From contig JACTUB010000004.1 in assembly GCA_015660885.1 (NCBI GenBank), positions 62,070 to 126,069 of the forward strand: a DNA stretch of 64,000 bases. The letters are read 5' to 3'. Shown here piece by piece: positions 1 to 64,000 of the stretch (position 1 is the first letter of the stretch; each line of letters starts with the position of its first letter). The notes under the pieces were generated by a model, which was not told where the DNA came from, did not search any database, and worked only from the letters and a program-made list of their open reading frames with translations. The translations under genes were made by a program, and so were the position numbers. The stretch is from Methanoregulaceae archaeon. Lineage in GTDB: Archaea > Halobacteriota > Methanomicrobia > Methanomicrobiales > Methanospirillaceae.

Positions 1-1665
1 GGGACCTACACGGTCAACCTTTCTGCAACAAACTCTTACGGGACTACTGTGGCATCAAAAGCCGGTTATATCACGGTGAAAAACGGTGCACGGAACATTG
101 CATTCACCAATATCACCGGGATTTCTGTTGCGGATATAGCAGGGAGGCAGATCCTGACATACAATAAAAACCTGGTTCCTGATTATTCGCTCACGTCGGA
201 TAAAACCACCCTGGTATCACGTCCTCCCCCTGGATACGGGTGGCAGAATATCACGTTTGTTTCTAACACCGGTACAACGTTCGATGACGGGGCGGGGAAT
301 ATTATCGGATCCATTTCGCCGGTAATTCTCCAGACAAGGGATATACTCCCATCATCGTTCCCACAAGAGATCGGTTCAAACCTTGAGATGAATTACGAGA
401 CCGAATACCTCAGGTATTCGTCTCCAGCGTACCTGGTTACCGAAGTCTGGGAAGGGACCACGTCCCTTGACAACCTCCAATTCGAAGATATTATCCACCG
501 TTCCGGGTACACGTCGAAAAATGTTGCCTATACGATGAGTGTTTCTTATCATAACCTTCCCACACCATTGCGTGAACGGATAAATCTTAGTATTAGTTCC
601 GACTGGGTGGCAGGGATTACCGGAATTGATTGGGGAAGGGACCACACATTCGTAATAGCCAAAGGATATGATTCGGCCGGCAACCTCGCCGGCACCATCG
701 TAAAGCCAGTATTTGTAGGAAATGATTCCGTGAATCATCTTGAATATTTCAAGGCCGACATTCCCCCGCAGTTTGCCTACGTCACCACATTTGCGCTGGC
801 CAGACTCTCCGGTAGCGGCAACCCGTTCCAGCTGATTACCCTTACCATTGCTACCTACATCAGTCCCGGACGTAATTCCGGAAGTAATCCCGAAAGCGTC
901 AGCGGCAGTGACTCCGATTCTGGTACCGGGACAAATGCACCCGCTGCTGTCCAGAACACCCAAGTCCCTCAGCCCATACCATCATCATTGCCGGTTACCG
1001 GGAAAACTGCCAAACTTTATTCAAATGCACAGGGTGTTATTACGCAGGCGACCACGCTGCAGTCAGCGGACGGTCTTGCAAGGGTATCCGTCAGGGAGGG
1101 GATTGTCGCAAAAGACAGTTCGGGTGCGGCGCTTTCATCTATAACGATCAATTCACTACACGCAGAGAGTGTTCCCGGCATACCCGATGGTTCTGCGTTT
1201 ACCTATGGCGGCATGGCTTATGAGTTGCAGCCGGATGGAGGTACGTTTTCCCCGCCAATTTCCCTCACTTTCACCGTCCCGCAGGCACATTGGGGTCAGG
1301 ACTTTATCGTAAGAACATTTGATCGTACTTCCGGTGTCTGGCAGGAGGTTCCCACGACATACAACCCCAACACCGGAGTCGTCAATGCCGAGGTCACCCA
1401 TTTCTGCTGTTTCGCGCTGTTTTCCAAAGCAGTTACTTCTGTACCCTCTGACTTGAAAACAACCTCTCCTGCGCACATGGCCCCCGACGTAATCATTCCG
1501 CCACCTCCTCCCACAGCCATGTCGATCTTCACGGGCATGATCCTGTGGGTGGTTGATATAGTGACAAAAAATGTGCTGGTTGTGGCAGGAATTGCCGTCC
1601 TTGTCGCATCCGTTTACCTGTACGGCAGGAAGCGACGGCGTGATCGGATAATGTATCTTTTCTAA
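1..1665 (+). CDS. PKD-domain cell-surface protein, 5'-truncated by the window edge, with a C-terminal membrane anchor
   Basis: Frame is open from base 1 (GTYTVNLSATNSYGTTVASKAGYITV, a typical PKD end); Ser/Gly linker; C-terminal hydrophobic helix followed by RKRRRD. Confidence 0.8.
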   Translation, partial: GTYTVNLSATNSYGTTVASKAGYITVKNGARNIAFTNITGISVADIAGRQILTYNKNLVPDYSLTSDKTTLVSRPPPGYGWQNITFVSNTGTTFDDGAGNIIGSISPVILQTRDILPSSFPQEIGSNLEMNYETEYLRYSSPAYLVTEVWEGTTSLDNLQFEDIIHRSGYTSKNVAYTMSVSYHNLPTPLRERINLSISSDWVAGITGIDWGRDHTFVIAKGYDSAGNLAGTIVKPVFVGNDSVNHLEYFKADIPPQFAYVTTFALARLSGSGNPFQLITLTIATYISPGRNSGSNPESVSGSDSDSGTGTNAPAAVQNTQVPQPIPSSLPVTGKTAKLYSNAQGVITQATTLQSADGLARVSVREGIVAKDSSGAALSSITINSLHAESVPGIPDGSAFTYGGMAYELQPDGGTFSPPISLTFTVPQAHWGQDFIVRTFDRTSGVWQEVPTTYNPNTGVVNAEVTHFCCFALFSKAVTSVPSDLKTTSPAHMAPDVIIPPPPPTAMSIFTGMILWVVDIVTKNVLVVAGIAVLVASVYLYGRKRRRDRIMYLF

Positions 1666-3176
1666 TACAGCTCCTCGTGATCATACACAAGGGGGGCTGG
1701 TTTCTGTTTTGTTATATCCTCTTCAATCCCTTTGACAAAGCCCATCACAATAATGATAACCGGGACGATCTCGAGTCTCCCCAGCCACATCAGCAGGATA
1801 AAGATCCATTTGATCGAGAGCGGACTTACTGCCGATATAAACCCGACGGTAAGCCCGGCGTTACTCAATGCCGAGACCAGTTCAAAAATGACTTCATCGA
1901 GTCCAAATGAAGTGATATACAGGTGCAAAGACACGATGGTAGCAACAAATATCGTCAGAACATAAACCACGATAACGAGCATGTTCCGGGAGATCGCCAG
2001 ATCCGAAATCTTTTTTGAGAGCGTCCGCTTGCCAAAACGAAGAGGTACAAGCACATGGCTGCTCACGAAGAACCGCCGGAACCACCACTTCACACCTGCA
2101 TACGCAAGCATTACACGGTTTACCTTGACTCCTCCCGCCGCACTTCCCATAGCTCCGCCAATGAACATCATCATCCCGACAACAGCGATCGGAATTGCCG
2201 CCCAGGTATGCGGGCTTGAGTTCTGCAGGCCGCAGGTACAGAGTCCTGATACGGCTGTAAATATACCCTGGCGGAATGCTGTGCCGATGGGCAGATTGCC
2301 AAAGATAAAGAGATCCCACGATGTCACGAGGGAACCTGCAAGCGCAATCAGCAATAACATTTTCACGGTCTGGTCGCGGAACATTTCGCGGATTTTTCCA
2401 TTATACAGGAAAAAGAAGACCTTAAAAGGGATTGCCCCGGCAAGCATCACGGGTATGAGCAGGGCTTCTAATAACGGGTTATTGTAGTATGCAAGACCAC
2501 TTGTATGAACCGTGAAACCTCCCGTGGCAATAGCAACCATCACAAGATTCAGCGAATCCCACAGAGGTATCCCTGCAATCATAATCATGCCGGTAAATGC
2601 AAAGGTTAATACAAGATAGATCATCCACATCCGCCGGCTGGTTGTCACGACTGTTGACACCAGTTCTTCTTCCCGTCCCTCCATACGGTAAAGCCGGAAG
2701 AGCGAGACCCGGGACTTCCGTCGCAGGGAAATACCGAATGCAATGATACCAATCCCTCCGATCCACTGGGTGAATGATCGCCAGAAAAGAAGTGTTTTTG
2801 GTATCGAGTCAAGGGATGTAATCATGGTGAAGCCGGTGTCTGTCCAGCCCGACATCGCCTCAAAGATACTGTCAGTATACGACATTTTCAAACCGAATAC
2901 AAAGGGGAGTGCACCGATAAGCGCGATTGCAAGCCACGAGAACGCGACAGCAATGAGGGTACCGGAAAAGGAGGGTTCGAGATCCTCAAACGAGATGCGG
3001 GAGAGGAGTGCACCTAAGATAAGGAACACGAGCGGGGCGGAGGCGACGGGGAGGAGCATATCCCATTCGCGGAAAATGACGAGTACCAGAAAAGGCAGCA
3101 GTGAAGCGATGCCAAGGAACTCAAAAATGAGACCCATGTCGTGCGCTATCATGGCAATATGCTCGATGCGCTTCAT
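1662..3176 (-). CDS. trkH: TrkH/KtrB-family potassium uptake membrane protein
   Basis: 504 aa polytopic protein with four pore-loop motifs (SGWTDTGF, IATGGF, LCTCGL, LSNAGL) and C-terminal LMWLGRLEI. Confidence 0.93.
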   Translation of the reverse strand: MKRIEHIAMIAHDMGLIFEFLGIASLLPFLVLVIFREWDMLLPVASAPLVFLILGALLSRISFEDLEPSFSGTLIAVAFSWLAIALIGALPFVFGLKMSYTDSIFEAMSGWTDTGFTMITSLDSIPKTLLFWRSFTQWIGGIGIIAFGISLRRKSRVSLFRLYRMEGREEELVSTVVTTSRRMWMIYLVLTFAFTGMIMIAGIPLWDSLNLVMVAIATGGFTVHTSGLAYYNNPLLEALLIPVMLAGAIPFKVFFFLYNGKIREMFRDQTVKMLLLIALAGSLVTSWDLFIFGNLPIGTAFRQGIFTAVSGLCTCGLQNSSPHTWAAIPIAVVGMMMFIGGAMGSAAGGVKVNRVMLAYAGVKWWFRRFFVSSHVLVPLRFGKRTLSKKISDLAISRNMLVIVVYVLTIFVATIVSLHLYITSFGLDEVIFELVSALSNAGLTVGFISAVSPLSIKWIFILLMWLGRLEIVPVIIIVMGFVKGIEEDITKQKPAPLVYDHEELY

Positions 3177-3296
3177 CTGATAACCAAGATGATTGGTTTT
3201 TTTATATTGTTATGGGTATCGTTTTCCGGTTCCCGGTTTTTATATAAAAACGCGACATATCTATTAATTTCAAACCGGCACAATAGGTATTCATCC

Positions 3297-4322
3297 ATGA
3301 ACCAGCGCCGTACCGATCTTTTTCCGTTCCTGCTGATACTCATTCTCTCCCTTTTCGCATTCCTGGTATTCCTGTCGGTTATCGATATGGTGCTCATCGG
3401 TGCCTCGGTTGCAGTTGTACTTATGCCGCTGCACCATCGCATTTCAAAGTATACACAACCCGGTGTATCTGCTGCGGTGGTGACCTTTGGTGTCTTCTTT
3501 GCGGTAAGCTTTGTAGTACTTATCTCATATCTTATCCTTGCATCAAACATTCATGGACTTCTGGATATGTTCGACACGATTGGTACCTGGCTGAACAATC
3601 CCACAACCAATCCTCTGGACTTTGGTATCCCGGTGACCAAGACAAATCTCTCGGGTCTCATCGATAAAGCGACCATACTCTTTGTAAATTACAAACAGAC
3701 AATTCTCGATAATCTCATCCTTATCGCCTTTAAGACATTTGTATTATTTTTCTCCCTGTTTTCCCTGCTGTTATGGGGAGAGGAACTTAAACTCAAACTC
3801 ACCCGGCACGTGCCGAAAATGTTCAATGAATACGTGAAGAAACTTTCTGAAGTGACAGCAGACACCCTGTATGCAGTTTATATCGTACAGATTGCCATCG
3901 CCGTCCTTACCTTCTTTATTGCATTACCCGTTTTTTACCTGCTGGGTTATGGGAATATTATCTTTTATTCGTTCCTTGCTGCATTCTGCGAACTTATTCC
4001 CATTCTCGGCTCATCGGTCGCATTTCTCCTGGTCGGGACATATGCGCTCGCCCTGGGAGACACACGAGGAGTATTTATTCTCTTTTTCCTTGGATACGTC
4101 GTCGTATCATGCGTACCCGAGATTTATATCCGCCCGGTGCTTGTCGGCAGGCGGGTGAAGATCCATTGGGTGATCATGTTCATCGGGATTATCAGCGGTC
4201 TCCTGACTATGGGACTTGCAGGTTTTATTCTGGGCCCTCTCATCATTGTCCTGCTCATTACCAGTTACCGGCTCTATGTCCAGGAAAGAAAGGACCGGCG
4301 TGAGCCTGTCAATGCTTTATGA
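3297..4322 (+). CDS. AI-2E (PerM) family transporter
   Basis: Polytopic; ELIPILGS and EIYIRPVLVG...GLAGFILGP motifs. Start moved to ATG 3297 because the longer ORF overlaps the divergent trkH start. Confidence 0.85.
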   Translation: MNQRRTDLFPFLLILILSLFAFLVFLSVIDMVLIGASVAVVLMPLHHRISKYTQPGVSAAVVTFGVFFAVSFVVLISYLILASNIHGLLDMFDTIGTWLNNPTTNPLDFGIPVTKTNLSGLIDKATILFVNYKQTILDNLILIAFKTFVLFFSLFSLLLWGEELKLKLTRHVPKMFNEYVKKLSEVTADTLYAVYIVQIAIAVLTFFIALPVFYLLGYGNIIFYSFLAAFCELIPILGSSVAFLLVGTYALALGDTRGVFILFFLGYVVVSCVPEIYIRPVLVGRRVKIHWVIMFIGIISGLLTMGLAGFILGPLIIVLLITSYRLYVQERKDRREPVNAL

Positions 4323-4401
4323 ATATTCCTTGGCAAAAACACATTTTCCTGCGTAAAAGAGAAAGGATTATACCTTATTTCTGACGACTGGTATTGAAGG
4401 A

Positions 4402-6216
4402 ATGCTAAAAAATTATTTCGCGGTACCAGGGATTGTAAAGTCAATGGGACTTGTCTTTGGGGATATCGGGACAAGCCCCATCTACACCCTGACAGCAATT
4501 TTTCTCCTTATTCCGCCCACGCCGCAGAATATCATCGGCATCCTCTCTTTAATCATCTGGACGCTCACCATTCTTGTCACCGTGCAGTATACATATCTTG
4601 CCATGCACCTCGGCAAGAAGGGTGAAGGTGGAACGATCGTGTTAAAGGAGATCCTCCTGCCCCTGTTAAAATCCGGAAATCAGGTGGCTTTTGTATCTCT
4701 CCTGGCAATCGTCGGGATCTCACTCTTCATCGGTGACAGTGTGATCACGCCGGCAATCAGTATTCTTTCAGCGGTTGAAGGTATCCTGCTTATCCCGGGT
4801 TTTGGGTTCACGTCGCAATTGACTCTTATGATCCTCGCTGCCCTGATTGCAGTCGCGCTTTTTTCCATACAGGTGCGGGGAACTGAAAAGGTTGCATGGG
4901 CATTCGGGCCGGTCATGGTCATCTGGTTTCTGTCGCTTGCTGCCGCCGGATTTATTGCACTCTTTGCTGCCCCCCAGGTACTCCTTGCGATCTCCCCGGT
5001 ATATGGCATAAAATATCTTCTGGGCAACGGGCTGGCGGGGTTTCTCATCCTTTCGTCGGTAATACTCTGTGCAACCGGCGGTGAAGCTCTTTACGCGGAT
5101 ATGGGACACCTTGGCAGGGAACCGATTATCCGTGCGTGGTATCTTGTTTTTTTCGCACTTGCGATAAATTATCTTGGTCAGGGTGCATTCCTGATGACTC
5201 ATCCTGGGGTAAAAAATGTTCTTTTTGAGATGATCTTTTCCGAGATGCGGATGTTGTATATTCCTTTTCTCCTGTTGAGCATTGCAGCAACGATCATCGC
5301 TTCGCAGGCTATGATCTCGGGTATCTTCTCCATTGTCTACCAGGGAATCACTACCCGCATCATGCCACTCATGCGCATTGAATTCACCTCGCCCCAGCTC
5401 CGCTCCCAGATCTATATTGATGTGGTTAACTGGCTGCTGCTCTTTGCTGTTCTGCTGATTATTGCAATTTTTAAGAGTTCCAATAATCTGACTCATGCGT
5501 ACGGACTTGCCGTGAGCGGAACAATGGCGATCACCGGGATAATGATACTCTGGATTTTAATCCTCCGCGGAGAGCTGGTAAAAACATGTATCGCATTTTT
5601 TGTGCTGTTCACCACCTGTGTGTTCCTGATTTCGAATTTTAACAAAATCCCGTACGGGGGGTACTGGTCCCTTATTATCGCATCCATTCCGTTATCCGTA
5701 ATTTTGATCTATGTGTTCGGCCAGAAAAAACTTGCAGCTGCCCTCCGGCCAGTTCCCCTTGATGACTTCCTTAAACAGTTCAACGAAGTTTACCAGTCTG
5801 TCAACAGGATTTCAGGATCCGCGCTTTTCTTTGCCCGCGATTTCCGCAGGCTGCCCCAGTACATCCCCCGCATTATGTTCACCAACAACATCATCTATGA
5901 TGATAACATTATCGTCTCGATTATCCGGACCGAACAACCGTTCGGAGTGACGTGGGGCGTCACCCGCGAGATAGCACAAGGGCTCTCCATCTTCGAGATC
6001 TATTTGGGATACATGGAGATTGTTGATGTCGGGGCAATCTTAAAAGAGGCGGAGATCGAAGAAAAGACGATCTTCTATGGCATGGAAGATATTGTGACCG
6101 TGCACCCGGTCTGGCGTATCTTCGCAGCGATAAAGCGTCTCACGCCATCGATGGTCCAGTTCTACAAGCTGCCGTCAGATAAGATCCACGGTGTCGTGAC
6201 CAGAGTGGATTTGTAA
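4402..6216 (+). CDS. kup: KUP/HAK/KT potassium transporter
   Basis: GLVFGDIGTSPIY, GEGG, GDSVITPAISILSAVEG, TGGEALYADMGH, IASQAMISG motifs. Confidence 0.97.
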   Translation: MLKNYFAVPGIVKSMGLVFGDIGTSPIYTLTAIFLLIPPTPQNIIGILSLIIWTLTILVTVQYTYLAMHLGKKGEGGTIVLKEILLPLLKSGNQVAFVSLLAIVGISLFIGDSVITPAISILSAVEGILLIPGFGFTSQLTLMILAALIAVALFSIQVRGTEKVAWAFGPVMVIWFLSLAAAGFIALFAAPQVLLAISPVYGIKYLLGNGLAGFLILSSVILCATGGEALYADMGHLGREPIIRAWYLVFFALAINYLGQGAFLMTHPGVKNVLFEMIFSEMRMLYIPFLLLSIAATIIASQAMISGIFSIVYQGITTRIMPLMRIEFTSPQLRSQIYIDVVNWLLLFAVLLIIAIFKSSNNLTHAYGLAVSGTMAITGIMILWILILRGELVKTCIAFFVLFTTCVFLISNFNKIPYGGYWSLIIASIPLSVILIYVFGQKKLAAALRPVPLDDFLKQFNEVYQSVNRISGSALFFARDFRRLPQYIPRIMFTNNIIYDDNIIVSIIRTEQPFGVTWGVTREIAQGLSIFEIYLGYMEIVDVGAILKEAEIEEKTIFYGMEDIVTVHPVWRIFAAIKRLTPSMVQFYKLPSDKIHGVVTRVDL

Positions 6217-6500
6217 TCCGGAATCTTTTTTTATACCGCACGCAAAAGATGCTCCATTCAGGGGATTTGATGACAAAACTCTGCCCTCCGCTCCTTGATG
6301 GTCACTCCAGAGTTTACCAGTCACGAAACGGGGGTCAAAAAAGATTCAATAAAATAAGATTTTTCACCGAGCTATAATCCAAGAGGACGATAAAACCTGA
6401 ACAGGATCTGACGATATGCTCATATTTTCACCGCACCAATATACCCGGTACGCGGAAGTTGTAACCAAGTCAGCAATGCCGGATTTTCTGACGTCGCAGG

Positions 6501-6506
6501 TATAAA
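6501..6506 (+). promoter_or_regulatory. TATA box of tRNA-Leu
   Basis: TATAAA located 29-24 nt upstream of the mature tRNA 5' end. Confidence 0.6.
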
Positions 6507-6529
6507 GGACCTGAACAATCTCCCGCAGG

Positions 6530-6614
6530 GCGTGGGTATCCGAGTCTGGTCAAAGGAGCGGGATTTAGGGTCCCGTCGCGCAGGCGTTCGTCGGTTCGAA
6601 TCCGGCCCCACGCA
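6530..6614 (+). tRNA. tRNA-Leu (anticodon TAG), intron-less, CCA not encoded
   Basis: Acceptor stem GCGTGGG/CCCACGC plus discriminator A; anticodon arm CGGGA-TTTAGGG-TCCCG; long variable arm; GGTTCGAATCC T-loop. Confidence 0.96.
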
Positions 6615-6810
6615 TTTTTCCCTTATACGCGGTATATCAGAAAACTGCTACGTTTCACTTATCGGTCATGCTGGATTACAAGGCATCTCAAAAAAACACC
6701 ACTCTTTTAATGGTAATTTCCGCCTTCGATCAATTATTCTTGTTATGTATAGGGGACTCCAAGGAATGACAGAACAAACGGTGAAAACTACCTGGACCGG
6801 CTTTTTTACC

Positions 6811-7143
6811 TTACTTCTTTTTTCCCATCTTTTCCAGGACCCTGTTCTTGTTCATCTCTGCTTCAACATGTGATGGATAGATCTGGAGAACTTTATCAAA
6901 TTTTGATACTGCTTCCGGATACCGCCCAAGCTTTTCATAGCAGCGTCCCATTTCACAATACGCTAAAGCAAACTTCGGTGCCAACATAACTGCAGTACTG
7001 AGATTTTTAAGAGCTGATTCATGGTTTCCTTTACCTGACATTTCCAATGCACAGCGGTAGAGGGTTATTGCTTCCAAGGGAATCTGGCGAAATGAGTCCA
7101 TTTTTTCACCCAGCTTTTCAAATTGTTTCCGTTCATATGGCAA
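6811..7143 (-). CDS. Small TPR-repeat protein
   Basis: About two TPR units (AYCEMGRCYEKLGRYPEAVSKFDKVLQIYPSHVEA). Confidence 0.85.
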   Translation of the reverse strand: MPYERKQFEKLGEKMDSFRQIPLEAITLYRCALEMSGKGNHESALKNLSTAVMLAPKFALAYCEMGRCYEKLGRYPEAVSKFDKVLQIYPSHVEAEMNKNRVLEKMGKKK

Positions 7144-7243
7144 GAGATGGTATAAGTTAAATTTTATAAATATTTCGAAATTAATCTATAAGATCATAAT
7201 GCAGGGAAATACATCGGCATTCGTACTAAATTTTTAGCACATT

Positions 7244-7579
7244 TCACTCATGGATCATCGTCAGTATCATCTTAGACCGTTGCTGTGCATGAAGGGCATG
7301 GGGTTTGTTGGCCGGCATGACGATCATCTGCCCTGCCTTAAGTAGGAACTGATTCTTTTCGATCGAGATCTCCATCTCACCATCAACGATCATGGCAATC
7401 GCATCGAACGGCGCAGTGTGTTCTGACAGCCCTTCACCGGCATCAAACGCAAAGAGCGTGATAGTGCCGCTTTTTTTATAGACCAGCATCCGGCTCACTA
7501 CCGAACCGTCCTGGTACGCGATGAGGTCCCTGGGATCCAGGATTTGTCCCGCAAGGTTTTCGTGTTTCTTCTCTGGCAT
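7244..7579 (-). CDS. Cupin-domain protein
   Basis: FAFDAGEGLSEHTAP and MPANKPHALHA cupin motifs. Confidence 0.9.
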   Translation of the reverse strand: MPEKKHENLAGQILDPRDLIAYQDGSVVSRMLVYKKSGTITLFAFDAGEGLSEHTAPFDAIAMIVDGEMEISIEKNQFLLKAGQMIVMPANKPHALHAQQRSKMILTMIHE

Positions 7580-8600
7580 AGGATCACCACTGAATAATTT
7601 TTAGTTCCGGGTACTCTTATAGTGAATGCCTTCTTTCTGATTCTTCCTGAGGAGAACCTCCCTTTTTTTGACGAGATAACAGATAGGGATACGAATTCTG
7701 GTACACGGCAACGAAACTTACTGAAGATGAGTTTTTGCATTTTTCACGAGGTATGGAGACAACATGGAAAAAGGGGAGATTGCGCGTGGCAGAGATAGTG
7801 AAACTCAGTCCAAGGTTACCCGAGGGGGTAATAGCCGCCCTGTACTCGTTCTGACCCAGGTACACTCCCTGCTCAAAACAGGGGACCTTGCAATCCTGTA
7901 CCATTCACCTGTTTTTTCCCGATTGGAACGAGTATTTTCCTTAAAATACATGATTATTACGATATTTTCCTCGGGTGCTGACACAATCCTGACAGAACCA
8001 AAAAAACAAGATTGCCCGATTGGCAAACGGAGCCCGGATTGGGCTTATCGGGGATCGTGTCCTTTAAGGCTGGGAAATCTGTTGTTCTTCCCGCGATCCG
8101 GAGAAACAAATATTTACAAAACAGGGATTCTTTCTCATCATCGGCATATATGGGTGATCAGCTCTGAGTTTTGCCAACTAAACTGCACCAAACAGGCTCA
8201 TTTTAATCAACAAATGACCGTATTTTTCCCAGAGAACCGCAATATTGACTCAGTTCGGAAACAATGATCTTCATTCGTCATTTTTTGCATCAACTTCTGA
8301 TTTTTTTGAGATCCGATCGCTTGGTTTGCCAATCGGAGCCAGAAATGAACTTGAATAGGGAGTGTTATAAATCTAAGGTGAAAACAGGTAGTTTTCCTTG
8401 TGAGGGAATATAACCGGATCCGGGAAACTTTATAAAAATTTTATTGCAGCAATCCATTCATTACCTCTGAATTATTGTTTTCAGGCTAAAAAAATCTTGA
8501 ACTTGGATACGTGTCACCGAGCCTGACTCTTGCCGGCTAGTTTTTATCTGTTATCTAAAAAAAACCGAATCAGTCGATGAATCCTCAGGGTTCCTGGATA

Positions 8601-9641
8601 CTATTTCTCCATCTCCAATGCCTTTGCCCACGTCTCTATAGCCCAGCGGGCAAGATCCTCGGGTATTTTATGGTTTTCCATCAATCGTTTCCTCAGTCTG
8701 GCTGAAGTATTGACCCACCGGAATCCCTGGTGAGACTTCAATAATTCCTGGGGAATGTTATCCTTCAGGGCAATAACCAGAACATTTCGTTCATATGCAT
8801 ATTCACCGTGGGACAATTCGTTGAGCAATGCTGCCACTTTATCCGGTTCGTCAAGAATAGAAAGCCCGGATCCATTCATCACGCCGCACAGACTCGCTAA
8901 GGTATGTAATCTGCTTTCTTCGGGAATTGTTCCAAAATAAAGTTTCTTCTCTTCAGGTTTCTTCTCTCCGCCTTTGAGCTGCGCAGGTTTCTTCTTGCCA
9001 GGTTGTTTGTTAAACAGGTTCTGAGGTTTTGTGTACCATAGCACAGCACCGATAATGATAATCACGAGGAGAATAAGCATCCCGATGGTTGTCGGGTTGA
9101 ACCGGCTCTGTTTCGTAAGGGCAATTTCCCGGTTTTCCCGTGCTGTGGTATAATTTGGCTGGAGGGCAATCACCTTGTCATACGAGGCGATCTCCTCATC
9201 ATACCGCCCGAGATAATCCAGCGCGACACCGCGGTTGAGCCACGCTTCGGCATACACCGGACTGATGGCAATCGCTTTGTCATACGAAAGAATCGCATCT
9301 GCATACCTGCCGAGTTTTCGCAACGCGATGCCGCGGTTGTACCACGCTTCTGCGAACCCCGGTTGGAGGGTAACTGCCCTGTCATACGAGTTGACCGCCT
9401 CTGAATATTGTCCAAGGTTGTCCAGGGCAACGCCGCGGTTGTTCCACGCATCGGCATTGGTCGGACGGATAAAAACCGCCTTGTCATATGCAGCGACGGC
9501 CTCAGCAAACCGGCCTTGTTTACTGAGATTAATCCCGTCACCATAATACTGATCAGCCAGGTCAACCGCGGTTACCAGGGGGACTATGAGCAGGAGAAGA
9601 AGAAAAATTCCCACGGATATTCCGGACCTGCTCACAGCCAT
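8601..9641 (-). CDS. Signal peptide + TPR repeats + TM helix + cytosolic helical domain
   Basis: Hydrophobic N-terminus; four to five TPRs (AWNNRG/AWYNRG/AWLNRG); TM segment IGMLILLVIIIIGAVLWY; ~120 aa C-terminal domain. Confidence 0.85.
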   Translation of the reverse strand: MAVSRSGISVGIFLLLLLIVPLVTAVDLADQYYGDGINLSKQGRFAEAVAAYDKAVFIRPTNADAWNNRGVALDNLGQYSEAVNSYDRAVTLQPGFAEAWYNRGIALRKLGRYADAILSYDKAIAISPVYAEAWLNRGVALDYLGRYDEEIASYDKVIALQPNYTTARENREIALTKQSRFNPTTIGMLILLVIIIIGAVLWYTKPQNLFNKQPGKKKPAQLKGGEKKPEEKKLYFGTIPEESRLHTLASLCGVMNGSGLSILDEPDKVAALLNELSHGEYAYERNVLVIALKDNIPQELLKSHQGFRWVNTSARLRKRLMENHKIPEDLARWAIETWAKALEMEK

Positions 9642-9889
9642 ACCACGTATGTATTCGCTATCCGGTTAATCACTATTTTGATTCAAACCGGAAATTCTGC
9701 AGCATTTACGAAATGTATCATCCTGACAACCTGACTGACCAGAACCTTCTCTGTTATGAATTGCAGGGAATGAATAAAGAAAACTGTTCAATATGATAAA
9801 AAAATCGCCGTAATCAGGAATTCGTACCAATGATGAGGGAAAAAATCAGGATCAACAAAAACCCGGTTTTCATCTTCCCGCTTTCGTCA

Positions 9890-10996
9890 TCACGGGATTT
9901 CCCGGGCCGGATCAAGCAGTATCTCGTGGGGAAGCCCGGTAAGGGCAACCGCTCCCAGAGCACCAATTACGCCATCTCCCCCGTGCAGCGTTATACCGAA
10001 CCTCTCCGCAGTCGCATCGGCTACCGCCCGGGTGATCAGCTGGGTCCGGACACGTCTCCCGTACTCCCTCAGCCCTTCGGGAATTTCGAGCCCGGTCCGG
10101 ATCGCAATTCCCCACTCGTGGGATAACGACTCCCCGGCCACAAACCGCAGCGTTTTTTCCTCAAGATCAGTGTAACTCTCAGGTGAGACGGCCACTTCGA
10201 TGAAACTGGAGGAATTCCCGGCGGTTTTCAAAAATACATCCGGGTTGAGCATCGCTACATGGTGGCTGATCGGCAGAACACCTTTGATCCGGGTGACATG
10301 CGAGAGGAGAGCCAGGGCAAGGGCAAATGTCGCGCCTCCTTCCTTTGAATCAGTATCATCAATGCCAATGGTCACATGCATCAGCGCCCGGGTACGCACA
10401 TCGCCTTCCACGATTTCACCGGCATGCCGGGTCCTGACCTGCATCACCCCTTCCGCACGCGCCATCATATCGGACAACGAGTATGCCGGGCCACCGATGC
10501 AGCGGATGTGCTGGACAACCGTATCCCCGTCCTTTTCAATGCCTGTAACACCGACAGCCGGAAGGGGCGAGAGCCCGACCGGAACCTCACGGGAGCCGAT
10601 CCGGGCACATTCCCGCAGCAGTGTCCCGTCACGCTGCACGCTCACCAGGACACCACCTGCCAGTGCATGATGGTACCCGCAGAAAGCGGCACAAGCTCCG
10701 CTCATGCAGTCATGGTATATCTCGACATTATCTCCATCGATGGTCGTGAAGATCCGCCGGCAGGCACTCGACGGCATTGCGCTGATCGCCACGTAGTGCG
10801 CCGCACTTCTCCCGCGTTTCTCCTCGCGTAAAAGTACGCATCCCTCAGTGAGGAGCCGGTTCACCCAGTCCTGTGCGGTACTGCGGGGAAGGCCGGTTGC
10901 ATGAAAGAGGTCGGTGACGGTAAAAAAACCATTATCGAGCGTGAACTGTCGCATCAGGCGCAGGTATTCGCGCCGTCGCTCAAGTACGCTGGACAT
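9890..10996 (-). CDS. Winged-HTH fused to a methanogenesis marker 11 / TiaS-FLD-like domain
   Basis: N-terminal HTH (FTVTDLFHATGLPRSTAQDWVNRL); Cys/His-rich segment; VTIGIDDTDSKEGGATF motif; overlaps the hom stop codon. Confidence 0.7.
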   Translation of the reverse strand: MSSVLERRREYLRLMRQFTLDNGFFTVTDLFHATGLPRSTAQDWVNRLLTEGCVLLREEKRGRSAAHYVAISAMPSSACRRIFTTIDGDNVEIYHDCMSGACAAFCGYHHALAGGVLVSVQRDGTLLRECARIGSREVPVGLSPLPAVGVTGIEKDGDTVVQHIRCIGGPAYSLSDMMARAEGVMQVRTRHAGEIVEGDVRTRALMHVTIGIDDTDSKEGGATFALALALLSHVTRIKGVLPISHHVAMLNPDVFLKTAGNSSSFIEVAVSPESYTDLEEKTLRFVAGESLSHEWGIAIRTGLEIPEGLREYGRRVRTQLITRAVADATAERFGITLHGGDGVIGALGAVALTGLPHEILLDPAREIP

Positions 10997-11969
10997 AACG
11001 GTCCTGGATGAACAGCAGGTCGCCGATGATGGCGCTTGCTGTCTCGGTGGATCCGGCCCCCCTGCCGATCAGGGTGATCTCCTTTGCCATATCCGTTTCA
11101 AGGGTAAGTGCGTTCAGTGTCCCGTCAACCACCAGTGGGTGGTTCTTTTCAAGGATCCGGGGCGAAACACGGAGTATATGTTTACGGGGAATCGCTTCGG
11201 CAATCAGCCGGATGGTACACCCTTCATCCTCTGCCAGCCGTAATGCATCGGGAGTCAGGAGATCGATGCCAGTACGATCGACGTCATTCAACCCTATGCT
11301 GTTCCCCCAGATAGTATTTGCAAGGATCACGAGCTTGATCGCCGCGTCTATTCCCTGTACGTCATAGGTGGGATCCGCCTCCGCATATCCCATCTCGCGG
11401 GCTTCCATCAATGCCTGCTCGTAGGTAAGTCCTTCATCCGCCATACGGGTGAGAATGTAGTTGCAGGTACCGTTCAGCACGCCATAGAGCGCAAGGATCT
11501 CGTTGCCGGCAAGCCCGTGTTCCAGGGTATGCATGACGGGAACTGCACCCGCTACGGTTGCTTCGTACCGCAGGGCCACGCCGTTTTTAAGTGCCAGTGC
11601 ATGAAGTTCCTTGTAGGCAAGGGCGATTGGTCCTTTATTTGAGGTTACCACGTGTTTCTTCCGTATCAGGGCTGTTTTGATATACCCGATGGCAGGTTCT
11701 CCGGTAAGAGCATTGGTGGGGGTCACTTCGACGAGAGCATCGTAATCCGCTTTTTTTATCACATCGGCAGCGGATATTTCCCGGTCGCCGCAGTAGCCGT
11801 TCCTGCTCTTGTTTAAGAGGAGGTTTGCAATGTCAAGTCCGTCAGGTTCCACGCATCCGCTTTTCGAATCGGCAATCCCGGTAATCGTAATACCGAGATC
11901 TTTTCGTGCAATCACCCCGGCGACCCCTTTACCTACCGAACCCAGGCCTATTAACGCAACCTTCATCAT
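10980..11969 (-). CDS. hom: Homoserine dehydrogenase
   Basis: IGLGSVG Rossmann motif; VVTSNKGP, YEATVAG, GVLNGTCNYIL, EADPTYDVQGIDAAIK motifs. Confidence 0.97.
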   Translation of the reverse strand: MMKVALIGLGSVGKGVAGVIARKDLGITITGIADSKSGCVEPDGLDIANLLLNKSRNGYCGDREISAADVIKKADYDALVEVTPTNALTGEPAIGYIKTALIRKKHVVTSNKGPIALAYKELHALALKNGVALRYEATVAGAVPVMHTLEHGLAGNEILALYGVLNGTCNYILTRMADEGLTYEQALMEAREMGYAEADPTYDVQGIDAAIKLVILANTIWGNSIGLNDVDRTGIDLLTPDALRLAEDEGCTIRLIAEAIPRKHILRVSPRILEKNHPLVVDGTLNALTLETDMAKEITLIGRGAGSTETASAIIGDLLFIQDRYVQRT

Positions 11970-12469
11970 GCAATCTCCTCGAGAGGTTCAATCAGGAGCA
12001 GGGACTTCTGGATGGATACCCGGCGGAGAATTGCAAGCGCTGCTTCCATGTCATGCTTGCTTACCGCTTTAATAGTTATCCGTGAAGTAGATCGCTCGTG
12101 CACCGCTGGCATGCTCATCGCGAGTTCACAGACTTCTGCAAAGCCGGTAGAGTCAATCTGGTCAACGGTATCGGAGAGATCGGTGTGCATCAGATGCCCG
12201 ATCAGGATTACCGTCCTTTTATAAAGAAGCCGTTCCTCACCGATCCGCTGGATGTGCACTCCCTGTTCCTTGAGAAGCGCTACGAGTCGTTCGAGGCGCC
12301 CTTCCGGCAAATCGAGCACGATCTGCACGTTTAGGGTATCATCATCCAGATCGGGTTCACGCTGGTGAATGACCGCGATGATATTCCCCCCTACTTCAGA
12401 CATGGGTTTGAGGGCAGCAACCAGCTGACCCGGAGAATCCTTCATCTCAAGTTTCATGGAAACCTGCAC
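11966..12469 (-). CDS. ACT-domain amino-acid-binding protein (probable Hom regulator)
   Basis: MKDSPGQL...GGNIIAVIH ACT motif; 4-bp overlap with hom. Confidence 0.88.
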   Translation of the reverse strand: MQVSMKLEMKDSPGQLVAALKPMSEVGGNIIAVIHQREPDLDDDTLNVQIVLDLPEGRLERLVALLKEQGVHIQRIGEERLLYKRTVILIGHLMHTDLSDTVDQIDSTGFAEVCELAMSMPAVHERSTSRITIKAVSKHDMEAALAILRRVSIQKSLLLIEPLEEIA

Positions 12470-12683
12470 GAGACCACCTGTCCAGTAGTAGATCGGCTTT
12501 CAAGATAAGTCTTTTATTTTGAAGATCCGGAGAAACTCTGGTACCATGATCATGGTACTTGAATATCCTGCTGGATTCTGTCCAACGGTATGGGTATAGG
12601 AACAAGAACAGGGATATATGGGATGGGAGAAACCTTTTTTCACGTAGGTTTTTCGCAGCCTTCCCAAAAGCTGTCGCATCACG

Positions 12684-12871
12684 GGGGATCCCCCGGCAGC
12701 TGGGGCAATAAAATTGCCGGAGACGTCAAAAAAGTGACCATTTAATAAAACATTACTTTCCCGGAAAATTATAGTATGCACGGGCTCACCCGCCTCAGGG
12801 CCTCACCGGGGCAACGCGGGGCTGGGAGGTTTTCACCGATCCGCCGCGGGGGCACCCGTCAGGGGTGGCGG
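12684..12871. repeat. Dispersed structured intergenic repeat, copy A
   Basis: 12704-12762 matches 15219-15276 at 49 of 59 positions; second shared block CACYGATCCGCCGCG; GGCAAT/ATTGCC dyad. Confidence 0.75.
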
Positions 12872-13049
12872 TGGTTATCTTATTTGGGGAGAGTGAGGTA
12901 CCAATCCCATATCATATCTGAATAACATGATTTTCACGATTCAGGAACAAACTCTTTGTTCATGTGGGTTTCTCCAGAACTTTGGAACATGAAAAATTGG
13001 TAATTGAAATGGTATTTCTATACCCTGAAATACCAAAAAAAATGATTTT

Positions 13050-13871
13050 TCAAAGCTTCCGGAGTTTTTTATCCACCTTCTCAAAGAAATTACGTTTAAC
13101 GTCGACAAAGAGCGCCGGATATTCAGACCGTCTCACTCCAATTGTCATTGAGGATCCCACGCCGATCGTCTTCTGGCCATCGATAACGAGATGGGCAGGT
13201 TTTGCACTATCCAGTTTGATTTCAAGGTGGCGGTCGCTGCTTATCAGATGAGGGCGGGATGACAACATGTACGGGGCGAGTGGAACCAGTAAAAATCCCT
13301 GGATTCGTGGGTCAACGATAGGTCCTCCTGCACTCATTGCATAGGCGGTAGAACCGGTCGGCGTACTGATCAACAGGCCATCAGCACGGAACTCCTCGGT
13401 CGTGATGTTATCAACAAGAATGGAAAATTTCAGCATCTTTGCCGGTCGGGTGGTCACTATTAACCCTTCATTCAGTGCATTTCCCAGGCAGGTGTCACCA
13501 TTGGACAGCATGATTCTCATCCGTTCTTCAACGGAAAAACCCAAAGGCAGGTTTTGTATAAATTCCAGTGCCTCAGAAGGTTCAAGATCCGCAAGAAAAC
13601 CAACCTCGCCCCAGTTGACGCCAAGTACCGGGATGGGGCGGGGCATCTGCTGGATCGCGCGGAGGATAGTGCCGTCTCCCCCGATCGCAATGACAATCTC
13701 CTCGTTCGCATCTGCGAAAGAACAGCCGGGTAGCCCCAGAGCGATAGCTGTATCGCGGTCGTATACTACATCGGATCCTTCTTTTTCAAGAACCGTTCTG
13801 ACTTTCTCAGCAAATGCAAGCGCATCCCGGTTGTCAATCCGCGAAACAAGCAGTATCCTCATAATAATCAC
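13050..13871 (-). CDS. nadK: NAD(+) kinase
   Basis: [21 protein letters not shown] and [21 protein letters not shown] motifs. Confidence 0.96.
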
Positions 13872-14644
13872 CGCAGGTACTCGATTACCTTATGGTGGAG
13901 TACCCCGTTTGTGGCAACGAGACACCGCCCGATTGTCACCTCATTCGGAAACCGGATCCCCTTACCTTCGAGATCCGAAACTATCCCGCCTGCTTCAGTA
14001 CACACAAGCATCCCGGCAGCAGCATCGGTCACTCTCAGCGTTCCCCGGAGATCGATAAAACCGTCAATCCTCCCGCAGCCGATATAACAAAGTTCCAGAG
14101 CAGAGGCCCCCAGCAGACGCCACCGTCGGATCTTCTGCCCGAGCTGCATCATACGGGTGGGATCAAATTTTCTTCCGTAGACGCTCATTGCAGATTCATC
14201 CAGCTGGGAGACATCCGATACCCTGATGGGTTTGTTGTCGCACCGCGCGTATTTCCCCTTTATGGCCGTGAATGTTTCTCCACTTGCCAGGTTGCGAATG
14301 AATGCCTGCTGCACAACCCCATGCTCAGCATAGGCAATGGAAAGTGCATAGAAGGGTATCCCTGCAAGGGCATTGAACGTCCCGTCCACCGGATCAAGAA
14401 AGATGGTGCCACCGTTTCCCTGGAATTTAACCTTTCCGGCCTCTTCACTCACCAGGAGGGAGCAGAGGTGATGCTCCTGTAAAAAAGAGATAATACAATC
14501 CTCTGCCACCTGATCTATCTTTTTTGTCGGGGTGAGATCCGCACCCATCTTCACCGTCACACCTCCTTCAGGTGTTCCCGTAAGATCGCGGATACTCTCT
14601 TCTACCAGTTCTGCCATCTGATTGCATGCAGTAATAAATTCCAT
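13868..14644 (-). CDS. suhB: Inositol-monophosphatase/FBPase family phosphatase (possibly NADP phosphatase)
   Basis: [12 protein letters not shown] and DAAAG motifs; 4-bp overlap with nadK. Confidence 0.88.
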
Positions 14645-14741
14645 GCCCCGGACTTCCCTTTTCTACGCTGTATTTATGTAATGCAATAGTGATAAATTAC
14701 TACCGCGTTTACGATATGTGGTTATTCCAGGTGTGAATGAA

Positions 14742-15119
14742 ATGAAAGAGCAGACCGAAATAGGGAAGATAAAAGAGGGACGCTATATTGTAATCGAAGA
14801 CGAGCCGTGCAGGGTGCTCGGTATTGCCACATCTAAGCCGGGGAAGCATGGTGCTGCAAAAGCACGGATTGATGCTGTAGGAATCTTTGACGGCGTGAAA
14901 CGATCTATCGTCCAGCCGGTATCGGCAAAGGCATACATTCCGGTTGTTGAACGTAAGAGCGGCCAGGTTATCTCGATTGCCGGGAATACGGCACAGTTGA
15001 TGGACATGAAAGACTTTTCAAACTTTGAAATTCCCATACCCGAGGACAGGAAAGCCCATGTAGAGGTGGGTAAAGAGATCGTGTATATTGAATCCATGGG
15101 AAAGAGAAAGATCGATTAA
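14742..15119 (+). CDS. eif5A: Translation factor aIF5A
   Basis: SKPGKHGAAK hypusination motif; start set at ATG 14742 after an AGGTGTGA Shine-Dalgarno-like sequence. Confidence 0.96.
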   Translation: MKEQTEIGKIKEGRYIVIEDEPCRVLGIATSKPGKHGAAKARIDAVGIFDGVKRSIVQPVSAKAYIPVVERKSGQVISIAGNTAQLMDMKDFSNFEIPIPEDRKAHVEVGKEIVYIESMGKRKID

Positions 15120-15191
15120 GTAAAAACTGGCGTCGGCAGAAACCTTTTTTTCATATAATTTTTTCGCCAAAAGATACTAAATCGTATTATT

Positions 15192-15396
15192 GGGGATGTT
15201 CCAGCAGCGGGGGCTAAAGGCAATAAATTGCCGGAGACCTCGAAAAAGCCTCCATTCAATCAAACGGTACTTTCCCATGAAAGCCATCGCATTTATGAGA
15301 ACTGCCCGCCATTGGGATTCTCTGAGGCACGGCGGGGCACGGGATTTTTTAGAATTTTAGTCACTGATCCGCCGCGAGGGCGCCCTGTCGGCGGGC
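15192..15396. repeat. Dispersed structured intergenic repeat, copy B
   Basis: Same-orientation diverged copy of 12684-12871. Confidence 0.75.
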
Positions 15397-15636
15397 ATTC
15401 ATCGTTAACGGAGACAGGGACTCTTTCGTTAAATCTGGAATACTACTATTTTCACGATGTAGATGCAAATTTTTTGTTCATGAGAGTTTTTTCAGGAGCC
15501 GAAAAATAAAATTATTTTATAAAAGATCTGTTCAATTTTTTCTCTGGCCCTGTCAACCGGCAATGGGTGGTATTCTCTGCAGTTGAAACTACCTTCAAGG
15601 TATAGTCTGATATCAGCTTTTCAGGAAAATGCAAAA

Positions 15637-16407
15637 TTAGTATGTCCCGATATATTTTGTCGGGACCCTGATATCGATGCTGTACGAGTTAAGCGACTCC
15701 GATGTGATGGTAAAATAATAACTTCGATGTCCCTCGTAGAATTTTTCAGTCCACGGCCGGGGATCGTTAGTCCCCTCCCACAGGTTCAGGTTAATCCCAC
15801 CCGGGGGACTGATCGTTCGGACGATACGATTGGGATCAGTGGCATCGATCACCTGGAGGGTAAAATCAGGAATCACGCCGGAATAGGAGCCCTGTACACC
15901 ACTATATGATATTCCCTCTCCCTGTGTCGAAATAACCTGAAGTGAACCCGGTTCCGCTGCTGGTACGGGATCAACGGTGTAGACGAGCTCCCAGTAGGGG
16001 AAGGGAATTTTTATGATCTGGGTCGTCCCGCTGTATTTTCCGGAAATTTTGGCATAGGAAGTCATGCTGGTGTCCACAGGATTGGTGTCAAACCGGGTTC
16101 CATTCGGGAAAGTATCGCCAAATGTTACGCCATAGGATGACGGATTGACAAATCCTATTGTTATGACATTCTTGTCCCACGTGGGAACTGGTGTCGGGAC
16201 AGGTGTTGACAGGGAAGTCTTTGGGATTACTACAAGAGTCACCGTGTCTGCAGGGGATGGGGTAACATGGATTGTGGATTGCGGAGTCGCAGCTACGGGA
16301 AGACCTGTATTGAGGGGTTTGCCGGTTACCATCGGTTTTATGACAAGGGCCACAACAAGGATAATGACCAGTGCACCCACCGCATACATGACAGATTTTT
16401 TGTCCAT
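15637..16407 (-). CDS. Membrane-anchored exported hypothetical protein (paralog of 47667-48320)
   Basis: MDKK + TM helix, Pro/Thr linker (TPVPTPVPT), GTTQIIKIPFPYW motif; start set at ATG 16407. Confidence 0.75.
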   Translation of the reverse strand: MDKKSVMYAVGALVIILVVALVIKPMVTGKPLNTGLPVAATPQSTIHVTPSPADTVTLVVIPKTSLSTPVPTPVPTWDKNVITIGFVNPSSYGVTFGDTFPNGTRFDTNPVDTSMTSYAKISGKYSGTTQIIKIPFPYWELVYTVDPVPAAEPGSLQVISTQGEGISYSGVQGSYSGVIPDFTLQVIDATDPNRIVRTISPPGGINLNLWEGTNDPRPWTEKFYEGHRSYYFTITSESLNSYSIDIRVPTKYIGTY

Positions 16408-16610
16408 GGTAGAAGTGGTAAAAGTATGTTGGTTTCTTACCATAAATACTGCATACGCATGTGAGAATAAGCGGAAAGACAAAAATTTATCATCTGAAAT
16501 ATGAATAGTTCACGATGGTGGCGAAAGTTCGGTCGGGTTTTTTCCCATGATTTCGAGAATTTTCGCTGAAAAAACCTCAAAAACCAGATCAAAAGAAGGC
16601 ACGAAAGAGG

Positions 16611-16622
16611 AAAATATTTATA
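16611..16622 (+). promoter_or_regulatory. Putative BRE/TATA of the first archaellin gene
   Basis: AAAATATTTATA preceded by a purine run, ~70 nt upstream of the ATG. Confidence 0.5.
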
Positions 16623-16691
16623 TTACAAAATCAATTTAAGAAACAGGGACGGTGGAATCCCATTGTCCTCTCAGTGTATGAAGGTTGAAGT

Positions 16692-17249
16692 ATGAAATCC
16701 ATGAAACGTAATGATGAAGGGTTCACCGGCCTAGAGGCAGCGATTGTGCTTATCGCATTCGTTGTCGTCGCGGCGGTGTTCTCATATGTCGTACTCGGCG
16801 CCGGGTTCTTTACAACCCAGAAAGCCCAGGAGACGGTTTACAAAGGTGTTGAACAATCGACTGCAAACATCCAGATGATAGGGAACGTCTATGGACTCTC
16901 CACAGATAATAATTCCATTACCAGTATCACATTCGTTATTGGTCTTGCTCCCGGTGCGTCGGCACTTGATTTGACCAAGATGAACATTGTCTTCTCCACG
17001 CCAGCCACTGCCCCGATCATTCTCAATCAGACTACAGGAAGTGCATCCACGACTTCATTCACCACTATGATTGGTACTACCCATGTCACTTCAATAAATC
17101 CCAACGATCAGGTAGAGATCCTATTCAATACAGCCGCGGTATCAGCGAATACCAGAATGACTATTGAGTTGAGACCATCTGTTGGGGCTGCTTTACCCTT
17201 CTCAAAGACGGCTCCTGCAACGATTGCTAATACGAATGTTCTCTATTAA
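16692..17249 (+). CDS. arlB: Archaellin (copy 1)
   Basis: Class III signal peptide ...NDEG|FTGLEAAIVLIAFVVVAAVFSY; NNS and NQT sequons. Confidence 0.95.
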   Translation: MKSMKRNDEGFTGLEAAIVLIAFVVVAAVFSYVVLGAGFFTTQKAQETVYKGVEQSTANIQMIGNVYGLSTDNNSITSITFVIGLAPGASALDLTKMNIVFSTPATAPIILNQTTGSASTTSFTTMIGTTHVTSINPNDQVEILFNTAAVSANTRMTIELRPSVGAALPFSKTAPATIANTNVLY

Positions 17250-17263
17250 TCTCTCCTTTTTTT
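17250..17263 (+). terminator. Oligo-T terminator after arlB1
   Basis: TCTCTCCTTTTTTT immediately after the stop codon. Confidence 0.5.
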
Positions 17264-17512
17264 AAACGCACGGTCGCACACTTTGATCATTCCGGTCACA
17301 GGTTTCTCTCATAAAACTGATGGGAGGATTTTCCTGCAGAAAACACTTTATTATCCTCAATGAATTTATTTGTGAAATTACCCTCGTTGAAAAGATGAAT
17401 GGGTTTTTTAAACAATAATATTCATTGATTTTCTGAATTCGGATCATTAAGAGAAGATTATAAGATACTCTAATTAAATCTCACTTTATACATATCACTC
17501 TAAGGAAATCTC

Positions 17513-18073
17513 ATGTCCCTTAAAAATAACACGTCAGATGCTTTTACCGGTCTTGAGGCAGCGATTGTGCTCATCGCATTCGTTGTCGTTGCTGCCGTCT
17601 TTTCATACGTAATACTTGGCGCCGGCTTTTTCACAACCCAGAAAGCCCAGGAGACTGTGTACAAAAGTGTGGAACAATCAACGACAAACCTCCTGTTGAT
17701 AGGCAACGTCTATGGACTGTCAACAGATAATAATTCCATTACCGAGATCAGATTCTCTATTGGTCTTGCACCCGGTGCCCCAAGCATTGATTTAACAAAA
17801 TTCAAGGTTGCCTTTTCCACACCCAGCTCTGATCTGGTAATCCTTACCCTGGGTAATACTTCTTCTCAAACCCATTTCACTGCCAAGGAAGGCGGTGCAG
17901 GATCCAGCCTCAATTCTATGGTACAAAACCAGCAAATCGAAATTGCATTCAATGTTATTCCGGTTCCCGTGAATACTGTTGTAAATATTGAACTCAGACC
18001 ATCCGTAGGTGGTGCATTACCATTCTCCAAAACAACCCCGGCAACTATAACCGTTACGAACGTGTTATCTTAA
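17513..18073 (+). CDS. arlB: Archaellin (copy 2)
   Basis: ...TSDA|FTGLEAAIVLIAFVVVAAVFSY; paralog of copy 1. Confidence 0.95.
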   Translation: MSLKNNTSDAFTGLEAAIVLIAFVVVAAVFSYVILGAGFFTTQKAQETVYKSVEQSTTNLLLIGNVYGLSTDNNSITEIRFSIGLAPGAPSIDLTKFKVAFSTPSSDLVILTLGNTSSQTHFTAKEGGAGSSLNSMVQNQQIEIAFNVIPVPVNTVVNIELRPSVGGALPFSKTTPATITVTNVLS

Positions 18074-18405
18074 AAAAAATGTCTTTTTTTGAAAAGAACT
18101 GAATTTGTTCCTAACATTATCCAACTTCTGCAATTTTTTACGATAAGATGACTGAATTCCGACAGATAGAAGAAACTATTGAGAATAAATGACTGTTCTT
18201 TTCAGATGATGAATTTTTATAAACGGATCTATCCCCCTATAATATTGCTGAGAAATAGGATAGCAACAACAACGCATGACGTTGCCATCGCGATTTACTC
18301 AGCAGGGTTAACGGCAGAGAGTATCATTCACTCACTAATAAAAGGAGGTGTACTTAATTAAAAAGGAAGGATTCTAAAAAGCAAATTTTTTAATTACCTT
18401 AAAAT

Positions 18406-19425
18406 TCATTCTAAGTTTGGAGGAGATAATTTTTGAGGAAGACTGTAATTATTTGAAGGAGGTGTCTTGAGATAGATCGTTTCAATTTTTTTGATCTTCG
18501 CGATTTCAGCGATGACCAGATACATATGGATTATTGCAAGCTCCACATCGTCTTTTGACACATTTTCCCGCAATCCTTTTGTTTTTTCACGGTTGTGTTC
18601 AGATTTTGCAAATATATACGCCATCTCAGATTCGATCATGGATACCGCCGGATCATTTCTTGAATTCTGTTCAATATAGGAAAAGATCCGGTTAAGGTAC
18701 TGGTCCGATTCCAGGCTCCGTTCTTTGCCTCTTTTATCCAGATAAATTTTTTCCCGCACCGGAACAACGGTATCGGCTACCGTGATTAAGATTTTCTGCA
18801 CGGCACCAAGAGCTTGTGAAAAGGAATCCGGATCATAATATCTCATTCTCTCGTTTATCTCGAGAAGCTGCTCTCCTGCCCTGGGACAATTCTCCCGGAT
18901 AAATTTGTCTGCTGCCAGACGCGTATCTTCAAAAATATCTTCCGCAAAATCGCCGACCGAGAGCGAAATATTGACCTCCGTTATATAATTATGGATAGTG
19001 GTTTTAAGGCGTTCAAAATCATTTACCAGCTCGTGATGTTTATTCAGGATCTGCATCTTCTGGCTTTCGTTTGCCCCTATTTTTGCTACAGATTCGATTT
19101 TTGTAGAATTGATGTACGATTCAAGATGGGGAAGACCGATGGAATGGGGACGGTGAGTCTTTTCATCCCGTATTACCGGGCGATCATCGGTATAATATTT
19201 CTTGCAGGAACCCAGTTCATCCGGATCAAATACCACAGGATAGCCCATTATTTCATAGTCCAGCCATTTCTGGGCGTCAGAATCATGCAACATCCGGGCC
19301 AGTCGTTTTGCTTTCATCAGGATCTGCGATATGGGTAACTGGTTGATCTCCAAATCTCCAAGAATGACATTAGACAATTCTTTTGCCATCCTCAGGTTGG
19401 AATTCTGATAATCATCCATAACCAT
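18406..19425 (-). CDS. AbiTii-like domain protein (possible defence/toxin-associated)
   Basis: ISQILMKAKRLARMLHDSDAQKWLDYEIMGYP resembles the AbiTii N-terminal domain; AT-rich; antisense to the arl genes. Confidence 0.65.
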   Translation of the reverse strand: MVMDDYQNSNLRMAKELSNVILGDLEINQLPISQILMKAKRLARMLHDSDAQKWLDYEIMGYPVVFDPDELGSCKKYYTDDRPVIRDEKTHRPHSIGLPHLESYINSTKIESVAKIGANESQKMQILNKHHELVNDFERLKTTIHNYITEVNISLSVGDFAEDIFEDTRLAADKFIRENCPRAGEQLLEINERMRYYDPDSFSQALGAVQKILITVADTVVPVREKIYLDKRGKERSLESDQYLNRIFSYIEQNSRNDPAVSMIESEMAYIFAKSEHNREKTKGLRENVSKDDVELAIIHMYLVIAEIAKIKKIETIYLKTPPSNNYSLPQKLSPPNLE

Positions 19426-29713: not shown

Positions 29714-31658
29714 ATTTGAGGCATATCGCGGGCTTTTTGTTGCAGAATCCCGGGAGAACCATGAGAACCTGGTCAAGAACCTCCTGCTCCTTGAACGGGG
29801 CACCTATCAGGATGCCATTGACGAGATTTTCCGTTCCATCCACACGCTGAAAGGTGCATCTGCATCCATGGGTTTTTCCAACATGGAGCATCTCTGTCAC
29901 ACAATGGAGGACGTCTTCCAGCTTATCCGCAGTGGTGCAGCAGAAATTTCACCGGAATTGGTCAACCTGCTCCTTGCTTGTTCCGATCTCATTGAACGGA
30001 TGCTTGATGATATTGAAGCAGGAGGTGACTCTTCGTCAAAAAATCCGGCTGAACAGGTCAAAGCCCTTAAAGAATGGATTGAACAACGCGGCGGCATACC
30101 AAAAGTAAATACTGAGGCCTCTCTTAATATGGCAGAAGCAGGACAGCCAGCAGGGCCTGCAGGGGATACAAACACGGAGAATCTTCCGGAATACGAGATG
30201 CAAATCACCGTTGCAAGCGATTGCATAATGAAAGATGTGCGTGCCATGCTTGCCCTCGGAAATTTAAAATCGCTGGGGACTATTCTTTCTGTTAACCCGA
30301 CCATTGAGGCGATTGATGAAGGGAAGTTTGACAGCAGGCTTGAGCTCGTTATCGCAAGTGATGCCGGGGAGGTGGCGTTAAAAACTGCTGCTTCAGGGAC
30401 CGAGATTACTGAAGTTGTTATCCGTCCTGCAAAAAAACCGGCAACCATGACACCGGTTGAGAGCACCGAGAGCTCAAAAAAGGCAGAGACTGATAAAAAA
30501 CAATCCCAGTCTCCGGATAAAAGCCGGGAGATCAAAAATCTCAGGGTCGATATCCACCAGCTTGACCATATAATGAACCTGGTCGAAGATCTCGTCATTA
30601 ACCGGGGCAGGCTGAAACAGATCGCCGAAGAACACAAAATCAAGGAGATGGATGAAGCAATCGGCATGGTCGACCGGTCAGTCTCTGAACTTCAGAACCT
30701 GATGATGAATATCAGGATGATACCATTGAATCATATCTTCAACCGCCTGCCACGGGTTGTCCGCGATGTTGCCCAGTACGACAGCAAAGAGGTTGAGTTC
30801 GTCATTGAAGGAGGGGAGACCGAACTTGACCGAAGCGTGATGGACGGACTCAATGATCCGTTGCTTCACCTGATCAGAAATGCGGTAAATCATGGGATTG
30901 AATCCCCTGACATCCGGGAAAAGGCCGGAAAGCCTCGGAAGGGGTATGTCAAGCTCTCTGCGCACCGTGACCGGGATAATGTTATCATAGAACTCATAGA
31001 TGATGGTGCGGGCATCAATGTCGACAAGGTCAAGGCAAAAGGGATTGAAAAGGGACTGATTAATCCTGATGTTGCCGAAACATTCACTACGGAACAGGCA
31101 ATTGACCTGCTATTTCAGCCCGGTTTCTCCACAGCCGATAAAATATCTGATATCAGCGGCAGAGGAGTCGGGCTTGATGTGGTTAAGAGATCCATAGAAG
31201 CGTTGAAGGGTACTATACGGGTGGAAACAACCACGGGTAAAGGAAGCCGGTTTGAACTGTTACTCCCACCGACGATGGCTATTGTCGATGTGATGATCGT
31301 CAGGATCAACGAAAAACGGCTTGGTATCCCCATCAGCAGCATTGTGGAAGTTGCTAATTTCCGGAGGAATGAAACCCACCAGATAGGAAAAGGCGAAGCG
31401 ATCCTGCTGCGTGACGAGGTCCTTCAGATCCTTCGGCTGGATGACATGGCAGGAGTTTCAAAGGCGAGTGAGATCCTCGTTGTTGTGCAATACCAGAAAC
31501 GGAAATGCTGTATTCCGGTGGATGTCGTTGAAGGCAAGCAGGAAGTTGTCGTGAAACCGCTGAGCGGTTTTATCGGGAATACCCGGGGCGTGAGCGGTAT
31601 CACCATTCTCGGTGATGGTGGTGTTGTACCCGTTATTGATGTAAATACCATAATATAG
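29706..31658 (+). CDS. cheA: Chemotaxis histidine kinase CheA
   Basis: FRSIHTLKG Hpt; HLIRNAVNHGIE, DDGAG, SGRGVGLDVV; C-terminal CheW-like domain; GTG start. Confidence 0.98.
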   Translation: MSEFEAYRGLFVAESRENHENLVKNLLLLERGTYQDAIDEIFRSIHTLKGASASMGFSNMEHLCHTMEDVFQLIRSGAAEISPELVNLLLACSDLIERMLDDIEAGGDSSSKNPAEQVKALKEWIEQRGGIPKVNTEASLNMAEAGQPAGPAGDTNTENLPEYEMQITVASDCIMKDVRAMLALGNLKSLGTILSVNPTIEAIDEGKFDSRLELVIASDAGEVALKTAASGTEITEVVIRPAKKPATMTPVESTESSKKAETDKKQSQSPDKSREIKNLRVDIHQLDHIMNLVEDLVINRGRLKQIAEEHKIKEMDEAIGMVDRSVSELQNLMMNIRMIPLNHIFNRLPRVVRDVAQYDSKEVEFVIEGGETELDRSVMDGLNDPLLHLIRNAVNHGIESPDIREKAGKPRKGYVKLSAHRDRDNVIIELIDDGAGINVDKVKAKGIEKGLINPDVAETFTTEQAIDLLFQPGFSTADKISDISGRGVGLDVVKRSIEALKGTIRVETTTGKGSRFELLLPPTMAIVDVMIVRINEKRLGIPISSIVEVANFRRNETHQIGKGEAILLRDEVLQILRLDDMAGVSKASEILVVVQYQKRKCCIPVDVVEGKQEVVVKPLSGFIGNTRGVSGITILGDGGVVPVIDVNTII

Positions 31659-31667
31659 GAGAATGTC

Positions 31668-32279
31668 ATGAACTTATCAACAGTCCAGGAAGATGCAATT
31701 CAGGAACTTGGAAATATCGGAGCTGCGCACGCAGCGACTACACTCTCCCAGATGCTGGGAAGCACGATTGAGATGAGCGTCCCGGCTATCAACATGGTAG
31801 ATCTGACTCAGCTTGGGGAATATATGGGCGAAGAATCAGCGGCAATGGTTGCTTTTGAGCTCCAGGGGGATATTCCCCACGGGGGATATGTTTTATTTTA
31901 TATAACACGGGAATCCGCCGTCCGCATGACCAACACGATGCTCGGCCTGACAGAGCTTAACCGCCCGCTCGATGAGATGGATGAGAGCGCACTGCTCGAG
32001 GTAGGGAATATTATGGTCTCTGCCTTTCTTGATGCCACTGCAGAACTCCTCGGCTTTATCATGCTTCCTTCCCCCCCGGCACTCACTATCGACATGGCGC
32101 ATGCAGCCATGCAGTCCCTCATTGCCCAGATGCAGGAAGAGACGAACGAAGTATTACTGTTCTCTACTGAACTTGTATGCGAAGAGTTCAAGATAGACAG
32201 TGATATCATTATGATGCCTGAGAGAAGCACTCTTGTAAAAATTATTGAACTTCTCGAAAACATGGTAAAGACAAGTTAA
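31668..32279 (+). CDS. cheC: CheY-P phosphatase CheC
   Basis: Two ExxN motifs (ELGNI, EVGNI). Confidence 0.95.
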   Translation: MNLSTVQEDAIQELGNIGAAHAATTLSQMLGSTIEMSVPAINMVDLTQLGEYMGEESAAMVAFELQGDIPHGGYVLFYITRESAVRMTNTMLGLTELNRPLDEMDESALLEVGNIMVSAFLDATAELLGFIMLPSPPALTIDMAHAAMQSLIAQMQEETNEVLLFSTELVCEEFKIDSDIIMMPERSTLVKIIELLENMVKTS

Positions 32280-32286
32280 CTGTGGA

Positions 32287-32787
32287 GTGCCTGCTATGCC
32301 TGCCACTCATCCCCCTAATGAACAGACGGCAATGATTGGTATCGGGGAATACCGGATCGGATCATTCCCGATGATGACGATAGGCCTGGGTTCCTGTATC
32401 GGTCTCACTATGTTTGATCCAAACCTGTATGTTGGCGCGATGGTCCATATCATGTTGCCAGAAAGCGGAGGCAGAAAAGATCGGCCGGGGAAATACGCCG
32501 ATACCGCTGTTCCCCTCCTGGTCAACGAACTTATTGCTCTTGGCTGCAAGAACCGGGCCATCATCGCCAAAATCGTGGGCGGGGCATGCATGTTTGAGTA
32601 TTTCGGGACCAATCTCAATATTGGTGAAAGGAATGCCGGAAAGATCAGGACTACCTTAAAAGAGCACCATATCCAGCTGGCTGCCGAGGATGTCGGTGGC
32701 AAGGTCGGGCGGTCTGTCACGTTCCTACCGGCCGACGGCGGGCGGGTTTTGATCCGCAGGGCAGACGGGACATCAAACAGTCTCTGA
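32287..32787 (+). CDS. cheD: Chemoreceptor glutamine deamidase CheD
   Basis: GLGSCIG, MVHIML, NIGERN and EDVGG motifs. Confidence 0.96.
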   Translation: MPAMPATHPPNEQTAMIGIGEYRIGSFPMMTIGLGSCIGLTMFDPNLYVGAMVHIMLPESGGRKDRPGKYADTAVPLLVNELIALGCKNRAIIAKIVGGACMFEYFGTNLNIGERNAGKIRTTLKEHHIQLAAEDVGGKVGRSVTFLPADGGRVLIRRADGTSNSL

Positions 32788-33367
32788 TATAACCTGTGTT
32801 TCTTTTGTTCGTTCCTGAAATTTTTTTAGTGCAGCAGCTCGCTTTGGTCTGGTTAACCTGAGCCATGGTCGATCCGACACTTGATAAAAAGGTTTTCAGA
32901 TCGGAAGAATTTTTTTGTGCTGGACAATGACAAATGCCTCTTTGTCATTTCGTATTGGTAAAAAAATTATCATACCGAACGTTACTTGAACAACCAATCT
33001 CAGCCTTTTAAGGACACCCCTTTTACGGAGTCGGGACTATTTTTGTTGGGGATAGGGGGCTTCGGGCCCTCATAAAAGTCGATCCTGTCTGTGATATATT
33101 ACTCTCATCCTGACGTTGAGCATAAAATTATGCTTGAAAATAATGAAAAAGACCATTGATGTCTGTCTTCAGCTGATTCTGACGATACACCCCATATTTC
33201 CTATTCCAGGGTCTGCTGCAAATGGAGAATACCAAAAGTTCCGAAGAGCAAAACCCGGGACTGAACAGGTCGGGGTTTTACCTGACATTTCTCAAAAAAA
33301 TGATTTTTTTAACGACATGCTCTGGTAGAGTGGCAGCTCATTCGCAATGAAAAAAATCCGGATATGG

Positions 33368-34582
33368 TTACCTGCTTATTTTTGACAGTGAGCTTATTTT
33401 TCTGAGCTCTTCAATACAATACTGGTCAATGGAATCAAGAAGCGCTTTTTTTGCCTTTTTAACCTGCATCTCATCAGGGGAGAAGAAATCATCGGCTATA
33501 TAATTGAGGGTGGTTATATAGTAGTGTAACTGCGGAAACTCCTTTTCAAATTCCGCAATACAATTGAACGCGTCTACCTTTTCCCGGTTGAGGAGATTAA
33601 AAGCGACATCAAAAAGGTATATCACCGGGGCAGGCATGCCCTTTGAGGTTGCCAATTTCCTGAAACTGTGATAGGTTATCTTTTTTTTCGTCAGGAGCGA
33701 GAATTTGAGCCCAAGATAGATCGGTTCAAGATCATCGGGATACTGCCGGATGAGATGGTTCAAGACACCGGCAGCACCACCGGCATCCCGGCTGTCAAGG
33801 TAATAATAAAACATGACGCGAAGGAAGTGGATATCGTTATAAAACCGTTCTGAACTAATATCCAGTAACCGCTTCCTCATTTCCGTGTCATGGGTGACTG
33901 CGGCATTCTCCAGTCCGGCTTCAATGAACCATCGCTCACTCGGGAACCATTCAAGTCCCAAAAAGATCATCTGCCAGAAGATCTTCTCGAGAAACGACGG
34001 ATCATCCAGTTCCAGTTGTTTTACCTGGTTTATGGGTGCCGGAGTGCGTGCCAGGCTGAGCATGGTTTCACGGGCGAGAAGTTCCATCTCTCCGGGGCGT
34101 TGGCGTTCTTCAGATGTATCGGTTTTTTTAAACTCCCGCAGGGAAAGAGCATAATAGCAGTATGCCAGGGTGGTGCCAATCTTTGTATCCAGATTGCGGT
34201 ATTTTTTCAGAAAATCGATCGCGTGTGCGTAGTCCCCGGCTTTTACCAGTTTCAGCCCAACAACAATATCGACACCGGTTTCTGCATCTTTTCTCTTCTT
34301 CAGGCGAAGGGCGTTCTGGATGACCTTGTTGATATAGGCAACATCACTGCTGTTCCTGCTTGCATTCAACACCTCAAATGTAATATGATCGATGAATTCG
34401 TCATGAGATTCATCAGGGATATCAGGGAAAGAATTTTCGAGTGCAGAGATCACGTGCCCATAAAAAACAGGGAGGTTTGCATCTACTTTTTCAGTATTGC
34501 GTTCAATATAGCCAAAAAAATCCTTTTTCAAGAGGTTCAGCTTATCATAGACGATTGCGTCAGAAAGCTTTTCTCCCCGCAT
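33368..34582 (-). CDS. Hypothetical all-helical (TPR-like) protein
   Basis: 404 aa ORF with helical-repeat pattern (LAYCYYAL); no catalytic motif recognised. Confidence 0.7.
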   Translation of the reverse strand: MRGEKLSDAIVYDKLNLLKKDFFGYIERNTEKVDANLPVFYGHVISALENSFPDIPDESHDEFIDHITFEVLNASRNSSDVAYINKVIQNALRLKKRKDAETGVDIVVGLKLVKAGDYAHAIDFLKKYRNLDTKIGTTLAYCYYALSLREFKKTDTSEERQRPGEMELLARETMLSLARTPAPINQVKQLELDDPSFLEKIFWQMIFLGLEWFPSERWFIEAGLENAAVTHDTEMRKRLLDISSERFYNDIHFLRVMFYYYLDSRDAGGAAGVLNHLIRQYPDDLEPIYLGLKFSLLTKKKITYHSFRKLATSKGMPAPVIYLFDVAFNLLNREKVDAFNCIAEFEKEFPQLHYYITTLNYIADDFFSPDEMQVKKAKKALLDSIDQYCIEELRKISSLSKISR

Positions 34583-34902
34583 ACAGGAAAAATGGCATGT
34601 TAAGATATTAAAATGTATAACAATACATTACACGCTGTGCCGTCATCTTCAAGTCATATTTTGAACAATCCAGGACTAAGGACTGCAGTCAGAACGCTTA
34701 CTTCCGGTGCTTACCCGCGTCACGGTAATATTAAAAACTATGCAGATACTCATCTGAAATACGGGAATGTGATGAAACGTTTGGAAATAATTCCGACGAT
34801 ATCACTTCTGTCATTATGTCGCATTCATATGTTGCTCCAGAAAAAACACCTGATTAGGGATAATGTGCCCTTATACAACAACAAAGGAACACCGAGTTCT
34901 CC

Positions 34903-37900
34903 TCAACCCTGTTTCAAACGGTAGACTCCCCGTGGCACTATAATTTCGAACCGAGCACCTTCTCCTGCTGTCCCGCCCTCCCTGATAGCAATGCCGGTAA
35001 TACTCAAAATCTCCCGGACAAGGAAAAGTCCGAGCCCGTTGTTTTTCCCGAATCCACGCTCGAAAATCTGGCCCTTTTCAGCATCAGGAACCCCCACGCC
35101 GTCATCTTCCCAGACAAGGATAAGCCCCTGAGGAGTCTGAAGGCATGATATGCTAACCCTTGTTGCCTTTTTACCATGTTGCGCGGTATTGTCAAGAAGG
35201 TTATAAAAAACTTTTTCGAGGAGGGGATCCGCATAAATTTCAACCCCCCGTAAAGCCGATTGTATTGAAATGGATGATGGGATCTCCAAACCCAAGACTA
35301 TCTTGCCTGCATCCTGCCACTGCGGTTCGTGGGCTCCGAGGTCCTGGTAGACACGCGTGAATTCGATCTGCGATTTCATCTCTGTTGTGGCAGATTCCAT
35401 TTTTTCAATAAACATCTGTATCTCCGGAGACTGGGGTTTCTTTTTAATCACTGCAAGGTAACTGAGCATGGCCATGATCTTGTTTAAAATGTCATGCCGG
35501 GTGATACTTGTCATCAGGTTGAGATGACGGTTTACCTGCCTCAAGGCCTCTTCTGCATTCCTGCGATCAGTGACATCACAGAAGGTGCCCTCAACACCGG
35601 CAATCTCCCCACGATCATCCCGGTACACATGGCTGCTTACCTCAACATAAACCGGAGTACCATCACTTTTTTTTAAGGTTATCGGGTAACTTGTAACAAA
35701 GCCCTGCCGGAATATCTCATCAAGTAACTCTTTCCGTAATTCCGGCCTGAACCAGACTGTTTCAGCAATACTTTTTCCGTATAAATCCTCCACTGATTCA
35801 TACTCAAGGAACCGTGCAAATGACGGGCTTGCAAGAATGAGATTCCCCTCCAGATCGCTCTTGTAGAAATAGTCCTGGAAATTCTCAATAACACTCCGGT
35901 AATTCTTCTCGCTCTGTCTAAGAGCCTCTTCTGCTCTCTTACTATCGGTGATGTCCATAACCGTTGCAGTGACACCGGCTGCGAGGTTTGCGGGGTCAAA
36001 CGGGCTCAGGGTCAGCATTACATCGATAATAGTACCGTCTTTTCTCCTGAGGCGGGCTTCTCCTTTGCCTAATCCTTCCCGGTCTATCTGATCGTATATA
36101 TCCTGGCCCGTATCAAAATATGCAGAGTCATCCATGTAGAGCATCCCCGTGCTCTGCCCGATCATTTCCTCCTCGGAATACCCGGTTATCGTGCAGAGCG
36201 ATTGATTTACTCTCTGGAACGCCCGGTTGACCAGAAGCGCGACTCCAACCGGAGTTGCGTTAAGCATGCTTCTTAGTTCTGCTTCCCTTTTCTGCAGCAT
36301 TATCTCGGCCTGCCTGATGTCGGTGATATCCCGACCGACCGACTGGTATTCAGTCAGTACTTTCTGTTCATCAAAAATTACACGGTCAGACCAGCGGTGC
36401 CAGCGGATGGAACCGTCAGGGAGGATGACACGGTGGATAATCGTGGCGACAGGATTTTCCGAGGTGAGCCCCCTGAAATGTTTCGTAACTATCTCCCTGT
36501 CCTCATCGGGTATCTTTGGCACAAACCGCTTCCCGATCAGTTCTTCGCGTCTCATGTTGAAATACCGGCAGTAGGCATCATTGACAAAGACGTGGGTACC
36601 GCCCGGAAGGAAACGGCAGATAAACTCGGTCTGGTCTTCGACAACATTGCGGTACTTCTGTTCGCTCTCGAAAAGGGCTTCTTCTGATCTGATCCGCACT
36701 ATTGCAGCACCAATCTGAGTGGCGATTGTCTCAAGGGCAACACGGGCAGTTGGCGGAATTTCGTCGAGGGTATGGGAGGCAAGATTCATGCATGCAATCA
36801 CCCGGTCTCCGGAAGAAATGGGGATAATCGCACTAGCCCTCAGACCCTCGTGTTCCTCCACACAGCGAAAGGTAATTCCTGACTGATTAAATAAGTCAAA
36901 GATCGGCTTTCCCGTCATGACCATCTCTGCATTCGGAGAACCAGGAGTATAAGAGGAGACGCTACTGACAAATTCATCCCCGAGGTTCTTTGATACAGCA
37001 AGGTCAACCGAGCCTGTCTTTTCGTCAACCATGTATATGCCACCGGAATCCATTCCCGATATCCCGATAGCGGCAGTGAGGCAGGCCTCCAGCGTCGCAT
37101 TCATCTCCCGGGTGGTCTGAAGCGCAAGACCGAGGTCCAGCTGTGCTTTGAGAATGTGTTCCTGCTGTTTGCGGGCAGTGACATCACGGATTGATTCAAT
37201 CGCCCCGACTATCGCTCCTCCCGTATCGTACAGCGGGGATGCGGTAAACCAGAGGGAGGCACCCCTGCCATCATGGAAATGGGGGATCGTAATCTCTGAA
37301 AACAGGTTTTTCCCTTCCCTTGTTATATGCGGGTACCTGGCTGCTGTGGCAGGATCGTCATTAAGGACAAGGTCGATAAGGATGGATCGGCACTCATGGT
37401 AAAACGGGAGTGCGTATTCGTGCTTGCTTTTTCCAAGAATTTCGGATGGTATAATCCCGGTCATCTTCTCCATTGCCCGGTTCCACGCGATCACCACGCC
37501 ATCAGCGTCAATCGCAAACGTTGCATCCGGCAGGAAGTTGAGGATATCTGCCTCACGACGTTCATGGTTGCGGTTGCTCGCTTCAGCACTTCTCCGCTGG
37601 ACTGCCTGCCGGATTTTATGGGAAAGTTCGGCGAACTGTGATTCCGGCTCCCCGCCCTTCTGGAGATAGAAATCTGCCCCGTTATTGATAGCCTGGATCA
37701 CCACTTCCTCGCGCCCCTTGCCGGTGAAAAGGATAAAGGGGAGATCCCCGTGTTTTTTTCTTATGTATTTGAGGAACTCAATGCCGTTCATCCCGGGCAT
37801 TTCGTAGTCCGAGATAATCGCATCGTACTTATTAATGGCAAGTTTGCCCTGAGCGTCCTTAGCAGAGATCACGGTATCAACTCTGATACTACCTTTTTCT

Positions 37901-37947
37901 TCAAGGAAGATCTTGACAATTTCGAGAAGATTTTCATCATCATCCAC
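34903..37947 (-). CDS. Hybrid sensor kinase: REC-PAS-GAF-PAS-PAS-PAS-HisKA-HATPase
   Basis: SDYEMP receiver; several PAS motifs; ITRHDILN H-box; N, G1 and G2 boxes. True start uncertain (see findings). Confidence 0.92.
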   Translation of the reverse strand: MDDDENLLEIVKIFLEEKGSIRVDTVISAKDAQGKLAINKYDAIISDYEMPGMNGIEFLKYIRKKHGDLPFILFTGKGREEVVIQAINNGADFYLQKGGEPESQFAELSHKIRQAVQRRSAEASNRNHERREADILNFLPDATFAIDADGVVIAWNRAMEKMTGIIPSEILGKSKHEYALPFYHECRSILIDLVLNDDPATAARYPHITREGKNLFSEITIPHFHDGRGASLWFTASPLYDTGGAIVGAIESIRDVTARKQQEHILKAQLDLGLALQTTREMNATLEACLTAAIGISGMDSGGIYMVDEKTGSVDLAVSKNLGDEFVSSVSSYTPGSPNAEMVMTGKPIFDLFNQSGITFRCVEEHEGLRASAIIPISSGDRVIACMNLASHTLDEIPPTARVALETIATQIGAAIVRIRSEEALFESEQKYRNVVEDQTEFICRFLPGGTHVFVNDAYCRYFNMRREELIGKRFVPKIPDEDREIVTKHFRGLTSENPVATIIHRVILPDGSIRWHRWSDRVIFDEQKVLTEYQSVGRDITDIRQAEIMLQKREAELRSMLNATPVGVALLVNRAFQRVNQSLCTITGYSEEEMIGQSTGMLYMDDSAYFDTGQDIYDQIDREGLGKGEARLRRKDGTIIDVMLTLSPFDPANLAAGVTATVMDITDSKRAEEALRQSEKNYRSVIENFQDYFYKSDLEGNLILASPSFARFLEYESVEDLYGKSIAETVWFRPELRKELLDEIFRQGFVTSYPITLKKSDGTPVYVEVSSHVYRDDRGEIAGVEGTFCDVTDRRNAEEALRQVNRHLNLMTSITRHDILNKIMAMLSYLAVIKKKPQSPEIQMFIEKMESATTEMKSQIEFTRVYQDLGAHEPQWQDAGKIVLGLEIPSSISIQSALRGVEIYADPLLEKVFYNLLDNTAQHGKKATRVSISCLQTPQGLILVWEDDGVGVPDAEKGQIFERGFGKNNGLGLFLVREILSITGIAIREGGTAGEGARFEIIVPRGVYRLKQG

Positions 37948-38244
37948 ATAGAGTACTGAGATTTGAACCGTTACATTCCCCCCTATTGATTGAGTGCATC
38001 ATCTCATAGTAAAAATGTTTACATCGTTCACTCACTTCGGTTTTTTCCATAGTCCGTATAAATGATGCAATAAATTCAAAAAAACATATTTTCATCGCTC
38101 CGCGAGTGGCAATAACAAAGGTTCTGATATTTTTCAGGATTACCTGGATTTGAGAATGCTGTTTTCTGCAGGACAAACTAATAGGAATAACGATTTCCTT
38201 TTACCTTTTAGTCCACACATATTCGGCATACAAATATGGTCAGA

Positions 38245-38766
38245 TCATGATCTCACGGCATCGTCTGGTCTTGAGGCAGATTGATCTGCACGCAAGACTG
38301 CACTGTTCCGATCCTCTCGAACTGCCTGAAGAATTACCTGGCGGAGCTTGTTGAAATTCGTAGCTGAATTTCCTAATTTTTCAACGAATGAAACCTGCCC
38401 GAGCTGTTTTGCATCGTCCTCATACATAGCGACCCGGAACAAAACAAAATACACAAAGGGGATCCTCCCTCCTTTGGCCCGGACATTCCTCAGGAGCTCG
38501 ATCCCTTTCTCCTCTTTGTTGTTATAGTCGGTAACGATTACGTCATAGCATATATACCTCATTTTATTCATCGCTTCTTCGACAGACAGCGATGTATCAA
38601 CCATCATTTCCCCGTCCCTGTCAAGGTACATACAGATCAGGTTAGCCAGTGCCGGAGTATCATCGACATAAAGTACTGATATTGTTCTGGTATCACCGGT
38701 GTCTGGACCAGACCCTGAAAAAGGAGGGGTGGTGGGAAGTGTTTCCGATCCGTTCCACGTTACCAT
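38245..38766 (-). CDS. Stand-alone atypical receiver-domain protein
   Basis: ISVLYVDD...VIVTDY...VEK. Confidence 0.8.
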   Translation of the reverse strand: MVTWNGSETLPTTPPFSGSGPDTGDTRTISVLYVDDTPALANLICMYLDRDGEMMVDTSLSVEEAMNKMRYICYDVIVTDYNNKEEKGIELLRNVRAKGGRIPFVYFVLFRVAMYEDDAKQLGQVSFVEKLGNSATNFNKLRQVILQAVREDRNSAVLRADQSASRPDDAVRS

Positions 38767-38793
38767 CGACAGTATCCCCGTATCCTTAAATTA

Positions 38794-39396
38794 TTATGCT
38801 GCGACTTCCCCCGTCTCAAGGGTTGTCATATCCAGCTTGACGCTCTCATCCGTTACAAGCCGCTTGATATCGATGAGGATCAGGAGTTCATGTGCATCCC
38901 GGTCCTTGATCCTGATCTTCTTTTTGATAATCCCGATGATGGCAGAATTGTTCTGTTCCACCATTGACGTACTGGTATCTACCGCAGAACGATCAAAGGT
39001 CGTCACCGAAGATACATTATCAACCATGATGCCGGTTTTGGATTCCGTGATGCTGTCGTCGAGAACGATTATCCGGCTGTTTTCATCGGTAGCTCCTGGT
39101 TGCCGGGTAATGTTCAAGCGTTCCTTCAGGTCGATTATTGTAGTTATTTCACCTCGTAAGTCAATTATTCCCTTGATATATGCAGGGGTATCGGGAAGCT
39201 GGGTTATTGTTTTGTACTCAACAACTTCCCTGACATTGAACAGGTCAACGGCAAAGTGTTCTTTGCCCAGCAGGAACTCCACGACCTGAACCGTGTTTGA
39301 ACCTGATTCCAGTCCTCCCTGCACAGCTCCTCTGCTGACGCGCTTTGCGGAAACCGGGAGGGGATTTCCGGTTTTTCCATTCGTATTCGGTTGCAT
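38794..39396 (-). CDS. cheW: Chemotaxis coupling protein CheW (copy 1)
   Basis: VVEFLLG, IKGIIDLRGEI; start set at ATG 39396 after GAGG. Confidence 0.93.
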   Translation of the reverse strand: MQPNTNGKTGNPLPVSAKRVSRGAVQGGLESGSNTVQVVEFLLGKEHFAVDLFNVREVVEYKTITQLPDTPAYIKGIIDLRGEITTIIDLKERLNITRQPGATDENSRIIVLDDSITESKTGIMVDNVSSVTTFDRSAVDTSTSMVEQNNSAIIGIIKKKIRIKDRDAHELLILIDIKRLVTDESVKLDMTTLETGEVAA

Positions 39397-39420
39397 GATC
39401 AGACCTCGCAAAGACTGCGT

Positions 39421-42400
39421 TTACGCGGCTCGCGCCGTGCTGGAGGACCCGCCTTTGGAGATCCGGTCGATAGTAACGGGTGATTCCTCGCCACTGTCTG
39501 CTGCGAAAGCATCCTCAGAAGCACTGTCATCAGAACCTGCCTTGATCCTGAATTTTGAGACCTCTTTTGTTACCTGGTCAGCAATGACGGTCACATTCTG
39601 GACTATCTTGGTGATCTGGTCGATCGCTGCAGAAGATTCCTCGCTTGCTGCTGCCGAGTCGGTTGCCTCCTTTGCGGTATCATTGACAAGTGCGTTGACC
39701 TCGTTCACGCTCGCAGTCACTTCCTCGACAGAAGCAGCCTGTTCTTCTGCAGATGCCGCCACGTCATTGATATTCCTGTTGATCTCATCGATTGAGGCAA
39801 CAATCTTGTTGAACACTTCAAGGGTCTGGGACAGTGCGACTCCGCCTTCCTTAACTTCACCACTTGACTTTTCAACGTTCTCCACTGCACGCTGTGTCTG
39901 TTTCTGGAGATCACCGATCATGAGGCGGATTTTCGCTGCAGAGTTCTCAGATTCTTCAGCCAGTGATTTAACTTCGGTTGCTACAACGGCAAACCCGCGG
40001 CCCGCCTCACCAGCACGGGCTGCTTCAATGGCTGCGTTCAGGGCAAGCAGGTTGGTCTGATTGGCAAGGTTGGCGATGAGAACTACGATATCCCCGATCT
40101 TGTCCATCTGGGATTTGATATCGAGGATGATCTCGTTGACTTCTGTTGAAGACTTGGTTATCCCGACCATTCCCTTATCTGCCTTGGAGGCAAGGTCCGA
40201 TCCCGTCTGGGACAGTTCCTCGGATTTCTTTGCGATCTGGGCAACAGCTTCTGCCTTTGTCGCAACTTCCTGGACTGTGGTTGACAGGTCTTCCATTGCC
40301 TTGAGGACCTGCTTGATTCCCTCACCGCTCTTTTCAGCATTCAGGCTTACGGCACCGGCATTCTTGGCGATCTGGGCTGAGCCGGCCGATACTTCTTCGA
40401 CGCTTGCAGTGGCTTCCTGTGCTCCCGCGGAAAGCTGGTTTATCTGCTGGTTCACCTTAAGAAGTGCCTTGGAGACCTGGACACCGACATTGTTCAAAGA
40501 TTTCTTGAATTTGGTAAAGTCTCCCTGTACCTGGAGGCGGTTGTCATACCGTGCGGTAAAGTCAGCCTTTGCATAAGTGTCAGCGACCCTCATTGCCTCG
40601 TTAAGCGGCCCGGTGACCGCATCAAGGGTCTCATTTACCCCCTCAATGATCTTCTGGTATTCCCCCTGGTGCCGTGCCGCATCAGCACGGGTGGCAAGTT
40701 TTCCTGCCACTGCTGCATCGGATAGCATATTTGCGTCTTTTGTCAGGTTCTGAAGCGCGTCAAATGTCCTGATAAATGACGGTACTAAGCGGTCTCCCTC
40801 CGATCGTTTTGCAATCTTGCGGTACACGTCGGCTTCTGACAGGTCACCGTTACTGATCCTGACAAGGGATTCCGTCACATGATTGACCCGTTCCCTGACC
40901 AGATTCACTGACATCTTGATATCGGCAAAGACGCCCATATAGTTCCCCTCAACGCCTTTTGAATGGTCATTGACGGCCATCCGCTTGAGAACTTCGCTTG
41001 CTTCGATGAGCCCGCCAAGACCGTCGATACACTGGTTTAAGTTGTTCTTGATCTCGTTGAAATCGCCCTTGTACTGGTCGGTGATCTTTGCCGGGATATC
41101 CCCTTTGCTGATACGGTCCATGTACTCGGCGGCAACATTGAGCGGTCCGATGACCGAGTCGAGCGTATTGTTGACACCTTCAATGATCTTCCTGAAGTCG
41201 CCCTGGTGCTTGGATGCATCGGCACGGACATCGAGTTTACCATCCACTGCAGCGACCGAGAGCATCTTTGCGTCCCTGACAAGCAGGTTGACCGCGTCGA
41301 TGCACTGGTTTAAGTTGTTCTTGATCTCGTTGAAATCGCCCTTGTACTGGTCGGTGATCTTTGCCGGGACATCCCCCTTGCTGATCCGGTCCATGTACTC
41401 GGCAGCCATGTTCAGCGGGCCGATGATCGCATCAAGCGTGTGGTTGACCCCTTCGATGGTCTTCCGGAAGTCTCCCTGGTGCTTGGATGCATCGGCACGG
41501 ATATCGAGTTTGCCTTCAACCGAACCTGCTGCTAACGTCTGCGTATCCCTGACAAGCAGGTTGATTGCATCGATACACTGGTTTAAGTTGTTCTTGATCT
41601 CGTTGAAGTCGCCCTTGTACTGGTCGGTAATTTTTGCCGGGACATCCCCCTTGCTGATCCGGTCCATGTACTCGGCAGTCATATTCAGCGGGCCGATAAT
41701 CGCATCGAGTGTGTTATTGATGCCTACCACAATTTCTTTATATCCTCCATTGAATTTGTCCGCTTTGCCCCGGACATCCAGTTTGCCATCTGCCCCCGCC
41801 TCGGTGAGCATCTTGGTTTCGGTGACAAGCCCCTGAAGCGAGCTCACCGTGTTCATAAGTGCCGGAGTAATCTCGTCCTGGGGGTCCTTTGCCATGAGCA
41901 TAACATTCAGGTCGCCATCAGCGATCTTTTTCATGGAGCCAACCACATTCTTCTGGAGATCCTCTGAGAACATGTCCATCGTGACTGCCATCTCACCGAT
42001 CTCATCCTTACGGGACAACTTCATCCGGTGACCAAGATGGCCTTTGCTGAGTTCGTCAAGATTCCGTTTGACATCATCAATCGGGCCGGTAATGCTCTTT
42101 GAGAGGTAGAGGGCCAGTACAACTCCTGCAATGACGCCAAAGACAGTTGCAATGATCATCAATAAGGTTGCGGTCGCAGTTGCGTCAGCAGTGTCCTTGG
42201 CAAGTTTTTCCGATGCCGTAAAAGTACTCGTAACAAGCGTCTTAAGGGCTGCAAGAGTATCGGTCCGTGCCATAATAACTGGACTGCTTGCTGCAAGACC
42301 CTCATCGACTGCTTTCATGTCGTTTGCATCAGCATCCTTCTGGAGTTTCTGGTAGCCTGCCTGCATATCTGACCAGGACGCATCGAATTTTGCCAGTGTC

Positions 42401-42735
42401 GCCTTGTCTCCATCCGACATGGGCCGTGCACGGAATTCTTTCATCTGGTCATTGATAGTCGCTACCTGGGCACTTAGCGAAGCCCCGGTTGCCTGCCGGT
42501 CTGACGGGACATAAATATACCGGTAAACATCTCCCCGCATCTTTTCCATGGCCGCATTTGCCGTAGCCAGATTATCGGCCGAAACCATTTTTTCATTATA
42601 CATCACATCCTGGTTTGCTTTTGCATTCTGGAGATTTACGTAACCCAATGCTGCAACTGCAACAAGGATAAGCAGAACTACAAGAAACCCACCGAGGAGT
42701 TTTTTCCCGATTTTCATGTCATCAACAAACTTCAT
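39421..42735 (-). CDS. Membrane methyl-accepting chemotaxis protein (4HB sensor, poly-HAMP)
   Basis: Two TMs flanking a four-helix sensor; HAMP arrays; [27 protein letters not shown] tip; start set at ATG 42735. Confidence 0.95.
41017..41835 (-). repeat. Three tandem 273-bp (91 aa) intragenic HAMP-pair repeats
   Basis: I/V-I-GPLN unit starts at 41700, 41427 and 41154, exactly 273 bp apart. Confidence 0.9.
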
Positions 42736-42969
42736 TTCTTTCGCCACCGTTTTTGAATAACCATAAATTTTTAAATGCCTGCGGAACCGGATTATAATCC
42801 AGTGTCCCGTCAATGTTTGTCCTGCAGTCAATGCAATCAGAAACCATGTCAGTTCCTGACAGCTGGTCGTTAAGATCCGGCCAGCTTGTGTTTAATTCCG
42901 TGCTGGTTCTGGTTTTTCCCATGTTCATCTCCATTTTACCTGTTTGACAAATATCCCGTAGTAAGCCGG

Positions 42970-43575
42970 TTACCCGAGAGATATCATTGGCTGTTTGTAT
43001 ACCTCATTCATAACCTGTCCCAAGCCCGTGTACATCGCGGCGAGCCCACAGATTACGCCGTCAACGCCGGCAACCTGTAAAATTGCGACATTCCCAAAGG
43101 CATTACCCGCGATCAAAAGCAGGAACAGGATCGTGAGGAGTCCGAAAACAACCTGCAACGCTTTTGACAGTTTCAGGGTAATGACAAACATTACAAAAGC
43201 GAACAACCCCCATATCGTGAGGAATGATACGAATGCTGCTGTAGGCATCGGATCACTCAGCCCAAGCTTCGGCAGGAGAATCATGCTCACGAGTGATATC
43301 CAGAAAAAGCCAAACGCAATGAACGCGGTTGTACCGAACGTATTGTTCTTCTTCCATTCCATAATTCCGGCGATAATCTGTGCAATACCCCCGAAAAATA
43401 TCCCCATCGCAAAGATAGTGGATCCCAGCCCAAAGAACCCGGCATTGTGCAGGTTCAGAAGCACCGTAGTCATGCCGAATGCCAGAAGCCCCAGTGGTGC
43501 CGGGTTTGCAGTTACATCCGCAATTCTGACGTCTTTTGTTAACTCTCTTCCAATATTTTCCATTTCATCCTCCAA
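42970..43575 (-). CDS. satP: Acetate uptake transporter, GPR1/FUN34/YaaH family
   Basis: ANPAPLGLLAFGMTT signature; six TMs. Confidence 0.93.
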   Translation of the reverse strand: MEDEMENIGRELTKDVRIADVTANPAPLGLLAFGMTTVLLNLHNAGFFGLGSTIFAMGIFFGGIAQIIAGIMEWKKNNTFGTTAFIAFGFFWISLVSMILLPKLGLSDPMPTAAFVSFLTIWGLFAFVMFVITLKLSKALQVVFGLLTILFLLLIAGNAFGNVAILQVAGVDGVICGLAAMYTGLGQVMNEVYKQPMISLG

Positions 43576-43662
43576 GTTCTATTTTTTCGTCTTCAGTTCC
43601 GTTTTTATTGAACCGGCATCTGAATGAAGGTCCAGCTCATCGCCTGATATCGTCTATATGAC

Positions 43663-43806
43663 TCAGGAACCAGATTGTCGTTCATCCAGATTGCGTTTCA
43701 AGGTCCTGTTCTCAATGGTGTCAGAGATCACACCTGTATCAACAAGCAGGTCGGCAAATCTCATCCATGTCCTATCCGTTTCAAACGTGATTTCCGTCAT
43801 GTGCAT
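43663..43806 (-). CDS. Putative 47-aa small protein (below the ORF-track cutoff)
   Basis: AGGAG Shine-Dalgarno then MHMTEITFETDRTWMRFADLLVDTGVISDTIENRTLKRNLDERQSGS. Confidence 0.35.
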   Translation of the reverse strand: MHMTEITFETDRTWMRFADLLVDTGVISDTIENRTLKRNLDERQSGS

Positions 43807-44011
43807 GCTCCTGACCTGCTCTCTTCTGAATCATTCCCTGGTTTTCACGTAACGACCGATCGTTTTCGTTTACCGCCGTTTTGCCTGCGCTGCCGATCCA
43901 TACAGAACATACACCAGGGCCTTCCCGTGCAAGCATGGCAGTACACTGCACCCAGAGAGCGCCGGTATCCCATCGTTCATGCATCCGATCCAACCCCGCG
44001 ATTTTTTCCCG

Positions 44012-44191
44012 TCATCGTTGATAATCGCTTTCACACTCAACAGGAATCGTAGGCATAGCGTAATATTCCTCGAGTTTGTCAGCAAGTTCATTCAGCACTT
44101 TAAAATGATCCTGGAGATCATCCTGCACGGAGCCTCCCGGTGATGAGATCTCTGCTCTCGTTCCTGTTTTTGCCGTTTTTTCATCCTCCAT
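44012..44191 (-). CDS. Putative 59-aa small protein
   Basis: MEDEKTAK...HFKVLNELADKLEEYYAMP; helical and protein-like composition. Confidence 0.35.
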   Translation of the reverse strand: MEDEKTAKTGTRAEISSPGGSVQDDLQDHFKVLNELADKLEEYYAMPTIPVECESDYQR

Positions 44192-44395
44192 TCGTTTTCT
44201 CGACTGAAACCTGTACCACATTGCCCGTAGTCTTCTGACAATATTCTGTGGTAATATCTCCTTTTTCTTAAAACTATTTAAATTTTTTGTTTATTGATGA
44301 TTAAAATTGTTGTTCAATTATATCGATTAAAAATAACGAGTGTTAATAGTTTATATATTTAATCGGCATATCAACAGTGATAGGGCAAGGATCAC

Positions 44396-46036
44396 ATGGT
44401 AAGAGAAAGCGAGCAGGAAAGAATTAGGGAATTACTGAAGATCAACCCGAAAGGCCTGTCAATAGAAGAAGTATCCCAAAAGCTCAAACTTAACCGCGCA
44501 ACTGCCGCAAAATACCTTAATTCTCTTGTCATGTCCGGACAGGCAGACATGAGGAACCTCGGACCCGCAAAATTATTTTATCTTACCCACCGGCTTACCT
44601 TACCAAACCTGCTCAGTCTAGCAACAGATATGATACTAATCCTGGATAACGATCTTTTCATCCAGGAAGTAAATGATCCTTTTCTTTCCTGTTTTCATCT
44701 CAAAAAACCGGAACTCAAAGGGAAAAAAATAGAACACTCGGTATTGGCACGCTATATAACCCGCGACCACCTGGATGCTATTGCAAAGGCGCTCGAAGGC
44801 CAGGAACAGGCTTTCGATGTACACTTTGACGGCCTCAAAGAAGATCGTTTTTTCAAAATGAAATGTATCCCGCTGGTATTTGAAGAGGGGGGTCGGGCTG
44901 TCGGGATCCTCCTTGAGGATATCACTGAAATAAAAAAATACCAGCAGGATCTTGAAGAACAGGTCAGGCAACGGACTGCTGAACTGATCAGGACAAATGA
45001 CGCGTTGCGGGAGAGCGAGTACCGGTTCAGGCAGGTTACCGAAAACGCAGAAGAATGGATTTGGGAAATGGATGAAGAGGGCGTGTATCGCTACAGCAGT
45101 CAGGCCGTCGAGAGGATCCTGGGGTATTCTCCCGGGGAGCTGGTTCAGCAGAAGCATTTTTATGATCTCTTTGAACCAGGAATGCGGGAGGACCTGAAGA
45201 AATCGGCTCTTACTATTATTGAACACAAAGAACTATTCCAGCATTTCATCAATTCAAACGTCCATAAAAACGGCAGCATCGTCATTCTTGAAAAGAGCGG
45301 TTCCCCGATACTTAATGAAAAGGGAGATCTCACAGGTTACCGTGGAACTGATATGAATATAACTGAACGCAAGAGGGCAGAGGATGCAATAAAAAAGGCA
45401 AACAAGCAGATCATCCTGTTAAACAGCGTTACCCGTCACGATATTATCAACCAGCTCAACACGCTGACGGGGTACCTCGGCATCATGAAAAAACTACAGA
45501 ACAACGAGAAAATTGCCGACCTTATCGGGACCGAACAGCAGATTGCCGAAACAATCCGCCGCCAGATTACATTCACCAGGGATTACCAGAATATTGGTGT
45601 ACAGCCACCGCAGTGGATTGCGGTGAATGTTACGATTTTAAAGGTGCTGACGACAATGGATTTGGGATCCGTTTCGGTCGGCGTCGACAGCAGCTCACTG
45701 GAAATTTATACCGACCTCCTTATAGAGAAAGTCTTTTTCAATCTTATCGACAATTCCCTCCGCCATGGTGAGCATGTCACACAGATCCGTATCGGGTTCA
45801 GGAAGGAAGAGAATGGTCTTTCCATCATCTACGAGGATGACGGTATCGGGGTACCGGACCAAGAGAAAGAACGGATTTTCGAGCGAGGGTTCGGCAAAAA
45901 TACCGGTTACGGATTGTTCCTTGTGCGTGAAATCCTTTCCATTACCGGCCTTGCGATAAAAGAAACGGGTGTCTATAAAAAAGGGATATGTTTTGAAATT
46001 TTTGTTCCCCAAGGACTTTATCGATTCTCCAGTTAA
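44396..46036 (+). CDS. HTH-PAS-PAS histidine kinase
   Basis: LSIEEVSQKLKLNRATAAKYL HTH; two PAS domains; VTRHDIIN H-box; HATPase boxes. Confidence 0.92.
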   Translation: MVRESEQERIRELLKINPKGLSIEEVSQKLKLNRATAAKYLNSLVMSGQADMRNLGPAKLFYLTHRLTLPNLLSLATDMILILDNDLFIQEVNDPFLSCFHLKKPELKGKKIEHSVLARYITRDHLDAIAKALEGQEQAFDVHFDGLKEDRFFKMKCIPLVFEEGGRAVGILLEDITEIKKYQQDLEEQVRQRTAELIRTNDALRESEYRFRQVTENAEEWIWEMDEEGVYRYSSQAVERILGYSPGELVQQKHFYDLFEPGMREDLKKSALTIIEHKELFQHFINSNVHKNGSIVILEKSGSPILNEKGDLTGYRGTDMNITERKRAEDAIKKANKQIILLNSVTRHDIINQLNTLTGYLGIMKKLQNNEKIADLIGTEQQIAETIRRQITFTRDYQNIGVQPPQWIAVNVTILKVLTTMDLGSVSVGVDSSSLEIYTDLLIEKVFFNLIDNSLRHGEHVTQIRIGFRKEENGLSIIYEDDGIGVPDQEKERIFERGFGKNTGYGLFLVREILSITGLAIKETGVYKKGICFEIFVPQGLYRFSS

Positions 46037-46313
46037 AAATTTCATCCTATTCTCGTGAAGCCTCCTTTTTCTGCAAGCACGAAAAGTTGATAATGGGAGA
46101 ACAGTACCAGTCCCTCCACACTACTCTTGCCGCGCTGTTATGAAAGCACTGTATTAGTTTGGTTTTTTAAGTACCGCAATCCGGGCCGAGTCACAACAAT
46201 AGGTGAAATACCATGGGGTATCCGGGTTCGTCTGGGTATTCCCAAAGACCTGAATATATCAAAATATCTCCCATTAAAATGGTAACGGAAATCTCAGGAT
46301 TAAAAGCAACAGA

Positions 46314-46907
46314 TCATTTATTTTTCCTGACATTTCTCAGGGATTCCTTTAAAATTTCGTTACACCCGTCAAAAAGGGGGGGGCCGTGTCCAAAATATAT
46401 GGACCGGATATCTCTGCTGCAGAGGGTTTCCAGTGCACTGATGAATTCCGGTTCGTACGTACCATCAGTGGTTCGGATCACAAGGGGCGTATCCCCGGAA
46501 AAAAGGACACCCTCCTGCCAGCAGTAAAGGCAGATCGAATCATTACTGTGTCCGGGAGTAGAGATAATTTCAAAATCCCTGTCACCCACTCTTACATTTT
46601 CCCCCCCTTTTAGTATAACATCCACTCCCTCAAGAAAAGGAGAGGCAGCACGAACAACAGGATTGAACATGTCACAGATAAGCGGCAGGAGCGTTACATG
46701 ATCATAATGGCTGTGGGTGAGAATTACCTGCTCTACTCTTTTTTTACCAACCCCTGTTGAAGCTGCCATAAGTCCGGTAAGGATTGCCGGGTCCCTCCCG
46801 GTATCGATGAGCGTGTTCATGTCAGAAAGGGCATTCCATGTCCCGGTAACGAGGTAAACGTTGGAAGTGTATTGCGTTCCTTTTGTAAAAAGGTTAAGGA
46901 TTTTCAT
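46314..46907 (-). CDS. Metallo-beta-lactamase-fold hydrolase
   Basis: THSHYDH, TPGHS, FSGDT and FGHG metal-ligand motifs. Confidence 0.92.
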   Translation of the reverse strand: MKILNLFTKGTQYTSNVYLVTGTWNALSDMNTLIDTGRDPAILTGLMAASTGVGKKRVEQVILTHSHYDHVTLLPLICDMFNPVVRAASPFLEGVDVILKGGENVRVGDRDFEIISTPGHSNDSICLYCWQEGVLFSGDTPLVIRTTDGTYEPEFISALETLCSRDIRSIYFGHGPPLFDGCNEILKESLRNVRKNK

Positions 46908-47521
46908 TGTTGTGCGGAAATTTTTTTAAAGATCTGGGCATTGGCTGCAACCGGTTCAAAATAGCGTTCCATTTCGGCAGGTAATTTCTGGGTCTGTTCG
47001 GTGATAAGGAAACACCCGTCATCAAGGGCATCATAAAACATCCTGTATACCTTAAGCCTCTCCTCATCATTGAAGTGGAGCAGGACATTTTTACAGACAA
47101 TAAGACCCATGCTCTGGCGGACTGGCTGGAATGTCAGCAGGTCGTGTTTTTCAAAGATCAGTCTCCTCCTGATCTCTTCTGCAATTTTCCAGTTGCCGGG
47201 TTTTTGTTCATCAGGAGAAAAATATGTTGAAAATATATCCTGAGGGATCCTTTCCAGTTCCTGTCTTGCGTAACTTCCTTCTTCGATTATCTTTGCAAAT
47301 AAGTTACTGATATCAATATCTGTACAATAGATCTTCACATTCCGGAAGATCATCGGTCCCATATTCTCACGAAGCATGATAGCAATGGTATACGGTTCCT
47401 GCCCCATTGCACACCCGGCACTCCAGATATTTATATACCTCCTGCTGCCGATTACCGGGAGAATAAACTCACGGATCATTTCAAGGGTCTGGTAGTCGCG
47501 GAAGAAGTAAGTAAAGGCCAT
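46904..47521 (-). CDS. cheR: CheR-type SAM methyltransferase lacking the N-terminal domain
   Basis: TYFFRD at residue 4; WSAGCAMGQEPYT, TDID and CKNVLLHF motifs. Confidence 0.88.
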   Translation of the reverse strand: MAFTYFFRDYQTLEMIREFILPVIGSRRYINIWSAGCAMGQEPYTIAIMLRENMGPMIFRNVKIYCTDIDISNLFAKIIEEGSYARQELERIPQDIFSTYFSPDEQKPGNWKIAEEIRRRLIFEKHDLLTFQPVRQSMGLIVCKNVLLHFNDEERLKVYRMFYDALDDGCFLITEQTQKLPAEMERYFEPVAANAQIFKKISAQQ

Positions 47522-47666
47522 TTTCTGATCCCGTTCTTAATATTTTGGATATAATAGATGTATGAACCTATTCCCTGATCCGACACCAACCTTCTGATTG
47601 GAATCGATACTTCCCGAAAGGAGATTTCCTGTGTAGTAAGGTGCAGAAACAAGGTTCATCCCCGTA

Positions 47667-48320
47667 TTACCGGGGACTATATGCATCATAATATGCCCGC
47701 GTGGTTTCCAGGTTTATCCGGAAGCGGTTAATGCTGTCTGCGGTAATAATGATGTACATGCCGGTATTTGAGGTCTGGACAACACGGTACGACGTTTCCC
47801 TGTTCAGGATCTCTTCGCCCTCAATAATGCCGCCGGTATCTGCATAACAAAGGGCAATTCGGAGATCACTGGGGTGATGTTCTGCAATGACCGTGGTGTT
47901 GATTACCCATACCGGGTAAGGAACGGAGAAAACCTGCGTCAGACCACCCCGTGTATCTTCAATAAAGGCAAACTGCACCCACTCCTGGTTCCGCCAGGGT
48001 ATTTCTGATGCCCCGAATGTCTCCATGTGGTCCGGCATTTTATACACCGGATAGGTGAAGGGTTTGTCAGTATAATAGATGCGATACGGGGGAGGGCTGG
48101 ATTTTGTAACAACCGGTGTTTCGACAGGAATCGGGCTAACATCTGGTAGCATTGTCGTGATAGAAGCAGGGAATTGAGTGACTGTTCCTGCAGGCTGCAC
48201 TGCAGTTCCAGCAGAAACCGGAGCTTTTGATAAAGCCGGAGGATTTGCTAATACTGCTACGAAGACTACGATCGCGATGCCTGCGATGAGGGCAAGAATA
48301 TCACCAGTCTCCACGTACAA
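47667..48320 (-). CDS. Membrane-anchored exported hypothetical protein (paralog of 15637-16407)
   Basis: N-terminal TM, Pro/Thr linker, GLTQVFSVPYPVW motif. Confidence 0.75.
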   Translation of the reverse strand: MYVETGDILALIAGIAIVVFVAVLANPPALSKAPVSAGTAVQPAGTVTQFPASITTMLPDVSPIPVETPVVTKSSPPPYRIYYTDKPFTYPVYKMPDHMETFGASEIPWRNQEWVQFAFIEDTRGGLTQVFSVPYPVWVINTTVIAEHHPSDLRIALCYADTGGIIEGEEILNRETSYRVVQTSNTGMYIIITADSINRFRINLETTRAYYDAYSPR

Positions 48321-48519
48321 TACTTGACAAGATGTTATAAAAAAGGTATAGGGATCCTTGTAGTTTTCAGGTTAATCAGGGATGTGGTTTGTCAACCATT
48401 CCTACGCGAAAATTCAAATGAATTTTTCTTTTTTGAAAAAAAGGCAGGATTTTTGTTCTAGAGAACCGATAAGTATTAAAGTATATAGTCATAAATAAAA
48501 AAATATATCGGGTGGTACA

Positions 48520-49416
48520 ATTCCAGTTATTACCTTTTCTCATCATAAAGGGGGTACGGGTAAGACAACATCTTGCCTGAATGTTGCCGGCTTTTGTCAT
48601 CAGGCCGGGAGAAAGGTACTGGTTGTTGACTGCGATCCTCAGGCGAATGCAACTGCCGGTCTCGGTGTCGATCCCAGTACTTCTAACAAAGACATGTATG
48701 ATATCTTCATGAGCGGGATCGATGATTTCCCGAATGTCACGCTGCAGGAAATCATCAGAAAAACTGCTTCCGGTATTGACCTGGCACCTTCGCACCTTGA
48801 CATGGTGGGTGCTGAACCATATATCTATCATGCAAAATTCCCGACGGGTATTCTTAAAGAAGCACTCTCCGGTATTAAAAACCAGTATTCGTATATCTTC
48901 ATCGATACGCCACCGAGCCTGGGGCAGTTCGTAATCAACGGACTCTTTGCAGCGGATCATGTCATTGTGACCCTTGACTCAGGATCGTTTGCGCTCAACG
49001 GAATAGCGACCCTCTCGATGATATTTGCTGATATAAAAGACGTCCTTGGTAAAGAGATCGTCCCTGATATGGCTATTGTCAGCCGCTGGGGTGAGGGGTT
49101 ACTTCAGTCGCGTTCCCGCGCCGAAGAAGAGGGCAGGCGGGATATTTTCACCAAGCTCCGGAACATCTTTTATAAGCCCCCCGAGCCGTCTCCTGAAGAC
49201 AGAAAGACGGCAGAAGAGAATAAAAATGAACAGGAAAGGCTGATTGCCACTCTCAACGAGATCAAACGCAAGTTCCCGAGCGTGTATACTGTTCCCTACT
49301 CTCCTGCGGTATACGAAGCCCAGAGACGTGGCATGCCGATTTCGCATTTTGCACCGGACAGCGCCGCCGGAATTGCATATAAGACCATAGCAGAAGAGGT
49401 TATGAGATGGAGCTAA
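48520..49416 (+). CDS. ParA/MinD-family ATPase (probable ATT start; the ORF track starts at an internal Met at 48694)
   Basis: In-frame HHKGGTGKTT deviant Walker A at 48541-48570; VDCDPQAN; IDTPP Walker B. Confidence 0.88.
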   Translation: MPVITFSHHKGGTGKTTSCLNVAGFCHQAGRKVLVVDCDPQANATAGLGVDPSTSNKDMYDIFMSGIDDFPNVTLQEIIRKTASGIDLAPSHLDMVGAEPYIYHAKFPTGILKEALSGIKNQYSYIFIDTPPSLGQFVINGLFAADHVIVTLDSGSFALNGIATLSMIFADIKDVLGKEIVPDMAIVSRWGEGLLQSRSRAEEEGRRDIFTKLRNIFYKPPEPSPEDRKTAEENKNEQERLIATLNEIKRKFPSVYTVPYSPAVYEAQRRGMPISHFAPDSAAGIAYKTIAEEVMRWS

Positions 49417-51398
49417 AAGAGATCGAAGATGTATTAAAGAAAACCAGTGAAGGGAATTTTTCTGTCCGCATCGACGAGAATACCGTGGATGCCGGATTGA
49501 AACCAGTTGCACAGATGCTGAACCAGACACTTGCCAGGGCAGCGCTGGCACAGGAATTAAAGCATCGTGCTGACGTGATGATCCAATACAATCCAATGGC
49601 AATCGCCATATTGAGAAAGGATAAAACCAGGATTCATATAAACAAAGCCTATGAAACAATCTGGCGCGGAACCCGTGAAGAACTCTTAAAAAAGAAACTC
49701 ACTGATTTTGACATTACCATCCTTTCCGGGGAACATTTTTACTCCTGTTTCGAGACAAAAAAACTTGCAGTCACCGACTGCCTGGTAACGTTCCCGGACG
49801 GCATCAAGAAATACCTGAAGCTCAATGCCATTCCTATTCTCACCAAAACCGGCGAAGTGGATGGCGCTTTCTACATATGGGTCGACTACACGGAGCTGCA
49901 CGAAAAGATGGATGCAGTAAAAAAAGTTGAGCAGCGGGTCGACAGAATCATCCAGGAGAACCCGTTCCCTCTCTTCACAATCGATCCTGACCTCAATGTG
50001 AAAATTTCCAACATGTCGTTCCTGTCGCTTACCGGTTATTCCCGGGAGCAGGTAATATCCCTGTCGATGAAAAACTTCAAATACCTCAAGAACAAGGGAG
50101 GTACCGTCGAGGGGACAATAAAATCCAAGAAACGCAGCCAGGGTGAATCCGTCATAGAATTTCCCAGTGGCACGTTCAATCTTGAATGGTATTATATACC
50201 CCTGCTTGACGAAGACAGCAACGTCGATTCCCTGCTGGTCGTGTTCAACAACATCACCGACCGGATTAAAAAAGAGAGAGAAGTCAAGCAGCTGATGGAG
50301 GAATCGCAGAAAAAAGCAGAGGCGCTCTCGGCAAGTGCCGTAGTGCTGGAAAGCGGGCTTGAAAGAATTGCAAAAGGAGACCTTACGTTCCATGCCCCGC
50401 TTGTTGACGGTGATCCGTTAGCCAAGCTGAAAAAGGATTACAATGCTTCGATCGATTCAATCAGGAAGGTTATCGAGGAGCTGGAAAAATCCATAAAACA
50501 GATTGAAGTGACTACCCAGGAAACAAGCCGCGGCACGACAGAAATCTCCAAATCAACCGAACAGGTTGCTATCGGTACACAGAAATCTGCTGATGGTGCA
50601 AAAAAACAGCTTAACGAGGTTGAAAAGGTCGGCAAAGAGATCTCCGATCTCTCCGCTTCCATTGAAGAAATTGCCAGCACGTCTCAGGATCTGATGAGTC
50701 ACGCGCAGAAGGCAGCGATGGAAGGAAACCAGGCATCCGAACTGGGCAAGATAGCAACTGCCAAGATGACGATGGTGGAGAAAATTGCGGGTGAGAGTGT
50801 AAGCGAGATCACGGCACTCAACGAGCGGATGAAAGAGATCTCCAATATCGTGAAGATGATCGCTGACATATCCAGCCAGACTAACCTCCTTGCATTGAAT
50901 GCAGCAATCGAGGCTGCGCGGGCCGGCGAGCATGGGCGCGGGTTTGCAGTTGTCGCGGGTGAAGTCCGAAACCTCGCCGGTGAGTCCAAATCCGCAACAA
51001 ACCATATCGAGAGTCTCATCGGTTCCATTCAGGACAACAGCGATAAAACCGCTGCCGCGATTAAAAGCTCGTATACTGAAATTCAGGCCGGAATCGAGAG
51101 TGTAAATAAGACCATCGAAGCCTTAAACCGGATTATTGCCGAGTCGAATGTCGTTGCTCAGGGAGTGAGCGAGATCACGAAGGCGACCGAGGATCAGGCG
51201 GAGGCGACGACCCGCGTGGTTCACGGGATGGAACAATCCAACGCCATTACACGAGAGAATCAGGGACGGATGGAGGATATGGCAGCCCTTGCCGAGGAGA
51301 CCAGCGCCTCGACCGAAGAGATCGCAAGCGCATCTGCCGAGCTTGCAGAGCTTGCAAACCGGCTGAAAAAGTTAATGGAACAGTTCAGACTCAGGTGA
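49407..51398 (+). CDS. Soluble (TM-less) MCP: HAMP-like, PAS x2, signalling domain
   Basis: No hydrophobic TM segment; two PAS repeats; [27 protein letters not shown]. Confidence 0.94.
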   Translation: MELKEIEDVLKKTSEGNFSVRIDENTVDAGLKPVAQMLNQTLARAALAQELKHRADVMIQYNPMAIAILRKDKTRIHINKAYETIWRGTREELLKKKLTDFDITILSGEHFYSCFETKKLAVTDCLVTFPDGIKKYLKLNAIPILTKTGEVDGAFYIWVDYTELHEKMDAVKKVEQRVDRIIQENPFPLFTIDPDLNVKISNMSFLSLTGYSREQVISLSMKNFKYLKNKGGTVEGTIKSKKRSQGESVIEFPSGTFNLEWYYIPLLDEDSNVDSLLVVFNNITDRIKKEREVKQLMEESQKKAEALSASAVVLESGLERIAKGDLTFHAPLVDGDPLAKLKKDYNASIDSIRKVIEELEKSIKQIEVTTQETSRGTTEISKSTEQVAIGTQKSADGAKKQLNEVEKVGKEISDLSASIEEIASTSQDLMSHAQKAAMEGNQASELGKIATAKMTMVEKIAGESVSEITALNERMKEISNIVKMIADISSQTNLLALNAAIEAARAGEHGRGFAVVAGEVRNLAGESKSATNHIESLIGSIQDNSDKTAAAIKSSYTEIQAGIESVNKTIEALNRIIAESNVVAQGVSEITKATEDQAEATTRVVHGMEQSNAITRENQGRMEDMAALAEETSASTEEIASASAELAELANRLKKLMEQFRLR

Positions 51399-51401
51399 AA
51401 A

Positions 51402-51872
51402 ATGGCCTCAACGGTTGAAGTAGTAGAATTTGTGCTTGGAGGCGAGCGCTACGCTCTCGATATACAACTTGCACGGGAGATTGTCGAAATGATCCAGATC
51501 ACCCCCATTCCGCGTGCACCGTCTTATATTTCAGGTGTAATAAATCTTCGCGGAGAGATCACCAACATCATGAACCTCAATACCCTTCTCGACTTACCAC
51601 ACCAGGAGATACGGGATAATCAGAAGATTATCGTTCTGGTGCCGGAAGCGGTATCCGGCAGCAATGTCGGCATCATCGTCGATGATGTAATAGGAGTATT
51701 ACAGGTTGCAGAAGCGGAGATCGAACATCTGGGCGACGGGCTCGCATCTGAAGTCTCAGGTTTTGTCAAAGGCATCATCAAGGTGAAACGGGATGAGTCC
51801 GACAAAGAGAATACATGCCTTATTATCTGGATTGATATGCAGAAAGTAGTTGAAGACGTGGCAAAAAAGTGA
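51402..51872 (+). CDS. cheW: CheW (copy 2)
   Basis: VVEFVLG, ISGVINLRGEI, VGIIVDDV. Confidence 0.95.
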   Translation: MASTVEVVEFVLGGERYALDIQLAREIVEMIQITPIPRAPSYISGVINLRGEITNIMNLNTLLDLPHQEIRDNQKIIVLVPEAVSGSNVGIIVDDVIGVLQVAEAEIEHLGDGLASEVSGFVKGIIKVKRDESDKENTCLIIWIDMQKVVEDVAKK

Positions 51873-51923
51873 ACCTCATGAAAATCAAATGGCAATACAC
51901 CAGTGCAGGATAATTGACGGGAG

Positions 51924-54272
51924 ATGGAGATGACGGAAAGACCAGGGAGAAAAGCGTTATTCACCGGGGCTGATACCCCGGTACTACAAATAAGTCCTTC
52001 AGAAGAGAGTGCAACTATCAGAAAATCTGAACAAACGATCGCGGAACTCAGGCAACGGCTTGACATGATGGTCAGCAAAAATCCTGTCCCTATGCTCCTT
52101 ACCACGCCAGCATTCTCAATCGTTGAGGCAAATGCCGCTTATATCCAGATGAGCGGCATTAAAGAGAGTGATCTCCTGAAGACGAATCTTAAAAATTTCA
52201 AAATTCTCAGTCAGAAGGGAGAGGGGGCAAAGGTTGCGATCCAGGAGAAGCGGCGTTCATTCGGAGAAGTGATCGTAGAACTGCCTTCCGGAATACGAAT
52301 TCTGGAACAGTACTGTATTCCGATTATAGGACCCGACCAGGTACTATCCAGCCTGCTCTTCATCTACAATGACACAACAGAGAAGAAGAAAAGGAGTGAT
52401 GAGATTGAGCAGCTCAAGCACCGTTCCGACATGATTGTTCAGCAGAACCCGATCCCTATCCTGATGACCAACCCGGGTTTTGCTGTCATTGAGGCAAACA
52501 CGGCCTATATAAAAATGAGCGGTATTCCCCGTGAGCGTGTCATTGGGATGAGCCTTCGTGAGGTCAAAATTCTCGAGCAAAAGGGAGAAGGTGCACGGGT
52601 GGCTTTAGAGAAAAAGCAACGTGTATTCGGTGAAGTGACCGTTGAGCTCCCCAGCGGAACCCACATCCTCGAGCAGTATGTAATACCGATCCTTGACGCC
52701 AAAAATGAGATCTCCCATCTCCTTTTTGTCTACAATGAGATCACCGAACAGCGCAGGAGCCACCAGGACCTCCAGAAGAAAATGGATGAGGTTGCCCTCC
52801 TTAAACTGCGCTCTGATATCATTGTCAACCAGAATCCCATGCCAATCATGCTGATGACCACATCATTCAAGATTATGATGGTGAATGATGCGTATATCTC
52901 CATGACCGGTCTTGCAAAAGATCGGCTCATCGGTATGAGTGCCAAAGATTTCAAGATTCTCGAACAACACGGTGAAGGGCTTAAAAAAGTGCTGCAGGAA
53001 AAGAAAAGAAGTTTCGGCGAGATCAAAATTGAATTCCCCACAGGTGTCCATATCCTCAACCAGTGGGGAATTCCGATGGTTGATCCGAAAGGAAATCTTC
53101 AGACTATCGTCTGTGTATATGATGATATTACGACACAGCGCGAACAGGAATCGAAGATCAAGGCGATGATGGACGAGGCACAGACAAAAGCTGATCTCCT
53201 GACGGCAAGTGCATCTGAACTCCAGATGGCGCTCTCAAAAATTGCCTCCGGTGATCTTACGTACCAAGTGAGCATAGATGATGCCGATCCGCTGGTCAGG
53301 CTCAAAGCGGATTATAACGGGGCTGTAGGTTCGATACGGATCGTCTTATCCGATTTGGTTCAGGCGATGGTCAGGCTTGATGCCACAATCAATGACACCC
53401 TCAAGAGCACGGAAGAGATTGCAAAGGCCACGGAACAGGTTGCGATCTCGTCCCAGAAGGCAGCCGATAATTCAAAATTGCAGATCACGAATGTTGAAAA
53501 GATCTCGACTGATATTTCAGACATTTCGGCGTCAATTGAGGAGATAGCGAGCACATCTCACGAAGTGATGACGCACGCTGACAAGGCGTCAAAAGAAGGT
53601 GCACAGGCAGCAGAGATCGGCAAGGTTGCAACCACCAAGATGCAGAATGTCGAGAAGATCTCCAAACAGAGTGTTGATGATATCACCGCGTTGAACGAGC
53701 AGATGCGGGCAATCTCAAAGATCGTGAATCTTATCACTGATATTGCCAACCAGACCAATCTTCTGGCACTCAATGCGGCGATCGAGGCGGCCAGGGCCGG
53801 TGAACACGGACGCGGTTTTGCCGTGGTTGCAGGAGAGGTCAAGAACCTTGCCGGGGAATCCAAGAAAGCGAGCAGCCAGATCGAAACCCTTATAAAATCC
53901 ATTCAGGCAAAGAGCGAACAGACCTCGACATCCATGAAAAACTCCTTTGAAGAGATCAAAACGGGAATTGACAGTGTCAACAAGACCGTCGAATCGCTCA
54001 ACCTGATCATATCTGAGGCAAATATTGTTTCGCAGGGCGTCAACGAGATCACGAAGGCAACAGAAGACCAGGCACAGGCAACCAACAAACTCCTGACAGG
54101 CATCGAGTCTGTATCCTCCCTGACAAAGGACAACCAGCAGCGGATGGAAGATATGGCTGCCCTTGCCGAAGAGACCAGCGCCTCGACGGAGGAGATCGCG
54201 AGTGCGTCGGCAGAGCTCGCAAAGATGGCAGAGAACAGTCGCAAGATGATGGAGAAATTCCATCTTAATTGA
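51924..54272 (+). CDS. Soluble (TM-less) MCP: PAS x3 plus signalling domain
   Basis: Three similar PAS repeats; conserved MCP tip; no TM segment. Confidence 0.94.
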
Positions 54273-54302
54273 GGCGGAAAAGGCCCTGCCTATTCATTTT
54301 TT
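54273..54302 (+). terminator. Weak hairpin plus T-run after the second soluble MCP
   Basis: AGGC...GCCT followed by TTTTTT. Confidence 0.3.
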
Positions 54303-54370
54303 GCCTGTGATGACCCAATGCTGTTTCCCTAGTACTACGGGCAAAAACAGGGATAATCTCAGGATTTCGT

Positions 54371-55165
54371 ATGGATAGTTTTCAAGCACTGAAAAAATTC
54401 ATTGAACAGACACTGGGAATCCAGTGTTCAAATTATAAAGAAGATTACATAAAGCGGCGCCTTCTCTCACGGATGCGATCGACCGGTAGCGCGACATATG
54501 AAGATTATCTCGGATATCTGAAAGCGAACCCGCCGGAACTGGAGAGCCTGCGTAATGCACTTACCATCAACGTTACTGAATTTTTCCGGGATAACGATGT
54601 CTATGAGTTTATGAGAAAAGATATCTTACCCGCGTTACTCAAACAAAGAAAACGGGTTCGGATATGGTGTGCCGGGTGTTCAACCGGAGAAGAGCCATAT
54701 TCCATCGCCATGATACTCTCGGAACTCCTGGCACATAACCCGGGTATTTCTGCCCAGATCATTGCAACAGATATTGACAAAGTTGTTCTTGCAAAAGCTC
54801 AGGAGGGTATCTATTCCTCAAAAGCGATGGTCAAATTATCTGAAACGCAAATCCGCCGCCATTTCACCAAGCTCCCTGATGGCAATTTCCAGGTCAAATC
54901 ACACCTTAAAGAACTGATACGGTTCCGCCCTCATGACCTGATGAGCGGTGTCCCTGTTTCCCAATGGCTTGATCTCATTACCTGCCGGAACGTAACAATC
55001 TATTTCAACGAGAAACAAAAGGACGAACTGGCAAGAATGTTCCATGGGGCACTGGTATCCAAGGGGTTCTATATTATGGGTAAAACGGAATATCTTGGAC
55101 GAACACTGGAGAATCTGTTCGAATCCTATAATTCCCTCCAGAAAATCTTTATTAAAAAGGATTGA
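54371..55165 (+). CDS. cheR: Chemotaxis methyltransferase CheR, full length
   Basis: YIKRRL N-domain; LTINVTEFFRD, WCAGCSTGEEPYS and CRNVTIYF motifs. Confidence 0.96.
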   Translation: MDSFQALKKFIEQTLGIQCSNYKEDYIKRRLLSRMRSTGSATYEDYLGYLKANPPELESLRNALTINVTEFFRDNDVYEFMRKDILPALLKQRKRVRIWCAGCSTGEEPYSIAMILSELLAHNPGISAQIIATDIDKVVLAKAQEGIYSSKAMVKLSETQIRRHFTKLPDGNFQVKSHLKELIRFRPHDLMSGVPVSQWLDLITCRNVTIYFNEKQKDELARMFHGALVSKGFYIMGKTEYLGRTLENLFESYNSLQKIFIKKD

Positions 55166-55183
55166 TGAAAGCGAAGCAACGTA

Positions 55184-55441
55184 TCAGTCAGCTTTTCGGT
55201 TGTCCTCTTCCTGCGTTTTCCGATCGAACCCCTGGACAAGGTGCCGCAGCATTTCCTTTCGTGACGCACGCAGTTTCATCTGATTATAAAGAGTGAAAAA
55301 ATTAATCCCGACAATTACAATTACGAGAAACAGGCTCACCCACAGCATCACTCCCTGTACGGAAAGAAATGCAGCCCAGAGAAGTCCGACGAATGAAATC
55401 AGGTAAAACATAATCCAGGTCCGAATTTCCGGGATCTCCAT
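55184..55441 (-). CDS. Small two-TM hypothetical protein
   Basis: 85 aa; two hydrophobic helices and a charged tail. Confidence 0.65.
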   Translation of the reverse strand: MEIPEIRTWIMFYLISFVGLLWAAFLSVQGVMLWVSLFLVIVIVGINFFTLYNQMKLRASRKEMLRHLVQGFDRKTQEEDNRKAD

Positions 55442-55663
55442 GTGGATCTCTTATTGATCAATCACCTAATAAAATATTGCCGGAATTCCTGCAGGAGTTC
55501 AGGCAAAGAGAATTTAGGGAACATTTGGCCAAAGCAGGAAATTCTTTGCGCCGGGTAGGGCCCATAGACGATGAAAGCAGGACAGGCGCATTCTATCCAC
55601 TTACAAAAAAGAATTTTTATTTAGTTCCAAAAAACATCGGGGAGAGTACATTTTCAGGGTATT

Positions 55664-56122
55664 TCACCTGCCAATTTTCTTCTTTTCAGCTTCCATATCA
55701 AGAATAATCTCAAGTTCAAGTGATTTGCCGTACGCTTCCTGGGCCTCTATGTTCCGCCCGAGCTCATCCAGACAGACCCCCTTGATGTACCAGGCAGAGG
55801 CATCATTGCCGTTCAGTGCAAGTGCCCGGGTACAGGCAACTACGGCTTCTTCATACCGTTCGAGATTATACAGCGCATGTCCTTTTTTTGACCATGCGTC
55901 AGAATAGTTTTGGTTGAGGGAAATTGCGCGCTCGCAGTCAGCAAGCGCTTCAGTGTTCCTCCCGGTCTCAATGAACACTGCTGCCCGATGATACCAGCCG
56001 GAAGGATTGCTCGGATCAAGAGCCAGAGCTCTTTCGTAATATGCAATTGCCTCCTTGTATTTCGTGCGGCTCGCATAGGCGCGCCCCTTCCGTATCAGCT
56101 CCTCGGCTTCCTTTACAGTCAC
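55664..56122 (-). CDS. TPR-repeat protein
   Basis: About four TPRs; GTG start at 56122 after GGGGGA avoids overlap with the upstream gene. Confidence 0.85.
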   Translation of the reverse strand: MTVKEAEELIRKGRAYASRTKYKEAIAYYERALALDPSNPSGWYHRAAVFIETGRNTEALADCERAISLNQNYSDAWSKKGHALYNLERYEEAVVACTRALALNGNDASAWYIKGVCLDELGRNIEAQEAYGKSLELEIILDMEAEKKKIGR

Positions 56123-56162
56123 GAATGTTCCCCCTGAGATCCTGAATATATACGGTCCATGG

Positions 56163-57191
56163 TTATCCCTGCGTGTTATCTGCTGAATGTTCTTCAATCA
56201 GATCCCCGAAGATCTTTTTCAATGCCTCATCTACATACTCCGTTTTTCTTGCCTGGGCATCCTGCAGATGTTTCGGGGGTTCCCAGACAAACCAGTCTTT
56301 CATCGACATGTAAGAGATGAAATGGTTGGTCATACGCACTCCAAGCTGGTAGATTTCATGGAAATAGTCAAGGCTGGATTCTGCATTCCAGTCTATTTTC
56401 TGCAGGTACTTTTCCATAATTTCAAGTATAGTGTCACCAAAGACCTTGGACTGGTACCACGAGGTGTGAGTCCAGCGCGTGGTAAGCATCTCTTTCACCT
56501 CGAGGTGATTGAACTTCTTCATCTGCGGGATGTTGATCACCGGCATAAGCTCATCGGCAGGAAGGGTCTTTGCCAGGTACTGGTCACGGGCATAGAACAT
56601 CGCCTTATTAAGAACAAAGTAACGCCGGGGGATGATATCTTCATATTCCATCATATCATCCATGTCTGCCTTTCCCTCTTTCATGAGATAGTAGAGCTGG
56701 GTCTTTCTTATCTGGGGCATCCGGTGATAGACACGGGCGTTGGTGATCGGGTTCCAGGGAAGCTCGTTGATATCATCATTAAAATTAGTATAGAGAATAC
56801 TGAGCATCTGGATGAGTTTTGTGACCGGGAGCTTCTTCTCTTTTTTTGCCTCATCCTTGAGAGCATCGATATAGATCTGGTGTATTCCCTGGTACACTGA
56901 ACCTCCGGTAAAGGAACAGACCAGGTACCGGGATTTTTTTGCCGCCGCTCCTTTGATAAGCAGATGCACGCAATGCCGTGCGATGATAAAATCTTTTAAA
57001 AGACCCGTGTAGTGAGCGGGGAAAAGAATGACGTTTTTTTCGATATTATAGGTATATACGTCCACCAGCGTCCCGTTCGGGTCTGCCTCAGGATTGCGAA
57101 GGAGGGCAATTTCTGTGTCAAGGATATTTTCTGTCTGGCTGACGAAGAGGCGGATTGGTTTGGACAAGGGCATCTCAGTCTTCATGATCAC
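56163..57191 (-). CDS. Conserved-looking hypothetical cytosolic protein
   Basis: 342 aa ORF with normal composition; possible degenerate zincin helix IIARHCVHL. Confidence 0.7.
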   Translation of the reverse strand: MIMKTEMPLSKPIRLFVSQTENILDTEIALLRNPEADPNGTLVDVYTYNIEKNVILFPAHYTGLLKDFIIARHCVHLLIKGAAAKKSRYLVCSFTGGSVYQGIHQIYIDALKDEAKKEKKLPVTKLIQMLSILYTNFNDDINELPWNPITNARVYHRMPQIRKTQLYYLMKEGKADMDDMMEYEDIIPRRYFVLNKAMFYARDQYLAKTLPADELMPVINIPQMKKFNHLEVKEMLTTRWTHTSWYQSKVFGDTILEIMEKYLQKIDWNAESSLDYFHEIYQLGVRMTNHFISYMSMKDWFVWEPPKHLQDAQARKTEYVDEALKKIFGDLIEEHSADNTQG

Positions 57192-57404
57192 TCACCAGAA
57201 AACGACTCAGTCTCATCGAAAAGGTTCCTCCCGGTTCAAGGTGCGGTATGTAACTTAATATACCTGATTGATTGAGTCCGGGGCGACGCTATGAGGAAAT
57301 AAAATGGAGAATTCTTTCCTACCCTCAGGGTCAAGGAGGAATTTCTTCAAAAATCCATTCAATAAATTTATTTGTTTGACATTGTAACAGTCACTGAGAT
57401 TGTT

Positions 57405-57593
57405 ATGGCTGACTTGCTTACAGATGTGTTAATTTATATCAATATCGGCATTATTACTTTTGCCATCGGCACAATTCTTGGATATCAGGTCCTGATGATG
57501 TACTATAACCGGCGGTTCATGGTAATCGCCCAGCAGTGTTCCGATGCCGAATCTGTGGTTCCCATTATTGACGAACTTGCCCGGGAGACATAA
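57405..57593 (+). CDS. Small single-TM protein (tandem paralog 1)
   Basis: 62 aa from ATG 57405; TM then YYNRRF...SVVP...E. Confidence 0.6.
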   Translation: MADLLTDVLIYINIGIITFAIGTILGYQVLMMYYNRRFMVIAQQCSDAESVVPIIDELARET

Positions 57594-57611
57594 CATACGG
57601 AGTGACAGACT

Positions 57612-57797
57612 ATGGTTGATGTAGTAAGTTATATTCTGATTAGTATCACGTGCTTCTGTTTCGGGCTGATTGTCAGTTTCCAGATGGCACATATCCACTA
57701 TTGCCGCCAGCTCACCTTTCTGGTACGACGATCAATATCCACAAAAACGATCGCTCCTGTCCTCGTCGAATATGAAGAGCGTAAACTGAGGAAGTAA
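57612..57797 (+). CDS. Small single-TM protein (tandem paralog 2)
   Basis: 61 aa; TM then HYCRQL...TIAP...E. Confidence 0.6.
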   Translation: MVDVVSYILISITCFCFGLIVSFQMAHIHYCRQLTFLVRRSISTKTIAPVLVEYEERKLRK

Positions 57798-57917
57798 TTT
57801 TAAAAACAAAGGTCGCTTTTTAATATACGCCGGTGTCGCAAAGATTTACCGTTATTTTCTGGACTTTTTGAAAAATCCCTGACAATAAGCAGGTAAAATG
57901 CGAGGTGAGCATCCTGC

Positions 57918-59687
57918 TCACTCGTCTGCGGTATAGTAATAGAATTCGCCCGATGCTTTCTGTTCCCGGTCCAGAAAGGATCCGGGCTTGTTGATCCTTG
58001 GTCTTCCGCTCTGGTCCCTGCGGAACGTAACCTCAAGCGCCTTGAGGAACCGGTTCATTCCTTCCCGCATCTTAAATGGTCCGGCTGCAGTCCCCTGCCT
58101 GCCCGGCACTCCTTCAAAGACTAATATCCGCTCACTGATCATATCGACGAGATAAATGTCATGGTCGATCACCATGATGCCTACTGCTTTTCCCTCGGCA
58201 TGGTGCTTGATCATTCTTGTCACTTTGACCCGCTGTTCAACATCAAGGTGGGCACTGGGTTCATCAAGAATGTAGAGATCGGCATCCCGGGAGAGGCACC
58301 CGGCAATTGCCACCCGCTGGAGCTCCCCCCCGCTCAGAGAATCCACCGGAGACTGGAGAATGACCTCAAGCGAGAGTGTTTCGATGATCTCATGCTGGTA
58401 AAGGGAAGAATCAAATTTTGTTGTCTGTTGGCGGAGGTATATCTCGACAGTGTCAGAAGTATCTGCCTTGATATACTGGGGTTTATAAGAAATACGCAGG
58501 GATGTTTCAATCTTTCCCGTCGAAGGAGTTTCAACGCCGGCGAGGAGTTTTGCAAACGTGCTCTTGCCCATACCATTGGCTCCGACAACCCCCAGCACCT
58601 CGCCGGCCTTGATTGTCCCTCCTGTAACACTCAGGTGAAAGGTCTCATATTCCTTCGTCATTGCCGGGATCGCAAAGAGGGTCTCCCGGTCCGAACCTTT
58701 ATCGTGAGCCCGTTTTTCAAAGATCACCTGCGTGTCCCGGAAACGGACATTCTCTTCGACAAGATACCCCTCGAGATACTGGTTGATACCTACCCGGACT
58801 CCTTTGGGACGCGTGATGATACCAAAGACAGCCGGTTTCCCGTAACCTACATGCACGGTATCTGCAAGCATGTCAAGGATCGCGAGATCGTGTTCAACGA
58901 TCACCACAGGGTGCAGGGTAGCAAGATCCCGGATCAGTTTGGCTGCTGCAATCCGCTGGTAAATATCCAGAAAAGGTGTTATTTCATCAAAAAAATAGAG
59001 ACCGGCATCCCGTGCAAGGCAGGCTGCAATCGCTACTCTCTGCAATTCCCCGCCACTTAATGTGCTAATGTCGTGATCAAGGATCGCATCGAGCTTCAGT
59101 ACCGGAAGGATTTCTGTAAGCTTTTTGCGTTCATCAGTGGTCGTTAACAGCTTCCTGACCGTACCGGAAAAAACATTGGGGATATAATCGATATACTGCG
59201 GTTTTGATGCAATTTTTATGCTCTTTTTTGAAACCGTCTGGAGATAATCAAAGAGCTCCGTACCTGCATAGCGTTTTAAAATCTCTTCCCATGCGACTTC
59301 ACTGTCGAAATTACCGAGGTTGGGGCGGAGCTGCCCGGAAAGGATCTTAACAGCAGTGCTCTTACCAATACCGTTTGCTCCGAGGATCCCTGTTACCTTC
59401 CCTTCGACCGGTATCGGCAGACCGTAGAGGGCAAACCCATTCTTCCCATACCGGTGGGTCGGGTGCTCGAGCTCTTCGGGGAGGCTTACGATGTCTATAG
59501 CGTCAAAGGGACACTTTTTTATGCAGATACCGCACCCGACACAGAGTGCTTCAGAGATGAGTGCCTTGCCGTCCTCACCAATAACAACAGTTTCATCCCC
59601 GGTGCGGACCCGTGGGCAGTAGAGTATACACTCGGTGCCGCACTTCTTTGCGTGGCAACGATCTTTGTGAACTATCGCGATTCTCAT
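57918..59687 (-). CDS. rli: ABCE1/Rli1 ribosome recycling ATPase
   Basis: N-terminal two-cluster Fe-S Cys motifs; GANGIGKS and GANGMGKS; two LSGGELQR signatures. Confidence 0.98.
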   Translation of the reverse strand: MRIAIVHKDRCHAKKCGTECILYCPRVRTGDETVVIGEDGKALISEALCVGCGICIKKCPFDAIDIVSLPEELEHPTHRYGKNGFALYGLPIPVEGKVTGILGANGIGKSTAVKILSGQLRPNLGNFDSEVAWEEILKRYAGTELFDYLQTVSKKSIKIASKPQYIDYIPNVFSGTVRKLLTTTDERKKLTEILPVLKLDAILDHDISTLSGGELQRVAIAACLARDAGLYFFDEITPFLDIYQRIAAAKLIRDLATLHPVVIVEHDLAILDMLADTVHVGYGKPAVFGIITRPKGVRVGINQYLEGYLVEENVRFRDTQVIFEKRAHDKGSDRETLFAIPAMTKEYETFHLSVTGGTIKAGEVLGVVGANGMGKSTFAKLLAGVETPSTGKIETSLRISYKPQYIKADTSDTVEIYLRQQTTKFDSSLYQHEIIETLSLEVILQSPVDSLSGGELQRVAIAGCLSRDADLYILDEPSAHLDVEQRVKVTRMIKHHAEGKAVGIMVIDHDIYLVDMISERILVFEGVPGRQGTAAGPFKMREGMNRFLKALEVTFRRDQSGRPRINKPGSFLDREQKASGEFYYYTADE

Positions 59688-59709
59688 GGGGATTCCAGAA
59701 GAGGATGTA

Positions 59710-60081
59710 TTATTTTAGTACCGGGGATAATGAAGTCAACAGGATCGTCCATGTCATGAACCAGAAGGCAAAGGTCATGAATCCCTGGTAGAACCAGTCT
59801 TTTGCACCCAGTTTCGAAGTATCCATACCCATGAATATGAAGATATGCTTCTGAAGTACGACGCCGGCAAGCATAAGCATGAATGCCAGAAAACCGTTTT
59901 GCTGGTGCCCGGCTGCATTGGGAATCCCCCCGGACCAGTACGAGAGAATACCGGTGATAATTCCAACCAGGGACGCCACAAGAGTCCGTTTAATACGGGC
60001 AACGTGTTCAGCCTGTTTTTCTGCCTTTGTCTTTTCTTTTTTTGTCAGGGCAGGTTTTTCTTCAATTGCAACTTCACTCAT
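59710..60081 (-). CDS. Three-TM membrane protein, archaeal EMC6-like
   Basis: Charged N-terminal helix, three TMs, KDWFYQGFMTFAFWFMTWT; 22 nt upstream of rli. Confidence 0.6.
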   Translation of the reverse strand: MSEVAIEEKPALTKKEKTKAEKQAEHVARIKRTLVASLVGIITGILSYWSGGIPNAAGHQQNGFLAFMLMLAGVVLQKHIFIFMGMDTSKLGAKDWFYQGFMTFAFWFMTWTILLTSLSPVLK

Positions 60082-60291
60082 CCCGCTACACCAGTAGTCT
60101 TATTTTTTAGTGCGCAAGCCATATGTAATTTGGTTTCAAAACGGGCTGGCACATAAAAATAAGTATTGTTTCCTTATCTCTTCCTGAAATTTCAAGGTAA
60201 CTCAAATATTCCGCGTATATTTTTATGGGTTTCTGGACTTAAAAGAGATGGTTTCGCTATACTGGAATAGTTCTTTTGCCGCTACTTATCT

Positions 60292-60489
60292 TCAGCGGGA
60301 TACCATGAAGTCATACCCCTTTCTAACGATCATGAAGAGAAGAACTCCAAAAAATAGATAGATCACCAAGGGTGGCATAATAACGGATGAAAATGTTTCA
60401 GACGATGGCGTGATATCTCTGGCAAAGTATATAACATACGTTAATAAACCAACAATCAAAATCAAACTCACGAACAACAATTTTTTCAT
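60292..60489 (-). CDS. Small two-TM hypothetical protein
   Basis: MKKLLFVSL... 65 aa; start set at ATG 60489. Confidence 0.5.
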   Translation of the reverse strand: MKKLLFVSLILIVGLLTYVIYFARDITPSSETFSSVIMPPLVIYLFFGVLLFMIVRKGYDFMVSR

Positions 60490-60634
60490 GGTTCGGATGT
60501 CCTTTCCTTTGGATGATTCATTTTCTGATTTTATAAAATAATAAAGTCTGGCGTGGCACCGATGCAATGCATCTCTTCTTCTTGTCCTGCGAAATGATCT
60601 TTCCCAAGTAATTACCTGCAATTTTTCGGGGCAG

Positions 60635-60949
60635 TTACTTTGAGAAGATAGATTTTTTTATGATTCTTTTGTAAAATTTAAAAATTCTATTATCCGGAAC
60701 CGGTAAAAATCCTCGAAGCGGGGCAGGTATACTGCGTATCTCCTCAATGTCCCAGAGACAATTAAGAACCTCGTGATAACCTACCGGGAAAGCTTTCCTG
60801 ACAGCCTCGTGAATGGTATTCTTGAGTTGTGGGGATGACTGTTTTTTTTTTGAGCCGAAAAAGATGCCGTCAAAAATTCCCGTAGAGGTGCAACCGCACT
60901 CCGGGCATCCTGTCCAGGTTGCAGGATACCACTGGACTCCCTGGCACAT
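60635..60949 (-). CDS. Hypothetical protein with a CPECG Zn-ribbon-like knuckle
   Basis: 104 aa; one CxxC motif; start uncertain. Confidence 0.35.
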   Translation of the reverse strand: MCQGVQWYPATWTGCPECGCTSTGIFDGIFFGSKKKQSSPQLKNTIHEAVRKAFPVGYHEVLNCLWDIEEIRSIPAPLRGFLPVPDNRIFKFYKRIIKKSIFSK

Positions 60950-61024
60950 CGGAGCACTGTATTCATCCCTGCCGATTGTCGCAAGGTAACTTACATATTC
61001 CGTGTAAACACATTTGGTACATCC

Positions 61025-62920
61025 ATGGCATCCGAACAGGGAATGAGCGGGATAGACGTTAAGGCAGTGACGTCAGAATTGCGCGAAAAGCTGCCGCTCT
61101 GGATCGATAAAGTATACCAGTTTGATTCCCGGACCCTGGGGATACGGCTCAATGGGGAAAACAAAGTGCGATACCAGATGATTATCGAAGCGGGGAGAAG
61201 AGCACATCTCGTCAAAGAAATGCCGGAACCTCCGAAAAATCCCCCCCAGTTCGCCATGTTCTTAAGAAAATATATCTCAGGCGGGAAGGTACTCGCCATC
61301 CGGCAGCACGGGCTGGAGCGTATCCTTATCTTTGATATCGGAAAAGGTCAGATGATATACCGCCTTATCATCGAACTTTTTGATGAGGGAAATGTCATAC
61401 TGACTGATGAAAATTATACCATTATCAAGCCACTGCGGCACCACCGGTTCAGGGACCGTGAGATTGTTCCCCATGCTACCTATGCCTTGGGTATCACCGA
61501 TCCCACATCATCAAAGGATGCTATGGCCACCCTGATGAAAACTGATGACCGCGATCTGGTACGTTCCCTGGCTATAGGTTGTATGCTGGGGGGCACATAC
61601 GCTGAATATATATGCCGGAAAACAGGTCTCGATAAATCCCTTCCTGCCAGTGCTGCGGATCCGGAAACAATCTATGCGGCTGTGCAGGAACTTTTAGATC
61701 AGGTAGCGCACGCACCAGAGCCGGTTATCTCGAAAAAACACTGCGAACCAATCAATCTCTGGGACGGACAGGATACACAGCATTTCAAGACTTTTTCAGA
61801 AGCTCTCGAAGCCTATTATCCGATGACAAAAGCCGAGAGAAAGACTTCTGATGCACAACCAAAACTAAACAAGGAAGAGCGGATTTTAAAATACCAGAAA
61901 TCGGCGATAAAGAAATTTGAAGAGAAGATCGAAAAGACGGAAGCTGTTGTCGCTGCCCTGTATGAAAATTACCCGTTTGTCTCAGCAATGATCAGAACAC
62001 TGGATTCTGCGAGTGAAACCCTCTCATGGCAGGAGATGGAGAAACTCATCCGTGAGAAAGATTCGGCGGAGGCAAAAAAGATTGTTGCATTCCACCCGGA
62101 AGAAGCAGCGGTTGAAATCGATATCGGGAGACGGGTTAAACTCTATATCCATGAAGGGATCGAACAGAACGCAGGGCGGTATTATGATGTAATTAAAAAA
62201 TTCCGGAAGAAGAGAGAAGGTGCACTCAAGGCGATGAAAACAACCCTGCCGAAGAGAAAAGAGCGAAAGAGGGATTTTATCCTGATGAAAAAATTGTGGT
62301 ACCACCGTTTTCGCTGGTTTGTGACAAGCGACGACGTTATTGTGCTTGGTGGACGGGATGCATCGCAGAACGAGGAACTGGTCAAAAAATACATGGGCGG
62401 CCAGGACCTTTTCGTGCATGCTGATGTACATGGGGCAAGTGTCGTTATCGTCAAAGGTAAAACCGAGCGGATGGATGAGGTGGCACAGTTTGCTGCTTCA
62501 TATTCCGGTGTATGGCGGAGCGGTCACTTCTCCGCAGATGTGTACAGTGCACTTCCCTCTCAGGTAAGCAAGACCGCGGAATCCGGAGAATTCATCTCAC
62601 GGGGCTCTTTTATTGTCCGGGGGGAACGTACTTATTACCGGAATGTGCCGCTGGCTGTCGCTATCGGGCTTATGCTCGAACCTCATGCAGCGGTAATCGG
62701 CGGTCCGCCATCTGCGATCGTAAGAAAAACGAAAGCGTATGTCGAACTTAAACCCGGGCAGTTCGAACCCAATGATGTGGCAAAGAAAGTACTGCGTCTC
62801 CTCAAACAGGAAGTTTCGGGAGAGGAGGAGAAAGCACTCAAAGGCATACTGAACACGGATCATGTTGCGGCATTCGTACCAGCCGGCGGTTCAGATATTA
62901 CGGGACACCATGAAAGCTGA
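61025..62920 (+). CDS. rqcH: Ribosome quality control protein Rqc2/RqcH (NFACT)
   Basis: NFACT-N (IELFDEGNVIL), coiled coil, NAGRYY, NFACT-R (GGRDASQNEELVKKY, HADVHGA). Confidence 0.93.
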   Translation: MASEQGMSGIDVKAVTSELREKLPLWIDKVYQFDSRTLGIRLNGENKVRYQMIIEAGRRAHLVKEMPEPPKNPPQFAMFLRKYISGGKVLAIRQHGLERILIFDIGKGQMIYRLIIELFDEGNVILTDENYTIIKPLRHHRFRDREIVPHATYALGITDPTSSKDAMATLMKTDDRDLVRSLAIGCMLGGTYAEYICRKTGLDKSLPASAADPETIYAAVQELLDQVAHAPEPVISKKHCEPINLWDGQDTQHFKTFSEALEAYYPMTKAERKTSDAQPKLNKEERILKYQKSAIKKFEEKIEKTEAVVAALYENYPFVSAMIRTLDSASETLSWQEMEKLIREKDSAEAKKIVAFHPEEAAVEIDIGRRVKLYIHEGIEQNAGRYYDVIKKFRKKREGALKAMKTTLPKRKERKRDFILMKKLWYHRFRWFVTSDDVIVLGGRDASQNEELVKKYMGGQDLFVHADVHGASVVIVKGKTERMDEVAQFAASYSGVWRSGHFSADVYSALPSQVSKTAESGEFISRGSFIVRGERTYYRNVPLAVAIGLMLEPHAAVIGGPPSAIVRKTKAYVELKPGQFEPNDVAKKVLRLLKQEVSGEEEKALKGILNTDHVAAFVPAGGSDITGHHES

Positions 62921-63941
62921 ATACGGCAAATTAAAGGACAGATCCGGGGAAATCCGGTTATTCCCGGAGAGCATCGATGATCTCTGGCATCTCCGTCACC
63001 TCATCAATGCCGGCGATCTTGTATTTGCTACAACATTCAGGAGTGGGGACGCCGCTTCTGATAAAATCAGGCCGGAGAAAGTGGAAAAAAGGCCTGTCCG
63101 GCTAGGAATCAGGGTTGAGCGTGTGGAATTTTCAGAACACGGCGTCCGGCTCCGTCTTACCGGTATTATTGAACATGGCGTAGACACCGGGGAATATCAT
63201 ACGATCAATGTCGAAACCGGGTTTGAAATTTCCGTGATCAAGCAATGGCGGCCGCTCGATCTCGAAAGGATAGAACGGGCGGTTAAAGCGTCTGTTTACG
63301 GGGTTATTCATATCCTGACGATTGAGGAAGGGGAGGCAGAACTCTTCCGGTTACGCCAGTATGGTCCGGAAAGTATCATCACGATCACCGCCGGAAGTGG
63401 TAAGGGAGGGGAGACAGATACCCGTACGGGTTTTTTTGAACAGGTGCTTTTACCAATCATTACCGTTTCCGGTCCGCTGATCATTGCCGGCCCCGGGTTT
63501 ATCAAGGATGATTTTATAAAATTTGCAAAAAACCGGTCCTGTCCGGCGATTGACCGGGCGATTGTCATCGACACGCGGCGGATCGGGAGAGGTGCAGTGC
63601 AGGAAGTGATCGGTAAGGGTGTGCTCGATACCCTGATAAACGATCTCCAGCTCTCCCGCGAAGTAAAAATAATGGACGAAGTGCTCCTGCGGATCTCGCA
63701 GGATGGCGCAGTTGCTTATGGCCATCGCGAAGTCCGGGAAGCCATTGGGTTTGGCGCTGTTGAACAGGTACTCGTCGCGGATACGCTTCTCCGTAACAAC
63801 GAGATCATGCACCTCATACAAAAAGCCGAGACAATGCGGGCAATCATTGTTGTACTCTCGTCAGGTTTTGAGCCCGGGGAACGACTGATCGCACTCGGTG
63901 GAATTGCCGCACTGCTGCGTTACCGCCTTGCCAGACAATGA
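62910..63941 (+). CDS. pelA: Pelota / aDom34 ribosome rescue factor
   Basis: ESIDDLWHL, GEYHTINV, AGPGFIK, YG..EV and LGGIAALLRY motifs; ATG 62910 overlaps the rqcH end by 11 nt. Confidence 0.96.
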   Translation: MKAEYGKLKDRSGEIRLFPESIDDLWHLRHLINAGDLVFATTFRSGDAASDKIRPEKVEKRPVRLGIRVERVEFSEHGVRLRLTGIIEHGVDTGEYHTINVETGFEISVIKQWRPLDLERIERAVKASVYGVIHILTIEEGEAELFRLRQYGPESIITITAGSGKGGETDTRTGFFEQVLLPIITVSGPLIIAGPGFIKDDFIKFAKNRSCPAIDRAIVIDTRRIGRGAVQEVIGKGVLDTLINDLQLSREVKIMDEVLLRISQDGAVAYGHREVREAIGFGAVEQVLVADTLLRNNEIMHLIQKAETMRAIIVVLSSGFEPGERLIALGGIAALLRYRLARQ

Positions 63942-64000
63942 GAAGGAGCGGGCAGGTTCATTCCATTATTGTGGTAAAACCCTTTCATGTTCGAAAATGG

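What the first reader, a model, noticed from the sequence alone, without database searches (positions are those of the whole stretch)
9890..12469. HTH fused to an Mmp11/TiaS-like domain, co-transcribed with homoserine dehydrogenase
Seen: ACT gene, hom and this 368-aa gene overlap in series (4 and 17 nt). The protein has an N-terminal wHTH, a DCMSGACAAFCGYHH cluster and a GIDDTD motif. Established: GIDDTD marks the TiaS (agmatidine synthase) catalytic region and methanogenesis marker protein 11, whose function is unknown. Inference: a ligand- or metal-sensing regulator, or enzyme-regulator, tied to aspartate-family amino acid synthesis. It could give a functional clue for Mmp11.
Basis: partly seen in the sequence, partly recalled or inferred. 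Interest (0 to 1): 0.55.

Follow-up and report, generated by a model that had tools for sequence, protein, structure and literature searches.

The report
HTH-fused marker-11 paralogue after hom
The last gene of a methanogen's homoserine dehydrogenase operon encodes a DNA-binding-type domain fused to a relative of the unexplained "methanogenesis marker 11" enzymes. It is most likely an ATP- and metal-binding regulator, but nothing about it has been tested at the bench.

Summary
On the minus strand of this Methanoregula window, an ACT gene (11966-12469), hom (10980-11969) and a 368-aa gene (9890-10996) overlap by 4 and 17 nt.

The 368-aa protein has three parts:
- a winged helix (residues 1-75);
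- a marker-11-type N-domain with no clear match among solved folds (76-204), carrying an invariant Cys3-His set (C79, H95, C97, C106);
- a TiaS-type kinase domain, TCKD (205-365; Z 19.9 to PDB 3amt), with the DDTD motif and T223 intact.

It is neither the canonical marker 11 nor TiaS. The genome encodes both elsewhere, and the protein scores 111.8 bits against a 255.8-bit cut-off. It belongs to a separate, small paralogue clade.

That clade was found in all sampled Methanomicrobiales and Methanocellales and in Ca. Syntrophoarchaeum, but not in the sampled Methanosarcinales-like families. ACT-hom-X order is kept in Methanomicrobiales, one uncultured Methanocellales family and Syntrophoarchaeum. 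It is not kept in Methanocella or in deeper family members.

A CTTATC element about 40 nt upstream of the ACT start is conserved across the order and is not the generic TATA box.

My best reading is an enzyme-derived regulator that binds ATP and a metal. DNA binding, ligand and metal are all untested. RefSeq's "TrmB sugar regulator" label is not supported.

This scan noted the same family before on other genomes (e1-2639173, e1-4053035).

The parts
12470..12526 (-). Conserved promoter block of the operon. It holds an A-rich TATA-like run (12511-12520), a CTTATC element (12504-12509) and the Shine-Dalgarno GGTGG (12474-12478).
   Evidence: These are the only intergenic bases conserved among close Methanoregula relatives. 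CTTATC lies at -39 to -49 (twice at -59) in 19 of 22 other Methanomicrobiales loci and 58 of 71 Methanoregula loci, against 0 of 88 and 4 of 284 control windows. It is not enriched in generic promoters of this genome. The 11-mer AAAGRCTTATC occurs only twice in the genome.
11966..12469 (-). ACT-domain protein, 167 aa, first cistron (GTG start)
   Evidence: Weak ACT and threonine-deaminase C-terminal hits. It is adjacent to hom in every lineage checked, including those without the third gene.
10980..11969 (-). Homoserine dehydrogenase (hom), 329 aa, no fused ACT domain
   Evidence: NF004912 at 434.1 bits (cut-off 373) and PF00742 at 198 bits. It overlaps ACT by 4 nt.
9890..10996 (-). 368-aa wHTH-Mmp11-like protein ('X'), third cistron
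   Evidence: AF2 model with pLDDT 89.2 and pTM 0.78.
10772..10996 (-). Winged helix-turn-helix, residues 1-75. Recognition helix PRSTxQDW.NR, wing G62-R63.
   Evidence: VIA-align Z 9-11 to IdeR, MarR, IclR and similar folds. R38, T40, Q42, D43, W44 and R47 are invariant in 26 orthologues. Most are kept in distant members.
10385..10771 (-). Mmp11-type N-domain, residues 76-204, built from two beta-beta-alpha-beta-beta units
   Evidence: TIGR03280 covers it. Folded alone it gives pLDDT 92.3. Best PDB matches reach only Z 5.6 and Foldseek E 0.04.
10679..10762 (-). Candidate Cys3-His metal site: C79, H95, C97, C106 (plus C102 in most members)
   Evidence: Invariant in A1 and in the wider A4 set. 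Not present as a set in canonical Mmp11 or paralogue B. The model's secondary structure places them at the open end of a hairpin and the first turns of the next helix. No coordinates were available to measure distances.
9902..10384 (-). TiaS-type kinase domain (TCKD), residues 205-365. GIDDTD is at 10349-10366, T223 at 10328-10330, and there is a KTAGN motif.
   Evidence: VIA-align Z 19.9, rmsd 2.1 A over 153 residues to 3amt_A; Foldseek E 1.8e-9 to 3u02. A profile search gives E 1.2e-16 to 3u02. D213, D214, T215, D216 and T223 are shared with the genome's own TiaS and Mmp11 proteins.

Best explanation
X is a one-component-type regulator built from an enzyme. Its winged helix binds DNA. Its sensor is a complete Mmp11-type module: an N-domain holding a Cys3-His metal site, and a TiaS-type kinase domain that still binds, and perhaps still turns over, ATP-Mg. 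In Methanomicrobiales it is translated as the third, translationally coupled cistron of the ACT-hom operon. It most likely feeds back on that operon's promoter, where a lineage-wide CTTATC element lies beside the TATA region. This would set the flow from aspartate semialdehyde to homoserine and threonine in response to a nucleotide-dependent, thiol or metal signal. Shown: gene order, domain folds, conserved residues, phyletic spread and the conserved promoter element. Inferred: DNA binding, autoregulation, ATP binding, metal binding and the nature of the signal.
For: The wHTH fold has an invariant recognition helix and wing over orthologues at 33-90% identity. All TCKD nucleotide and Mg motifs that TiaS shares are kept. 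The Cys3-His set is invariant and specific to this clade. ACT-hom-X with overlapping stop and start codons is found in 30 of 30 loci from six Methanomicrobiales families, plus an uncultured Methanocellales family and Ca. Syntrophoarchaeum. ACT-hom exists as a pair without X elsewhere, so X was added to an existing enzyme pair, as local regulators often are. Deep family members are mostly single genes in varied contexts, which is typical of regulators. The promoter element is conserved across the order, non-generic and unique to this promoter in the genome.
Against: There is no experimental data, and no paper on Mmp11 or this family was found. The CTTATC element may simply be this promoter's own BRE/TATA. 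It is absent upstream of ACT in the two non-Methanomicrobiales lineages that keep the synteny, and no shared motif was seen upstream of X in Methanocella or deeper members. An invariant recognition helix predicts a conserved operator, and none was found. A fully intact catalytic motif set is more than a passive sensor needs. Winged helices also bind RNA or proteins.
Confidence: 0.45

Rival explanations
1. X is mainly an enzyme: an ATP-dependent kinase or amide-forming ligase of the TiaS/Mmp11 type. It would act on a homoserine- or threonine-derived small molecule, and the winged helix would serve dimerisation or partner binding. A BirA- or RbkR-like double role as enzyme and repressor is the milder form of this rival.
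For: DDTD, T223 and KTAGN are all invariant. In the KT.GN motif X is closer to TiaS than canonical Mmp11 is. It is translationally coupled to a metabolic enzyme. The canonical paralogues sit in the coenzyme B precursor operon and look like enzymes. Canonical thrB is missing in the lineages that keep the hom link.
Against: The iPGM-like 'proposed homoserine kinase' TIGR02535 is present here (517.8 bits). It is also present in the X-less, thrB-less families f7 and f8, so no homoserine kinase gap needs filling. Methanocella has thrB, TIGR02535 and X together, with X unlinked to hom. The near-invariance of the HTH recognition helix is hard to explain for a non-nucleic-acid role.
Confidence: 0.25
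2. X is a protein-level regulatory subunit of the ACT-Hom enzyme. It would adjust homoserine dehydrogenase activity in response to ATP or redox state, with no role at DNA.
For: The 17-nt overlap suggests coupled, stoichiometric synthesis. Here Hom lacks its own fused ACT domain and depends on separate partners. Some distant members lie next to thioredoxin reductase or thioredoxin, and the conserved cysteines hint at redox control.
Against: X persists without hom linkage in Methanocella and deeper lineages. The ACT-hom pair works without X in Methanosarcinales-like families. No complex prediction could be run.
Confidence: 0.12
3. X is an RNA-modifying enzyme related to TiaS. The winged helix and N-domain would replace TiaS's FLD, OB and zinc-ribbon domains as the RNA-binding parts.
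For: The only characterised TCKD acts on tRNA C34 and is described as a kinase domain with dual RNA and protein specificity (PMC11938285). SelB-type RNA-binding winged helices are among the fold matches (Z 8.6-9.9). Several deep members neighbour RNA methyltransferase or tRNA synthetase genes.
Against: The Mmp11 relatives show metabolic gene contexts. The hom operon context gives no RNA link. Neighbourhoods of the deep members vary and may be chance.
Confidence: 0.06

Closest known systems
Methanogenesis marker protein 11 (NCBIfam TIGR03280; function unknown)
   Same: The same two-domain body, covering model positions 4-287 of 292. It has a duplicated beta-beta-alpha-beta-beta N-domain plus a TCKD, with DDTD, GAT and the C-terminal G..GA motifs shared.
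   Different: X scores 111.8 bits against a 255.8 cut-off. It carries an extra 75-residue wHTH. It has a Cys3-His set that marker 11 lacks, GGPAY in place of the GGGGV loop, and KTAGN in place of T.NCV. It forms a separate clade in the tree. The phyletic pattern also differs: X is absent from the sampled Methanosarcinales-like families and present in Ca. Syntrophoarchaeum and an uncultured Methanocellales family, which have no above-cut-off marker 11. The canonical gene lies on another contig in the ftr-Mmp11b-Mmp11-radical SAM-IorA-like-aksA-hacAB cluster.
TiaS, tRNA(Ile2) 2-agmatinylcytidine synthetase (PDB 3amt, 3amu, 3u02, 5xob)
   Same: The TCKD fold (Z 19.9, rmsd 2.1 A, 25% identity over 153 residues). 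It shares GIDDTD, the threonine aligned with the first T of TiaS's CTTY, and KT.GN.
   Different: X has no FLD, OB or zinc-ribbon domains. It scores 43.8 bits against a 600 cut-off. The genome has its own TiaS (412.6 bits) on contig C25.
Enzyme-derived or enzyme-fused HTH regulators (BirA, NadR, archaeal RbkR) - comparison from general knowledge
   Same: An N-terminal HTH is joined to a nucleotide-using enzyme module, and the gene is encoded with the pathway it may control.
   Different: No TCKD or Mmp11-type module is known in that role. Neither activity has been shown for X.
TrmB family sugar-specific regulators (the current RefSeq name for many orthologues)
   Same: A weak similarity of the wHTH only (PF01978 at 19.2 bits, below the 25.6 threshold).
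   Different: There is no TrmB effector-binding domain, and the rest of the protein is Mmp11-like. The database name is an over-annotation.

Membership tests
Methanogenesis marker protein 11 (TIGR03280) | Scores at or above the curated cut-off of 255.8 bits | tested here: not met
   111.8 bits. The genome's canonical copy scores 326.6 bits.
Methanogenesis marker protein 11 (TIGR03280) | Full-length two-domain architecture | tested here: met
   Model positions 4-287 of 292 align to residues 81-357.
Methanogenesis marker protein 11 (TIGR03280) | Present in methanogens generally and only in them (the model's own description, from memory) | tested here: not met
   X is found in 0 of 43 and 0 of 52 genomes in two large families that do carry canonical Mmp11. 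It is present in Ca. Syntrophoarchaeum.
Methanogenesis marker protein 11 (TIGR03280) | Groups inside the canonical clade | tested here: not met
   The canonical, paralogue B and X groups form three separate clades. X has SH-aLRT 80 and canonical has 95, from a quick tree of 34 rows.
TiaS (NF040849) | TCKD catalytic fold with the DDxD motif and the conserved threonine | tested here: met
   Z 19.9 to 3amt_A. D213, D214, D216 and T223 align.
TiaS (NF040849) | FLD, OB and zinc-ribbon tRNA-binding domains; score at or above 600 bits | tested here: not met
   The protein ends right after the TCKD, and the score is 43.8 bits.
TrmB sugar-specific regulators (PF01978 plus TrmB effector domain) | HTH above the Pfam threshold and a TrmB effector-binding domain | tested here: not met
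   19.2 bits against 25.6, and no effector-domain hit.
Winged-helix one-component transcription regulators | wHTH fold with a conserved recognition helix and wing | tested here: met
Winged-helix one-component transcription regulators | Sequence-specific DNA binding that responds to a ligand | not testable with these tools
   There is only an indirect hint, the conserved CTTATC promoter element.

The most novel reading that the evidence does not exclude
X is a still-active TiaS-type kinase working as a transcription factor. It would read the pool of a threonine-pathway or coenzyme B-pathway metabolite by phosphorylating that metabolite, or itself at T223. The Cys3-His centre would add thiol or redox input. 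X would thereby match ACT-hom expression to the demand for threonine in coenzyme B (7-mercaptoheptanoyl-threonine phosphate). Identifying its ligand would give the first substrate clue for the whole Mmp11 family.
Probability: 0.12. Interest if true: 0.75.

Novelty: new variant of a known kind. Interest (0 to 1): 0.5.

Why it matters
Marker 11 is one of the methanogen-specific proteins that, as far as my literature searches reach, still has no assigned function. The last steps of coenzyme B synthesis, which join threonine to 7-mercaptoheptanoate and then phosphorylate it, have no assigned enzymes as far as I know. X is a soluble, single-chain paralogue with a built-in read-out (DNA binding), an obvious candidate target (its own operon promoter) and a metabolic context (threonine supply). 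That could make it an easier experimental entry into what TCKD/Mmp11 modules bind than the canonical enzymes. If X is only a local repressor of hom, it is a modest addition to archaeal regulation. It would also correct a widespread 'TrmB sugar regulator' mis-annotation.

Tried and rejected
- **Palindrome.** The 18-bp perfect palindrome GTACCATGATCATGGTAC (12541-12558) looked like an operator. It is absent, allowing up to 5 mismatches, from all 99 related upstream regions, so I rejected it.
- **CTTATC as the generic TATA.** Rejected. Generic promoters in this genome are enriched for TATATA and TTTATA, while CTTATC occurs 3 times against 2.6 expected.
- **A regulon marked by AAAGRCTTATC.** The only other genomic copy lies at the 3' end of a gene.
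- **A shared motif upstream of X in Methanocella and deeper members.** None was seen by eye or by hexamer search.
- **X as the missing homoserine kinase.** Not supported by the phyletic patterns.
- **Rfam scan of 7000-17000.** Nothing relevant.
- **Known fold for the middle domain.** The best VIA match is Z 5.6 (KipI N-domain). ArgR C-domain gives Z about 5, and Foldseek gives E 0.04 (Legionella lpg1496 N-domain). All are within noise.
- **ESM Atlas.** No usable hit.
- **Literature.** Nine searches found no paper on Mmp11 or this fusion.
Full report
**What is there**

The window lies in a Methanoregula genome (G000, contig C33). Three genes run in series on the minus strand:
- a 167-aa ACT-domain gene, 11966-12469, with a GTG start;
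- hom, 10980-11969, 329 aa (NF004912 at 434 bits);
- a 368-aa gene, 9890-10996, called X here.

The junctions are an ATGA overlap of 4 nt and a 17-nt overlap. The first ATG of X is the real start. Its first 16 residues are conserved in orthologues down to 40% identity.

**Anatomy of X**

X scores 111.8 bits against the marker-11 model TIGR03280. That is far below the 255.8 cut-off, but the match covers the model almost end to end, over residues 81-357. Pfam TiaS_TCKD passes its threshold (31.4 against 27). All HTH models are below threshold.

An AlphaFold2 model from 26 orthologues is confident (pLDDT 89.2, pTM 0.78). Residues 205-365 superpose on the TiaS kinase domain: VIA-align gives Z 19.9, rmsd 2.1 A over 153 residues to 3amt_A, and Foldseek gives E 1.8e-9 to 3u02. 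Residues 1-75 form a winged helix, with Z 9-11 to IdeR, MarR and IclR types.

I folded the middle domain on its own (pLDDT 92.3). It is a tandem of two beta-beta-alpha-beta-beta units. It has no convincing solved relative: the best matches are Z 5.6 and Foldseek E 0.04.

**Conserved residues**

In 26 orthologues, and again when six distant full-length members at 33-40% identity are added, these stay invariant:
- the recognition helix (P37, T40, D43, W44, R47, with R38 and Q42 invariant in the closer set) and the wing (G62);
- C79, H95, C97 and C106;
- D213, D214, T215 and D216;
- A222 and T223;
- T258, G260 and N261;
- G342, G345 and A346.

The DDTD motif and T223 align with the genome's own TiaS and with both Mmp11 paralogues.

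T223 falls on the first T of TiaS's CTTY. From memory (Terasaka et al. 2011), that is the autophosphorylated Thr18. I could not check the numbering here. [quoted passage not shown]

The Cys3-His set is specific to X. Canonical Mmp11 keeps one cysteine in this stretch and paralogue B at most one. The secondary structure puts the four residues at the open end of the first hairpin and the start of the following helix, which is a plausible metal site. I had no coordinates to measure it.

**X is a third paralogue, not marker 11 or TiaS**

The genome also encodes:
- canonical Mmp11 on C30 (326.6 bits);
- an adjacent paralogue B (180.7 bits);
- TiaS on C25 (412.6 bits).

In a quick maximum-likelihood tree, the canonical, paralogue B and X groups form three separate clades.

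A search of 1.84 billion representative proteins found only about ten full-length clusters at the 50% identity level, so the family is small. RefSeq names its members 'sugar-specific transcriptional regulator TrmB', 'DUF1743 domain-containing' or 'hypothetical'. The TrmB name is not supported.

**Distribution**

X was found full-length in the following groups:
- every Methanomicrobiales genome sampled (53 of 53 across six families, beyond the window's own genome);
- Methanocella and relatives (10 of 10);
- an uncultured Methanocellales family (4 of 4);
- Ca. Syntrophoarchaeum / Syntropharchaeales (2 of 2);
- one Halobacteriota MAG.

It was not found in several large families of the phylum (0 of 43, 0 of 52, 0 of 22, 0 of 39). 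Two of these (f7, f8) do carry canonical Mmp11. Conversely, the uncultured Methanocellales family and Syntrophoarchaeum have X but no above-cut-off Mmp11.

**The hom linkage**

ACT-hom-X is intact in 30 of 30 loci from six Methanomicrobiales families. It is also intact in the uncultured Methanocellales family and in Syntrophoarchaeum, at 41-45% identity. Of 116 fetched loci, 100 show both neighbours. I did not itemise the remaining 16; they include Methanocella-type loci and contig ends.

The linkage is missing in other members of the family:
- **Methanocella.** X lies beside a beta-propeller protein, UbiA and polyprenyl synthase genes. In three species it follows a SufS-like cysteine desulfurase.
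- **Six deeper family members, none next to hom.** One sits in mtrH-Mmp14-X-aminotransferase beside the mtr operon. One lies next to thioredoxin reductase and one near thioredoxin. Three are single genes among housekeeping genes.

ACT-hom is an adjacent pair even where X is absent or elsewhere. So X was added to an older two-gene unit within one sub-clade.

**Promoter**

Among close Methanoregula relatives, only the last 57 bp or so before the ACT start are conserved. Across the whole order, a CTTATC core recurs, usually as (G)TAAAAGGCTTATC, at about -40 to -49:
- 19 of 22 non-Methanoregula loci, against 0 of 88 control windows;
- 58 of 71 Methanoregula loci, against 4 of 284 control windows.

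Generic promoters of this genome use TATATA or TTTATA, and CTTATC is not enriched in them. The extended 11-mer occurs only here and at one gene's 3' end.

This could be an operator next to the TATA box, or it could be this promoter's own unusual BRE/TATA. It is absent in the two non-Methanomicrobiales lineages with the same synteny, and I found no common motif upstream of X elsewhere. That counts against a simple conserved-operator model.

**Is X the missing homoserine kinase?**

Canonical thrB is absent here (best hit 43 bits). The iPGM-like 'proposed homoserine kinase' TIGR02535 is present at 517.8 bits. Across 60 genomes of the phylum, thrB is also missing in families that lack X, while TIGR02535 is nearly universal. 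Methanocella has thrB, TIGR02535 and X together. No gap requires X.

**Clue to Mmp11**

In this genome the canonical pair lies in the following cluster: ftr, Mmp11b, Mmp11, a LipS2/BioB-like radical SAM, an IorA-like protein, an aksA-like gene, hacA, hacB, and an XcbA-like gene.

The cluster is kept across Methanomicrobiales. Parts of it persist in other orders, with Mmp11 next to the IorA-like gene and/or the radical SAM gene, and aksA nearby in Methanocella.

The aks and hac genes make the 2-oxosuberate precursor of coenzyme B, which is 7-mercaptoheptanoyl-threonine phosphate (general knowledge). I reached this lead independently. I then found that earlier agents of this scan had reported it (e1-2459815, e1-2611049, e1-5478633), and that X itself had been followed up on another genome with the same reading (e1-2639173).

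Threonine is the only bridge between the two loci. It is an inference, not a result.

**Verdict**

My ranking is:
- an enzyme-derived, ATP- and metal-binding winged-helix regulator attached to the ACT-hom operon (0.45);
- an active enzyme or enzyme-repressor (0.25);
- a protein-level Hom regulator (0.12);
- an RNA-modifying enzyme (0.06).

The remainder is unassigned. X is a new architectural variant of a known kind, conserved and untested, and of moderate interest.

Noticed in passing
window 12541-12558: A perfect 18-bp palindrome, GTACCATGATCATGGTAC, lies about 70 bp upstream of the ACT start. It is absent from all related upstream regions examined, so it appears to be private to this genome among those compared.
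   Followed up: yes
window 12790-12870 (inside the 580-bp nadK-ACT spacer): A GC-rich segment (…GCCCCGGTGAGGCCCTGAGGCGGG…) has look-alikes at the same place in only some close relatives (L061, L063). This suggests a small mobile or structured repeat.
   Followed up: partly
G000 contig C30:23800-32450 (locus L140): The canonical Mmp11 and its paralogue B head a cluster with a radical SAM gene, an IorA-like gene, aksA-like, hacA, hacB and an XcbA-like gene. The core is conserved in other orders. These are candidates for late coenzyme B synthesis steps.
   Followed up: partly
G000 whole genome; C30:148144-149283: There is no GHMP-type thrB in this genome or in any sampled Methanomicrobiales. The iPGM-like 'proposed homoserine kinase' TIGR02535 is present instead.
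   Followed up: yes
L158:2563-7459 and L159 (GCA_054798745.1, GCA_054798865.1): A distant X homologue (36% identity) overlaps methanogenesis marker 14 (DUF2114) by 14 nt. The operon is mtrH-Mmp14-X-acetylornithine-aminotransferase-family, convergent with mtrEDCBAFG.
   Followed up: partly
G043, G054 (uncultured Methanocellales) and G070 (Ca. Syntrophoarchaeum): These genomes carry X and TiaS but no above-cut-off canonical marker 11. X therefore does not depend on the canonical paralogue.
   Followed up: no
G028:C1:463295-463771, G033:C6:30611-31075 and similar: A further TCKD-only paralogue of about 240-260 aa exists in several Methanomicrobiales and Methanocella genomes. Its function is unknown.
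   Followed up: no
L047:6127-7308: In Methanocella paludicola, M. conradii and a related MAG, X directly follows a SufS-like cysteine desulfurase gene, with a 43-nt gap in M. paludicola. This is of interest given X's conserved cysteines.
   Followed up: partly

What the first reader, a model, noticed from the sequence alone, without database searches (positions are those of the whole stretch)
46314..47521. N-terminally truncated CheR translationally coupled to an MBL-fold hydrolase
Seen: this CheR begins at the TxFFRD motif, so it lacks the helical N-domain present in the CheR at 54371. It overlaps an intact MBL hydrolase gene by 4 nt. The pair faces an HTH-PAS kinase and sits back-to-back with the ParA operon region. 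Established: canonical demethylation is done by CheB, which is already present. Inference: a separate writer/eraser pair (methyltransferase plus esterase or phosphodiesterase) acting on a non-canonical substrate.
Basis: partly seen in the sequence, partly recalled or inferred. Interest (0 to 1): 0.55.

Follow-up and report, generated by a model that had tools for sequence, protein, structure and literature searches.

The report
Short CheR–hydrolase pair for poly-HAMP receptors
A shortened chemotaxis methyltransferase and a small metal-dependent hydrolase form a conserved, apparently undescribed gene pair that occurs in methanogens and anaerobic bacteria with one unusual class of chemotaxis receptor, which suggests that these receptors carry a second chemical-modification system.

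Summary
Window 46904-47521(-) encodes a 205-aa CheR with only the SAM-binding domain. It starts at MAFTYFFRD and an in-frame stop lies five codons upstream. It overlaps by ATGA a 197-aa MBL-fold gene (46314-46907) that keeps every metal ligand.

The linkage is conserved. Every MBL orthologue I found has a short CheR upstream on the same strand: 30/30 loci across Archaea and Bacteria, and 12/12 in a 301-genome phylum sample. A natural fused protein exists. The reverse does not always hold. One Methanosarcinaceae genus has the short CheR followed by a small GNAT-like gene instead.

The constant partner is a poly-HAMP chemoreceptor, often with a CheW. It is adjacent in 16/30 loci and present in 21/22 short-CheR genomes, against 9/279 of the others. 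In bacteria the pair sits inside che operons next to normal CheR and CheB.

The short CheR keeps the catalytic Arg and the SAM motifs but has an invariant His where canonical CheR has the catalytic Tyr.

The "separate writer/eraser" idea is partly supported. It is an accessory of chemosensory arrays, not an unrelated system, and the eraser role of the MBL is untested. I found no paper describing it. Earlier agents in this scan noted the same pair in other genomes.

The parts
46904..47521 (-). Short CheR (sCheR), 205 aa. It has the CheR SAM-binding domain with the beta-subdomain but no N-terminal all-alpha domain. The catalytic Arg (R8) is kept and His149 replaces the canonical Tyr.
   Evidence: AF2 model pLDDT 91.1. 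The best fold matches are CheR structures, including the isolated C-terminal domain of CheR1 (5xlx, TMt 0.83).
46314..46907 (-). Minimal MBL-fold metallo-hydrolase, 197 aa, with invariant H65, H67, D69, H70, H120, D139 and H174.
   Evidence: AF2 model pLDDT 94.9. The nearest folds are small glyoxalase-II-like MBLs (3adr, 1xm8, 2xf4, 4ad9, 4ysb).
46904..46907 (-). ATGA stop/start overlap, which implies translational coupling.
   Evidence: Sequence. The same overlap or short gaps occur in orthologous loci.
47522..47666 (-). Intergenic region upstream of sCheR with an A/T-rich TATA-like stretch about 30-40 nt before the ATG. It is a probable own promoter (inference).
   Evidence: Sequence read. 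No transcript data are available.
39421..42831 (-). Poly-HAMP chemoreceptor, 1136 aa: 4HB_MCP sensor, HAMP, HAMP_2 array and MCP signalling domain. It is the likely partner or target class of the module.
   Evidence: The equivalent MCP lies within about 3 kb of the pair in G020 and G027.
38794..39411 (-). CheW gene directly downstream of the poly-HAMP receptor.
   Evidence: PF01584, 4.1e-29. A CheW lies next to sCheR or the poly-HAMP MCP in many related loci.
38245..38766 (-). Receiver-domain protein downstream of that CheW.
   Evidence: PF00072, 1.5e-09. It is conserved in G020.
44396..46036 (+). PAS-PAS histidine kinase with a weak N-terminal HTH, convergent with the pair. It keeps this position in three Methanomicrobiales genomes.
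54371..55165 (+). Canonical full-length CheR (CheR_N + CheR), used for comparison.
28670..29713 (+). Canonical CheB (receiver domain + methylesterase).

Best explanation
The two genes are one member of a conserved, horizontally mobile accessory module of chemosensory pathways that use poly-HAMP chemoreceptors.

Shown: the short CheR is a distinct, monophyletic CheR subfamily. It consists only of the catalytic SAM domain plus the beta-subdomain. It keeps the TxFFRD arginine and the SAM-binding motifs, and it has an invariant His in place of the catalytic Tyr. The MBL is a minimal glyoxalase-II-like metallo-hydrolase with a complete metal site, and it is never found without a short CheR immediately upstream.

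Inferred: the two proteins work as a complex, because they are translationally coupled and occur naturally fused. Lacking the receptor-docking N-domain, the short CheR probably reaches the array through CheW or the receptor. There the pair would carry out a second reversible covalent modification on the poly-HAMP receptor or an array partner. Most simply, sCheR would methyl-esterify a carboxylate and the MBL would hydrolyse the ester. This would run in parallel with the canonical CheR/CheB adaptation pair.

My confidence that it is a poly-HAMP/chemosensory accessory module is about 0.85. My confidence in the specific writer/eraser chemistry is about 0.35.
For: Linkage:
- All nine relatives with an sCheR orthologue of at least 49% identity have the MBL directly downstream.
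- 30/30 loci recovered with the MBL profile, from Methanomicrobiales, Methanosarcinales, ANME-2, Syntrophomonadaceae, Spirochaetota, Desulfobacterales, Bacillota, Myxococcota and Bacteriovoracaceae, have an sCheR upstream on the same strand. None of 50 more distant MBLs does.
- 12/12 in the phylum sample.
- P0160 is a single-chain sCheR+MBL protein, 48% identical to each part, with 5 member sequences.
- Both families are monophyletic with the same shallow groups and mixed domains of life.

Context:
- The Syntrophomonas locus L038 reads CheA-CheW-sCheR-MBL-polyHAMP MCP-CheR-CheB.
- A poly-HAMP MCP lies within 4 kb in 16/30 loci.
- All 5 tested genomes without such adjacency still carry strong poly-HAMP arrays.
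- In 301 genomes, 21 have sCheR and poly-HAMP, 1 has sCheR only (an 82%-complete genome), 9 have poly-HAMP only and 270 have neither.
- In the window the poly-HAMP MCP, CheW and receiver gene lie 3.5 kb away.

Active sites:
- sCheR residues T4, F6, R8, D9, W33, A35, G36, G40, E42, Y44, D68, D70, C143, K144, V146, H149 and F150 are invariant in 32 sequences.
- The seven MBL metal ligands are invariant in 38 sequences.

Precedent: R79 and Y218 of T. denticola CheR (the Arg and Tyr discussed here) are described as essential for receptor methylation (PMC7666581).
Against: - No biochemical data exist for either protein.
- The catalytic Tyr is replaced by His, so activity or substrate may differ from CheR.
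- The MBL is not universal. Nine genomes of one Methanosarcinaceae genus have polyHAMP MCP-CheW-sCheR followed by a small GNAT-like gene and no MBL. G027 has a tandem sCheR pair without an MBL. An obligate writer/eraser pairing is therefore not required.
- Nine genomes have poly-HAMP receptors without sCheR.
- Di-HAMP units of receptors with and without sCheR have the same consensus, so no candidate target site emerged.
- In Methanospirillum the pair sits among dnaK, dnaJ, a receiver-domain gene, a methyltransferase gene and glycosyltransferase genes, with no che genes within 4 kb.
- Related genomes are not independent samples, so the counts overstate the statistics.
Confidence: 0.5

Rival explanations
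1. The module has a non-catalytic or sensory role. The short CheR would be a SAM-binding structural or adaptor component of the array, like the CheR-like domain of spirochaete CheW-CheRlike. The MBL-fold protein would be a metal, redox or oxygen sensor, like ODP, feeding signals to the poly-HAMP receptor.
For: - There is no N-terminal domain and the catalytic Tyr is replaced.
- CheW is often the gene directly before sCheR, and one metagenomic protein reads CZB-CheW-sCheR. This mirrors the CheW-CheRlike fusion, which binds SAM and stabilises arrays (PMC7666581).
- There are weak Pfam ODP matches: P0001 19.7 bits, and 28.6 bits for one relative, P0017.
- Cys126 of the MBL is nearly invariant.
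Against: - The catalytic Arg that CheW-CheRlike has lost (R79W) is invariant here, and the whole active-site region is the most conserved part of the protein.
- The metal motif is the hydrolase-type HxHxDH. The nearest sequences and folds are glyoxalase-II-like enzymes.
- P0001 scores below the ODP cut-off (19.7 against 27.2).
- The alternative partners, GNAT and an HDAC-like deacetylase, are enzymes.
Confidence: 0.2
2. The pair acts on a substrate outside chemotaxis, either a small-molecule carboxylate or another protein. Its position near che genes would then reflect co-transfer or co-regulation only.
For: - The Methanospirillum loci have no che genes nearby.
- In Methanoregula the pair is separated from the receptor by a kinase gene and an acetate-channel gene.
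- Esterase and methyltransferase pairs for small carboxylates are known in metabolism (my own knowledge, e.g. BioC/BioH).
Against: - The pair sits inside che operons in at least nine bacterial loci from several phyla.
- Genome-level co-occurrence with poly-HAMP receptors is 21/22 against 9/279.
- Fusions or read-throughs link sCheR to CheW and to an MCP sensor domain.
- sCheR is nested in the CheR family, whose known members methylate proteins.
Confidence: 0.15
3. The two enzymes work in sequence rather than in opposition. The MBL would prepare or process the substrate (for example by deamidation, or by removing another group) so that sCheR can methylate it, as CheD does for CheR. Alternatively it would remove a by-product.
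For: Tight 1:1 coupling and natural fusion suit a channelled two-step reaction at least as well as a futile write/erase cycle. CheD-type preparation of methylation sites is an established precedent (my own knowledge).
Against: MBL-fold amidases are uncommon (my own knowledge). Fused writer/eraser CheB-CheR proteins are also known from database domain architectures (my own knowledge). I did not run Pfam on the ~1000-aa CheR-containing frames seen in relatives, so these data do not show it. Nothing in the sequences distinguishes the two orders of action.
Confidence: 0.12

Closest known systems
Canonical CheR/CheB adaptation pair (e.g. Salmonella CheR 1AF7/1BC5, B. subtilis CheR 5FTW)
   Same: The catalytic SAM domain and beta-subdomain have the same fold (TMq about 0.8). 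The TxFFRD arginine and the SAM motifs are kept. The methyltransferase gene is directly followed by a hydrolase gene, within chemosensory gene neighbourhoods.
   Different: There is no N-terminal all-alpha receptor-docking domain. An invariant His replaces the catalytic Tyr. The partner is an MBL-fold metalloenzyme, not a receiver-domain serine methylesterase. The pair occurs in addition to CheR and CheB in the same operons.
CheW-CheRlike of Spirochaetia F2 chemotaxis systems (T. denticola TDE1492; PMC7666581)
   Same: It is a CheR-type domain without the classical enzyme's architecture, associated with CheW and chemosensory arrays. In many loci here CheW is the gene immediately upstream of sCheR.
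   Different: That domain is fused to CheW and has lost both key residues (R79W, Y218F), so it is thought to be non-catalytic. Here the protein stands alone, the Arg is invariant, Tyr is replaced by His, and an MBL partner is attached. I did not test sequence kinship to that domain.
Small glyoxalase-II-like MBL hydrolases (YcbL 2XF4, A. thaliana GLX2 1XM8, ST1585 3ADR, LACTB2 4AD9)
   Same: The alpha-beta/beta-alpha fold and the complete HxHxDH...H...D...H metal site.
   Different: Only 18-24% identity. It scores far below the NCBIfam glyoxalase II cut-offs (56.6 against 200.8). At 197 aa it is shorter than true glyoxalase II (about 250-260 aa). It has an obligatory short-CheR neighbour.
ODP, the MBL-fold di-iron oxygen sensor of T. 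denticola chemotaxis (mentioned in PMC7666581)
   Same: It is an MBL-fold protein recruited to a chemosensory pathway. There are weak Pfam ODP matches.
   Different: P0001 is below the ODP cut-off. The motif is HxHxDH, as in hydrolases. The nearest sequences and folds are hydrolases.
Chemoreceptor-type poly-HAMP arrays (PMC13446029)
   Same: The receptor near the pair carries the described repeated di-HAMP units upstream of a methyl-accepting domain.
   Different: That paper's text contains no mention of CheR or lactamase. The link between these arrays and a dedicated short CheR appears to be unreported.

Membership tests
CheR protein-glutamate O-methyltransferase (canonical) | C-terminal SAM-dependent methyltransferase domain (PF01739) | tested here: met
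   PF01739 at 1.4e-40, profile positions 2-192 of 195. Fold matches to CheR structures at TMq 0.80-0.83.
CheR protein-glutamate O-methyltransferase (canonical) | N-terminal all-alpha domain (PF03705) that docks on receptor methylation helices | tested here: not met
   There is no CheR_N hit. The protein starts at the FFRD motif with an in-frame stop upstream. This holds in all 32 orthologues.
CheR protein-glutamate O-methyltransferase (canonical) | Catalytic Arg of the TxFFR motif | tested here: met
   R8 is invariant in 32/32 sequences.
CheR protein-glutamate O-methyltransferase (canonical) | Catalytic Tyr of the (I/V)YF motif | tested here: not met
   His149 in 32/32 sequences. Canonical CheRs have Tyr, as in the window's own CheR and B. 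subtilis CheR 5FTW. The residue's essentiality is taken from PMC7666581.
CheR protein-glutamate O-methyltransferase (canonical) | Methylation of receptor glutamates | not testable with these tools
   This needs an in vitro or in vivo methylation assay.
NCBIfam CheR equivalog (NF007902) | Score above the curated cut-off | tested here: not met
   59.4 bits against a cut-off of 435. The window's canonical CheR also scores below it, at 149 bits.
Metallo-beta-lactamase superfamily | MBL fold with HxHxDH, a distal His, a bridging Asp and a final His | tested here: met
   PF00753 at 1.2e-18. H65, H67, D69, H70, H120, D139 and H174 are invariant in 38 sequences. The model has pLDDT 94.9 and MBL fold matches.
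Glyoxalase II (hydroxyacylglutathione hydrolase) | Equivalog-level similarity, including the C-terminal substrate-binding part | tested here: not met
   TIGR03413 scores 56.6 bits against a cut-off of 200.8, and only profile positions 23-128 of 248 are matched. The protein is 197 aa.
ODP family (PF19583) | Pfam score above the gathering threshold | tested here: not met
   19.7 bits against 27.2 for P0001. One relative, P0017, just passes at 28.6 bits.
CheW-CheRlike (spirochaete F2) | CheW domain fused N-terminally to a CheR-like domain that has lost its catalytic Arg and Tyr | tested here: not met
   The protein stands alone and the Arg is retained. Only gene adjacency to CheW, and one metagenomic CZB-CheW-sCheR protein, resemble that architecture.
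Short CheR-MBL module (defined here) | MBL orthologue immediately downstream of a short CheR on the same strand | tested here: met
   The window has an ATGA overlap. The arrangement holds in 30/30 and 12/12 loci elsewhere.
Short CheR-MBL module (defined here) | A poly-HAMP chemoreceptor in the same genome, usually nearby | tested here: met
   The window MCP 39421-42831 has a HAMP_2 array. 21/22 sCheR genomes are positive.

The most novel reading that the evidence does not exclude
Poly-HAMP chemoreceptors would have their own covalent-modification system, independent of CheR and CheB. A docking-domain-less CheR with a His-for-Tyr active site would be recruited through CheW or the array and would write a mark on the receptor or an array partner, possibly on the HAMP rod. 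A dedicated MBL hydrolase would remove it. In some lineages a GNAT and HDAC-like acetylation pair accompanies or replaces the MBL. This would be a second adaptation or tuning layer, and it would give poly-HAMP arrays a function.
Probability: 0.3. Interest if true: 0.8.

Novelty: new variant of a known kind. Interest (0 to 1): 0.6.

Why it matters
Adaptation by CheR and CheB is regarded as the universal covalent feedback of chemotaxis. The purpose of long poly-HAMP arrays in chemoreceptors is still unknown.

This work describes a distinct CheR subfamily of at least 2,600 sequence clusters, currently annotated only as "CheR family methyltransferase". It lacks the receptor-docking domain and has a changed catalytic residue. 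It tracks poly-HAMP receptors across Archaea and Bacteria and comes with its own hydrolase. That provides a concrete experimental handle on both questions.

The module is present in cultured organisms. Source records name Methanogenium organophilum, M. cariaci, Methanolobus sp. and Clostridium gelidum for the short CheR. The full pair was found in Methanospirillum stamsii and in a complete genome the size of Methanoregula boonei 6A8. The proteins are small and model with high confidence, so the hypothesis can be tested directly.

The pair also appears to move between syntrophic bacteria and methanogens as a unit.

Tried and rejected
1. A local truncation or pseudogene of CheR is rejected. The start at FFRD is conserved in all orthologues, and the family is monophyletic and under selection.
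2. I looked for a target signature in the HAMP rod. Di-HAMP units from receptors of genomes with sCheR (77 units) and without it (10 units) have the same consensus, so the test could not discriminate.
3. I looked for a shared C-terminal tether on the neighbouring receptors. Bacterial ones end in a D-x-x-F-x-[KR]-[YFI] tail and one Methanosarcinaceae genus ends in EH[AI]LV. The window's receptor and those of G020 and G027 have no such tail, so this is not a general feature.
4. I considered a natural loss experiment in G008. Its MBL is split by a 1-nt deletion in a T-run, and the neighbouring poly-HAMP MCP, CheW and receiver genes are missing. The genome is a 70-contig, 91%-complete assembly, so a sequencing error cannot be excluded. 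I give this no weight.
5. I searched for fused forms of the MBL among the best 150 of 1.84 billion representatives and found none. The fusion turned up only in the search for longer relatives of sCheR.
7. Five literature searches found no description of the pair.
8. Isoelectric points of the two families are not basic (medians 6.5 and 5.8). This gives no support to the idea that the MBL replaces the basic docking helix of CheR.
9. The ESM Atlas gave only generic "MBL fold metallo-hydrolase" clusters.
Full report
**Observation.** The window carries two overlapping minus-strand genes, 46904-47521 (205 aa) and 46314-46907 (197 aa). The stop of the first overlaps the start of the second as ATGA. 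The first protein matches only the SAM-binding domain of CheR (PF01739, 1.4e-40) and has no CheR_N domain. The CheR at 54371-55165 has both domains. An in-frame TAA five codons upstream rules out a longer reading frame. The second protein is an MBL-fold protein (PF00753, 1.2e-18) with the complete HxHxDH...H...D...H metal site. It scores far below the curated cut-offs for glyoxalase II, beta-lactamases and lactonases. The convergent neighbour is a PAS-PAS histidine kinase with only weak HTH hits. CheB is present at 28670-29713. The genome has just these two CheR-domain genes. It is 2.52 Mb, and an earlier agent called it a Methanoregula. A same-genus complete genome in the sample has exactly the size I recall for M. 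boonei 6A8.

**Is the linkage conserved?** Yes, in one direction strictly.
- Among 41 relatives, all nine genomes with a short-CheR orthologue of at least 49% identity have the MBL orthologue directly downstream on the same strand.
- A profile of the MBL family recovered 30 orthologous loci from a collection holding one genome for each of 185,579 species. They come from Methanoregula, Methanospirillum, Methanogenium, Methanosarcina and ANME-2. They also come from Syntrophomonadaceae, other Bacillota, Spirochaetota including Leptospirales, Desulfobacterales, Myxococcota and Bacteriovoracaceae.
- All 30 have a ~200-aa CheR starting at the FFRD motif upstream on the same strand. In 27 it is adjacent, and in 3 one 206-210-aa ORF of unknown function lies between. 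None of 50 more distant MBL genes has one.
- In a 301-genome sample of the phylum, all 12 genomes with the MBL show the same arrangement.
- The MBL family is small: 52 representatives at E<=1e-30 among 1.84 billion, nearly all 190-215 aa.
- A 406-aa protein with five member sequences joins the two parts in one chain. It is 48% identical to each, and the stop is simply missing at the junction.
- Both families are monophyletic against their nearest relatives (SH-aLRT 99). They share the same shallow groups, and archaeal and bacterial sequences are interleaved, so the pair moves as a unit.

**The reverse direction is not strict.** The short CheR family is much larger, with at least 2,607 clusters at 90% identity and E<=1e-30. 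In the phylum sample 22 genomes have it but only 12 have the MBL. Nine of the ten exceptions belong to one Methanosarcinaceae genus. There the order is polyHAMP MCP, CheW, short CheR, then a ~110-aa gene. That gene is homologous to the GNAT-type gene found in other loci, although Pfam did not detect GNAT in the copy I scanned. One relative, G027, also has a tandem short-CheR pair without an MBL, again behind a poly-HAMP MCP and a CheW. Other variants are two short CheRs plus one MBL (Methanosarcina, G027), one short CheR plus two MBLs (Methanospirillum), and a tandem duplicate of the whole pair (G039).

**What accompanies it.** Clustering the neighbours of the 30 loci and scanning representatives against Pfam shows that the bacterial loci are che operons. 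Syntrophomonas L038 reads CheA, CheW, short CheR, MBL, MCP, full-length CheR, CheB. Desulfobacula L046 reads MCP, short CheR, MBL, HDAC-like deacetylase, small GNAT, full-length CheR, CheD, CheY. The MCPs next to the pair are consistently poly-HAMP receptors with 3-8 strong HAMP_2 matches. With an HMM of the di-HAMP unit from the window's receptor, 16 of the 30 loci have such a receptor within the 4-kb flanks, usually as the next gene. All five genomes tested among the loci without adjacency still carry strong poly-HAMP arrays elsewhere, whereas none of 14 control genomes does at the same threshold.

In the 301-genome sample the counts are:

| | poly-HAMP | no poly-HAMP |
|---|---|---|
| short CheR | 21 | 1 (an 82%-complete genome) |
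| no short CheR | 9 | 270 |

In the window the poly-HAMP receptor (39421-42831) is followed by its own CheW and a receiver protein, and lies 3.5 kb from the pair. The same layout, with a PAS kinase gene in between, is seen in G020 and G027. These genomes are related, so the counts are not independent trials. Even so, the pattern recurs in at least eight archaeal genera and several bacterial phyla.

**What the proteins look like.**
- *Short CheR.* The model (pLDDT 91.1) superposes on CheR structures, and best on the isolated C-terminal domain of CheR1. The TxFFRD motif with its Arg, the WSAGC-x-G-x-EPY motif, the DID motif and the CKNVLLHF motif are invariant or nearly so in 32 sequences. The Tyr of the canonical (I/V)YF motif is His in all 32. 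This Arg and Tyr are the two residues described as essential for receptor methylation, and both are lost in the non-catalytic CheR-like domain of spirochaete CheW-CheRlike (PMC7666581). The short CheR keeps one of the two and its active-site region is highly conserved. That argues for a working enzyme with altered chemistry or substrate.
- *MBL.* The model (pLDDT 94.9) is a minimal MBL fold closest to small glyoxalase-II-like enzymes at 18-24% identity. All seven metal ligands are invariant in 38 sequences. The ODP family, an MBL-fold chemotaxis oxygen sensor, gives only a sub-threshold match for this protein.

**Interpretation.** The data show a conserved accessory module of chemosensory systems that use poly-HAMP receptors. 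Its core is the short CheR. The MBL is its dedicated partner in many lineages, including this one. A GNAT and an HDAC-like deacetylase are additional or alternative partners.

My working model is inferred, not shown. The short CheR lacks the N-domain that docks canonical CheR on receptor helices, so it probably reaches the array through CheW or the receptor. CheW is often the preceding gene, and one metagenomic protein reads CZB-CheW-short CheR. There it would methylate a carboxylate on the receptor or an array partner, and the MBL would hydrolyse the ester. This would act beside CheR and CheB.

There are three rivals: a structural or sensory role by analogy with CheW-CheRlike and ODP, a substrate outside chemotaxis, and sequential rather than opposing action of the two enzymes. 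I could not find a target signature. Di-HAMP units are the same with or without the short CheR, and C-terminal receptor tails are conserved only within sub-groups.

**Novelty.** Five full-text searches found no description of a short CheR-MBL pair, or of a CheR linked to poly-HAMP arrays. The recent poly-HAMP paper mentions neither CheR nor lactamase. Database names are generic. Earlier agents of this scan noted the same pair, and the deacetylase-GNAT-MBL-short CheR set, in three other genomes and also judged it undescribed. My results agree and add four points: the poly-HAMP association, the lineage with a short CheR but no MBL, the natural fusions, and the invariant Tyr-to-His change. I file it as a new variant of a known kind, namely chemosensory adaptation-type enzymes.

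**Limits.** No multimer prediction was possible. I did not determine the chemosensory class of the associated CheA.

Noticed in passing
L046:2612-3712; also L034, L036, L051, L052, L053: An HDAC-like deacetylase gene (PF00850) and a ~110-aa GNAT gene sit directly beside the short CheR-MBL pair in several che clusters. A metagenomic protein (P0159) fuses short CheR to a GNAT. This suggests an acetylation layer in the same module.
   Followed up: partly
L117-L120 (one Methanosarcinaceae genus, g58): The gene order is polyHAMP MCP, CheW, short CheR, small GNAT-like gene, then a 417-aa CYTH + HD-type phosphohydrolase, next to PPK2. No MBL orthologue was found in these nine genomes.
   Followed up: partly
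L034:2821-3441, L036:3360-3992, L061: A 206-210-aa ORF with no Pfam match is inserted between the short CheR and the MBL in three loci (Methanosarcinales and Desulfobacteraceae). It could be a further partner.
   Followed up: no
C-termini of the MCPs in L035, L038, L041, L049, L053 and in L117-L120: Bacterial poly-HAMP receptors next to the pair end in a long linker plus a conserved tail, D-x-x-F-x-[KR]-[YFI]. Those of genus g58 end in EH[AI]LV. These may be tether motifs for adaptation enzymes. The window's receptor has no such tail.
   Followed up: partly
L113:13560-14155 (G008, 92% identical short CheR): The MBL gene is split by a 1-nt deletion in a T-run, and the neighbouring poly-HAMP MCP, CheW and receiver genes of the window are missing there. 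This is either real decay or an assembly error in a 70-contig genome.
   Followed up: partly
L054-L059 (Methanospirillum); G039 (L009); L050, L058, L121 (Methanosarcina): The copy number of the parts varies: two tandem MBL paralogues after one short CheR, a tandem duplicate of the whole pair, or two short CheR paralogues before one MBL.
   Followed up: partly
window 44396-46036(+); L114:6845-8524; L115:5507-7807: A PAS kinase or PAS protein with a weak N-terminal HTH keeps its place between the poly-HAMP receptor and the pair in three Methanomicrobiales genomes. It may regulate or belong to the module.
   Followed up: partly
window 42970-43575(-): A GPR1/FUN34/YaaH-family (acetate channel-like) gene lies between the poly-HAMP receptor and the kinase gene.
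   Followed up: no
window 46590-46610 and 46370-46400 (minus strand of the MBL gene): The MBL gene contains G7 (7-nt) and C8 (8-nt) homopolymer runs. Such runs are prone to slippage or sequencing error.
   Followed up: no
window 34903-37947(-): A 1014-aa receiver-PAS-GAF-PAS histidine kinase lies just beyond the receptor-CheW-receiver gene group.
   Followed up: no

What the first reader, a model, noticed from the sequence alone, without database searches (positions are those of the whole stretch)
48520..55165. ParA-led operon of soluble PAS chemoreceptors: candidate archaeal system for positioning cytoplasmic chemosensory arrays
Seen: one strand carries a ParA/MinD ATPase (its stop overlaps the next ATG by 10 nt), a TM-less PASx2 MCP, cheW (3-nt gap), a TM-less PASx3 MCP and a full cheR, with no parB, cheA or cheY in the unit. 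Established: in bacteria, ParA-like ATPases encoded in che operons position receptor arrays (PpfA with the soluble receptor TlpT in Rhodobacter; ParC/ParP in Vibrio), and MinD homologs affect array placement in Haloferax. Inference: this module builds and segregates a cytoplasmic array that signals through the single CheA at 29706, with its own CheW and CheR. I know of no characterised methanogen example.
Basis: partly seen in the sequence, partly recalled or inferred. Interest (0 to 1): 0.8.

Follow-up and report, generated by a model that had tools for sequence, protein, structure and literature searches.

The report
ParA operon for tagged soluble chemoreceptors
A Methanoregula methanogen encodes a ParA-type positioning ATPase in one operon with membrane-free chemotaxis receptors. 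One of those receptors starts with a short, strictly conserved docking-type peptide, so this is most likely the archaeal version of the bacterial PpfA-TlpT machine that places and hands down cytoplasmic receptor clusters.

Summary
The genes parA (48520-49416), MCP1, cheW, MCP2 and cheR lie on one strand with the stated overlaps. Both MCPs lack transmembrane segments, and the unit holds no parB, cheA or cheY.

- The ParA is single-copy. It occurs in 79 of 151 Methanomicrobiales genomes, almost all of which also have CheA.
- In 20 of 20 sampled loci it is followed by a soluble MCP or a PAS-CheW fusion.
- It falls in a clade of che-operon ParAs from archaea and bacteria. That clade is separate from Soj, plasmid ParA, ParC and MinD.

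New here is a conserved N-terminal peptide, (R/K)PGRKALF. It resembles the ParA-activating N-terminus of ParB. It occurs once in this genome, on MCP2 and not on the parA-adjacent MCP1, and it is present in every parA locus examined.

Corrections:
- cheR is the genome's only full-length cheR, not a private copy.
- parA starts at ATT.
- Hamer et al. (2010) already listed PpfA homologues in che operons of four methanogens.
- Two Soj DNA-contact basic residues are Tyr here, so the positioning matrix (nucleoid or membrane) is open.

Verdict: a new, uncharacterised member of a known kind.

The parts
48510..48516 (+). Shine-Dalgarno-like GGGTGGT, 3 nt upstream of the ATT start
   Evidence: Read from the sequence. 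Relatives have GGTGAT or GGTGAG at the same place.
48520..49416 (+). parA: a Soj-fold deviant Walker A ATPase of the che-operon clade, 298 aa, with an ATT start
   Evidence: Pfam AAA_31 6e-45. Closest PDB sequences are Soj/ParA at 1e-24 to 1e-25. AF2 pLDDT 89.6, with best folds Soj and HpSoj. Clade placement. It is the only gene of this type in the genome.
48547..48567 (+). Deviant Walker A motif KGGTGKT (signature Lys10, Lys15), preceded by the clade-specific His-His
   Evidence: K10, G11, G12, G14, K15, T16, T17, D37, D39 and D129 are invariant in a 40-sequence alignment.
49090..49275 (+). Clade-specific insertion at the position of Soj helix alpha8. It contains the amphipathic helix DIFTKLRNIFYK (49141-49176).
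   Evidence: Alignment. AF2 predicts helices at residues 195-206, 208-217 and 225-251, with low pLDDT (56-70) over residues 191-220. Hydrophobic moment 0.64.
49291..49323 (+). VPYSPAVYEAQ, which replaces the Soj motif IPRNVRLAEAPS. Two DNA-patch basic residues are Tyr here.
   Evidence: Alignment. The Soj patch residues are defined in PMC6393308.
49407..51398 (+). MCP1: a soluble receptor (two PAS regions, HAMP, MCP signalling domain), 663 aa, without the N-terminal tag
51402..51872 (+). cheW, one of three cheW genes in the genome
51924..54272 (+). MCP2: a soluble PAS-repeat receptor, 782 aa, which carries the tag
51939..51962 (+). N-terminal tag RPGRKALF (residues 6-13 of MCP2), followed by an Ala/Pro/Gly-rich linker. 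It is the predicted peptide that binds and activates ParA.
   Evidence: It is the only match in a six-frame scan of the whole genome. It is present in 20 of 20 loci from the order and in 70 of 80 ParA places as exact GRKALF codons, with unlinked sites at chance rate. It also occurs in bacterial and other archaeal parA loci. In 26 of 26 aligned tags R, A and F are invariant.
54371..55165 (+). cheR, the only full-length CheR (CheR_N plus SAM domain) in the genome
47667..48320 (-). Conserved neighbour: a membrane-anchored protein with a Pro/Thr linker and a beta-rich domain, no family match. It is divergent from parA here. In most relatives it lies downstream of cheR.
   Evidence: Homologue present in 16 of 20 loci, and also kept in parA-less Methanoregula.
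29706..31658 (+). cheA, the single CheA of the genome and the presumed kinase for all four receptors

Best explanation
This is a PpfA-TlpT-type cargo-positioning module.

ParA is an ATP-dependent dimerising Soj-fold ATPase that is translated from an ATT codon. I infer that it binds the N-terminal RPGRKALF peptide of the soluble receptor MCP2. The peptide sits on a flexible Ala/Pro/Gly-rich tether and acts like the N-terminus of ParB: it docks on the ParA-ATP dimer and stimulates hydrolysis.

MCP2 would co-assemble with MCP1, CheW and the single CheA into a membrane-free receptor lattice, so the lattice becomes the ParA cargo. Cycles of binding and hydrolysis on a cellular matrix would then space the clusters and give each daughter cell one. 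The matrix is most likely the nucleoid but is not established.

Shown here:
- gene content and intact catalytic motifs;
- clade membership;
- strict co-inheritance of ParA with the tag and with soluble receptors.

Inferred:
- the physical ParA-tag contact;
- ATPase stimulation;
- the existence of a separate cytoplasmic array;
- the matrix.
For: 1. Synteny. parA is directly followed by a soluble MCP or a PAS-CheW gene in 20 of 20 loci from four families. The same holds in another family of the phylum, in a further Halobacteriota genome, in a Euryarchaeota MAG and in a Hadarchaeota MAG. It also holds in bacteria, a Pseudomonadota MAG and Ca. Scalindua.
2. Phyletic pattern. 79 of 151 genomes of the order have the ParA, and all but G125 (82% complete) also have CheA; in G149 the CheA match is weak. 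31 CheA-positive genomes lack the ParA.
3. The tag. Its only occurrence in this genome is the MCP2 N-terminus. Of 80 ParA places, 70 have exact GRKALF codons downstream on the same strand, 57 of them 37-84 nt after parA. The 47 unlinked sites are spread equally over ParA-positive and ParA-negative genomes, which is the chance rate.
4. Tag carriers. The tag sits on MCPs, or in four genera on PAS-CheW fusions. Both are array components.
5. Natural loss. Four Methanoregula species without parA keep HK-cheW-cheR-hyp217 at the same locus but lack both soluble MCPs and the tag.
6. Tree. The che-linked ParAs form one clade (support 87/72), apart from a clade holding Soj, ParC, plasmid ParA and archaeal Soj-like proteins (99/94) and apart from MinD/FlhG.
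7. Catalytic residues are invariant and the fold is Soj-like.
8. Literature. TlpT is the suggested activator of PpfA and has a basic N-terminal extension. Activators of ParA/MinD ATPases generally work through such peptides (PMC7993993; PMC10241942).
Against: - No interaction, localisation or expression data exist for any archaeal member.
- Two of the four Soj DNA-patch positions (Pro-Lys/Arg-Ser and Val-Lys/Arg-Leu) are Tyr in the whole clade. The alpha8 position is replaced by an insertion. Nucleoid binding, which defines PpfA's mechanism, is therefore not supported by sequence.
- All four MCPs, including the membrane one, have signalling domains that align without gaps. The soluble receptors could simply join the membrane array.
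- No PpfA sequence was available, so membership of PpfA's own clade is untested. PpfA is reported with KGGVGKT (PMC9178275), whereas this clade has KGGTGKT.
- The 98-nt MCP2-cheR spacer contains a T-run, so cheR may not be co-transcribed.
Confidence: 0.65

Rival explanations
1. A membrane- or pole-directed variant, with ParC/ParP or MinD logic. ParA would bind the membrane or a polar landmark through the conserved internal amphipathic helix DIFTKLRNIFYK. It would recruit the tagged soluble receptors to, or next to, the membrane array near the archaellum, rather than spacing clusters on the nucleoid.
For: - An amphipathic helix is conserved at the insertion across the clade.
- Two canonical DNA-patch basic residues are lost.
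- In four genera the tag sits on PAS-CheW fusions, which resembles ParP.
- All MCPs share one signalling-domain length, so mixed arrays are possible.
- The first-stage note e1-5266233 proposed a membrane helix.
Against: - The helix is internal and has low model confidence.
- In the two bacterial members with a confirmed che context it is reduced to short ISIFD or PGFW stretches.
- There is no C-terminal MinD-type membrane-targeting sequence; the protein ends ...EEVMRWS.
- The Hadarchaeota member has a very basic stretch, RRKRKKSRAKRRRR, at this site, which fits nucleic-acid binding at least as well.
- The clade is separate from ParC and from MinD/FlhG.
Confidence: 0.15
2. The ParA is an assembly or signalling factor rather than a positioning motor. 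It would nucleate, size-limit or gate the soluble-receptor lattice, or couple it to the cell's ATP state, through the tag without any spatial matrix.
For: - ParA and the tag are strictly co-inherited, but there is no sequence evidence for a matrix.
- ParA is translated from a weak ATT start, which suggests sub-stoichiometric amounts.
Against: [quoted passage not shown] The catalytic and dimerisation residues are fully conserved, as in motors.
Confidence: 0.12
3. The ParA is an ordinary chromosome or plasmid partition ATPase that merely lies next to che genes.
For: Database names say 'chromosome partitioning protein' or 'Soj'. The best PDB matches are Soj.
Against: - There is no parB in the locus or in relatives.
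- It is absent from 72 of 151 genomes of the order and nearly confined to CheA-positive ones.
- It lies outside the Soj/plasmid ParA clade.
- Plasmid ParAs are at most 30% identical.
- The linkage to the tag is exact.
Confidence: 0.03
4. The parA is a decaying, untranslated gene because it lacks a canonical start codon.
For: There is no ATG, GTG or TTG before the P-loop. Many database entries are truncated 240- or 266-aa calls.
Against: - Purifying selection acts on the 58 codons before the first ATG: 18 codons differ only synonymously, 10 change the residue, and differences by codon position are 9/2/24.
- An SD-like element sits at the right distance.
- The same situation is found in several Methanoregula species, including M. 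boonei, where the NCBI protein starts at the aligned ATC.
Confidence: 0.03

Closest known systems
PpfA-TlpT of Rhodobacter (Cereibacter) sphaeroides cheOp3
   Same: [quoted passage not shown]
- The MCP has a basic N-terminal extension and is thought to act as the ParB analogue.
- The cargo is a cytoplasmic receptor cluster (PMC7993993; PMC6829392; PMC11407121).
- Hamer et al. 2010 scored the Methanoregula boonei, Methanosphaerula, Methanoculleus and RC-I genes as PpfA homologues in che operons.
   Different: - This is an archaeal host with an archaellum and a single CheA.
- The receptors carry PAS sensors and have a signalling module of about 310 residues, consistent with class 44H (my estimate). 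TlpT is 36H.
- In this genome the tag is on the second MCP, not the adjacent one.
- Walker A is HHKGGTGKT here against the reported KGGVGKT.
- Half of the Soj DNA patch is missing and there is an alpha8 insertion.
- PpfA's place in the tree could not be tested.
ParC-ParP of Vibrio, Aeromonas and Pseudomonas (F6 che clusters)
   Same: A ParA-like ATPase in a che operon. Its partner is an array protein with a CheW-like domain. In four Methanomicrobiales genera the tag sits on PAS-CheW fusions.
   Different: - Aeromonas ParC groups with the Soj/plasmid ParA clade, not with this clade.
- It is 30% identical over the aligned part, against 37% for Aeromonas Soj.
- ParC serves membrane arrays at a HubP pole.
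- This window has no ParP-like gene.
Soj-Spo0J (ParABS)
   Same: The fold and catalytic motifs match. The tag (R/K)PGRKALF resembles the ParB N-terminal motif GLGRGLxALL/F that activates Soj; the ParB motif is quoted from my own knowledge. A 20-residue Spo0J peptide is sufficient for activation.
   Different: There is no ParB, parS or DNA-binding partner. The clade is separate. The IPRNVRLAEAPS motif is replaced.
MinD4 of Haloferax volcanii
   Same: An archaeal ParA/MinD-family protein that influences the placement of chemosensory arrays and archaella (listed in PMC11407121 Table 1).
   Different: - MinD4 is MinD-type and not encoded with receptors.
- The MinD-like proteins of this genome are only 27-43% identical to the ParA over partial matches, and the four that could be placed in the tree fall in the outgroup with FlhG.
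- No tag-bearing partner is known for MinD4.
McdA-McdB (carboxysome positioning)
   Same: An orphan ParA whose partner is part of a protein cargo and contacts it through a charged N-terminus. McdA is a good structural match.
   Different: The cargo is different, McdA has an SGGQGKT Walker A, and the partner is unrelated.

Membership tests
ParA/MinD superfamily, Soj-type (type Ib) ParA | Deviant Walker A KGGxxK[ST] with signature lysine, plus Walker A' and Walker B aspartates | tested here: met
   KGGTGKT at residues 10-16, VVDCDPQ at 35-41 and IFIDTPP at 126-132. These residues are invariant in 40 homologues.
ParA/MinD superfamily, Soj-type (type Ib) ParA | Soj-like fold of about 250-300 aa without an N-terminal HTH | tested here: met
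   AF2 pLDDT 89.6. Top Foldseek hits are Soj, HpSoj, ParA and TtSoj, E 1e-19 to 1e-23.
Chromosomal or plasmid ParABS | An adjacent parB or centromere-binding partner | tested here: not met
   No ParB domain in the window unit or in any of more than 25 related loci. A plasmid ParA used as a control does have an adjacent ParB.
Chromosomal or plasmid ParABS | Basic DNA patch (HpSoj K199/K227/K230/K247; BsSoj R189, R215, R218) | tested here: not met
   The positions aligned with K227 and K230 are Tyr (VPYSPAVYE). The alpha8 position is replaced by an insertion. Other basic residues could substitute; this was not tested.
PpfA-TlpT type array-partitioning system | An orphan ParA inside a che gene cluster, without parB | tested here: met
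   Also scored as such for four methanogens by Hamer et al. 2010.
PpfA-TlpT type array-partitioning system | A soluble (transmembrane-less) MCP encoded with the ParA | tested here: met
   MCP1 and MCP2 have no hydrophobic segments. A soluble MCP or a PAS-CheW fusion is downstream in 20 of 20 loci.
PpfA-TlpT type array-partitioning system | The partner has a positively charged N-terminal extension that contacts or activates the ATPase | tested here: inconclusive
   A conserved basic N-terminal tag exists and tracks ParA exactly. Binding and activation cannot be tested with these tools.
PpfA-TlpT type array-partitioning system | The ParA binds the nucleoid non-specifically | not testable with these tools
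   Sequence gives mixed signals. DNA-binding assays are needed.
PpfA-TlpT type array-partitioning system | Same ParA clade as R. sphaeroides PpfA | not tested
   No PpfA sequence could be obtained from the available collections. Eight bacterial genomes reached through chance loci had only Soj-like hits of about 31% identity.
ParC-ParP | ParA belongs to the ParC clade | tested here: not met
   Aeromonas ParC, identified by its che context, falls in the other clade.
ParC-ParP | A ParP partner with a CheW-like array-integration domain | tested here: not met
   The window has none. Tag-PAS-CheW fusions exist in four related genera, which gives the same logic but not homology to ParP.
MinD | A C-terminal amphipathic membrane-targeting sequence and MinD-clade membership | tested here: not met
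   The C-terminus is ...AEEVMRWS. The MinD-like paralogues of this genome and FlhG form the outgroup. An internal amphipathic helix exists whose role is unknown.

The most novel reading that the evidence does not exclude
A ParA subfamily that spans archaea and bacteria recognises one fixed 'luggage tag', (R/K)PGRKALF. The subfamily has the signature HHKGGTGKTT ... VPYSxxVYEAQ. Evolution has moved the tag between different array proteins: PAS-MCPs, poly-HAMP MCPs and PAS-CheW fusions. The subfamily has lost half of the Soj DNA patch and gained a conserved amphipathic helix at alpha8. It may therefore position cytoplasmic receptor lattices on a matrix other than the nucleoid, either the membrane or the lattice itself. 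That would be a mechanism distinct from PpfA's.
Probability: 0.25. Interest if true: 0.75.

Novelty: new member of a known kind. Interest (0 to 1): 0.5.

Why it matters
Nothing has been shown experimentally about how archaea place cytoplasmic chemoreceptor arrays. The only archaeal positioning ATPase studied for arrays is a MinD in Haloferax.

This locus gives a concrete, testable pair: ParA and residues 6-13 of MCP2. The same operon is present in Methanoregula formicica SMSP (L038). From memory, cytoplasmic arrays were imaged in that species by cryo-tomography (Briegel et al. 2015); the paper could not be read here.

The tag sequence also gives the ParA/MinD field a sharply defined partner peptide shared by archaea and bacteria. 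That is useful for specificity studies and for predicting cargo from sequence.

It corrects annotation as well. Many database entries for this ParA are truncated and lack the P-loop, because the start codon is non-canonical.

Tried and rejected
- Placing R. sphaeroides PpfA in the tree. No sequence was obtainable. Plasmid searches gave only ParAs of 30% identity or less. Eight bacterial genomes reached through chance loci had only Soj-like proteins. An Aeromonas chromosome filed among the plasmids did supply Soj, ParC and FlhG references.
- RNA-seq test of co-transcription.
- Reading Briegel et al. 2015 and Roberts et al. 2012. Neither is held, so statements from them are marked as memory.
- NCBIfam, to assign a ParA subfamily. 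All hits were far below their cut-offs.
- The control genomes of the genome search are named but not retrievable.
About half of the 80 listed loci were chance matches in bacteria, out of frame or in the middle of an ORF. It therefore gives no full census.
- Heptad class as an argument for a separate array. Rejected, because all four MCPs align without gaps.
- hyp217 as a ParB-like adaptor. Rejected, because it is a membrane-anchored, probably extracellular protein and is retained in parA-less species.
- A literature search for the string GRKALF found no paper.

Full report
**What is there**

The + strand of 48520-55165 carries five genes:
- parA, 298 aa: AAA_31 E=6e-45, Walker A KGGTGKT;
- MCP1, 663 aa: PAS, PAS, weak HAMP, MCPsignal;
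- cheW, 156 aa;
- MCP2, 782 aa: PAS repeats, MCPsignal;
- cheR, 264 aa: CheR_N plus the SAM domain.

The parA stop overlaps the MCP1 ATG by 10 nt. The gaps are 3 nt (MCP1-cheW), 51 nt (cheW-MCP2) and 98 nt (MCP2-cheR). Neither MCP has a hydrophobic segment, whereas the 4HB/poly-HAMP MCP at 39421-42831 has two.

**The start codon**

Between the in-frame TAA at 48496 and the P-loop there is no ATG, GTG or TTG. The mechanical ORF call (48694, 240 aa) lacks the Walker A motif. ATT at 48520 sits 3 nt after GGGTGGT.

Against the closest relative, the 58 codons before the first ATG show 18 synonymous-only and 10 non-synonymous codon differences. Differences by codon position are 9/2/24, so this stretch is translated.

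Several Methanoregula species share the situation. NCBI proteins of relatives begin at the aligned ATT or ATC, while many metagenome calls are truncated to 240 or 266 aa.

**Genome context**

The organism is a Methanoregula (names). The window is C33:62070-126069 of a 2.52-Mb assembly that is 99.5% complete. A six-frame scan of the genome finds:
- one CheA (the gene at 29706), one CheB, one CheY, and one each of CheC, CheD and CheF;
- three CheW;
- four MCPs, of which three are soluble;
- one full-length CheR, which is the one in this operon, plus a CheR at 46904-47521 that has only the SAM domain.

The module therefore does not have 'its own' CheR. It holds the system's only canonical one. 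All four MCP signalling domains align without gaps. Receptor length class therefore cannot separate a cytoplasmic array from the membrane array.

**Conservation**

The ParA is the only one of its type in the genome. The other P-loop relatives match at E>=1e-8. In an even sample of 151 genomes of the order it is present in 79, covering 18 of 33 genera, and is almost always single-copy. CheA is present in 109 of the same genomes. ParA-positive genomes lie within the CheA-positive set, except for one genome that is 82% complete.

I fetched about 19 kb around 20 orthologues from four families and annotated them with the window's proteins:
- in 20 of 20, parA is immediately followed by a soluble MCP or a PAS-CheW gene;
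- in 19 of 20, cheR follows;
- cheW is free or fused in most;
- in 16 of 20, a homologue of the membrane protein at 47667-48320 is also nearby.

The same linkage is found outside the order:
- another family of the phylum, about 48% identical: parA, poly-HAMP MCP, cheW, MCP, cheY, cheB;
- a further genome: parA, MCP, cheW, cheY, cheB, cheA, cheC, cheD;
- a Euryarchaeota MAG and a Hadarchaeota MAG;
- bacteria, namely a Pseudomonadota MAG and Ca. Scalindua rubra, both with parA, poly-HAMP MCP, cheW and so on.

**The tag**

The N-termini of the downstream genes share a peptide, (R/K)PGRKALF, that starts 4-10 residues after the Met and is followed by a low-complexity Ala/Pro/Gly-rich stretch.
- In this window it is [15 protein letters not shown] at the start of MCP2 (51939-51962), not of MCP1.
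- A six-frame scan of the whole genome finds this motif exactly once.
- It is present in 17 of 20 order loci in strict form and in the other three as IGRKALF, PGRQALF or LGRKALF.
- In the 151-genome sample, 70 of 80 ParA places have exact GRKALF codons on the same strand within 6 kb downstream. Of these, 57 lie 37-84 nt after parA. The Methanoregula cases lie at 2.5-2.9 kb, which is MCP2.
- The 47 unlinked sites are divided equally between ParA-positive and ParA-negative genomes and match the reversed-pattern control, so they are chance.
- A scan of all species genomes for the longer pattern returned about 38 true N-terminal tags. Wherever upstream sequence was available, each lay next to a ParA. 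The rest were chance matches in bacteria.
- In four genera the carrier is not an MCP but a tag-PAS-CheW fusion.

The tag therefore marks array proteins and travels with this ParA.

It resembles the N-terminal motif of ParB that activates Soj, GLGRGLxALL/F; the ParB motif is quoted from my own knowledge. It also fits the general rule that activators of ParA/MinD ATPases work through a short basic N-terminal peptide. The same has been suggested for TlpT with PpfA (PMC7993993; PMC10241942).

**Natural loss**

Four Methanoregula species lack the ParA. At the syntenic locus they keep the PAS kinase, cheW, cheR and the membrane protein. They lack parA, both soluble PAS-MCPs and any GRKALF site. ParA and its tagged cargo are gained and lost together.

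**Phylogeny and structure**

I built an ML tree of 44 ParA-type ATPases:
- the che-linked proteins and five of their database homologues;
- archaeal Soj-like proteins;
- a plasmid ParA that has a ParB;
- Aeromonas Soj, ParC and FlhG, identified by their contexts;
- this genome's MinD-like paralogues.

All che-linked proteins, archaeal and bacterial, fall in one clade (87/72). That clade is sister to a well-supported clade of Soj, ParC and plasmid ParA (99/94), and MinD/FlhG lie outside. It is also not ParC.

The AF2 model is confident (pLDDT 89.6) and matches Soj structures best.

Clade signatures are HHKGGTGKTT, a (T/P)(L/V)D(S/P)G.FA stretch in place of the Soj PVQxEYYALEG stretch, and VPYSxxVYEAQ in place of IPRNVRLAEAPS. 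According to the HpSoj-DNA structure (PMC6393308), the last motif holds two of the four basic DNA-patch residues. Here they are Tyr. The third patch position, helix alpha8, is replaced by a 25-60-residue insertion with a conserved amphipathic helix, DIFTKLRNIFYK at 49141-49176, which has low model confidence. Whether the matrix is the nucleoid or the membrane is therefore open. This is the main uncertainty in the mechanism.

**Comparison with what is known**

The closest system is PpfA-TlpT.

The association is not new as a catalogue entry. Hamer et al. 2010 list Ca. Methanoregula boonei, Ca. [quoted passage not shown]

No archaeal member has been characterised in the reviews and primary papers I read. 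The tag string appears in no searchable paper.

Earlier notes of this scan describe similar ParA-plus-tagged-receptor pairs in other genomes. They agree with this reading but are not independent evidence.

**Verdict**

The partner is specified as the MCP2 N-terminus, and several details are corrected. It is a new, uncharacterised member of a known kind of system, with a well-defined and testable docking peptide.

Noticed in passing
48496-48696: parA has no canonical start codon. ATT (or ATC/ATA in relatives) follows an SD-like GGTG motif. Many public gene calls for this family are therefore truncated to 240 or 266 aa and lack the P-loop.
   Followed up: yes
47667-48320 (-): A membrane-anchored protein with a Pro/Thr linker and a beta-rich domain, with no family match, is a conserved neighbour of the module (16 of 20 loci, usually after cheR). 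It is retained in parA-less Methanoregula, so it is probably linked to cheW-cheR rather than to ParA.
   Followed up: partly
46314-47521 (-): A CheR with only the SAM domain (205 aa) overlaps a metallo-beta-lactamase-fold gene. Neither was found beside parA in the 20 related loci.
   Followed up: partly
L213-L216 (Methanoregula genomes G076, G143, G071, G147): parA-less Methanoregula species have PAS-kinase, cheW, cheR, membrane protein at the syntenic site, flanked by several transmembrane MCP plus cheW pairs. The soluble PAS-MCPs are absent.
   Followed up: yes
L040:2194-4902, L041:9927-11561, L042:7077-8927, L043:6874-8925: In four genera of the family the tag-bearing protein is a tag-PAS-CheW fusion without an MCP signalling domain. 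This resembles ParP in logic.
   Followed up: partly
L061, L062, L064-L066, L072: In one uncultured family, contigs repeatedly end about 1 kb after parA, inside a repetitive poly-HAMP MCP gene. The parA-MCP linkage is therefore under-reported in fragmented MAGs.
   Followed up: no
L040:4976-9013 and L050:9879-14108: Very long soluble MCPs (1346 and 1410 aa) lie directly after parA, with long coiled or low-complexity regions between the tag or PAS domains and the signalling domain.
   Followed up: no
L155:7770-8000: A Ca. Hadarchaeota MAG has the same ParA followed by MVEVVRKPGRKALFEG. Its ParA carries an extremely basic stretch (RRKRKKSRAKRRRR) at the insertion site.
   Followed up: no
L196/W01 (NZ_AP026896.1): A 4.94-Mb Aeromonas caviae chromosome is filed as a plasmid in the plasmid collection and is almost unannotated. 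I used it as a source of Soj, ParC and FlhG references.
   Followed up: yes
38245-42831 (-): A second receptor unit holds a membrane 4HB/poly-HAMP MCP (1136 aa), a cheW and a receiver-domain gene. A third soluble MCP plus cheW pair lies on contig C17 of the genome.
   Followed up: partly
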